A stretch of DNA of 62,921 nt, filler included, from Reclinomonas americana ATCC 50394 (taxonomy: Eukaryota), in the NCBI GenBank assembly GCA_048213135.1. It is 5 parts of 4 records of this genome, joined end to end, with 100 filler letters (N's around TTAATTAATTAA, not from the genome) between each part and the next. Parts side by side here need not be neighbours in the genome. Positions count along the whole stretch, not along the records: positions 26,804 to 57,860 come from PS015048.1; 4 more parts are not named here. The stretch is one strand, 5' to 3'. The notes below the pieces were generated by a model. The model was given only the letters and a program-made list of their open reading frames with translations. It did not search any database and had not been told where the DNA came from. The translations under genes were made by a program, and so were the position numbers. This document shows, one piece after another, positions 1-62,921 of this stretch; within the stretch, counting starts at the first letter, position 1, and every line of letters begins with the position of its first letter.

Positions 1-211
1 ACCACCTCGTCGTCGTCCCGTGTGGAAGCGTCCAAGCGTGCGCACGCGCAATGGGCGGCGTGCGTCGCTCATGGCTGGCGTGGTGGTGGTGGTGGTGGTG
101 GTGATGATCACGGATAGATGATGGAATTTCTGATCAGTTGTTGGTCAATCATGCGCCAAAGAGGGGTGGGCCAGGGGGGCGGTCACGAGGGGCGAGCCGA
201 AATAATATCAG

Positions 212-294
212 CCGAAGGTAGCTCAGCTGGAAGAGCATGGGACTGTAAGTGTTCTGATATCCCAGGGTCGAGGGTTCAATTCCCTCCCTTCGGA
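212..294 (+). tRNA. tRNA-Tyr(GTA) with 10-nt canonical intron (249-258)
   Basis: Acceptor stem CCGAAGG(212-218)/CCTTCGG(287-293), discriminator A294, D-arm TAGCTCAGCTGGAAGAGC, anticodon stem TGGGA/TCCCA with CT-GTA-A then intron gtgttctgat, T-arm GAGGG-TTCAATT-CCCTC. The C1-G72 pair is typical of eukaryotic tRNA-Tyr. Confidence 0.95.
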
Positions 295-344
295 CCTTCG
301 ACATTCAGCATGCAAATCGAAATAACTGCAACCATATCAGTGCG

Positions 345-1290
345 CAAATAAACTCACCCTCATTGAGCACGATGCTCCTCCGTGCATGCGGGCACTCAAG
401 GAGACCACATGCTCGCTCCCCTCGAACGGGATTATCCGAGCCACCAATGCCCGCTGCACATCGCTGTGGTCAGTCAGCCACACTAACTTGCACACAACTG
501 AAAAGAAACAGCTCACCAACTTCACGATTCCTCGTGCGACGAGATGGTCACAAGATCCACACGCCGACCATCCAGACTCCGCGTCAGCGACTCACGGTGG
601 TAGTAAATGTCCGAGTACTCACTTCAAGAGTGAGGGAGTGAGGGAGTGAGTCTTGCGGTGACGCCTGGAGAAGAAGAAACACACAACACACACTGCGTCT
701 CCTCGTACGAGTACGGTACGCAGAAGGCAAAGTAGGTGACGGCAAAGCAACCGCCCTCGCTTACCATCGGCACATCTTCGCCACCAGCTGGCCCGCGCTC
801 GTAGCTGTCTGTGGTGAATACACGCCTCCGCCCTCGGCCACATTGTTCCATGCCTGCCGTCTCAGCGTCTTGCGATCCCACGTGCTGGTATTCAGCGAAC
901 CACCAATGAGCAATCTCCGAGAGAGAAAAGCATTTTCCTCGTGGCAAGCGCAACTCTGGAGATCTACGCACTCGGCATTCGACCTCGGCAAACGCTTCCA
1001 ATGATTGTGTGCTCAAAGAAAGCGCATGGAGAACTAATTGGTGGGCCTTGTCAAAGTCGCTGTACACGCGGCCGGGCACACGACGCCAGCCACCATCGTG
1101 CGGCAAAACGTGCGATCGAACGGCCGCATACCGTTCGAGTACATCTTGCTCTGGTTGTTGAGATTCATGAGTCGACAGGAGAGCGTAACGCCCTCTGGAA
1201 CGCCAGCCACTCCAAAGTAGAACCACGTGCGATGCGAGGTCTGGAACGCGGTGCTCTGGTTGCACCGGGACTCGTCCACAGACAGATATC
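345..1290 (-). pseudogene. AGBL5: Cytosolic carboxypeptidase 5 (AGBL5/CCP5, tubulin deglutamylase)-like pseudogene, N-terminal half only
   Basis: Motifs LWTSP..TAFQTSHRTWFYFGV, MNLNNQSKMYSNGMRPF, VLPHDGGWRRV, YFAFCVPYSYEETQ, IYYHRESLTRSLDGRRVDLVTIS and VVSLSARMH. They fall in shifting frames with no introns to explain the shifts (~1265, ~1110, ~370). The Zn-binding HPGE motif is degraded to HGGA, and no C-terminal catalytic part is seen before the tRNA. Confidence 0.75.
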
Positions 1291-1792
1291 TGAAATGAAG
1301 AGGAGGTGGCATTGCTCTCCACTCTGCAATGCGCACGTGTGTTGATGTGGATGGAGGGACAACGAGTGTACGCGTGTGTTTGTGAGAGTGCAGCAATGCA
1401 ACCAACCGTGGTGGAGACTGGCTAAGCAACAGTCGATCGCAAAGGTTGGCTGCGCACATACGGCTGTGCTTCCTCTGTCTCTGCTGCCGAAAGAGACACT
1501 GTGTGTCATACACAGGCATAACGCATTCTTCATACTTGCAAGAAGAGGAACGGCAAGCTGAACGCAACAGTGGAGTGAATGAGTGATATACATGTGTTAC
1601 GGAGAACAGTCATGGGAGATGCATCATCACCTCACACCACCCTTACTCCCCTTTCTCACCTGTCCCCTTTCCGTCAACATCGCCATCACTCTCTCCTCTC
1701 GCGCATCACAGCCAGTCTTTTTTGTCTTCTGTATCGGATCAACGGAAGAATCACTCTTCCATCACCGCGACAGTGTGTGAAGCAGCGACACA

Positions 1793-2237
1793 ATGGCCTC
1801 TCCTCCTCCTCCGCCTTGCCCTCACTCAACAACAACTCCTTTGCTGCCAATGTCTGCCTCTTCTCCATGCGACGAGAAAGCAGACATACTCATTGACAGC
1901 AAGCAGCATGTGAAGATGATGACGATGCATTCCTCCTCCTCCTCCTCCATCAACAGCAACGATGATACGAAGAAGAATGCATCGGGGTCGTCTGCTCACA
2001 GTGGTGTGCCTGCGATGGCGAGGCGACGAGTGCCTGTCTCCTCTTCTTCAACGTCTGTCACCACCAGCGTCACTGCCGAGACAGGTGTGTGTTTGCGTCT
2101 CACTTTCTCTCTTTGCGCGTGCTGCACTTGTGTTGCTGTTGCATACTTGATCCTCGTTATGCGGTCACTGCTGTGTGCACTCCCTTCCTCTCTGTGTTTG
2201 ATTGTGTTTTCCGCATCAGATGATGACGGGGAATTCG

Positions 2238-2269
<32 letters not shown>

Positions 2270-5200
2270 TCTCATCATGGATCGTCGCTGTTTCGTTCTC
2301 TGTTGCAGAACCAGCTTTCTTGTTGAAGGACAAGAAGAAGAAGCACAACACCGACGAGGGCACATTGCCGCTGCGCAAAGTGATGCAGAGAATCGAACTG
2401 AGCAGGGTGCATCGTTCATTCTCGTTGCTGTCACGTGCTTTGCGTCATGTGATATCTCATCGTGGTCATGCATCCACGCAGCTGCTCTCCAGGAGCACGT
2501 GAAACACACCGCGATGGATGGCATCGTCGAGGTACAGTGATTTATTTCACATCCCAAACGGGCATGTCTCTCACTGACCTTCTCTCTCCCTCTCTTGGCA
2601 TGCTTGCCAGCAAGACGACTGCTCGCCAATGAACCACAGTGATGGCTTGCCAGCATGTGACTCAGTTGATACATCGATCCGCAAGCGTTCTCTGACGGTG
2701 AGCTCCAACGAGGCGCGTACCTCACTCGTCATTCGCTTGTCTGCTGACGGTTGCTTTATCCCCGAAGGTGGATGCATCCAGCGATGACGAGCTTGCACCG
2801 CCGAAGAAGAAGAAGAAGGTTTGGATGCTATGGCGCATCTGTTTTTTGTTGATTCTTGCGTCACGCACGATCCGTGGCGTGGATTCACAGCATGGCGAGA
2901 CTGGAGCTGCGAAAGAGCCCGTGAAGTTGAGCGCAGAAGAGAAACTGCTGCTGGACCAACTGCTTGTTGCGTGTGCATGTTCTCTGGCACAATGCTGCTC
3001 ACGGATCTCCTCATCCTCGTTGCACTCATCGATGTTGGTGTGCCACGAGCAGCGATGCAATCGAAAGAGAATTCTGGTGAAGGCATTCGGCCTAATGGCG
3101 CCCATTGTTCAAGAGTTCACAGTTGCCCGCCATCAGGATGTGCTGTTTGACCTTGCCTGTGACGACTGCGGGATTCCAATGGCGATGGCGGGTCGCACGT
3201 CTTCCGCAGTCAAGTACGCGTTCGTCAAGAGGCTTGGCTGCATCGCCAGGGACTCACGCAGAAGGACCCCCAAATCAGTGGAGGGCGTGCTCAAGAGCGT
3301 GAGCCATTACATCGAGGTAAGGGAACTTGTGTGTGTGACGACCATGACCTGTGAGCCACCCTTCAAATGATTGCAACCTGCAGATGAGTGAACTCTGTGG
3401 CGTCGCTCTGGTGGATGCTGTTGAGAGACCACTGATTGTTGTTGACGATCGTGGATATTCGGAGGTGAACTTCGTTGCACATTGTGTGCGCGCTGTTTGC
3501 TGCTGTGGTCGAAGCTCACTCGGTTCGTGTGTGACAGGAATCGTGGGAGAAACTGCCACTCCGGAGCAAGAATCAGAGCAATCAATTTCTGCCATTTTTT
3601 GTCACGCAAGCCATCACTGCGCTCCGTGAGTGTCGTGGTCTCATGGTTGCACTGCTTCGAGACAAGTGTCTCTCTGGGACCGAGGTATCACGCGCCATCA
3701 CGTGGTGTCAGTCGAAAGGTCTGATTCTACTGCGACTGGCGCCGTTACACAAGTCACACGACGCAGTGACAGGTGTTGCAGAATCTGCAGGGACGATGAC
3801 GATGGAGGATGGGAGGGAGGAAGACGATGGAGATGAGGGTGGCATCGAAGATGAAGGCGATGATGCAGACATGGTACGCACAGGACAGATAATGATTGCG
3901 TCGCACCCAGTCAGACATTGATGCCTTGCGTTCACAGGTGGATGTGGGCGTTGACGATGACGAAGAATCAAAGCCAAGTAAGGTTTGGATTGTTCACGGT
4001 GGCACGTCGTTGATGGCAGGCAGACTTGTTGATTGCGAATGATATGTGATTGCAGCGCGGCAAGTGTGGCCGTCGTGCACTCACTGATGACTTGAGCGAG
4101 GACGAGCGATTGACTCTCAACAGACTCCTAGTTGCGTGTACATGTCCGCAACATCGAAGTATGGCTTCTTGGCATTGTCATATCTAGTGCACGTGCTCAT
4201 GGCACCGGTCGTACTGCGTGCAGAGTTGCAACAGGAAGATGTTACTGGTGAAGGCATTTGGCATCATGGCGCCGGTGGTGATGCCATTCACGGTTCTTCA
4301 TCATCAGCGCGTTCTCTTTGACCTCGCATGCAAGAAGTGTGGAATTCCGTCATCGGGAGCGGGCAGCCCATCGTCGACGGTCATGGATTCATTGGGCAAC
4401 AGTCTTTCGTACACTGTCCAGAACGCACGCCGCGAGACCCCTAAATCAGTTGATGGAGTTCTCCAGTGCATGAGCAAGTTCATCGAGGTGAGCACGGGTC
4501 AGTGCCGTTTCAGTTCACACGACTGAAACGAGAACCAACATCCCTGCATGTGTGCGGCATGTGTGACGTGCAGAAGAGTGATCTGCGTGGCGATGCCCTG
4601 GTGGATGCCGTTGAGAGGCCTCTGGTGTTGGTGGATGTGCGTGGTTACTCCGAGGTGTGATATCTCTCTCTGTCGTGTATGCCACTGTTCCATGTGCATT
4701 TGCATACTTACTTTCCGTGCGTTCTTTGGATAGGAATCGTCGATGTCGCAGCTTCAGAGAATGCAACACAACAAGCAGGGTTCTCTCGTGCCGTTTGTCA
4801 CGCAGGCGGTGGAGGCACTCCACAACTGCCCTTCGCTGCTTGCCACTCTGCTTGGAGACGGCTGTCTCTCCGTGGCGGACATTGCACATGCCACCGAGTG
4901 GTGCACTGAATCTGAACGAGGTTTGATGGCGTCGATTGCGTTTACTGCGTCGTGATCAATGTTGAAGTGCAAGATGCAGCTGTGACGGCGGTGACAGTGG
5001 TGAAGAAAGAAGAAGTGAAGGTGGAGGAGGAGAGCGAGGAGGATTCGGAGGACGGCAGCGAAGATGGGGACATTGACATGAAAGGAAGCAAGGTATTCGT
5101 GTGGATGGTGAGGTGAGGTGCATGCTGCAGCAGCACTTATTCGTGTGTCTGTCACAGCGGCGCGGAAATGGTCCGGTGATCCTGAGCGTGGACGAGCAAC

Positions 5201-7575
5201 TGGTGCTTGCAAGACTGCTTGTTGCGTGTGTTGGCGGGTCATTCTATGCTTTCCAGTCAATATGCCTGTGACTTACTGTGGGTGAGAGCAGAGCTGCAAC
5301 AGGAAGAAGTTGCTGGTGAAGGCATTTGGTTTCATGGCTCCTTTCGTGATGCGATCCACGGTGGCACACCATCAACGCGTGCTTTTTGACCTCGCATGCA
5401 AGGAGTGTGAAATTCCATCAGCGGGAGCAGGCAGCCCGTCGTCTGCAGTCATGGATTTATTCGGCAAGAGTCGTCTGTATACCGCCGATGATGCACGCCG
5501 CGTGACGCCCAAGTCGGTTGACGGAATTCTCCAGTGCATGAGCAAGTTCATCAACGTAAGTATGTGTCAGTTGTCCATGTCATATTTCATTTGAACTGAA
5601 AACCATTATCCCTGCATGTGTGTGTGGAATCTGCAGAAGAGTGAGCTACGTGGCGATGATCTGGCGGAAGCCATTGAGAGGCCTCTGGTGTTGGTGGACG
5701 TACGTGGCTATTCGGAGGTGTGTCGTCTTTCCATCGTGTGTGTTATGCAGTCTGCACATTCCTCATGTTATGTATTCTGGGATTCGAATGACAGGAATCG
5801 TGGAACCTGCCGACTACAAGGCCCCACGTACAGAGACCTCTGTTGCCATTCGTCTCGCAGGCAGTGAAGGCCCTCCACAACTGCCCTTCTCTGCTTGCCA
5901 CTCTGTTTCGAGACGGCTGTCTCTCCGAGGCGGACGTTGCACGTGCCGTCAAGTGGTGCGAGGAAAGAGGTTGAATACGTGACTTTCTTCTCTAATGTTG
6001 TGCATGCTAGTGCTGACAAGCAAGCGACAGCTGAGCATGACGATGGTAAATCTAAAGGCGATGACAGCGAGCAGGAAGATGAAGACATGGAAGGAAATGG
6101 GAGAAGCAAGGTATGCTCGTCACTGCAGCTGGTTCGCATGTCATTCGAGGCAGGCGAGTTTCTCATCTCTGTTTCATTGTGTTCACAGCGCCGCAAGAGT
6201 AGCACGGTGAAGCTGAGCGATGACGAACATCTAGTGCTGACGAGACTGCTTGTTGCGTGATCATGATACTGCACGATACTGTGTGTGTGTGGTCAGCAAC
6301 TGATCACTGCCCACCCACCCGTCACACTTGCAAAGCAGAGCTGCAACAGGAAGAAGATACTGGTGAAAGCGTTTGGTGTCATGGCGCCGGTGGTCATGCC
6401 ATCCGCTGTTCAACATCATCGGCGCATTCTCTGTCAACTTGCCTGCGACGACTGTGGAATACCGTCGGAGGGACCGGGCTGCCCATCATCTGCTGTCATT
6501 TCTGCATTCGGCAAGAAGCTTAGGATGTCTACTGAGAAGGCACGTAGTGCCACACGCAAGTCAGTCGAGGGCATGCTCGAGCGCATGAGCAACTACATCG
6601 AGGTGAGAGCTTGAATGAGTTTTGGGTCCGAATAATGGCGAGCCTGGTGACTGACCCCAAGTCGACTTTCACTCATCACCAGAAAAGCGGTCTTCAGGGA
6701 GCCGTGCTGGTTGATGCTGTCGAGAGACCACTGATTGTGATTGACGAAAATGGTCACTCCGAGGCATGTGAACAGTGGTCACTTAGTGTGTGCTGCTGTA
6801 CATGTGCACCCATGATTGGCTGACTTGTGGTGGCATATGAGGAATCCGCAATGTTGCCAAACGTCAGAGGCAAGTCCAACGTTTTGTTGCCGTTTGTCGC
6901 GCAGGCCGTGCAAGCCCTCCGCACTTGTCCCGGTCTGTTGGCTGCTCTGTTGCGCGACGGTTGTCTTGCGTGGGAGGAGATTGAGCGTGCAGGTGTGTGA
7001 GTAGGAAGAAGGCCTGCTGTTGTTGCATGTTGGTTTTGTATCAGCACTGACGAGCATGAGCATGATGCAGTGCTGTGTGTTGAGGAGAAGATGAAGATGA
7101 CAGTGGACAAGGAAGAGCAGGATGAGAGTGACGGCGATGACGAGAAGGGTGGCATGCGGAGCAAGCGATTCAATGTGAAGAAGGAGGAGGTGGAGGACGG
7201 GGAAGTTAAGGTCGACGTCATGCGGAGCGAGCGAATGATGGTGAAGGAGGAAGACGAAGTGGAAGCGTGGACACTGCCGTGGGTGGGCGATGATATGCCA
7301 GCACCGGTGCGTGATGAGGGAGAGGGGCTGAGTGGCTGAGAGAGAATGAGAGTTGTCCCGTGGTCAACGCAGTGAGATTGATGGTATTGTGTCGAAGAAG
7401 AAGACGTGGATGGGGTACAAAGGCGATGCGCAGTTGTTGAAGTGCTGCAGGGGAACGAGCGTTGCAAATGGAATACTTGTCGCGTAGCTGATTGATGTGC
7501 ATGTTCTTGCAGAGGGTTGGACTGCAACGTGCAAGACGAGTGAAGAAAGACAAGGTTGATGCCAGCGAGAAATGA
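1793..7575 (+). CDS. Multi-exon hypothetical protein with four tandem copies of an unknown ~170-aa Cys-containing domain separated by acidic linkers; SV40-type NLS (PPKKKKK)
   Basis: GT-AG splicing keeps one frame through four repeats (CNRKxxLVKAFGxMAPxV..HQxVLFDLACxxCGIP..ARRxTPKSVxGxLxxMSxxIE / LxGxxLVDAVERPLxxxDxRGYSE / LPFVxQAVxALxxCPxLLAxLLxDGCL). The first and last exons are uncertain. Confidence 0.7.
2891..6992 (+). repeat. Four diverged tandem ~1.1-kb units with the same exon-intron layout (R1 2891-3718, R2 4056-4920, R3 5158-5969, R4 6189-6992)
   Basis: Homologous exons and homologous splice sites recur, e.g. CTT/CTA|GTTGCG donors at 2966, 4131, 5221 and 6252. Confidence 0.9.
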
Positions 7576-10500
7576 ATTGGTGCATATACGCCACACTGCA
7601 ATAATGCGACAAATGTCCACATAATAATAATAATAATAATAGAAACTTCACTGATCCATACACAACAATGAGCATCTACCAGTGATCGCCATCAATGACA
7701 CAGTTGCATGATGATCACCATCTTGAGTGAGCACCAGCAACTCAGACATCACGGAAAAGACGAGAAAAAGTCGAGATGGCTCTAACTGGCGTTTCTGCAA
7801 GAGAAACCACGGCGCGCTCATGACAAGCACGGATCCAACGTACACCTGATTCCATGATCTTGGGCCACCCAATAGACGGATAGAGAGCACTCACAGACTG
7901 GGTCTGTGACTGCGCCTACCACCTGCTCAAGCCACCACCGATATGAGCCTGACTAACAACATGACAAGCTAATTTCTGTTTTAACAACACCACCAATGAC
8001 GATGCCTACACTGCTTTTGCTTTGCTTGCTTCACGAATCCGGACCCGGCTTTGCTTTGTTCGCCTGACTCTGGCCTTTTCCCGAATTCGATGTGCCGTGT
8101 GCGGTCGCAGAAAACGCTTTGCGTCTATGCAAGTGCGTCAAATCCACTGGTCAACCACGCTTATGCGGTGAAGATCGCAGTTCTCGACTTGTTCGGAGCT
8201 CCGAGATCGAACACTCTCAGAAACCTTCTGCTGCCCTTAAGATTGGTGTTTGTGTTGATGTTTTTGATATGGTTGAACTTGGTCATCAAGACAGCTGTTG
8301 CTTGTTGTTGTTGACGAATGAAGCAGCTTGTCCGTCACCAATATCGAATTGCTGAAGCTGGCGTCCGAATCCGAGTTTCCCCCTCCGCAGGCTTTTTGCA
8401 ACAACAATCAACATGTCGCTGTGATCCTTTACGGACGAATAGACCTCAACACAAGCTGTAGGTACAGGTGTCGCGCGTCTCCAAATGCAATTTCACGCCT
8501 CGGCTCCACATGTACTCTCCGTTCTGCAATTATCCTTTTCCAACAGGCGCCTCTCTACTTACCTTCCTGTCGCATCGCCCTTCCTTCATCTGCTGCCTGG
8601 CTTCCTCTTGAAGCCGACTCTGCACCGATTGGTTCGGATTCGGCTAGCGATTACCATTTCCAGCGCATCCAATTATTCGACATTTTTCTTTGGCGAGCGA
8701 AGGTGAGCCGGTCACTCGAGTGGCACCTGTCACAGATGCGCGGCTCCTGTGAATTTCTTTCTGTATGTGTGTGTGCGTGCTCGTGCGTATGTGAGGTGTG
8801 TGTGACGCAATGACAGTGTTGTCGGGGTGAACGCCACGTGTTTTCCGAATCGTTCCGGTTTGCTCTCTCTCTCTCTTTCGCTCTCTCTTGTCGCACGCGT
8901 GTGTATGAGTGTGAGAGAGTCATAGAGCACACCGTCAAGTGGTTCACGCAGGGGCGACAGAAATGGTCCACGAGTCGCTCGTTTGGGCATGTGCAGATGC
9001 ACATGCGCAACCAGGGCCGACTGGGAAAACTCCTCTCTCGTGGCACGCACATGCACACGTATGCACTCTGCCAGCCTCGCTTCACTCTGTGTGTGTCTCT
9101 CTCTGTCTCTCCCTCTTCTCTCTCTCTCTCTCTCTGGCTCCTTTTTGGTGTCCGATCACGTGTCATGACTCCGAGTGGGTTCATGTCGGAGTGTGACACG
9201 TTGCTCACCTGTCACTCTCCTCCTCCCCGCAATGCTGGTGTTTGCTTCGCTCTATGTCTGTGTGTGCGGATGTCGAGTTGTTGAGCATTCACTGTCGAGT
9301 AGCACGCGGGTCTCATCTGACTTGTCCATCGGGGGCCTATTTGACACATTTTTCTTTTTTTGGCTGCTGCTGTCGAGCACAAGCAAGCTCACAGAGCAAA
9401 AGTGCGTGTTTGAGTATGTGTGTGTGCATGTGCATGTGCGTGTGTGCGTTATGGGTAGAGGGACACGAGAACTCCGGTGTTGCAGTGAGGTCTCTCATTC
9501 CTCTGTTTTTGTGCTGTTGTCGCGTTTTGGTCGTGCTCTCCCCCTGTGGCTCCCCGCTGCTGTGCGAGTGAGAGTATGTCGGTCTGCGCACCCCTTGCTT
9601 CTGTGGCTCTTGTCGCGTGGGGTCGCTGTTGGGAGGCGATTCTCTTGCTGATGTCATTGCTCTTTCGTCATCATGAACACCATGCATTCCATTCTTTCCC
9701 CTGTTGCTTCGCAGCAGAAGCACTCGCGTACTGCTATACTCCGCCGTTGAGTTCTCCTCTGCTTCTGCTTTCTCTCTCTCTTTCGCTTCTACCCCCTCGC
9801 ATGTCATGACTTTTCTCGTCGCATTCGTGCTGTTCGGATCTGCTCGACAACTCTATTCTTCCTCTCTTCTCTCTCGCCCGCTCCTCTCGTTGCTGTGTGG
9901 TTCCTGGTGTTTCGGTAATCCCACTGATGTCGATATATCCGTTGTGTGGCTTCCGTTGCTTCGCGCCCATTTCATCTTTGATGGCCGATTCTGCGCTGTT
10001 TTGTGACTACTGCTGTCGCGAATGTTTGTCAGTCGTCTCTTCCCTGCGGTGCACAAGATCCAGTCCTTCCTCCACCCACCTCGTCGTTCTTGGTGGTTAT
10101 CGGGCTGCGCTGCTCCCCGGCAAATCGTCTCGGGGGTGCGGAGGCGCCTGTGATTCCTTTTTCGTTCTCCTTTGCTTCCCTTGCAGCGAATGTCTCTGCA
10201 AACTGCTTCCCCTCTGTTCCTCTTTGCGAGATCTATCCACTGTCTGTGCGTGTGTGTGTGTACGAGTCCGTGTCGTTTATGCAGTCGCGCCGATTGTTCG
10301 TCCCCTCGTGGTGTACTCCGGTAATGTGTCTGTGCTGGTGCCGTTGTGGCGCGCTCGTGCCACCGGTTGTGAATCCCACTGCAACAGTCACGCTCTTCCC
10401 TTTTTCTGGTGCACTCGCGGCAGAGAATCCTCGCGTGCTTGAGCGCGTGCTTGGCCAGTGCTTGATTCCACTACATCCGTTAGTATATTGTTGTGCTGTT

Positions 10501-10956
10501 GTGGAGCGCAGAGACAGTGGGTGTCTAAAGTAGCGGTGCAGAAAGGGCTGCGGTGGAATCGTTCTTCGTTCCTGTCGCGCAGGAAATTTGCTGACGGCGG
10601 AATCGTCCGCTCGCGGTCTGTGCCGTCGTCTCGCCTGCACGCCGTGCGAAAATACTGTGCCGTCTCGTCATCCTTTCCGCCTCCTCTCTCTCTCCCTCTT
10701 TCTCTCTCCCATTGTCGTCTCCGCCGTTTGAGTTGCTACACACTGCTCCTCTTTCGTTGCGTCATTGCAGGTTGGACTTACTGTTTGTCGGTGTGTATAC
10801 AGAACCCGCTTGTGAATTCCCGCCCCCCATGCAAGTAGCCGCCAGCGCAGACGACTGTGACTTGCGCACCACCCAATCCATGTCCACTGCCCCTGCCGAT
10901 TCCCCAGTCGCCTCTGGAAAGGCCGCGCTGCTGCTCTCGCAACAGGAGCAGGAGCA

Positions 10957-11056
10957 NNNNNNNNNNNNNNNNNNNNNNNNNNNNNNNNNNNNNNNNNNNN
11001 TTAATTAATTAANNNNNNNNNNNNNNNNNNNNNNNNNNNNNNNNNNNNNNNNNNNN
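10957..11056. other. Artificial scaffold linker N44-TTAATTAATTAA-N44
   Basis: Palindromic all-frame stop 12-mer centred in exactly 100 nt; an identical structure occurs four times. Confidence 0.97.
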
Positions 11057-12949
11057 AAACGCAGTTTCGGCGTACTGTAACCACACAACAACAATCACCC
11101 ATTGAGCAAAAAAACGCCTTTTCTCTCTCTCTCCCTCTTGTCCATCGCTCACCCATCACGCTGTCGCTCTCCCGTGAGAAACTTGGCCGAGGGCGTCTCG
11201 ACCTCATTGGTGCTCTCGATGGCATGCAAGGCGCGCGTGTACTTTTTCCGTATGCCGACCAACTCGTCCTCGGAGCGCCCATCATCGATTTTGCACTCGG
11301 GCGGAATGTACTTGAGATCGTGCACAAAGTATGGCTCGAGTTTCGCCGGATCAATGAACACCACCACGCGCGACTCGAGAAAGGCGCGTGGCACGAGAAA
11401 CGTCGGGCCCATACCCGCCACCGCAAACATGCGTTCGGCGTTGGCCTGCGCTGTCCGTGACACCAGATCGTCCTCGCCTTTCCCGCCACTTCCGCTGGGC
11501 GTCGACGAGGAGCCGGCGCCCGTGCTCAGTGTCGCAGAGTGGAGCTTGGTTNNNNNNNNNNNNNNNNNNNNNNNNNNNNNNNNNNNNNNNNNNNNNNNNN
11601 NNNNNNNNNNNNNNNNNNNNNNNNNNNNNNNNNNNNNACTGTGCGCGCGTATCAGGATTCATCGCGATGAGCACACAAGTCAGAGTCACACAAGCGCGGT
11701 GACGACAACAACAACAAAACTCGTCGAATGTCCAGTCGGAACGACTGCTCCAGCTTCTCCGTGTCGACGTAGACGAGACTCCAGCCACGGTGGGCGGCCG
11801 AGTTCGGGTACGTAAAGATGAGGAAGCTGGCAATCTCCTCGGACTCGCCAGACACCGGGTGTGGAATGACGGCCGTGTCGGTGGTCTTCTTGCTGAGACC
11901 CTCGCGCTGCACTGGCTCATCTGGTACCGCAAACAGCTCGTCGGGACCGTGACCCTGTGCTCGCTTCACCAGGTAGCCGGGAGTCGATGGCTTGAAATGG
12001 GAGGTGCGCCACGGCATTTGCTGCTCGGGAAGCTCGCGCTCCGCCGCAATGTTTCTGTGGGTGTCAAAGGATGAGAAGAGGGAGGGAGAGAAGACGAAGC
12101 TGGAGCGCACGGACTAAGAGGATAAAGACAAGAGGAGCCACTGGAAATGTGAGACAGAAGAGGAAAGGCTTCAGAATAGGATAGAGACAAGAGACGCTGC
12201 GGGAGCAATGGAGAACAGGCTGCCGGAACCGAGAGAGCGAGACCTACCTGATGCGGATCTGCGGCATGTTGGGCGCCTCCGAGCGAAACAGCTTCTCAAA
12301 CGACGCACGCTGCTCCTTTGGCACCAACAGCGCAATCACCGGAAACCCGAGATCGCGCATGGCCGCAAAACGCGTCGATCCACCCAGGNNNNNNNNNNNN
12401 NNNNNNNNNNNNNCCCACTGCATCGCCTCACACCCACCTCCTTCTCTGGCCGCACGCGCTGACCGTGCATGAGCCGGTGACAGTTGTCCTTCAGTCGACG
12501 CATGTTGTGCAACCATTCGGCACTGCCGGTGGCGTGTGTGCGGCCGAGCAGAGCCAGATCCTCTCCATCTCTGACAACCAAAGGGTGTGAGAGACGCAGT
12601 GATCGCAGCGGAGCATGCAAAACGACGCAACTGTGAACCGGTTCCATCACCGGCCGGCAGATCAAACGTCGCGAAATCCACCCATTCCTTCGGCTGCGGA
12701 CCGTCGAACCGCGCAAACGGCAGCGTCACGTGGATTTTCCTCTCCATCTCTCTGATGTTACAAGGAGGAGGGTATAAGCGTCTGTTGAGAACGCCGCCGT
12801 GTTCAACACCCAGCGCAACTTTTCCAATGAGAGCGTTTCGCGTGCACGCTCCTTGACGAGGTTCTTGCGGTCGCGTAGCCGTTCCCACACTCCCTGGTAC
12901 TCTTGCAAGGAGCGTGCACGTCGGCTGCGCTCGCCGTACCGACCAATGT
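11057..12949 (-). CDS. Internal fragment of a gene encoding tandem degenerate ParB/sulfiredoxin-like domains (at least three copies in this block)
   Basis: Spliced exons give recurring motifs FxxP..LVYVDTEKLEQSFRLD, VVFIDPAKLEPYFVHDLKYIPP..KKY..VETPSAKF..PKLRF, and LGGSTRFAAMRDLGFPVIALLVPKEQRASFEKLF. The fragment runs off both ends into gaps. Confidence 0.6.
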
Positions 12950-13755
12950 NNNNNNNNNNNNNNNNNNNNNNNNNNNNNNNNNNNNNNNNNNNNNNNNNNN
13001 NNNNNNNNNNNNNNNNNNNNNNNNNNNNNNNNNNNNNNNNNNNNNNNNNNNNNNNNNNNNNNNNNNNNNNNNNNNNNNNNNNNNNNNNNNNNNNNNNNNN
13101 NNNNNNNNNNNNNNNNNNNNNNNNNNNNNNNNNNNNNNNNNNNNNNNNNNNNNNNNNNNNNNNNNNNNNNNNNNNNNNNNNNNNNNNNNNNNNNNNNNNN
13201 NNNNNNNNNNNNNNNNNNNNNNNNNNNNNNNNNNNNNNNNNNNNNNNNNNNNNNNNNNNNNNNNNNNNNNNNNNNNNNNNNNNNNNNNNNNNNNNNNNNN
13301 NNNNNNNNNNNNNNNNNNNNNNNNNNNNNNNNNNNNNNNNNNNNNNNNNNNNNNNNNNNNNNNNNNNNNNNNNNNNNNNNNNNNNNNNNNNNNNNNNNNN
13401 NNNNNNNNNNNNNNNNNNNNNNNNNNNNNNNNNNNNNNNNNNNNNNNNNNNNNNNNNNNNNNNNNNNNNNNNNNNNNNNNNNNNNNNNNNNNNNNNNNNN
13501 NNNNNNNNNNNNNNNNNNNNNNNNNNNNNNNNNNNNNNNNNNNNNNNNNNNNNNNNNNNNNNNNNNNNNNNNNNNNNNNNNNNNNNNNNNNNNNNNNNNN
13601 NNNNNNNNNNNNNNNNNNNNNNNNNNNNNNNNNNNNNNNNNNNNNNNNNNNNNNNNNNNNNNNNNNNNNNNNNNNNNNNNNNNNNNNNNNNNNNNNNNNN
13701 NNNNNNNNNNNCGCTGCACACCGTCGCGCTGTGCTGACACCACTGCTTCGTCCAG

Positions 13756-14070
13756 GTGCTCTTTGTGCGCTTCTTGAACGGAAGTCACTTGTTTGCCGTG
13801 TTGCGCGACATGGGTCTCGCATGTGTGCCGCTGCTGGTGCCGGAGGAGCAGCGCGCCGACTTTGAGGCCGAGTTCGCTCACAGTTGCGTGCTGTGCTCAT
13901 CATGGATGGCTGGCACGTAACTAACAGCACGTGTGGCACGCACAGCTCCAGCGCCGTCGGAGATCATGCCCCGAGTGGAGGAGAGCGGAAGCGAACGAGA
14001 GCAGTATCCCTTCCGACGGAGTCGCCGAGACAAACCCTCGGCAACTCACGAGTCGCCGTTTGTGTTTTGA
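13756..14070 (+). CDS. 3' end (last two exons) of the same ParB/Srx-like repeat protein family
   Basis: Exon VLFVRFLNGSHLFAVLRDMGLACVPLLVPEEQRADFEAEFAH aligns with the minus-strand exon at 12247-12388. Intron A|GTTGCG(13883)..CTAACAG, then an in-frame last exon ending TGA at 14068-14070. Confidence 0.65.
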
Positions 14071-14214
14071 CCGCGGTGGCGACAGACTCTTGATATAATG
14101 AAGCACGAAGAGATGCAGTTGATGATGCGGGGCGAGGGAGAATCACCCACCGTCTGTCCGCTACTCACATCTCTCCGCCGATGTCATTGTCGGTCGACAT
14201 TGCCAGACGCTTCA

Positions 14215-14643
14215 TTATGTCTCCTGTGGTCTCCGCTCGTTGGGACGCATAGGAATTGTGCTCGTGGTCTGCCCAGGTACGGGCGACATCATTATTGGTG
14301 GCAGCAGTGGTGGCGCCACCGCACTCTGCACCATCGACGGAGACATGCCCATCAACGCCAACGGACTGGCGTTGATTCGTGGTTGCTGTTGCTGCTGCTG
14401 CTGCGGGATGTAGTGTTGCGGCTGGTGAAGCTGTTGTTGTTGTTGTTGTTGTTGTTGTTGTAGTGGTTGTTGTTGCAACGCGGACAGTGTGTAGGCGGTG
14501 CTCTGCAATTGTGGATGGGTGTGATACAGCTGTTGCGAGACACCGTAGACGGAGCCGAGGTGTGCCGGCGTGGCTTGCATCGCGCGCATATTCGGGAGTT
14601 GGTGCATCGAGTCGCAGTATTGTTGCTGTTGCAGCTGCTGCAG

Positions 14644-14674
<31 letters not shown>

Positions 14675-16080
14675 TGTTGATGCTGTTGCTGCCACAGACC
14701 ATACATGGGTGGCGACATCATTGAAGTCGCTGTGGTGGTTGTGGTGGTGGTGGTTGACGAGGAGGCTGACGACGTGGGGGAGGTCGTTTGTGAGAGTAGC
14801 GACGCGCTGCTCAGACTGCTGCTGCCGCCGCTGTTGATATCCACCATCGAACGCAAGTGTGCCAGCGTCTGCGGCGATGCCTGTGGCGTGTGCTGCGTGG
14901 AGTTCAGCGACTGCAGCAGCACCGCATGCGACGCCGGCGAGGCAATGGAGGTGGCACTCGGTAAGTGGCGCTTGACCGCCGTCGACGGCGGCGGCGACGA
15001 CGGGATGAACGACGCCGAATTCGCTCGCAGTGCAGCGGCCACGGCAGCACCCACACCGATACTTGGAGCCGCCGGTGCCGCCGCCGACGCGCCCATTGAC
15101 ATCCTCCTCTCCTCAGCACGAGAGGTCGGCGGCGACGGGCCGTGTGACCGCGAGGGCGGTGAATCCTTGCTGCCCCTGGCCGCCTTCTGCAGACGCATTG
15201 CAATGGCATGCAATTTAGGCCTGATTGGCTTGCAAATACAGCAGCAGAAGCGCGCGCGCAACTCGATGCTTCTGCAAGTGTGACTTGACCTGCAGCAGCG
15301 TTACACCCCACTGTTGCAGCGTGCCAGCATTGAGACTCTCCATCGTGTTCTGCACCGGTCAGAGAACACACGCACGAAATAATGGTCGTACATGCCAAAC
15401 CAAGTGAGGCAGAGAATATAGCAGATGTACAACACAGGCGACGGGGTAGTACGCAACAAGAATGGACTTGGGCGCAATCACTGATGACATGAGAGAGGCC
15501 ACACAGAGAGAAAGAGTCAATGCTACTGTTGTGCGCAATACACCACCTCACTCACTCCTCACCGAGACCACGCTCCTGCAGCACATTGACTGCCGCATCA
15601 AACAAATCACTGAGCTCTCCTTGCCAGCGAACTCCCCACTTCTGCTTCTCCTTGGATGCCGACTTGCCACTGCATGTGAGACGTCATCACCACTGCGAAT
15701 CCAACTGGGGGGAGGAGGGAATATACAGAAGAAAGAAAGAAAGATAGCGCCACTCACCGCCGCCGCTTCACGCTCATCGACCCCTGTGCCTGCGTGGCAC
15801 ACAAGCAAGTCAATCTCACACAAACGCGCACAGAGAGGGGGAGGGCCAACAGCAAGATGCCAAAAAGGCGCACCCTCAAAGGTGCGCATATTACCACTCT
15901 CTCTGTCTCTGTCTCTCGCAACGTGCATGTTGGGGGGCGTGTAGAGAATCGACCACTCACCGCATGCTCCTCTCCATCTGCATCCCCTCCCGCGTCCATT
16001 GCACTCACACAGGGCGCAGCAGAGGCGCCAGCAGACGCGTTGCGCGACATGGCAAGCGACGACAAGGCCGCAGCCGCCAT
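14215..16080 (-). CDS. Low-complexity Ser/Thr/polyQ-rich hypothetical protein
   Basis: Long ORF 14215-15261 with CAG/CAA tracts; plausible upstream exons near 15290-15350 and 15960-16080 with GT-AG boundaries. No recognisable domain. Confidence 0.55.
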
Positions 16081-16316
16081 TGCCGATAACCCAGGCGGTT
16101 CTGCCATCAATCTCTCACTCTTTCTCTCTCTCTACCACACACACTCGCACACTCTCTCACTCACTCTGTCGACTGTCACGCTGTACGCTCAATCAGGCGA
16201 CACGAGATGCGCTCTCCGTCGCTGGGATCTCGCTTAAAAAGATGCGGAAAACTCGCGCGTCCGAAAACTTGTCGTCCGTTTTTCCCGCCCGCGTCCGTTT
16301 TCTCTTCGATCTGCAC

Positions 16317-17728
16317 ATGGAGAGACAAGAGTGTCTGCGCGTGGGCGATGTATGCGCCTCGGATCCGCTCGGACTTGAGCGTGAGTCAGTGCACGCAGTG
16401 TGCTTCCGACCGCGGCGTGTGGAGCGGACACGACATCGTCCGACACCGCTCGATGCCGAGGAAGAAGGGTCTGCATGCCAGTTGTCTTCCTCTTCTCACT
16501 GTCTCTGACACCTCCTCCTCTTGCGCAGTGATGGGTATGCACTTGCCGCGGTGTGCGAGAGCGGTCTGATCCGTCTGGGCGATGCATCCACTGGTCGCGT
16601 GTCGAATGCCATGGACACGGTGGTGATGACGGCTGGTGAGGGTGGTGCGTATGTGAGTGCTGCGGCGGTGGAGCAGCAGCGAGTGGAGCATGAGCAGCGG
16701 TGTGAGAGCGATCCGGGGGTGCCTCCATTGCGGCCGCTGGTGTGGTCGGTGGTGTGGAATGCCGATGGGACGATTGGCACGGCCAAGTTGCGAGGAGGAG
16801 GAGGAGGAAGAGTGCTGTGCACGTGAGTGACTGTGTGTGTGCTCATTGATCAATGTGTGCATGCAGTACGCGTGATAATCGTGTGTTTCTGTGGACGGAT
16901 CCAATGTTGCGCGGTGTTGGTGTGCGGCTGCTGGGAACGGTGACGGATGCGGCGGCGAGTGGCATTACGGCGATGGAGGGCTCGCCCAGTGGAGAGTTCT
17001 TTGCGGTGTCGACGCCCGAGGGCCATGCGTCGGTTTGTCAATCACATCGCATGCTGTCTGATGTGAGAGAGTGACGCGCAGAGGCGCAGGTGTGGCGTGT
17101 GGGCGAGTGGACGCGACTGTCGTTGCCGGTGTACCACACGTTTGGACTGACGAGTGTGCGGTGGTCGCCCGACAGCTCCATGCTGCTGCTGACCTCGCAC
17201 GATCGGCGTGCCACCATCTGGCGATTGGAACCAGAAGGCAATGAGCTGGTGCTGGCCGCGGTCATGACTGGCCACCGCAGCTCGGTGACGTGCGGCCACT
17301 GGTCGTGTGATCAGGAGCACGTGGCCACGGGCGGCGAAGACGGCCAGATCCTCATCTGGTCGAGTGCCACGGGCGACTGCGTGCAAGAGGTCGCGTCGTC
17401 GTCGTCATCGAACCGAGCCTTCCCTTGTCGCTGCATCAGCTTCCACCCGCTCTATCCGGGCATGCTGGTGGCGGGGCTCGCCAGTGGCGGTGGCGTGCTG
17501 CTGTGGGCGGCCGACGAGTGCGCCGCGCTCGACGAGCAGCTGAAAAAGTCGGCAGTGACTGGTCTCGCGTGGCGCCCCGACGGCGCCGCACTGGCCGTCT
17601 CCTGCTCCAATGGCACCGTGGTGGTGTACGTCGACACGGCGGCTGTGTTGCACTTGCAGCAGCCGCTCCACTCACCACCATCGCGACCACCGACGTTGAA
17701 AAAGAACCCCGCAGCCGACCTGCAGTGA
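16317..17728 (+). CDS. WD40-repeat protein
   Basis: HTFGLTSVRWSPDSSMLLLTSHDRRATIW, GHRSSVTCGHWSCDQEHVATGGEDGQILIW and VTGLAWRPDGAALAV; several GT-AG introns. Confidence 0.85.
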
Positions 17729-17787
17729 AACAAGAGCTGTCCTTTTCGTCGTCCTCGCGTGTTGTTGATTGAAAGAGAGCGAGGGGA

Positions 17788-18205
17788 ATGCGTCTGGCCA
17801 GTGCAGTGGGCCCACTGGTGTTCACTGGCCTCGTGGGTCTCCTCTGGCTCTTCTCAGGCGACGCCGATGCACGCGCACCACGTTGCGTCGCATGTGCATT
17901 CTCATCTCTCTATCTCGCACGCACTCTCTCTCTCTCATGCACACACAGCACGTGGTGCAGCAGGAGCAGGAGCAGGTGCAGTAGGTGGCCCTGCACCCTC
18001 AGCCTCCTTCCTCTCCGCACTGCAGGACTTTGTGAGTGGCGCCGGTGCCTTGTCCGCACTCGGCTTCCCCGAGGCCGACGCGCGAGACTCCTCCGTGCAG
18101 TTCGAGCTCATCTCTCAAGTACAGTGCGTGACCACCGTGGGACGGCCTGTGTCGGCCTCTGTGAGGAACCAGCCGGCCGCCGATCAGAGGCGACTGGGCA
18201 TATGA
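17788..18205 (+). CDS. Small two-exon putative secreted/membrane protein (~115 aa)
   Basis: Hydrophobic N-terminus MRLASAVGPLVFTGLVGLLWLFSG; intron C|GTTGCG(17882)..CACAG joins in frame to the ORF ending TGA at 18205. Confidence 0.5.
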
Positions 18206-18502
18206 GTGAAGAAGAACGTGTGTTTNNNNNNNNNNNNNNNNNNNNNNNNNNNNNNNNNNNNNNNNNNNNNNNNNNNNNNNNNNNNNNNNNNNNNNNNNNN
18301 NNNNNNNNNNNNNNNNNNNNNNNNNNNNNNNNNNNNNNNNNNNNNNNNNNNNNNNNNNNNNNNNNNNNNNNNNNNNNNNNCTTGTTTGTTGTTGTTCATT
18401 GCGGCGCGTTTTTAAAGAAGGAAAAAGTGAGCGAGTGCGGGGGCCTATAGTCGTGTCGCTGCGCATGCAGACAAGCCGAAAAAAAGAAGGCCGTGCGGTT
18501 TT

Positions 18503-19326
18503 TCACATGACACTGCCAGAGTCGCTCTTCTCCAGCAATTCCATGAGCTCCTCGAAGGCCGATTCCAGGCCACTGTGCACGCAGTGAGAGAGGAGCAAGC
18601 TAAACACGCAGGCACGTACGTGCAGACGAAACATGGGTTTGGGGAAGCACGTGACGGTGAGTGTCACGTACTTGCGCTGCGGACCTGGCAAGTTGGCCAG
18701 CACCAGCTTGCCTGCACGACGCATGAGACGCGCAAAAGACACACACAGCGTGAGAGGGACAGGCAGGCATGACGAAACGTTGCACCAGGTCAGCTGTCAT
18801 CGCGCCCGGCACGTTGCTCTTGTTGGCCAACACCATCAGCGGTGCGTCGTCCTTCAGTGCGCTGCGTGCACCGACGGTGCCCAACTCCAATTGCGGCTTC
18901 AGCAGCTCATGCAGCTCCTACACACACACACACACGTACTAGTACATAAGCAGCTGCAGCAGCAAGAGCACATGAGACAACAAAGAGAGACCTTTCGCGA
19001 CTCCTCAATGCGATCGGGATTGGAGGCATCGACGACCCACACCAGCGCATCTGCGTCCTCCAAGTAGTGGCGCCACAATGCGCGTCCACTCGTGCCCACT
19101 CCCACCTCCACCAGTGTCACCAGACGACCACTGAGAGTCACATCCTCAGAGTTCATGCCTGTGTGAATGTGANNNNNNNNNNNNNNNNNNNNGAGGGGAG
19201 AGAGAGAGAGAGAAGACGTCATGCATTGTGCGTGGAACGTTACACACCCAGAATGAGGATCTTGCGCTTCTTGCGCATCTTCATCACAATCTGGTTACTT
19301 GTTCCCTGCGGACAGAAGCAGCCCAT
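18503..19326 (-). CDS. Atypical Arf/Arl-family small GTPase with MGCFC acylation motif
   Basis: KILILG (pre-P-loop; the P-loop itself is in the N gap), RALWRHYLEDADALVWVVDASNPDRIEESR, PLMVLANKSN, SGLESAFEEL. Confidence 0.85.
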
Positions 19327-19477
19327 TCTCTCTCTCCTCAAGCGCACCGACAATGGAATGAGCAGCGGTCGATCTGCAAATCAATCCCGTTTTCATTCCA
19401 CGTACAATGCATCTTCTTCGCTCCTCCTCCCTTCTCTCATTCTTTCTCTCTCTCTCTCTTGTCGGCAGTGGTGCGGT

Positions 19478-22242
<2,765 letters not shown>

Positions 22243-22649
22243 TCATTGTGGTGTTGCTCTCGCGCGCGCGACGTTGATTATCACACTTTCGTTGTCTCAG
22301 AGCGCGCCTGTGTGTGTGTGCGTCTTGTTGCTCTCTTACGCACACAACGAGTGTGCGCGCGCGTGTGTCTCGTGGACATCTCCTTCGCGCACGCACTACC
22401 AGACACAGTGAGCGCGCGCGCGTGTGAGAGAGAATGGGCATATGTCACTGTGGAACGCCCATTGACGATGACAGTTACGCGCGCTCTCTCTTCACACACA
22501 ACACAGCACGCACATATGTCTGATCATTACACACATACAACAAAACAACAACAGTTGCTCGTCTGCTCTTTCGCTACTTCACCGAGGCGTATCAGAGGCG
22601 ACTGAGCGAGCCCACTGTTACCTCCACAAGTAAGCCGACTGCAATTGCC

Positions 22650-25600
22650 ATGACTGCGGTGCAAGTGCAGAGCAAACCGCGCTCATTGTCGACTGGCACC
22701 GCCACGCCCATGCCAAGTCACCTTGCGGTGTCGTCGGCGAGTGGGATGGTCAAGGCGACAAACAATGGGCCGTTGCCTGCAGGAGCGGGATCGTCGTCTT
22801 CTGCAGTGACAGAGGTCGCCAGTGAATTGGTGGAGCCTGTGCAGTTTGTGCAGCAGGTGCGTGCGCTCGATGCACCGCCGTTGGCGTCGGCGTCGGTGGT
22901 GAAGCAGGCGGTGCGTGAGGAGTTGCAGGCCAAGTCGCGGCGAGTGAGCAGTCAAGGTGCTGTCTCTTGTTGCATGCGCAGGGGGGGAATCGGACACTGA
23001 AGTCTATTCTGCAGTGGGCTTTGTGATGGATCTGAAGCAGAAGATGATTGGGAATGTGGCGGTGCGGGCCTTGTGCGATGCGGTGCAGGCGGTGGCGGCG
23101 GAGCACAAGTCGTTTCGAATTGGCTTCAACCTGCGCGGCAATGGAGTTGCGATTCAACGCGCATGTCTGCATCAGTGTAGGCGCGCTCGAGTTGTTCACC
23201 CGCTCTGTGTGTAGGTGGGTGATGCGGGTGTGCGCAGTCTGGGGGACTTGTTGAAGAAGCCCGTGGGTCTCTTCTACTTGGATCTGTCGAGTAATGAGTT
23301 TGTTGCGTGGGATTCGCTTTGGAACTCTCGCCCTGCGTGTTCGAATATTTGACTGCTGTGGCGTTGCAGACGGATCAAGGCCTCAAGTCTCTCAGCATGT
23401 CATTACGCAGCAACGAATCTCTCCGTGTCTTGCTGCTGTCCAAGATGGAGGTGCGTGTGTGTGTATGTGTCTGTTTGTTTGTTTGCACTTGTCATGACAC
23501 GCGACCCAATGCTTACTTCCTGTCTGTTTTTCCCAAAATAAGACGTGTGGTCAGGGACTGGAACTGCTGCTGGCCGCCTTGGCCTCCAACAAGTTCTTGC
23601 GGAAACTCGACATCTCAGGTGCACCTCTCGACCTGCAGGCGGTGACGTGGATCGCCAATGTTTCGTCCACGCAACGGAGGCCCACATCCATCCATTGTGC
23701 GCTCTCTGTGTGCTCATCCGACACCGCCGCAGATGCTCGAGAGCAACCGAGCACTCCGTGAGCTCGACATTAGTCGCATCATGTTGGCCGAGAATGCTCT
23801 CGACGTCCTCGTGCAGTCCATCGAGCGCAACTTGTATCTCACGTGTCTGCGCATCGATCGGTGTGCCCGTCTCCCTCCCTCCTTCGTTTGCGCTTTCTGT
23901 GTCTCCCACTCACCATTCTTTTTGACGACAGGTCCTGCCTCAACACGCGCATCTCACAGTCGCTCGAGCAGACGATCGAGCGCAACCTGACGGTGTACGA
24001 GACGATTGAGCAAATGGTGGAGAAGGTGTTTGCTCGTCGGCGATCGGGAATCGGACAGCAGTCGTCACGAGGTCGAGTCGTCTCTGCACTGGAGGTGTGT
24101 GTTTTTGGATGTGCCTCTTTTTTTCGCTATTCTGTCGTCTTCTAATCGCGTGTCGCGGCAGTTCTTCGACAAGGCCGTCATGAAAACGGGCCTCATGCCA
24201 GAGCAGTTTGAGAATCGCTTCTTCAAAGTGGGTCACGCGGAGACCATTGGACGGAGACCGACCATGGAGGATGCGGCCTCGATCCAGGTACGCGCCATGG
24301 TGCCACACGTCGCGCAATGCACGCTTGCTTACTTTTTCGTTCGTGCAGCTGTTCTTCCGCGACCGAGAAGACGAGGCGTACTTTGGTGTGTTTGACGGAC
24401 ACGGTGGCGCCGCGGCGTCCGAGTTTGCCGGCAAGTACTTGCACGACTTGATTGCACAACGATTGGACAGTGGCGAGTACGAGGGCAACATGGAGATGCT
24501 GCTCACCGACTGCTTCCTCGAAGTCAACGACATGATGAGCCAGCAAGCCATTCAGGATGGCACGACAGCGCTGGTGCGTCAGCCACACACACACACACAC
24601 CTTGCTTTCTCCCTCGCACCGACCACTTGTCGATTGCAGGTCACGTACGTGTCTGGCATGAGGTGTTGGCTGGCCAATGCCGGCGACAGCCGTTCTGTGC
24701 TCGCTCGGTAAGTGTGTGTGTGTGTACATCGTGCGTTGCCTTTCGTCTCCCGCATCTTGTCTCATTGCTCGTGCAGAAACGGCAATGCCATTCGGTTATC
24801 TGTCGACCACACGCCGGCCATTCCGGAGGAGGCGCGTCGCGTGGAGCGCATGGGAGGGTGAGAAACGCGCTGGATAGTGGTTCATGTGTGCTCGCGTGTA
24901 TTCACTCTCGCCATGCAGATACGTGTCGCTCGATCGTCGCGTAAACGGCGTGCTGAGCGTGTCCCGTGCCCTCGGTGACTTTTTCCTGCATCCACTAGTG
25001 ACGCCAGAGCCGTTCCTCAATTCATTTGATATCACGGAGGGTGCGTTGCGGTGGGGGCTATCGTGGTTGTGTTGTTGCGCTCACACTCGTGGCGTGCGAC
25101 GCAGACGATCAATTTATTATCATGGCCTGCGATGGACTGTGGGATATCCTCACCGATGAGCAAGCCGTACAGCTGGTTCGTGGTGCTTGCTCCGTTTGCC
25201 AATGTGCAGCTGCTGACGTTTTCTTCGTGCTCGTGGCAGGTCATTCAAGAGGATCTCATGGACGACCCGCCGCGTGCGGCCTCCATGTTGCGCGATTTTG
25301 CGTACCGACACGGTGAGACTATGGTGGTGGCGGTGTGGCGCTGCTTTTTTCCCCACTGCCTCTCATTTTTTGTGCGTCACAGGGTCCACCGACAACATCT
25401 CGGTGGTCATTATTCGCTTCTTGCACTGGTGCGACGATAACATCGATCACCGCACGCGACTGCTGAGTGTCACCGCCCCCGATATGCCGGAGCCTGAGCC
25501 ACCACCACCTGTCTCGACGCCGAGCCGCGCCGCCTCTGCGGCTGCGCATCGCAATGGTCGTCAGCACCACCAGTCACGATCACCGCCGCCACCACCCCCC

Positions 25601-25756
25601 ATGCCGATGATGGAGTTGATACCACCAAACACGGCTGTGAGGGCGGACTTTACGCCGGAGACCCCGGGTTCTCCGAGCGCTGCCAGTGGGATGCGCACCG
25701 AAACCGTCTCGCTGCTGGAACAGGAGGCCGCCGAGTTGCCACCTGTCGAATCTTAA
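22650..25756 (+). CDS. RNI-like LRR + PP2C (PPM) phosphatase
   Basis: LRRs (LFYLDLSSNEFTDQGLKSL, LRKLDISG, LRELDIS), then PP2C motifs GRRPTMEDA, FGVFDGHGG, DGTTA, ANAGDSR, DH, RVNGVLSVSRALGD, ACDGLWD and GSTDNISV; Pro-rich tail. Confidence 0.92.
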
Positions 25757-26064
25757 ATGCTTTCGGTCTCATAAAGATTATCCTCTTTATACACGCTTTC
25801 GCATTCGCAATCCTTCACCACCCCACGCACGCATGCACCCGTACACAAAAACCCCACACAGCATTCTCTCTTGGCATCCTCGCCGCGCCATGCTGTCGCG
25901 GTGGCGCGCACCTCACTCTGTTTCATCGAGTTCTCTTTCATGGCCCCGCGAGGCGTCTTTCTCGGGTTCCCTGCATCCGCACAGTGCATGTGTGAGAAGA
26001 GGGAGAGAGAGAGAGGATATAGGCAAAGTGGAATCAAGACGTNNNNNNNNNNNNNNNNNNNNCA

Positions 26065-26603
26065 GGCAATCAGATTGGCGATTCGGGCGCCAAGGCCATT
26101 GCGGAGAAGTTGGTCCGTCTGGAGAAGCTGTCCATTCGCAGTTGCGACTCTGTTGTCTCTCTGTGTGTGTGCGTCCCCCGCTGCTCACTCTCCACGCACA
26201 ACAAAACAGACAATCAAGTAAGCGCCGAGGGTGCAAGGGCCATTGGCATGATGGGCAACTTGCGGTGGTTGCAAATCTATGGTTCGTGGTAATGCATGCA
26301 TGTGTCTGTGCGTTGAGTCTCACGTTGGTTGGCGCACGCAGGCAACAAGATGAATGAAGACGGTCACCGAGCGCTGGGCGACGGCGTGGCGTCGAATCCA
26401 CACTGCCGGTTGGACACGATCTACACGGATGGTGAGGGAGGATGGCTCGCTGCAAGACAAAGGTCATTTCTGAAATAATGTGGATCTCCCTCTCGCACCT
26501 CACAGGTCAACTTTCATCGAGTCTGGTGGCGGTGCCGGCCGACGTTCGCAGCCGGGTCGGATTCAATCAACCAAACTACGACATTCTGCGTTTCCTGCGA
26601 GAC
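26065..26603 (+). CDS. LRR protein fragment (one LRR per exon), possibly the N-terminal part of a ROCO-type protein
   Basis: GNQIGDSGAKAIAEKLVRLEKLSI, NQVSAEGARAIGMMGNLRWLQIYG, NKMNEDGHRAL, ending VPADVRSR..YDILRFLRD at the scaffold end. Confidence 0.7.
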
Positions 26604-26703
26604 GTTGCGTCTGCTCTCCCCTGTCCACCAGTGTCTGTGGTGTCTTTTTCTCACTCCGTTTCCCTCAGTATGCGCGTGACCAGGCCGGTCTCCCGCGATT
26701 GTT

Positions 26704-26803
26704 NNNNNNNNNNNNNNNNNNNNNNNNNNNNNNNNNNNNNNNNNNNNTTAATTAATTAANNNNNNNNNNNNNNNNNNNNNNNNNNNNNNNNNNNNNNNNN
26801 NNN
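26704..26803. other. Artificial scaffold linker
   Basis: N44-TTAATTAATTAA-N44. Confidence 0.97.
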
Positions 26804-27323
26804 CGCACACACACAACACAGTGAGCACGCGAACAACAAGAGCGCAAAAACACAACAAGGCGAGCTGCGCGTACCTCCCACCCACAGCTCCTCCAAATTG
26901 CCCATATACATCGCAATACAGTGCGCCGCGCGATCGCTCAACTTGTTCGCTAATCACACAACAGTGCATCAGCAACAACAACACACACAGAGAGAGATAG
27001 ACACGCACACACGAGTGCGTGCGTGCGTGCTCACCGGGCAACTTGAGCACGCGCAGCTGCGGAAAAGGCCGATCGCGCACCGCTTGCAAAAACGCCGCCT
27101 CGGTCAATCCACGCCCAGAGAACACAACCTGCACACCAATACACAGCACACACGCGCATGACACACACGCACACAGAGACAGAGAGAGAAGCGGACAGCA
27201 ATCACACGAAAAACACTGCAAAATGTGCACCCGAGTGTGCGCCAGACTCCTTCAAACCTTCCACTGCTCTCTGTGCGAGTGCATATCTCACTATCGCACG
27301 CACCGCTTCTCTCTCCAATGTCA

Positions 27324-27358
<35 letters not shown>

Positions 27359-27711
27359 TTTCTCTCTCTCTCTCGCTCTCTTACCTTTTGCGTGGCACCA
27401 TTCAACAAGTTTGCAAACTCTTGCGCGACACCATCTGCCGCCGATCCTCCCCGCGAGCTCCCCGTGCTATTCCCACTCAGTTTGCGACTGGCCGAGCCTG
27501 TGGAGGCCGTGGAAGTCGCAGATCCGCCTCTGCCTCGCGCATGGCTTCCACTGACAAGCACTCCAGCTGCGGCTGCGCTGCCTCCTCCACTTGCACTTCC
27601 ATTGCCTTTTCTGGGTGCGGAAGGGTCATCGTCGTTGGTGTCATCTGCGTTGTTGTGCTCACCCTGGCCGCCTCTGTCTTTGGTGGAGTTGCTGGAGGAG
27701 CACAAGCCCAT
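26804..27711 (-). CDS. 5' part of an N-acylated (MGLCSS) LRR protein, truncated by scaffold end
   Basis: ATG 27711 MGLCSSSNS, Gly/Ser-rich linker, then FSGRGLTEAAF..FPQLRVLKLP and NKLSDRAAHCIAMYMGNLEELWVG exons with phase-1 introns. Confidence 0.7.
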
Positions 27712-28229
27712 TTGTGAGAGGTGAGTGAGTGTGGGTGAGGGTGAGAGTGCGCGCGTATGTATTGTGTGGTGGGGTGCGCAGTGGTCGTGGGACACATGCG
27801 TCGTCAATGTATGTGTGTGTGTCGACTGCGGTATGTGAGACAGCACGCGTGAGCTGCTTCCTCCCTCCTCTCTCTCTGTGTAAAGTCTTTTGTGCGCGCG
27901 TCGCGGCTTGCATTCGGGCGAGGAGAGCGAAAATGTCGACGTCGACAGCGTCGTGCCACTTGCATCTTCATCGCAAAGCACACGGACGCTTTGCCGACAC
28001 TCATACACTAACTGTTGCTGCGTTTACTGAGCTGCAACCGGTACTACGGCTCCGGAGCCTTGCGAAGCAATCGACGTCGACAAATGCAAATCCGACTCCC
28101 TTCCAGCGCACGTGCAGCATAAAGCTCGCTGCAGACAGACGATTGGTAGCTGCAACAAGCACCGCACCACCTTCATTGCACTGTTGCCAGCGACGTTCGT
28201 CCCGGATTTCACCTCGAGTCCAGTCGATC

Positions 28230-30535
28230 ATGCCACCCGTGAGAGGGGACGACGAGGCATCGACCGGCGCACGGCCACGGCGACGTGTACGCGCTCTGCT
28301 GCAACACGTGTTCCCTCGCGTCCTGGCCGTGGCGCAAGCAGGTGCGTGAACGGATCGATCGATCTCTCTCATTGTTGCTGCTGAGTCGTCTGCGCGCAGC
28401 CTCCTCGTCGACAGAGTCGAGAGAGGTGCAGCGACGTGGTCATGTAGAGACAGAGATCGAGGCGGCTCCGCGTGAGCTGGACGGTCCATCGGCCTCGTGG
28501 TTGTCCAAGATCGTGCGCTCGTTGCAAGGATCGTCCAAGTTGTCGGCCGACTCGTTGCAGGTGAGTGTGCAGCTGGGTGTCTTCTGGTCGCATGACTGAC
28601 ATGCACGCCACCAGGCCTTCAACAACATTCTGTTTCTNNNNNNNNNNNNNNNNNNNNNNNNNNNNNNNNNNNNNNNNNNNNNNNNNNNNNNNNNNNNNNN
28701 NNNNNNNNNNNNNNNNNNNNNNNNNNNNNNNNNNNNNNNNNNNNNNNNNNNNNNNNNNNNNNNNNNNNNNNNNNNNNNNNNNNNNNNNNNNNNNNNNNNN
28801 NNNNNNNNNNNNNNNNNNNNNNNNNNNNNNNNNNNNNNNNNNNNNNNNNNNNNNNNNNNNNNNNNNNNNNNNNNNNNNNNNNNNNNNNNNNNNNNNNNNN
28901 NNNNNNNNNNNNNNNNNNNNNNNNNNNNNNNNNNNNNNNNNNNNNNNNNNNNNNNNNNNNNNNNNNNNNNNNNNNNNNNNNNNNNNNNNNNNNNNNNNNN
29001 NNNNNNNNNNNNNNNNNNNNNNNNNNNNNNNNNNNNNNNNNNNNNNNNNNNNNNNNNNNNNNNNNNNNNNNNNNNNNNNNNNNNNNNNNNNNNNNNNNNN
29101 NNNNNNNNNNNNNNNNNNNNNNNNNNNNNNNNNNNNNNNNNNNNNNNNNNNNNNNNNNNNNNNNNNNNNNNNNNNNNNNNNNNNNNNNNNNNNNNNNNNN
29201 NNNNNNNNNNNNNNNNNNNNNNNNNNNNNNNNNNNNNNNNNNNNNNNNNNNNNNNNNNNNNNNNNNNNNNNNNNNNNNNNNNNNNNNNNNNNNNNNNNNN
29301 NNNNNNNNNNNNNNNNNNNNNNNNNNNNNNNNNNNNNNNNNNNNNNNNNNNNNNNNNNNNNNNNNNNNNNNNNNNNNNNNNNNNNNNNNNNNNNNNNNNN
29401 NNNNNNNNNNNNNNNNNNNNNNNNNNNNNNNNNNNNNNNNNNNNNNNNNNCGTCAACTCGATTCCGCCCTCGCTCAACTCGCTCTCCATCTTCAACATCA
29501 TGCTGCGCTCGTCGCCACCCGACTCGGATCTCTTGCCGTTCCTTGCGCAAGTGCGCATCCCCAAGAGCACGCTTGGTGGCACCGATTACAAGACATTCAT
29601 CGCCACGCTGGCGCGCGTGCAGCAGTACTTGCCGGTGTGGTACTACTCGTCGCTGGTGCTCGGACGCGCCACCGGCAGCTTCGACAAGATCCTGCTCTTT
29701 GCCGCGCAGCGATTCGCACAGGGTTCGTGCCTTTTCCCATGCTACGTTACCTGTGTTCGTCGCTGAGCCACGTTGCGCAGACATCAAGACGCGACAGGCT
29801 GTGGTGTCGGCACTGGTGTATCCGGCGTTCATGCTGCTGCTGTCGATCGGCGGCATCACGTTGCTGCTGGCGCGCATTCTGCCGCAGCAGATCAGCACGT
29901 TCGAGTCGATGGGCCTGCCGGTGCCGGCCAGTTTGGCCTTCGTGAATCTGCTGCTGCAGCGCACCGAGCTCTTCTGGGTGTCGCTGGCGGTGCTGCTGCC
30001 GAGTGCGCTGTCGTCGCGCTTGCTGCCATACCGCACCCACATGCGATTGCAGTACATCAAGCTGCACACGCCACTCGGCCGACTGCGCTTCCTGCGCGAC
30101 AAGGCCGCCCTGCTCAACGTGCTCTCCATGCTGACGGCCGAGCAGATCAGCTCGCGCCTGCTGCTCGTCTGCACCAACCTCAATGGCAATCCCGTGCTGC
30201 AGCACATGCTGGAGAGCATGGCGGCGCGCGCCAAGAGCGGTGCCTCCTCCGAAGAGGTGCTGTCGTACATGCTGACGCAGGCGCACGTCTTCTCGCCCTA
30301 CGAGGTGGCCTACCTGCAAGCGTGCTTCCTCACCGGCAAGCACGCCACCGTACAAGACGGTCTGCGATACTTGGCCGCCGCCGCCCAACGCGAATACCAG
30401 TCGCGACTGGACACACTGCTCGGCCTGCTCAATCCAATCACTACCGTGCTGGTGGGCATGCTGGTGGCCATGATCGCCTTCCTCGGCGTCGGCCCGCTGG
30501 TGCAGCTCACCGACGCCGTCTCTGTTAATGCATAA
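28230..30535 (+). CDS. gspF: Type II secretion system F family (GspF/PilC) inner-membrane platform protein, intron-containing
   Basis: KLSADSLQAFNNILF (start of first T2SSF domain), LPVWYYSSLVLGRATGSFDKIL, IKTRQAVVSALVYPAFMLLLSIGG..ILPQQISTFESMGLPVP, LHTPLGRL, G.SSEEVL..AHVFSPYEV, and C-terminal LLGLLNPITTVLVGMLVAMIAFLGVGPLVQL TM helix. At least three GT-AG introns (~28342, 28561, 29723); N gap 28638-29450. Confidence 0.85.
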
Positions 30536-30580
30536 TGAATGAAGTTTCGAGGTAGGACATCACGGCTATTGATCTTGATC

Positions 30581-32382
30581 ATGCGGAGAGAGAGCACGCT
30601 CATCTCACTCGTGCTTGTCTCGCTGCTGTGCGTGTCTATCATCGCCCATGTGGAGGGCCAACAGCAGCCGCGCACAGCACAGCGCTGGGTCACGGACTCG
30701 TCGGGCAGCAGTGTGCGCATGCAGCGATTCCCCGATGTGATTTTCCGCAACTCCACCACCGCGAGTGCCTCCGCCACTGCGTTGACCGTGGACGTTCACA
30801 CAGTTTTCCAGTCGATGAATGGGTACGGTGCGGCGCTCACCAATGCCGCCGCCACACTGCTGCTGGCCCTGAAACACACGAATGGGACGATGTACTCGGA
30901 GGTGTTGCACCGGCTGTTTGACGATGCGGGCGAGGCGCGACTGGGTGTGCTGCGCATTCCGCTCGGCAGCACCGACTTTTCGCTGGAGGAGTACGTGTAC
31001 CAGCCGACACGCGACTCGGCTTTCAGCATTGAACACGACATGCAAGATCTCGTGCCGGTGTTGCACGACATTCTGGCGGTGCAGCCGAACATGCGTCTCC
31101 TGTTGGCGCCCTTTACTGCGCCGCCGTGGATGAAGGACAACCCGAGCTTCTACTGGGGTACGCTGCGCGACGACATGATTGCGCGGTACGCACAGTACCT
31201 GGTCGATGCGGTGACTGCCTATCAGAAGGAGCTCGGCGCCTCGACTGTGTGGGCCCTCACGCTGCAGAATGAGCCGCTGCACGACCCGTTGCGTCACCCA
31301 GCTTACGTATGCGACAATGTTTGTTTATGCTGAGAGGCTTGACACAGCTGCGATTACCCTTGCATGCGCATGATGCCACCGGCGCAGGTTTTTTTTGACG
31401 AACTGTCTCTATCAGTCGATTAATCAGTGCTCCTCACGGTGTCCTCGTGTGCAGATCAAGTTGGCACCACAAGTGCGCCAGCTGCTGGATGCCACCGGTG
31501 CGGGCCGCAGCGTCAAGGTCCTGGCTTACGATCACAAGTTGCGCGACAGCCTTCTCTCTATCTCCAGGCTGCCATTTTCACTGTCGTTATCATCACCATC
31601 GACAGCTGGGACACCATTTGGTACCCCACCGAGGTGCTCGCTGACGCGACAGCAGGCGCCACACTGGCGGGTACCGCCGTCCACTGCTACGGCGGCGACG
31701 TCTCGGCGCAGTCGGCACTGCATGGCACCAATCCGACAAAGGAGATCCACATGACCGAGTGCTCCGGCACCACTGGCGCTCCCGTCTTCAAGGACAACAT
31801 GAACTGGTGCGACACGTGCACTCCAGAAGTAATTACCCTCTCACCTCACTCGCGTGCCGCCTCGCCAGGAACTGCGCCAATCTGTACCTCGGCGGAGCAC
31901 GGAACTGGGGCCAGACGGTGTTGCACTGGAACTTGGCACTCGATCAGAACTGCGGACCGCATCTGGGCGGATGCAAGAACTGTCGCGGTGTACTCACGCT
32001 GCATCGACCGGCGTGGGACACGGCGCACGTGCCGCAAGCTGTGGACGGCGTGCAGTACGAGGTCGAATACTACGGACTGTTGCGTCTCTAAAACACTCGT
32101 CTTGATCTCCTCCGACGTGCACCTCACCCACCGTGCCAATGCAGTGCTCACATGAGTCGCTTTGTGCGCACCGGGTACCAGCGCGTAAGCACCATGGTGA
32201 AACCCACGGACTGCATCCTGGCCGAGTCGTTCTCCGACGGCACCACCACCGTCACCACAATCATCAACAATCACTGCAGTGCGCCCGTCGACGTTGCACT
32301 CGTGCAAGGCGCCAACGGAGGCACTGCCGTGGTGGCTGCCACTCCACCCGGCATGACCACACTGACGTATCCCATACTATAA
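30581..32382 (+). CDS. Secreted glycoside hydrolase family 30 (glucosylceramidase / endo-beta-1,6-glucanase type)
   Basis: Signal peptide; FQSMNGYGAALT, RIPLGSTDFS, APPWMK, LTLQNEP (acid/base), AYDHNWD, HCYGG, MTEC (nucleophile), WNLALD..GPHLGGCKNCRG, AHMSRFVR; five introns. Confidence 0.93.
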
Positions 32383-32450
32383 TGCCGCAATAAAACGCGT
32401 TTCTGTAATCAAGCTTACGTACATACGTATTTTTATCATCGCGCGGAGAG

Positions 32451-33830
32451 ATGTTGTCTGCAACGCGAAGGCTGTTCTCTTCGTTGCGCAGCTCGTCGGG
32501 CATTGCATTCCTCTCACTCGCTCACTCACTCACTCACTCACTCTGCACGCAGTCACTCCACACTGGCCACTGGCACTCCACTGGCCGAGCAAGTTGTCAC
32601 AGTCATTGGTGGCAGTGGCTTTCTCGGTCGCGCTGTGGTCGCCGCTCTCCACGACCGCGTGAAAGAGGTTAAGAGAGACAGAGAGAGTAAGAGAGACAGT
32701 CTCCACTGTGTGAGTGCTGACGTGTCGTGCTGCAGATTCGCGTGGCCTCGCGCAAGCCCGATCCCTCCAAGTTCACTGAACATCCGCGTGTGACGTGTGT
32801 GCCTCTGGATGCCACTGATGCACGCGGTGTGATTACTGCCACACAGGTGTGACGATAGAGAAGTGTGAGAGTCGTCGAGCGTGCCTGATTCTCTCTCTCG
32901 CTCCCTGTGCGTGCGTGAAGGGATCGACATCGGTTGTCAATCTGGTCGGCATTCTGTACGAGACTCCGCAACAGTCGTTCCTCGACGCGCATGTCAAGAT
33001 CGCCCGCAATGTGGCCGAGGCCTGTGCGGCCAACCGTTGCGTTCACCCTGCTGCATGCTCGCCGGCTGTGTCTCCTGTGTTGTTGAGGCTGTCCGATGAT
33101 GGATGGGCTGCAGGCGCCGAGAATCTCGTGCATGTGTCCTCGATTGGATCGGAGGCCGATGCACCCTCGCGCTACTCGCAGACCAAGGCGCAGGCGGAGC
33201 GCGAGGCCAAGGTCATCTTCCCCAACATTACCATCTTGCGCCCGTCCATCATCTTTGGAGAGGAGGACAGCTTCTTCAACATGTTTGATCAAATGGCCAA
33301 GTACTCGTTCATGCTGCCGCTGATTGGCGGTGGTGAGACGCGTTTCCAGCCCGTGTACGTGCAAGATGTGGCACAGGCAGTGCTCAAGTTGCGTGCGCCG
33401 ATGCAAACCACCCATACGCGTTGTGCCTTGTCTTGTTCATTGCGTCTTGGCAGAGTGTTGTCGGATCCGACGACTCACGGCAAGACGTTTGAGATTGGTG
33501 GCGCGCGTGTGTACACGTTCAAAGAGCTGCTGGAGTTGATGCTTCGTGTGACCAATCGCACGCGTCTCCTCGTGCCGGTGCCGTTTGCGGTGGCCGCGCT
33601 GCAGGGTCGCGTGCTGGAGATGCTACCAGGCCGCCCAGTTGCGTTTCTGCAACGTGAGATCCCTTCCTCATGCTCCTTCCTCACTGCCTGCCACGCAGCT
33701 GCTGACCGTGGATCAAGTCGAAAGTCTGAAGCGAGACAATGTGGTCTCGCCGACGGCGCGCACCTTGTCGGACCTGGGAATCGTACCGCGGTCGGTGGAA
33801 GACCTGCTGCCGACGTACCTCAAGCCGTGA
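32451..33830 (+). CDS. NDUFA9: Complex I NDUFA9 (39-kDa) family atypical SDR with mitochondrial presequence
   Basis: MLSATRRLFS presequence; VTVIGGSGFLGR, VVNLVGILYET, HVSSIG, YSQTKAQAE, TILRPSIIFGEED, LPLIGGGETRFQPVYVQDVA; six introns. Confidence 0.88.
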
Positions 33831-34132
33831 GGGCGGAATCGTTTTTCTCCTCGCCCCTCCCCTCCTCTCCCCTCCCCTACTCCTCCTAGACACTATGCAG
33901 TAGCTCATGTTGTGCGCGTGCGTGTGTGTGCCCCGCAATGTAGTTGACACACGACGACGGCACAAAAACAACCAAACACGCACGTTATACTCTACAAGCT
34001 ACCACCACGGCCTTAAAAGTTAACGGACGCCAAGCATACAAGAACACAACGGAAAGGAGGGCACACGGAAACAGAGAGAGAGACACAAATCATCATCACC
34101 AGAGACACACACACACAGAGAGAGAGAGCTGG

Positions 34133-36229
34133 TTATTGAGATCCACTGGCCATGGAGCCGCCACTGGCCAACAGCAGCGCCTGTGCGGCGGGTGGCGGGG
34201 GTGCCAGGTCGGGGTGGAACGAGCGCAGCTCCTCCCACAGGTGTGCCTTGATCATGTCAGTGTTCAACTCAATCACCTCGAAGCTGAAGTCGAGCTTCTC
34301 CGGCGCCTCGACCTCCTCATCCAGATTCCGGATGGGCGCAAAGTACGGGTGCTCGAGTGCCTGTTGGATTGTCATGCGTTCCTTGGGGTGGAATCGCATC
34401 ATGCCCAGCATCAGGTCGAGGGCTGCGGCGTGCGAGTGAGTACAGGGGGCATGTACCAAAGAGGGAGTCTTGTCGCCAGTGCAAACCTTCAGGCGGTGCA
34501 TTCGGCATCAGCGTGCTGAAATCGGCGGCCTTCTTGACGGGCTGTCGAGCCAGCCAATCCAGAGCCTGCGTCGGTCACAGAAGGGGGGTGAGTGGAAAGA
34601 ATGCATAAGGAGGAGAGACAAGAGGTGTCTGACCTCGCGCGAGCCAATGTCAGCAATGCTCTCCCTCGATGGTGTGCCCACCAGCGAGCAAATGACCATG
34701 ATCTGGTCCAAGTCTGCGGTTCCACAAGTGAGCACGGGATCCCGTCGAGCGAAATACAGGAGACGGAGAACGCAACAGGACTTGCCCGGAATCAGCGGTC
34801 GGCCAGTGTAGGTCTCGGCAAAGATGCACCTGTTACCCGGCGAGTGAGTAAACACAAGTGATGGGAGAGAGAGAAAGAAGGGGGTAACACCACGGGACGA
34901 AACGCTGCGCTCCACACATCGATGGCTTCGCCGTACGTCTTGAGTTGCATGAGCAACTCCGGAGCACCTACAAACACGCAGAAGGTGAGCATGTACGACA
35001 ATGGCTCGACATTATTTGAAGCAGTTCATCAGCATCATCATCACGCAACGATACCCTGCAGTCGTGAGAATCGAGAGTGAGACACGCAGAACATGATGCA
35101 TGAACGGGGGCAACAGGAGGAGACGCAACATCGAGTCGTGACGTACAGGGTCATTTCGACCTTCTTCTCCTCCTCGTAGTGCATGGAGCGAGCCAAACCA
35201 AAGTCGCACAGCTTCAAATGCCCGTCTTCCGAGATCAGCAAATTGCCGGGTTTCCTGTGTTTCACGTTCAGACTGGACTTCAAGACGCGACGCGGATGCC
35301 AAAAGACGCAACAGATCGCGATGCAAGATGTTGCACGAGTGGCAGTACTTCAATCCCTTGAGCAGTTCGTACATCCATAGCCGACGGTTGTGCTCCGACA
35401 CCATCGACGGACCGGCCTTGAGCTCCTTGGCCAGATCGCGATCACCAAGCTCAAACACAAAGTACAGCTGCTTGAAGTCGCTGCGCCGTGAATCACACGA
35501 GCAAGTGAGGATGCAGAGAAGCCACCTACGTAACACAGCAACAACAACAGAACGTAACTCGTACGACTGCGGCCGCGCCATGTCGAACAACTCAATCACG
35601 TTGGCGTGCTTCAAGTGACGCAGAATCTTGACCTCGCGCAGCAGACTGCCAAAGGAAGGGTAAGCACAACGCGGCGTGAGACAATTAGCAACAGAGAAGA
35701 AGAGGGGACGCGGGCGCGCACCGCTTGGCCTCGGGAGCACTGCGGAACACGCCATCGACTCGCTTGATGGCCACATCGCGACCTGTGCGGAAATCCGTGG
35801 CTCGCCTGTGACATGCAATGAGTGGAAGACACACACAGAGTGAGCATGACAGAGAGAAACGCAACACGACAACACCAAAGGCGCCGGCTCCGAGCACTTC
35901 ATGGATCTCATAGCTGTCATGACGGAAAGCATGCTTACTGTCAGTTTGATGCCACTTTGTGTGGAGAGAGCGGGTCTGTGTGCAAGTGGACTCACCGCGT
36001 CGGAAGTGTCCACTCTGCGCTCACACAGCAAGCAAGCAAGAGAGAGAGAGAGAGAGAGTGGCGTGAGAACGAGGCCATGGTCGTCCGGACAGCACACACT
36101 CACACACACATTAACACAAGCAGCACACGAGACACGCGCAAGCACAGAGAGGAGAGAGCATAGTGCGGCAGAAGCAGAGACAAAAAGGGGGTGTTGCAGT
36201 GCAAAGACAAAGCAAAACACACGCGCCAT
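34133..36229 (-). CDS. Mitogen-activated protein kinase (TLY activation motif)
   Basis: LGAGAFGVV, VAIKR, AKRLLREVKILRHLKHANVI, HRDLKPGNLL, LKLCDFGLAR, MTLYVTTRWYRAPE, ALEHPYF; about 12 introns including a 6-nt microexon. The start codon is tentative. Confidence 0.92.
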
Positions 36230-36269
36230 TTTTCCCGTGTGACAAACNNNNNNNNNNNNNNNNNNNNCG

Positions 36270-36347
<78 letters not shown>

Positions 36348-36416
36348 GAGGAGGAGTGGCACCAGCGCACACACGCGCACGCTGGTTTCTGTTCTTTTCT
36401 CTTTTGTTTTTTCCAG

Positions 36417-39400
36417 GTCGACATCGACCTTGTTGGGTCCGGATCGATGCTTGTGCGTCGTCGCTCCTCTGTGGGTGGGCCTGGCACGCTGGAGGCACTC
36501 GTGCTGGACTCTAATGTCACCTTCCTCGTCGGCCCTCCCTTTACAGTTGCGCGCGCGTGTGTGTGAGAGAGTCTACACAGAGACAACTCACTCGCTCACT
36601 CGCTCGCGACAAGGGCAAGCACCTGGACTGCGATCTGGAGGTGAGCGCGAGGGAGCAGCACGAGTCAATCAAGGTCGTGTCACTGGAGCGACCTCCGGCG
36701 GCACTGCATGCCTTCAACAAGGGAATCATGCGCGATCTGCAACAAGGATTGCATGTGGTGGTCGTCGATCGCAGTGCCGAGGGCCACACACGGACATCGC
36801 TCATTCGCTACTTGCGGGAACACTGGGCGCAGCATCAGCAGCAACAGCAGCAGCAGCAGCAGCAGCGAGTGAGCAGCATTCGATTTGCGCAAAAGACGTG
36901 GCGGGCCTCGTTGAAGCAGGTGCTGTGGGTGCGCGAGTGGGCGCTGGCCGAGCGGACAGTGGCCACGGGCGAGCGTTGCGTCTCTCCCTGCGCGTCCTTC
37001 CCTCCCTCGCACGCCCACTCACCTCTGTCTCTGTTGTTACAGTGGTTCGGTATCAGCCGACGCCGATCAACCCGCACGATCGCTGGTTCGAGCCGGAGCA
37101 GGCGTCGGCGGCCGATGCGACCTGCTTCAGTGCGATCAAGAAGGTGGAGGACACGCTGCGGTTGATTGATAGCGCGCCGCTGGATCGCCCAGTGAGTCGA
37201 CCTGGTTGCAAGCTTGTCTCTGCCACGGTGTCGTGTTTCATTGTGTGTGTGTGCAGTCGGTGGTCGTGCAGTTGCTGGGAGTGTGCTCGTATGTGCCGGG
37301 CGAGGGTTTCGTGCTCCACCCGGGACTGGCTCGTGCGCTCCTGCAGTGGCGTCGTCTCGGCGGTGACATTGCGGTGGACCGGCGTCTGGTGGTGTTCACG
37401 TACACGGATGCGGCGGTGGCGGCGCACGTGCTGGCGGCCGACCCCGACGCCGGTGACCTGTTGTCCACGTTTGCGGTGGTGCGACAGCAGATTGCGCGGT
37501 CGCTGGAGCGGCTGGCGGCGGAGACCGAGATGGAGGTGCACTATTGTTGCTGTCAGACCACCGACGCGCAAGCGATGCAGGAGCCGTCGGTGTGCGCCCA
37601 GTTTTTTTCGTCGGGGGTCGGCATGGTGGCCTTTCTACAGCGTCGCCTCTTCCTCTCCCTCGACAACTTGGTCTTTGTGTACGGCGACTCCACGCCGTCG
37701 GATCGGTGGCGCGACATTGGTCTGCGCTGGCTCGTGTCGGCCGCCAATTTTCTCGACTTTGGCGCGCAGCCCAACATCAAGTCCTTGTTGCGTTATAATT
37801 ACACGCCTCTCTCAACACTCTTCCCTCCCTCACGAGGTGTTGTTGAGGTGGCAGGTCCAACATTCGCGAGGACCATGTTCGCTCGCGCATACCGTTCCTC
37901 ACCAATGTGCAACCGCTCTCCGAGGAGGAACTGGAGCGCCTGTCGAGTGACGACTGTGTGCGACTGCGCGACCCCTACGTCACCCACCTGCTTCCCGTGC
38001 AACAACTCGTGCCCCTGACGGCACTGGTCGACAACGGCAGTGGCGATTTGCAGCTCTTCGAGGAGCAAGCGTGGGGCGGTCGTTTCCACGGACTGGTGGT
38101 GCCGGAGAGCATGGCCGATCGCCTGCTGGAATCGAGCCTGCGTTCGTCCATTTTTGTGGTCAGCGGCGCCAAGGGCAGTGCCAGTCTGAGCAGCACCAGC
38201 AGCAACAGTAACAGCAACAGTGGCCGAATCGGCAGTGTTCGTGGCTCACTGGAGAGCTCCGGCAGCAGCAGCAGCAGCAGCAGCATGCTGGACCGCAATC
38301 TGCGCCTGCTCAGCTCGGGCGCCGCCGTGCCGACTCCACCACTGGCCTCCTCCTCGAACGGCTCGTCATCGCTTTCCTTTTCGTCGTTTCCCATTTTCGG
38401 GGCGCCAGCACCTGTCGAGTCACGCAATGCTGCTGCACGGGCACCGCCGCCTCCCGTGCCACCCATTGGTTCGACGACGTATCCACACATGCGTGTTGAG
38501 TGTTTACTGACACGCACCACGTCACACAGACATGTCGTGGGTGCGCGCCACGTGGACCGAGGACTACACCACCAGCGTGTGCAAGGAGCACGAAGTCAGC
38601 AAGGCACAGCTGTTGAGTAACCTTTGTGTGTGATATATTTTGGTGTCTGACCATGTGGCAGATTGGTGCGAGCCAACCGTGTGCGCTTTCTGGGCATCCG
38701 GCGGGAGGGCGACAGCGACAGTCGCATCACGGTGGTCGCAGCTTGCGAGGGCTCCGAGACCAACGTCTTTTATCAGCTCGTCGTTGCGCTCTTGCCTGCT
38801 GCCCTTTATTCGCATACTCTCTCCCTCTCTCTCTCCTGTGCTGCTGATGCTTTCGCTGGCTACAGCTGCGCTTTGCGGTGACGGGCCAGTATGGCGATTG
38901 GACGTGTACGTGCCCCGACTTTACACAGCGGGGCCACAAGCTCGCGTACCCCATGTGCAAGCACCTGACTGCCGCCATCATGACCATGCGTGAGGCCGAT
39001 CCGACGACTCTGGCACGATTCTCCACGGCACAGTCGCCGAAAGGTGTGTCAAAGAGAAAGAGAGAGGGTACAGGCCACCATCTGAAGACTGACCGCGAGA
39101 CACAGATCTCTTTAGCGCCTTTGACGCGCAGATTGCAGCCGCGAAGAAGTCGGTCGGTATCATGTCACATTGCCACTGCTGGTATTGCCGCTGATTGTGT
39201 AAGTCGTCCTTGCAGGCCGCAGCACCATTGTCAATGGTGCCGCCTGTGCAGCAGGCACAACAGCCGGCGCTGTGGTCGTCTCGCGCGCCGAATGTCACGC
39301 GAACCGCCACACTGCCTCCCTTGTCGACGATGCCAGCGCCTGCGGCCGCAGCAGCCGCCCCAGTGGGCCGGTTGGTGACTACAACTGGCGCCGATACAAC

Positions 39401-40633
39401 CACTGCTGCCGCTGGTCGAGGTGGTGGACGGCACTTGCCGGCCTTCTTGTTGGCGTTGCGTTGTGTGTTTGTTTACAGAGAGAAGGCTGTGAGTTTTTCT
39501 AAGTACGTTTTTGTCGACCAGTGCACCCGGCGGCCGTAAAAAGTCCTCGTCTCGCACGACGAGCACAACAACGACCGCGGCCGTCGGTGATGCAGCGCCC
39601 GATGGCGGAGAGGGTCGGCGTGGGAGACGCGAGAAGGAAAATGAGTTGTGTGGAAAATCCTTTCCTATGATGCGCCGATGGTCTCCTCACTCACTCCCCC
39701 CAACCAGCCAACTGAGTCGTCTTGTCAGTGAGTTGCTGGGTGGTCAGGCCCACGACAGATCTCGCCTGCATCGCGAAAAGGACATGTACGATGTGGCTCG
39801 CATGACGCTCATGGAGGTCGGTGCAGCTCGTTCCGCGATACGCTTCCACTGGCTGCTGATGTTAATGTCGCCTCGCAGCGTTTTCATGTCCCCGAGGCCG
39901 ACATCCCCGCCTACTCGGCCTTTGGCGACTCACGCACTCCCAACGGATCGCCGCCGCCACCAGCGCCAGCGCCACGGCCCGTGGCACCACCTGTTCGCCG
40001 GCGACCACGTGCCGAACCACCATCAAAACGTTCATGCCAGCGGTCCGTCTCGCCGGAACCCGCTGCTGCTGCTGGCACGTCTTCATCTTCGCCCTCGCCA
40101 CCACCACCACCACCACGGCAAGCACCGCCCCAGGTATTTGTGTGCGCTGGTGACTGTCATTTCGCACTCTTGCTGAACCGTGCACGACAGCCGAGTTACA
40201 TGCAGAAAATGCTGCAGATGATCGCGGCAGCCGACACCGACGTGGAACTCGAGACAGCAGCCGCAGGAGAACCAACTGCGGCGACGGCATCCATACACCG
40301 GTGCGTATCTCGCCACACAAAACAAGCCACTCTCGGAACTCATTGCTTATTCATTTTCACCCTCCACAGCACCGGCAGCGCTGCGAGTGGGAGCGCAACA
40401 CCCCTGCTGTTTACACTGGAGCCGACACTCGCGTCTCGTGGTGAGCTCCCGTGCATGACACTCTCTGATCGCGCAATAACAACATCTCAACCACGCGCGT
40501 CTGCAGTATCGCGGTCCAACACGCAAGCCTCCTCGGCACGCGTACGCCGCAAACGCGGCAACAGTGTGTCTGCAGCCTCCTCCTCGTCCTCCTCCTCGTC
40601 TTCTTCTTCTTCCTCCTCCTCCTCCTCCTCCTC
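36417..40633 (+). CDS. Protein with PNK-like P-loop domain, degenerate HAD (GmhB/PNK3P-like) domain, SWIM Zn finger and disordered tail; both ends in gaps
   Basis: FLVGPPFTGK (spliced across 36546), GLHVVVVDRS..TRTSLI; LHPGLARAL..LVVFT..GVGMVAFL..LSLDNLVFVYGD; WTCTCPDF..MCKHLTAAI (CxC-xn-CxH). Confidence 0.65.
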
Positions 40634-41684
40634 NNNNNNNNNNNNNNNNNNNNNNNNNNNNNNNNNNNNNNNNNNNNNNNNNNNNNNNNNNNNNNNNNNN
40701 NNNNNNNNNNNNNNNNNNNNNNNNNNNNNNNNNNNNNNNNNNNNNNNNNNNNNNNNNNNNNNNNNNNNNNNNNNNNNNNNNNNNNNNNNNNNNNNNNNNN
40801 NNNNNNNNNNNNNNNNNNNNNNNNNNNNNNNNNNNNNNNNNNNNNNNNNNNNNNNNNNNNNNNNNNNNNNNNNNNNNNNNNNNNNNNNNNNNNNNNNNNN
40901 NNNNNNNNNNNNNNNNNNNNNNNNNNNNNNNNNNNNNNNNNNNNNNNNNNNNNNNNNNNNNNNNNNNNNNNNNNNNNNNNNNNNNNNNNNNNNNNNNNNN
41001 NNNNNNNNNNNNNNNNNNNNNNNNNNNNNNNNNNNNNNNNNNNNNNNNNNNNNNNNNNNNNNNNNNNNNNNNNNNNNNNNNNNNNNNNNNNNNNNNNNNN
41101 NNNNNNNNNNNNNNNNNNNNNNNNNNNNNNNNNNNNNNNNNNNNNNNNNNNNNNNNNNNNNNNNNNNNNNNNNNNNNNNNNNNNNNNNNNNNNNNNNNNN
41201 NNNNNNNNNNNNNNNNNNNNNNNNNNNNNNNNNNNNNNNNNNNNNNNNNNNNNNNNNNNNNNNNNNNNNNNNNNNNNNNNNNNNNNNNNNNNNNNNNNNN
41301 NNNNNNNNNNNNNNNNNNNNNNNNNNNNNNNNNNNNNNNNNNNNNNNNNNNNNNNNNNNNNNNNNNNNNNNNNNNNNNNNNNNNNNNNNNNNNNNNNNNN
41401 NNNNNNNNNNNNNNNNNNNNNNNNNNNNNNNNNNNNNNNNNNNNNNNNNNNNNNNNNNNNNNNNNNNNNNNNNNNNNNNNNNNNNNNNNNNNNNNNNNNN
41501 NNNNNNNNNNNNNNNNNNNNNNNNNNNNNNNNNNNNACGCACATGTGCGAGAAGAGAAATAATCAGACGCATTGTAATTGCAACGCACACGAGACACTGT
41601 TATCAGAGGACTCAATGCGTCACTCTCTCTCTCTTTCTCCCTCCCTCTCGCTCTCTGTTTATTCAACAGGCAAACACGAGTCAC

Positions 41685-44600
41685 ATGAATGGCGGCAACC
41701 ATGCGCGATGGAGAAGACGAACTCGCGCGGGAGCATCAAACACAACAGCAGCAGCTTCTCCACCTGTGCGTGCGTCCTCCAGTGCCACTGCCACCAGCAC
41801 CACTCCACGCAGTGAGCGACAGCAGCAGAGACGAGCAGCAGCAGCAGCAGCAGCAGTGGCATCGCCAGAGCAAGTGGGATTGGACTTGGTCGTTGTCACA
41901 GCAGCAGCAGGAGGAGAGGAGACGCGGCGGAGACGCTCGTTGGGAGGGCGACGAGTGGTGTCGCGCCAGCATCGGCGAGCAGCACGGCGACCGCCAGTGG
42001 AAGGCGATTTGGAGATGAGTCGACCGGGATCGTCGTCGTCGTCGTCGTCGGATGGTGGTGGGTCGAGTCAGAGCGCTGCCGATGCCGACGATGAGGACGA
42101 TGAGCAGGAGACGAGTGATTTGCAGGATGCGCCGGATCATAGTGGCGGGTCGGTGTCGGTGGCGGGCGTGCCGAGTGCGCTGGCCGCGGACTCTGGTGCG
42201 GGCACGGGGTCGAATGAGTTGGTGGTCGGTGGCACCGGTAATCATCTCATTCTCCATCACTGTGCGGTGTTGCGTGGCGCGCAAGCGATTCCGCGACTGG
42301 CACCGACGCACCAGACAGTGTCGCACAATGCGGCGGCGGCGGCAGCAGCAGCAGCAGCAGATGCGACAGGCGACGCGTCTTCTCCGGCGGCGGCGGCGGC
42401 GGCAGCGGCAGGAGTTGTGGCGATCATGGGAGGGGGTGCGGGAGGCGGTGGTGGGGCCAGTCGTGCTCATCCGCCCGCCGCGCATCATCTGACAGAGGCC
42501 ACCACCCGACCTCTGCCACCGGCCACTGGCACCCTTCATGCCGATTTTGTGGGCAATGGCCGAGCCCTGCGCGAACGAGCGCGCGCCTGGGTGGCCGAGG
42601 ACCCCGCGCACGTGAACTACCGACNNNNNNNNNNNNNNNNNNNNGATCACTGTGGCGCGAGGGTCAGCCACCGCAGGTGCTGGAGAAGTGGATTGCCAAC
42701 CTGCGGCCTGTTCATCGGTGAGTTGTGAGTATGAGTGCATGCTGGAGGAGTGTCATGTGTGAGAGTGCTGATTCGCAATCGCTGCACAGGTGCTCGGTGG
42801 AGGCACTGGCGTCGATTGCGCGAGTCGGTGAGATCCTGTCGCTGCGTTCGCGGGAGGAGATGCGATCGCTCGGCCGGCGTCGAGTGATCACCATGTGGTC
42901 CAAGTACGACCCGTTGGTTCGCCGCCTGAGAGAGTTGCGGACGTGATTGCGTTTTTTTCTTCGTCACATCTCGCCTGACTCTTTTGTTTGCAGGGATTTT
43001 GCGTTGGAGGCATACAGACACGATCTGTCAAACACTATCCAGTTGCTGGTCACGCAAGACGCGTCTATTGTGCAAGAGGGTGTGTTGCGCAACGAATTCG
43101 GTCAGCGTGGACTGCATCAGCGCGAGCAAAGCTACCAGCGCATGCGAGGTGCGTTTGTGTGGTCGTATTGTTGCGGAAAGGCGCGGGAGTTATCTCTGAA
43201 ACACGTGTGTTTTTTTGCGCGTCTGTAGCGGTCATGAGCACGATGAATTCGCTGGAGATGTTTGAGGTCCGTGTGCGTGCCGTGGCGCAGGAGTTGGCCG
43301 AGCGTCTCGTGGCCGGCCATCAGACATTCGGTATGGGCCATCCGGGCGACCGCGATCTGGACACGCACCAACACGTGTTTGCCATCTACGGTCCAAATAC
43401 CTACGTGGACTACGGAGCGGTGGCGCTCATCATCAGCCCCGATGTGATGAAGCATCCCGACGTGTATGGTTTGTGTGCGAATCGCTCAACAGAAACGAAC
43501 CGAGCTGCACATCTCACTCTCGTCAACAGTCACGCCAGTGGCTGCGCTGTCATTTACCAGCATGCAGGGATACGGGTTTGTGGTGGTCCTTGTCACTGTC
43601 GGTGTTGTTGTTGCCACTCTCTCGTGTCGCTGATTGGCTCGAGCGCAGCGGGTACGAGATGCGTCCGTGGAATTTAAGTGAGCGGCTGGAGGAGGTGAAT
43701 CGCGGCGTGCAGACCTCGTCCGCGGTGGCTACGCTGTGTTCTGACTTGCTGCTGCATCGGTAGGGAGTGGACGTATTGTCACGCACCCCGCTTCGATCTG
43801 GCACGTCGCATGGACCACAGGAGAATGCCTTGTACGTGGACCCCGACGTTGGCGAGCAGGTACGGCCTGGGCTGTCTTGTTCTCTGGATTGGCAGGAAGG
43901 AAAGTAACACTCCCGTGCACAGCTCTTTGAGGAGTCACGTGTGCATCCGTATTTGACACCAGACGCCGCCAGCCTGCTGGCGCACGACATTGCGTGCCGA
44001 GTGCGCCTCGTTCTCAGTGGTGGTCGCGAACCGCGACCGTTTGACAACTGGTGCGTCTCCGACTGCAGCATTCTGTGCATGTGGCATGCGGGAAACCCCA
44101 CTGACATGTCTGATACAGGCCGCGAGTACGTGAGCTGCTGCACGACATGGGATTCGAGGACCAGCTGGGAACGCCGGAGATGCTTCGAGTGTGCGTCCAA
44201 GAAACACAGCAGAGCAATGGCCGTTGATGTGCTTTTTTTTGGCTCACTCACACCACAGCATCGACGAGCACCCGCAACTGTTGATCGAGGTCTACACGGC
44301 GATGGATGCACACTCGTGTCTGGAGGCGCACTTGCCGCCGCGTGTGCCCGTGGAGTGGGTCGAGCGTGTTGTTCTGGACCAGGAGTCGTACAGTCGTGCG
44401 TTGCTTGCAGTGATGTGGGGTCGGTACAGCGCAAGACGGATGTCTGATCTTGCTGCTGTTCTGCTGCAGAGCTGATGTCGAGCATCGACCTGGCCAAGTA
44501 CCCCGCCGGCGCATTGTTGCTGGAGCGAATGGTGGTGCTCGACACACCCGAGGCTGTCGAAGACTATCAGGTTGCGTACATGCTGGATCCGTCGTTGCGA

Positions 44601-47131
44601 AGACCGCTGTTGGATGTGTCGCCGGCAGGTAAGCATGACGGACCTGTCTTTCCATCCCTCCCGCCCCTGCACACCTCGTTGCTCATTTCCACCAGGTCTG
44701 TGCTGCGAGCTGCGCGATCTGCGACTGCGACCCGTGTGGCTGCCGGTGGCACTCGGCGACGATCCAACATACATTGAGATGAAATTCGAGGCCCGTGTGT
44801 ACGGCGAGATGCGCATCATGCTGGCCGACAGCACTGCCGTGCATTCGCTGCGACTGGATGGCATCCGTCGCGCTCCCGTCAACTTTGGCGACAAGTCATA
44901 CACCGTATGCTTTGGTTGTATCTCTGCGGCGAATGCCAGTCAGCCGTGCGAAACCGCCATTCGTCGCGGTGGCGGGCCCGAGTGGACCGTGTCTGTTGCG
45001 TTGCATGCGAATTGCGCCCTCGTTCCAGTTGATGTGAGCTCACCGTGTCATGATCAGACCACGAACAATGCAGCGCTGGCAGTGGAGGGTTCGCGCGACT
45101 CTTACTGGGTCGTGTACGAGCGCAAGATGACTGCCGACGGACCGCTGGCGCGCATCCAAATCGGTCGCACCACCGATGTGGGCGACGCGCCGCTGTTGGT
45201 GTGGGAGGACCCGTCTCCGTTCACAGTGCAGAACATTGCCGTCACTTGCTGCGATGATCCGGTCAGTGTCTACCAGCTGCATGTGCGAGTCATCAATGAG
45301 GTTGGTCGGACGCTGCATGTAGGTGTTCGCACTCTTCCCCCCTCACCCAGCCTCCTTTGTGCGCAGAATCGTGACGGTCGAAAGGTGTCATCAACCTTTC
45401 CGCCCACTGCGTCGGAGACGTTGTCGAATGATCAGCTGGTGGGTGTTTCTCCCTTGTTGTTCATGAGTGGTTCTCGAGGAGAGGTTGTTGACGAATATCA
45501 CCCTGTGTAGCCGACGGGAGTGCGGCGTGTGGCCAACTCGTCGAGTGTGTTGGCCTTTGACGTAGCCGCGTTGCGAACTCGCAATGTCGTCTTCTCGCTG
45601 GCTTCGCTGGTGCAACCGTCGCTGCCGCCGCCGCCCACGCGATTCTCTGCTGACGGTACGTCATCGTCAGTGTGTGGTTTTGCGCTCNNNNNNNNNNNNN
45701 NNNNNNNNNNNNNNNNNNNNNNNNNNNNNNNNNNNNNNNNNNNNNNNNNNNNNNNNNNNNNNNNNNNNNNNNNNNNNNNNNNNNNNNNNNNNNNNNNNNN
45801 NNNNNNNNNNNNNNNNNNNNNNNNNNNNNNNNNNNNNNNNNNNNNNNNNNNNNNNNNNNNNNNNNNNNNNNNNNNNNNNNNNNNNNNNNNNNNNNNNNNN
45901 NNNNNNNNNNNNNNNNNNNNNNNNNNNNNNNNNNNNNNNNNNNNNNNNNNNNNNNNNNNNNNNNNNNNNNNNNNNNNNNNNNNNNNNNNNNNNNNNNNNN
46001 NNNNNNNNNNNNNNNNNNNNNNNNNNNNNNNNNNNNNNNNNNNNNNNNNNNNNNNNNNNNNNNNNNNNNNNNNNNNNNNNNNNNNNNNNNNNNNNNNNNN
46101 NNNNNNNNNNACAACCATCGCCAACTGCTGTGAAGAAGGACGACACCAGTGGGGCGACGTAGGTGCTGCTCGGTGATCCCTGGGCGATGAGCGGAGGTGT
46201 CGGCGGAGTGGAGAGCGACGTCATCAGTGGGCTGTGATGCGTGCGCAGCACCGGGATCGACAGCGTTGCTGTACGAAATATCAAATGTGAGTGAGTGAGT
46301 GCAAACACTCTCGGAAAAGACAAGGTACGGCGCAACATGAGGCAAGCCGGTCATCGGGGAGCGACTGAGAGGCGCCGAGCGGCGCCGACAATGGCATGGA
46401 TTTGGCTGCTGTTCGATTGGCGGTGTATGGGGCAGCCAAAGCCGGCGCCGACACAGCCTGCAGTGACGGGGACGGTCCCGCACTCTGTTCACCCGAGCCA
46501 TCGCCATCGGGGCTGTGCCGACGAAGAGTATCGACCTCCGGCGCCGACGACGAGCTCAGCTCACCGCCGCTCTCGAACGTCGACACGCGAGCCCACGGCA
46601 TACCTGCAACGTCCACAGCAATGGTGAGCAGAAGAAGAACAGCCACTGCNNNNNNNNNNNNNNNNNNNNNNNNNNNNNNNNNNNNNNNNNNNNNNNNNNN
46701 NNNNNNNNNNNNNNNNNNNNNNNNNNNNNNNNNNNNNNNNNNNNNNNNNGGTAGTGGGGGCATGTCTCCGCCGCTGAGTGGGGGCATGTCTCCGCCGCTG
46801 CCTCCGTCGTCGCTGCCGCTGTGTGCGCCTCTCATTGGCACATCTGCGGCCATTGCCGGCGCGCCCAATCTGCCGGGTGAGTCCAGTGTGTGTCTGTCTG
46901 TCTTCATCGGTTGGCGCCACAATCACTGACGCTGCTTCTGGTCGTTTTTTAGGCACTCCGACCGGTGCATCACCAAAGCCGTACGCACGCAGATCGAGCA
47001 GTCCTTCGCCTTCACCAGTGTTGCGTCCAGCACCACCGGCACTACCGCCGCCACTGGTCGCCACCACCACCGCCACCACGACTTCCGTGACGCGTTCTGG
47101 CGGACCATACCGACCTTCGTCGCAGTCGTGA
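41685..47131 (+). CDS. Large protein with DarT/DUF4433-like ADP-ribosyltransferase-fold core and a downstream beta-rich (FAMeT/DUF3421-like) domain; the part beyond the 45688 gap may be a separate gene
   Basis: Spliced WIANLRPVHRCSVEALASIARVGEILS, GDRDLDTHQHVFAIYGP..YGAVALIISPDVMKHPD, DAHSCLEAHLPPRVPVEWVERVVL; then YWVVYER..IQIGR..PLLVWEDPSP. Confidence 0.6.
46753..46800 (+). repeat. 24-bp coding tandem repeat (SGGMSPPL) x2 abutting an N gap
   Basis: AGTGGGGGCATGTCTCCGCCGCTG occurs twice directly after the gap; possibly the edge of a longer collapsed array. Confidence 0.8.
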
Positions 47132-47243
47132 TGAAAAAAATACTTGTACCTGTTTATGTATGCGTTACTGTTACATCAATTCATTACACATTGATTACAA
47201 GCGGTGTGTGTGTCCCTGGAATTCGTTTCTTTTTTAAAAGGCC

Positions 47244-48395
47244 TCACGCCACTGGGGGTGGCGGAGTTAAAATCCACATTGCACCGCTCTGCTCGGCGAC
47301 CACGATTGGATCTCGGGTGATCGAGTCGGTCTCCGTGTTGATGGTCCACGAGCTGGAGGGTTCACGTGAGAGCGGAGCCGGCTTCATGTCGACGCGTGGC
47401 GACGATTCTGCACTCTTGATGCCGCCGCCGCTGACTCCACCGCTGCTCAGCAGGCGCGCTGAAGTGTTGACCTTGGTGGTCGTGTCCGCATGCCGCAGTC
47501 GTGGCGGAGGTGGAGTCGGCGTCTTCCCCGCCGATCGCATGCTGTCGACGGCGCTGAGTGAATCACGTGACTCGGACGACTCGTTGTCACTGTCGGCATC
47601 GTCGCCACCACCGACGGCTCGAATAAGCGAGTCGCCATCCCAGGCCATGGGCTTGATCGGCGCACCCGTCGAGTGCACTGTCGCCGCGCGTCTGCGATTC
47701 GGCGACTGACTGCGCGTCCGTTTGACCGCACCGTCGTCGGCCGGCAGCGCCAGCTCGTCGGGATCCTGCGTCCACATGGCGTCGATGGTGATTGACCGCG
47801 AGTGATGTGGGCGATGATGGCCGCCTTCGTTGAGCTTGGCGCGTGTTCCTTGCGGAAGCAGGCGCGGTCGAGCTGCCGCTGCAATGACGTCTGACAACGG
47901 CGCCGTGATGGCGGTGCCGTTTCCGCGCGGTGATCCGCCGGCACTGAGAGAGGTGCGGCGAATACCACTGTCGTCCATGGAGAGCGACGAGGCACTGCGG
48001 CGTCGGCGATCGCGCTTCTCTCGCAGCTTCTGCTGCAACACCGGGAACTGGTTGGGATCGACCATGCGATCCGACGCGCGGCTGCAGTCGGAGAAGGCCG
48101 ATTCGGAAGGTGCGTGTCGCGCGAGCGGCAACAACATGCCAGGTGTCCGTGGCGAGCTGGGTGCACTGAGCGAATACGCCGGTGACAGCGGCATACTGGC
48201 GGCGTAGCCAGGTGGATACAGGCTGCCATGCATCGACGGCGAGAAGCGCGAGTTCGACGATGGTGTGATCAGCGGCGAGTCGAGCAGCAAGTCGCGCGAC
48301 ATGATCGACAATGGTGGCGGCGGCTGCGCCTGCATCTTGGCCGGCATGTGTCGAAGCGACTGCATCTGTTGCTGCTGCTGTTGCATCTGCTGCCA

Positions 48396-48426
<31 letters not shown>

Positions 48427-51400
48427 CATTGCTGCTGTTGTTGTTGTTGCTGCTGCTGCATTTGCCATTGCTGCTGCTGTTGCTGCTGCTGTTGCTGCTG
48501 CTGCTGTTGCTGCTGTTGCTGCTGCTGTTGTTGTTGCTGCCACTGCAGCAGCTGCTGGTGTTGTTGCTGCATCTCCATCTGCTGCGTGTGGCGAAGACTG
48601 CCGAACAAGAGCTGGTTGCTGCCGACTGCCGGCACCATCGGCGACATGAGGTTGGCTGGCACCTGCATGAACGGATCCGTCACTGTCGACAGCGTCTGCG
48701 ACGGTGGATCGTTCGTCCGCATGCTGCGGCTTGCCGGGAAACCACGCGGACGCGGCGGTGATTTGATCGGGCCGGTCTCTGTGAGTTGGGAGGTGGTTGA
48801 GAATCACTGTCTCCCTAAAACGTGCGGCAGACGTGCGCTGCGCAACTCGTCTCACTCGTCGTCCGTCGCACACTTTCGTGGGAGTTGTCGAGTACTCCCG
48901 TCTCACCGAGTCGCATGGGCGGCTAATGCAGCACGATGACGGTGGTGAGTAACACGCACACAAGAGACACAATCAGTCACATTCACACACGCTCTCACCA
49001 ATGTGTTGTGTCGTCGGCGTCCCTGCGGCTGTGGTTGCTGTTGTGGCATCGACTGGGTGGGTGCCAACATGCTGTCATCAGGCGCACTGAACGTGGGCTG
49101 CAACAATCCCGAGTCGTCGTCGGCTGCGGCGCCGCTGTCGACGAGACCATCCACAACCAGTTCTCCGTCCATGCCAGCAACGCCACTCTCCGAGTCGTCC
49201 ACCATAAAGTGTGCCGTCGACTGCCCACCGTTCTGTTGCTGCTGCTGCTGCAGTTGCTGCTGCTGCAGCTGCGCCTCCTCTCCAGCATTGACAATCACCA
49301 CACGTCCACTGTTGGAGCGTGACGGGCCGGGGCTGCCTCCTCGGGAGAGTGCACGAAGAATTCCCGTCGGCAGCTTGCTGGTCGACGTCTCGGCACTCGA
49401 CGCTGCTGTGATGGCGTTGCGGACCGTGTTGACAAATTGGGTCGCACGCGCCGAGTCGTACCCGGCCGCTGTTGCGGCAGCGCCACCACCCGTACTGAGA
49501 ACCGATGACGTGCCGCTGGCACCGCGCGGCGAAGTGCTTCGCGAAGCCGACCGCAGATAGTGGCCAATGATGGTGAACGCCACACCGCCGGACGCACTCT
49601 GTCGCAGGCTCCCCGAGGCCGAGGCCAGATCATCGCCGTCCGCTTGTGTCGCTGGGTCGTCGGCACGGCTCGCGGTGGGCGATGTCTCGTCGAACGAAGC
49701 ATCGTCGCCACCATCGGGACCGGCAACCAGCATGGCACGTCGGCGCAGATATCGCTGACGTGTGTTCTTCAGGCGGTCACGCAGCGAGTCGCTGATGGTC
49801 TTCCAGTGGTCCACATTGTCGGTGATCAGTTCGTCACTCGAGAGCTCCGCGGCAACGATGGAATCGTCGAGAGTGTCGTTGAGGTCGACTGGTGCGCCAC
49901 CGCCCAGCACAATGTCGTCCACGTGTCCGTGCAGCCACGGGTGCTCCAACATTTGCTCGAGGGTCAGTCGTGCAGAGCCGTCCTTGACCAGGAGGCTCTT
50001 GAGGAAGTCGATGCACAACTCGCTCACCAGACCCTCGGGGTAGTGCACTCTGTGGGTTTTGTTTGCACACTGTAAGCAACAACTACCGCAGCCGGGAAAT
50101 GGTCGTGCAGAGTGGGGTTAAACGGCACGACACGCAACTCCTTGGTCTTGATTTCGCGATACATGCCGATTTCGCTGTCGGCAAAGAACGGCAGCTTGCC
50201 GAAGAGCATGACATACAGTGTGACGCCCATGGCCCACACGTCAGCCGCACGCCCGGGCACCGATTCGCCTTGCAAGGCTTCGGGTGCCACAAACGCCGGC
50301 GTGCCCTTGGTCATGCGCATCACGTCGTTGTCGGCAGTAAAGGTGGAGCTGACACCAAAGTCGCCAATCTTGAGGCGATCGTTCGAGTCCACCAGCAGAT
50401 TCTCCGGCTTGATGTCGCGATGTACAATCTTGTTCTCGTGCACTGTCGAATGCGACTGCAAGTCAGAAGCTGAATGCAGCACGGGGACTGCGTGCAGTCA
50501 GTCACGCAACAATACATCATGCCCTCGATCATGTCAATCATGTACTTGCGAGCTTGCGTCTCGTGCAACGCCGGCTCCTTGGAGTACCCGTTCTTCTCCA
50601 AACTCATCACTGCTCCGCGCTCAACATACTGCATCGAAAGATAAACAAATAAACAGTGAGACTCTACTACTACTACTCCCACGAGCGAGCACGACGACGC
50701 ACTCACCTCCATCACCATGTACAGCTTGTGCTTTGACGGGNNNNNNNNNNNNNNNNNNNNNNNNNNNNNNNNNNNNNNNNNNNNNNNNNNNNNNNNNNNN
50801 NNNNNNNNNNNNNNNNNNNNNNNNNNNNNNNNNNNNNNNNNNNNNNNNNNNNNNNNNNNNNNNNNNNNNNNNNNNNNNNNNNNNNNNNNNNNNNNNNNNN
50901 NNNNNNNNNNNNNNNNNNNNNNNNNNNNNNNNNNNNNNNNNNNNNNNNNNNNNNNNNNNNNNNNNNNNNNNNNNNNNNNNNNNNNNNNNNNNNNNNNNNN
51001 NNNNNNNNNNNNNNNNNNNNNNNNNNNNNNNNNNNNNNNNNNNNNNNNNNNNNNNNNNNNNNNNNNNNNNNNNNNNNNNNNNNNNNNNNNNNNNNNNNNN
51101 NNNNNNNNNNNNNNNNNNNNNNNNNNNNNNNNNNNNNNNNNNNNNNNNNNNNNNNNNNNNNNNNNNNNNNNNNNNNNNNNNNNNNNNNNNNNNNNNNNNN
51201 NNNNNNNNNNNNNNNNNNNNNNNNNNNNNNNNNNNNNNNNNNNNNNNNNNNNNNNNNNNNNNNNNNNNNNNNNNNNNNNNNNNNNNNNNNNNNNNNNNNN
51301 NNNNNNNNNNNNNNNNNNNNNNNNNNNNNNNNNNNNNNNNNNNNNNNNNNNNNNNNNNNNNNNNNNNNNNNNNNNNNNNNNNNNNNNNNNNNNNNNNNNN

Positions 51401-52482
51401 NNNNNNNNNNNNNNNNNNNNNNNCGCGCCGCCGTCAACCAGCGACTGCGGTCGCATCATCACGGTGCCCCCAATGTCGGTCGACGGGTCCACTCGCATGT
51501 GCGTGATCGAGGCCGCATGGCCAGCTGTGCACGTGCCGGCCACCGTCACCAGCACCGCACCGCTCACCGACTCGGTCATCGAGGGCGTCGCGTGCTCGTG
51601 ACTGCGATGGTGTGGCAGGTGTCGGTCGTCGTCGGTGACCACCGACGACGCGTCGCCATGTGCAGCTCGCATAATGACACTTCCGCTGACCGCCGTCAGT
51701 GCCGAGTCGTGCGGAATCCCAAACGACTCGGACATGATCTCCGTCTGCAAATGCGCCACCACGGTGGTGAGACGACATGCATCTACGCTCACACCCATTG
51801 TGCTTGAATGCGTACCTTGGTCTGCTCGAGGCTCCCGGTCGACAGCATGCGATTTGGTGGTCGGCGCATCACCTGCGGAGGTGCCGACTTGTCTGGCGAT
51901 CGCGGCGACGCCACCACTTCGTACACTTGTTCGCGTGGGGCGGCCGCAGTAGCAGGCTCCGGCTGCTGTCGCGGCTGGCGATGCTTGTGGCGGCGGTGAT
52001 GATGCTGATGCGCATGCCGCTGGCGAGACCGTTCTTTATCACTGCCACCACTCGCAGATTCCACTGCAGTATTATTGGTGGCACCAGCGATCGACGACGA
52101 AGATGCGGCGGTCACGCTCCCCTGAAACTGCGCCACTGTGACACACAAAACAACGTCGGTGAGTGATCTTGTGTAGAATAGAGAGACAGAGAGAGAGAGA
52201 CAGAGAGAGAGAGGGCACGCGCGAAGGAAAAACTTTTTTCGGTTCACACCAAAGGCAGTCGGTGTTCGCAAATGCACTGACAAGTGACGTTTCAGCGTGT
52301 CTTTCGTGCACAGCCAGCGCACACACGCAAGGGAGAGAGACAGTCAAGGAAGAGAGGGGGAATGGGGGAGAGGAGAGTGCGTGCAAGGAGGAGAGTCGAA
52401 GAGAAACAGCGTCGTCCTGAAAAAATTGGCTGTTTCCTATTGCCTCACCTGGCGACGCTCCCCGACTTGCGCACACTCCCAT
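47244..52482 (-). CDS. CaMKK/SnAK(GRIK)/Sak1-family Ser/Thr kinase with MGVCAS acylation motif and long polyQ-containing tail
   Basis: KLYMVMEYVERG, YLHENKIVHRDIKPENLL, KIGDFGVS..TKGTPAFVAPE, GRAADVWAMGVTLY..FGKLPF, LEHPWL. The N-lobe lies in gap 50741-51423; first exon ATG GGA GTG TGC GCA AGT..G|GTGAGG. Confidence 0.9.
48361..48570 (-). repeat. CAG/CAA polyglutamine tract punctuated by W/M
   Basis: Q-rich run in the ORF 47244-48722. Confidence 0.9.
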
Positions 52483-52715
52483 GGTCGTTGCCAGTCACAG
52501 AGATCACGCGTGTGCCTTTGTCGCCCAACCCTCCACCAACGTCCCCCACTTCCAGGCTTCCGACACACACACACGCGCGAGCGCACACAATTTTTCGGCA
52601 CGCAATGACTCTTCTCGCCAGTTGCGTCAAAAAAACGATATTTCCCAACCGCCAGTCCACCGCCCAATCCGGTCGACCGAACATCGTTCTTTCACNNNNN
52701 NNNNNNNNNNNNNNN

Positions 52716-62921: not shown

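Follow-up and report, generated by a model that had tools for sequence, protein, structure and literature searches.

The window, a stretch of 62,921 nucleotides from the Reclinomonas americana ATCC 50394 assembly, carries on its plus strand a single gene (28230-30535) that encodes GspF and contains three GT-AG introns (58, 54 and 58 nt). Removal of the introns and of a run of 813 N leaves a coding sequence of 1323 nt, which a script check found to be a single open reading frame for 440 aa, closed by a stop. Exon 1 (28230-28341; ATG at 28230, donor GT at 28342) encodes residues 1-37 and, with its last base, begins codon 38; it forms the first part of an Arg-rich N-terminal extension. It is followed by intron 1 (28342-28399; 58 nt, GTGCGT..CAG, phase 1) and by exon 2 (28400-28560; aa 38-91), which encodes the remainder of the extension: 91 aa with 12 Arg in total, and 7 R/K versus 3 D/E within the first 40 aa. 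Intron 2 (28561-28614; 54 nt, GTGAGT..CAG, phase 0) leads to exon 3 (28615-29722), broken by the N run into a first stretch of 23 nt (28615-28637; AFNNILF and the CT of a Leu codon) and a second part (29451-29722; aa 99-189 and the first base of codon 190) that encodes a divergent first cytoplasmic domain. Intron 3 (29723-29780; 58 nt, GTTCGT..CAG, phase 1) precedes exon 4 (29781-30535; aa 190-440, TAA at 30533-30535), which encodes the membrane segments TMS1 and TMS2, the second cytoplasmic T2SSF domain and TMS3. The same scaffold carries other eukaryotic genes, namely a GH30 glycosidase starting at 30539 or 30581 and protein kinases at 35015-36247 and 50027-50497. The original prediction of a spliced gene with at least three GT-AG introns, an Arg-rich N-terminal extension of some 90 aa and eukaryotic flanking genes was thus borne out.

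Horvathova et al. 2021 (PMC8134430) list an R. americana GspF in their Supplementary Data 1, and the translation is near-identical to it, as compared by eye over the first 400 of 437 residues. Three residues are substituted and one indel of 2 aa is present, none of them beyond about residue 51: the published protein (437 aa) has A4 and RA, and the window protein (440 aa) has V4, HV and two extra residues (SR). From about residue 52 to 400 the two are the same, and the exon junctions, including ..VAQA/A/SSS.. at exon 1/2 (by eye), as well as the three predicted TM segments agree. The differences suggest another strain or allele. We read the locus, with a probability of about 0.93, as the gene described in 2021: nuclear, spliced and encoding the GspF subunit of the mitochondrial T2SS-related system (miT2SS) of the jakobid R. 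americana, or of a very close strain. Since Horvathova et al. had already reported the jakobids, and R. americana by name, among the miT2SS lineages (PMC8134430), and the window gene matches that published one, the known distribution of the system is not widened, as had been hoped. The presence of a whole miT2SS in this organism is taken from the table of that paper rather than from the window; it has further R. americana rows for GspD, GspE, GspG, GspDL, GspDN1-3, GspEL, GspEN2A, GspEN2B, Gcp6 and Gcp7.

Evidence for splicing came from a single sequencing run (X1), with a small share (0.05) of words, which we guessed to be RNA. Its source is a relative that has diverged by ~9% from the window, and three of its contigs, 90-95% alike to the window, are without introns 2 and 3. 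The first joins exon 2 (covered over 28478-28561) directly to exon 3. The second skips 29718-29778 with 3 letters between the ends of the skip (a net loss of 58 nt), and the third is colinear with the window over 29808-30530. The splicing of introns 2 and 3 is thereby confirmed in a related organism. The coverage by X1 leaves out intron 1 and the 5' end of the gene, and this intron was placed from the reading frame and from the agreement with the published protein. Between X1 and the window there are 40 listed differences in 37 codons, of which 36 are synonymous, showing that the GspF coding sequence is under purifying selection in the related organism. The published R. americana GspF is confirmed in a genome assembly and gains an exon-intron structure, together with evidence, from a related strain, of spliced contigs and of purifying selection. 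Ahead of 28478, the first contig has a loose end of 125 letters that does not resemble the window.

Membership of the T2SSF family was shown through the second cytoplasmic domain. Against a gathering score of 25.2 bits, the Pfam T2SSF profile (PF00482) reached 34.5 bits with exon 4, the matching stretch being 30179-30487 (aa 323-425), and 36.5 bits with a longer piece of the ORF. The best NCBIfam model was TIGR02120 (GspF; E 1.8e-17), colinear with the query over model positions 159-401 of 401; with exon 4 alone scanned the score was 63.7 bits, far below the equivalog cut-off of 424 bits. The NCBIfam PilC models were weaker (E 1.4e-9 and 2.4e-7), so that the protein lies nearer to the GspF than to the PilC models. 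In an hhalign comparison with 105 bacterial GspF proteins the second domain was recovered with a probability of 97.5% (E 6e-12). In a model of the orthologue from Andalucia godoyi, this domain matched PilC 2whn (Z 11.2, rmsd 3.1 over 108 residues), OutF 5nbg (Z 11.2) and EpsF 2vmb (Z 11.0). With the full-length Andalucia model, Foldseek found nothing at E ≤ 0.001, though PilC, EpsF and OutF still headed its list. The only PDB sequence match was PilC of type IV pili (the 3jc8 model; E 1.1e-5), with which GspF is colinear over 64..384, but at an rmsd of 9.5.

The first of the two cytoplasmic T2SSF domains that had been predicted is very divergent. The corresponding piece (29452-29721; 90 aa) is 66-82% identical to ten eukaryotic GspF proteins and had no Pfam match at E ≤ 1, and at the same threshold neither did the exon 1 (37 aa) and exon 2 (53 aa) pieces. 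With hhalign, only residues 146-197 aligned to positions 114-167 of bacterial GspF, the end of Cyto1, at a probability of 22-36% (E 4e-4 to 1e-3), and no relation between the first and second domains was detected (probability 0.1%). When folded alone, the first-domain piece was uninformative (pLDDT 64.5; best Z 4.8 among 48,161 chains). The claim of two T2SSF domains thus holds, by profile and fold, for the second and is weakly indicated by hhalign for the first; to judge from the sequence, conservation with the bacteria is confined to the second domain and the TM core. Three hydrophobic segments were identified on the basis of Kyte-Doolittle hydropathy: TMS1 (29804-29878; about aa 198-222), TMS2 (29969-30025; about aa 253-271; peak 1.64) and TMS3 (30422-30502; about aa 404-430), in line with the three TM segments given by TMHMM in the R. 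americana GspF row of the PMC8134430 table. Both sequence signatures that had been noted before were recovered, with SALVYP (SALxYP) preceding the first segment and LLNP (LLxP) opening the last, C-terminal one.

The placement of the protein among its homologs was inspected through a phmmer search of exon 4 against 1.84 billion representatives, which returned 540 matches at E ≤ 1e-3 and just 3 at E ≤ 1e-30 (50-55% identity). Eight matches (P0001-P0005, P0009, P0010 and P0021) are 46-70% identical to the query, and the near-full-length matches that were retrieved as bacterial GspF are 19-34% identical. The named relatives were the Andalucia godoyi 'mitochondrial T2SS F-like protein (GspF)', Malawimonas jakobiformis GspF and Acrasis kona T2SS protein F. 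An initial tree set the window protein apart from 45 bacterial GspF proteins (SH-aLRT 100). A tree of 12 eukaryotic sequences (the window GspF, those of Andalucia, Malawimonas and Acrasis, and 8 others) and 12 bacterial ones split the two groups with a support of 100/100 on a branch of length 2.84, the window protein lying on the eukaryotic side. The tree and the match to the published gene both support the original assignment to a eukaryotic, mitochondrial-type GspF.

Two alternative readings of the locus were considered. One holds that the gene is a bacterial contaminant or stems from a recent, independent transfer of a bacterial gspF. Nothing beyond the bacterial origin of the family as a whole speaks for it, and it has to be set against three introns of spliceosomal type (two confirmed by the spliced contigs of the relative), the eukaryotic genes on the same scaffold, the lower identity to bacterial GspF than to the eukaryotic group and the fully supported position in the eukaryotic clade; we consider its probability negligible. 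The other concerns the run of 813 N (28638-29450) inside exon 3, which the original prediction did not mention and which is a scaffold gap that falls within a Leu codon (CT, N..N, C). It could hide a real insertion, such as a mobile element or a fourth intron of unusual length, in which case the true gene model would differ. The length of the run preserves the frame (813 = 3 x 271), and eight further gaps of 423-903 N in the window represent stretches that could not be assembled, both of which would fit an insertion. However, coding sequence extends on both sides right up to the gap, no GT.. or ..AG remnant of an intron is seen at either edge, and the remaining three introns measure just 54-58 nt. 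Moreover, the published protein runs ..AFNNILFLVNSIPPS.. unbroken across the position, and the first contig of the relative joins the flanks exactly and without extra letters, the 23 letters that it has between 28561 and 29452 corresponding to 28616-28637 plus 29451. A hidden insertion is therefore improbable, though somewhat less so than a bacterial source, and to judge from these joins the gap appears to hold no coding sequence.

Taking the gene as that of a miT2SS GspF, a role can be proposed from homology and the cited literature. The protein would be imported into the mitochondria and reside in the inner membrane, where its N-terminus and the two helical domains would face the matrix. There it would oligomerise and provide the platform for assembly: the ATPase GspE, in the matrix, would drive polymerisation of the pseudopilin GspG on it, with the polymer presumably growing into the intermembrane space, towards a truncated GspD pore in the outer membrane. 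In PMC8134430, the proteome column carries an M (mitochondrial) for Naegleria gruberi GspF, and Gefionella GspF interacted with itself and with GspG1 in a bacterial two-hybrid assay. For R. americana GspF, the table of that paper has targeting predictions that are either weak or negative: TargetP 1.1 gives an mTP score of 0.635 (class 5), TargetP 2.0 'OTHER', MitoProt 0.026 and MitoFates 'no'.

Information for sorting or assembly probably resides in the N-terminal extension, where a single element is conserved: the PTS2-like nonapeptide RVRALLQHV (28284-28310; R19 to V27), encoded in exon 1 and followed by F-P. The PTS2 consensus is [RK]-[LVI]-x5-[HQ]-[LAF], position 5 being hydrophobic. It lies within 40 aa of the N-terminus, often encoded by a short first exon, and variants that have M or V at position 2 or 9 (RLx5HV and RIx5HM being named) are likely to be functional (PMC7710942). 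RVRALLQHV fails the strict consensus by its V at position 9, and agrees with it in location (aa 19-27) and in the hydrophobic L23 at position 5. A relaxed form of the pattern has RVRALLQHV as its sole match in the window GspF and occurs exactly once, N-terminally and at the homologous position, in all ten N-complete eukaryotic GspF proteins (the strict pattern in 3/10); it was found in the first 100 aa of only 1 of 105 bacterial GspF proteins. Shuffled N-terminal parts matched it in 6-29 of 2000 cases per sequence, a figure that is biased by the pattern having been devised after the sequences were seen. Inspection by eye of the rows in Supplementary Data 1, which cover jakobids, malawimonads, heteroloboseans and hemimastigotes, recovered the motif in GspE (8/8), GspF (8/8), GspEL (9/10), GspEN2A (8/10), GspEN2B (5/7) and GspG (15/16, one with T at position 5). 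In these rows none was seen at the N-termini of GspD, GspDL, GspDN1 and GspDN3, nor was the motif seen in the outer-membrane and intermembrane-space families. The WD40 proteins Gcp1-3 are related to Pex7 and share the distribution of the miT2SS, and N. gruberi GspEL (NgGspEL) fell in the peroxisomal cluster (PMC8134430). We tentatively propose, with more doubt than confidence, that a PTS2-type motif, R-phi-x2-phi-x2-[HQ]-phi, often followed by x-P, is common to the six matrix-side families and that the co-occurring Pex7 paralogues Gcp1-3 would be its receptors.

The extension might accordingly be more than a mitochondrial presequence, namely a PTS2-type signal read by Gcp1-3 or Pex7, and the sorting or assembly of the matrix-side components would then depend on a Pex7-type receptor. 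The location of the nonapeptide in exon 1 and within the first 40 aa, its homologous position in all ten eukaryotic proteins, its confinement among the inspected rows to the GspE-derived proteins, GspF and GspG, and the co-distribution of Gcp1-3 all point in this direction, as does the peroxisomal clustering of NgGspEL. Against it stand the mismatch at position 9, the post hoc nature of the pattern, and the fact that Arg-rich amphipathic helices are equally typical of mitochondrial presequences. Furthermore, GspE, GspG1 and GspD of Naegleria and Gefionella (Ng and Go) were found in the mitochondria and not in the peroxisomes of a Pex7-bearing yeast (PMC8134430), the R. americana GspG row is without the motif, and GspDN2 has a similar string inside a domain helix, so that the pattern can arise for structural reasons. 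On balance we find a Pex7-read signal possible but rather doubtful. The main text of PMC8134430 uses 'PTS2' once and 'motif' 7 times, in no case for the N-termini, although its supplementary alignment figures may show the motif; PTS2 and Pex7 have 0 occurrences in a 2023 review (PMC10128026) and none in PMC7050145, and a literature search for a PTS2-like motif on miT2SS components found nothing relevant. If true, the proposal would provide a concrete molecular link between the miT2SS and peroxisome-like machinery, which has so far just been hinted at, and reading of the motif by Pex7-like proteins would make that link between mitochondrion and peroxisome testable by simple binding and targeting assays. 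A WD40 ORF on another scaffold of the window (17075-17725) was inspected as a Gcp1-3 candidate; two of its peptides were absent from the PMC8134430 supplements, which is a weak test as the sequences there are partial.

The window GspF shares with bacterial GspF/PulF the second cytoplasmic domain, the three TM segments, the Tyr-Pro and x-Pro pairs and the overall colinearity. It differs in that the bacterial N-domain is undetectable and the first cytoplasmic domain has diverged beyond the reach of Pfam, in the 91-aa eukaryote-specific extension, in being encoded by a nuclear, spliced gene and in having Asn in place of the channel Glu; the GspC, GspL and GspM partners of the bacterial system are absent in eukaryotes (PMC8134430). 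The GspF of Andalucia godoyi (P0164; KAF0853007.1), likewise a jakobid, has the same architecture with Tyr-Pro in TMS1, x-Pro in TMS3 and an N-terminal PTS2-like motif (RVYRLVRHL), and is 66% identical over the first-domain piece and 53% over exon 4. It is not the sister of the window protein in the GspF tree, and has Gln before the TMS3 Pro, where the window protein has Asn.

The consensus for platform proteins comprises Tyr-Pro in TMS1 and Glu/Gln-Pro in TMS3, and in the Klebsiella PulF trimer the channel is lined by Y168 (TMS1) and E370 (TMS3), each beside an invariant Pro (PMC10790770). In the window protein these pairs correspond to Tyr203-Pro204 (29819-29824) and Asn407-Pro408 (30431-30436). 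The TMS1 pair is nearly invariant, Y occurring in 104 and P in all of the 105 bacterial GspF rows and both being kept in the six eukaryotic rows. The channel Glu of PulF being Asn here, an ion-conducting role may not carry over, which bears on whether the mitochondrial platform is an ion channel. The Pro of TMS3 is likewise present in 105/105 bacterial rows, where it is preceded by E (73 rows), V (14) or T (11), and in the four other eukaryotic rows that cover the site it is preceded by Q or T.

On comparison of the protein sequences, the single gene at 28230-30535 (+ strand) is already known, and the organism lies inside the known range of the mitochondrial type II secretion-derived system (miT2SS): a GspF of R. 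americana, 437 aa long and without accession, is present in the accessible part of Supplementary Data 1 of Horvathova et al. 2021 (PMC8134430). When the first 400 of these 437 residues were compared by eye, the translation of the window differed only within the first ~51 residues, by the substitutions A4V and RA/HV and an indel of two residues. The window thus stems from R. americana or a very close strain. The known distribution, which the original prediction saw expanding should the organism belong to another lineage, is therefore not expanded. Its observation of a spliced eukaryotic GspF is confirmed and the interpretation as a mitochondrial-type GspF is supported, by this published match and by the phylogenetic tree described below.

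The gene consists of four exons, all on the + strand: exon 1 (28230-28341, ATG at 28230), exon 2 (28400-28560), exon 3 (28615-29722) and exon 4 (29781-30535, TAA at 30533-30535). These are separated by three GT..AG introns of 58, 54 and 58 nt (28342-28399, 28561-28614 and 29723-29780), where at least three had been predicted. Exon 3 includes a run of 813 N (28638-29450) that splits a Leu codon (CT / N x 813 / C); when it is left out, the spliced frame, as computed by script, amounts to 1323 nt and 440 aa, with a sole, terminal stop. The run might conceal a long intron or an insertion, which we consider improbable: the flanks are coding up to the last base with no leftover intron letters on either side, the published protein is continuous (AFNNILFLVNSIPPS) across the position, and a contig of a relative bridges the flanks with exactly the 23 expected letters. 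We therefore read the N run as a scaffold gap whose contig ends truly abut.

The contig of the relative derives from X1, a public sequencing run that is presumed to be RNA and that contains one twentieth of the words of the stretch; the stretch was absent from all runs recorded as RNA. The three X1 contigs, 90-95% like the window and about 9% different in DNA, span 28478-30530, with intron 1 outside, and lack introns 2 and 3. Over exon 4 they are colinear, with 64 differences in 723 nt. The 40 differences listed fall in 37 codons, 36 of which are synonymous, the single nonsynonymous one being Thr to Met (30068-30070). Judged by these sequences, the contigs represent an orthologue in a related strain or species that is under purifying selection. 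The X1 sequence before 28478 is unlike the window.

A phmmer search with exon 4 against 1.84 billion representatives yielded 540 matches (E<=1e-3), eight of which were 46-70% identical to the query (three of these with E<=1e-30), while near-full-length matches retrieved as bacterial GspF showed 19-34% identity. A profile search of a 5.8-billion-protein collection, in which the best 8000 candidates were scored, recovered at least 11 proteins at E<=1e-20, including the GspF of Andalucia godoyi, Malawimonas jakobiformis and Acrasis kona. Maximum-likelihood analysis placed the window GspF and 11 such rows apart from 12 bacterial GspF with 100/100 support, the branch between the two groups measuring 2.84 changes per site; the same separation had been obtained in a first tree that included 45 bacterial rows (the 45, and then 12, bacterial rows were picked from the best near-full-length matches among 105 available). 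The window protein thus groups with the Andalucia, Malawimonas and Acrasis GspF and apart from the bacterial ones.

The two T2SSF domains that had been proposed fared differently. For the second, exon 4 scored 34.5 bits against Pfam T2SSF (cut-off 25.2), and its top NCBIfam model was TIGR02120 GspF (E 1.8e-17), along which it is colinear from position 159 to 401 of 401, with a score far under the equivalog cut-off. The domain aligned to 105 bacterial GspF with 97.5% probability (hhalign), and its counterpart in the Andalucia orthologue, as modelled by AlphaFold (mean pLDDT 69), matched the solved cytoplasmic domains of PilC, OutF and EpsF (Z 10.8-11.2, rmsd 2.6-3.2 over 105-112 residues). The first cytoplasmic domain is the best-conserved part among eukaryotic GspF, the window piece being 66-82% identical to ten relatives, and is barely recognisable as T2SSF: the piece had no Pfam match, hhalign aligned just aa 146-197, to the end of this domain in bacterial GspF (probability 22-36%), and a stand-alone structure model was of low confidence and had no structural match. 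By colinearity it is thus a putative T2SSF domain. Three hydrophobic segments were found, of which the first (TMS1) carries Tyr203-Pro204 and the last (TMS3) Pro408, the counterparts of the near-invariant pairs of the family. According to the accessible part of PMC10790770, residues at the Tyr-Pro/x-Pro positions line the channel of the Klebsiella PulF trimer, and Glu370, before the TMS3 Pro, lines the proposed ion channel, whereas the window GspF has Asn there (30431-30436). At this position 73/105 bacterial rows have Glu, and the four further eukaryotic rows with coverage there have Gln or Thr.

By homology, and following the accessible parts of PMC8134430 and PMC10128026, GspF would be the sole inner-membrane platform component of the miT2SS and would link the matrix ATPase GspE to the polymerisation of GspG. 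The former paper reports, in the parts accessible, that two-hybrid assays show Gefionella GspF interacting with itself and GspG1, that N. gruberi GspF falls in the mitochondrial proteome cluster, and that targeting predictors are weak for R. americana GspF.

Upstream of the GspF domains, conservation is confined to one element, the nonapeptide R19-V-R-A-L-L-Q-H-V27, which is encoded in exon 1 and has F-P directly after it. It is built along the lines of the peroxisomal targeting signal PTS2, described in the accessible part of PMC7710942 as [RK]-[LVI]-x5-[HQ]-[LAF], with position 5 hydrophobic, lying among the first 40 residues and in many cases encoded by a short first exon; variants in which position 9 is V or M are on record there. 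The strict pattern occurs in 3/10 N-complete eukaryotic GspF and a relaxed one exactly once in the N-terminal part of each of the ten, against 1/105 bacterial GspF and 6-29/2000 shuffled N-terminal parts, the shuffle test being biased as the relaxed pattern was made post hoc. Among the accessible rows of the PMC8134430 table, scored by eye, the motif was found in GspE (8/8), GspF (8/8), GspG (15/16), GspEL (9/10), GspEN2A (8/10) and GspEN2B (5/7 rows seen), in Gcp6 for two Naegleria rows only, and it was not seen in the N-termini of GspD, GspDL, GspDN1 and GspDN3. Since the three Pex7-related WD40 proteins Gcp1-3 are present in the same organisms (PMC8134430, accessible part), these or Pex7 itself might hypothetically read the nonapeptide. 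However, Gsp proteins expressed in yeast go to mitochondria according to the same source, the R. americana GspG row seen there has no motif, and Arg-rich amphipathic helices are typical of mitochondrial presequences. No mention of the motif was found in the searchable text of PMC8134430 (main text), PMC10128026 and PMC7050145. We regard the PTS2-like motif as a modest, testable addition to a known GspF gene. Secretin N-domains have a helix that may resemble a string internal to GspDN2. In the accessible GspDN2 rows (PMC8134430) this string reads [RK]-L-x5-H-F, followed in most species by D-[RK]-P-P, and the C-terminal PTS1-predictor scores are positive.

At four places (10957-11056, 26704-26803, 57861-57960 and 61453-61552) the window contains a linker N44-TTAATTAATTAA-N44 with stops in all six frames, which identifies the window as a pseudomolecule of concatenated scaffolds, in which adjacency across linkers is artificial. 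The scaffold bearing GspF extends over 26804-57860, and the true neighbours of the gene are protein kinases (35015-36247 and 50027-50497) and, downstream on the same strand, a GH30 glycosidase (Pfam PF02055, E 6.7e-18). In the frame of the latter there are ATGs at 30539 and 30581, 3 or 45 nt past the GspF stop codon, the second preceding a hydrophobic stretch that resembles a signal peptide. The ORFs at 17-25 kb (WD40, kinase and PP2C) belong to a different scaffold; two peptides of the WD40-repeat ORF (17075-17725, + strand; PF00400, E 1.7e-17) had no match in the accessible Gsp/Gcp table of PMC8134430, so there is no sign of Gcp1-3 identity. Seven other scaffold gaps of 423-903 N (12950-13711, 40634-41536, 45688-46110, 50741-51423, 55507-56206, 56740-57455 and 59699-60320) were found, some of which may be over-estimated like that of GspF. 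Simple repeats flank some gaps (CTC before 40634, CA before 59699).
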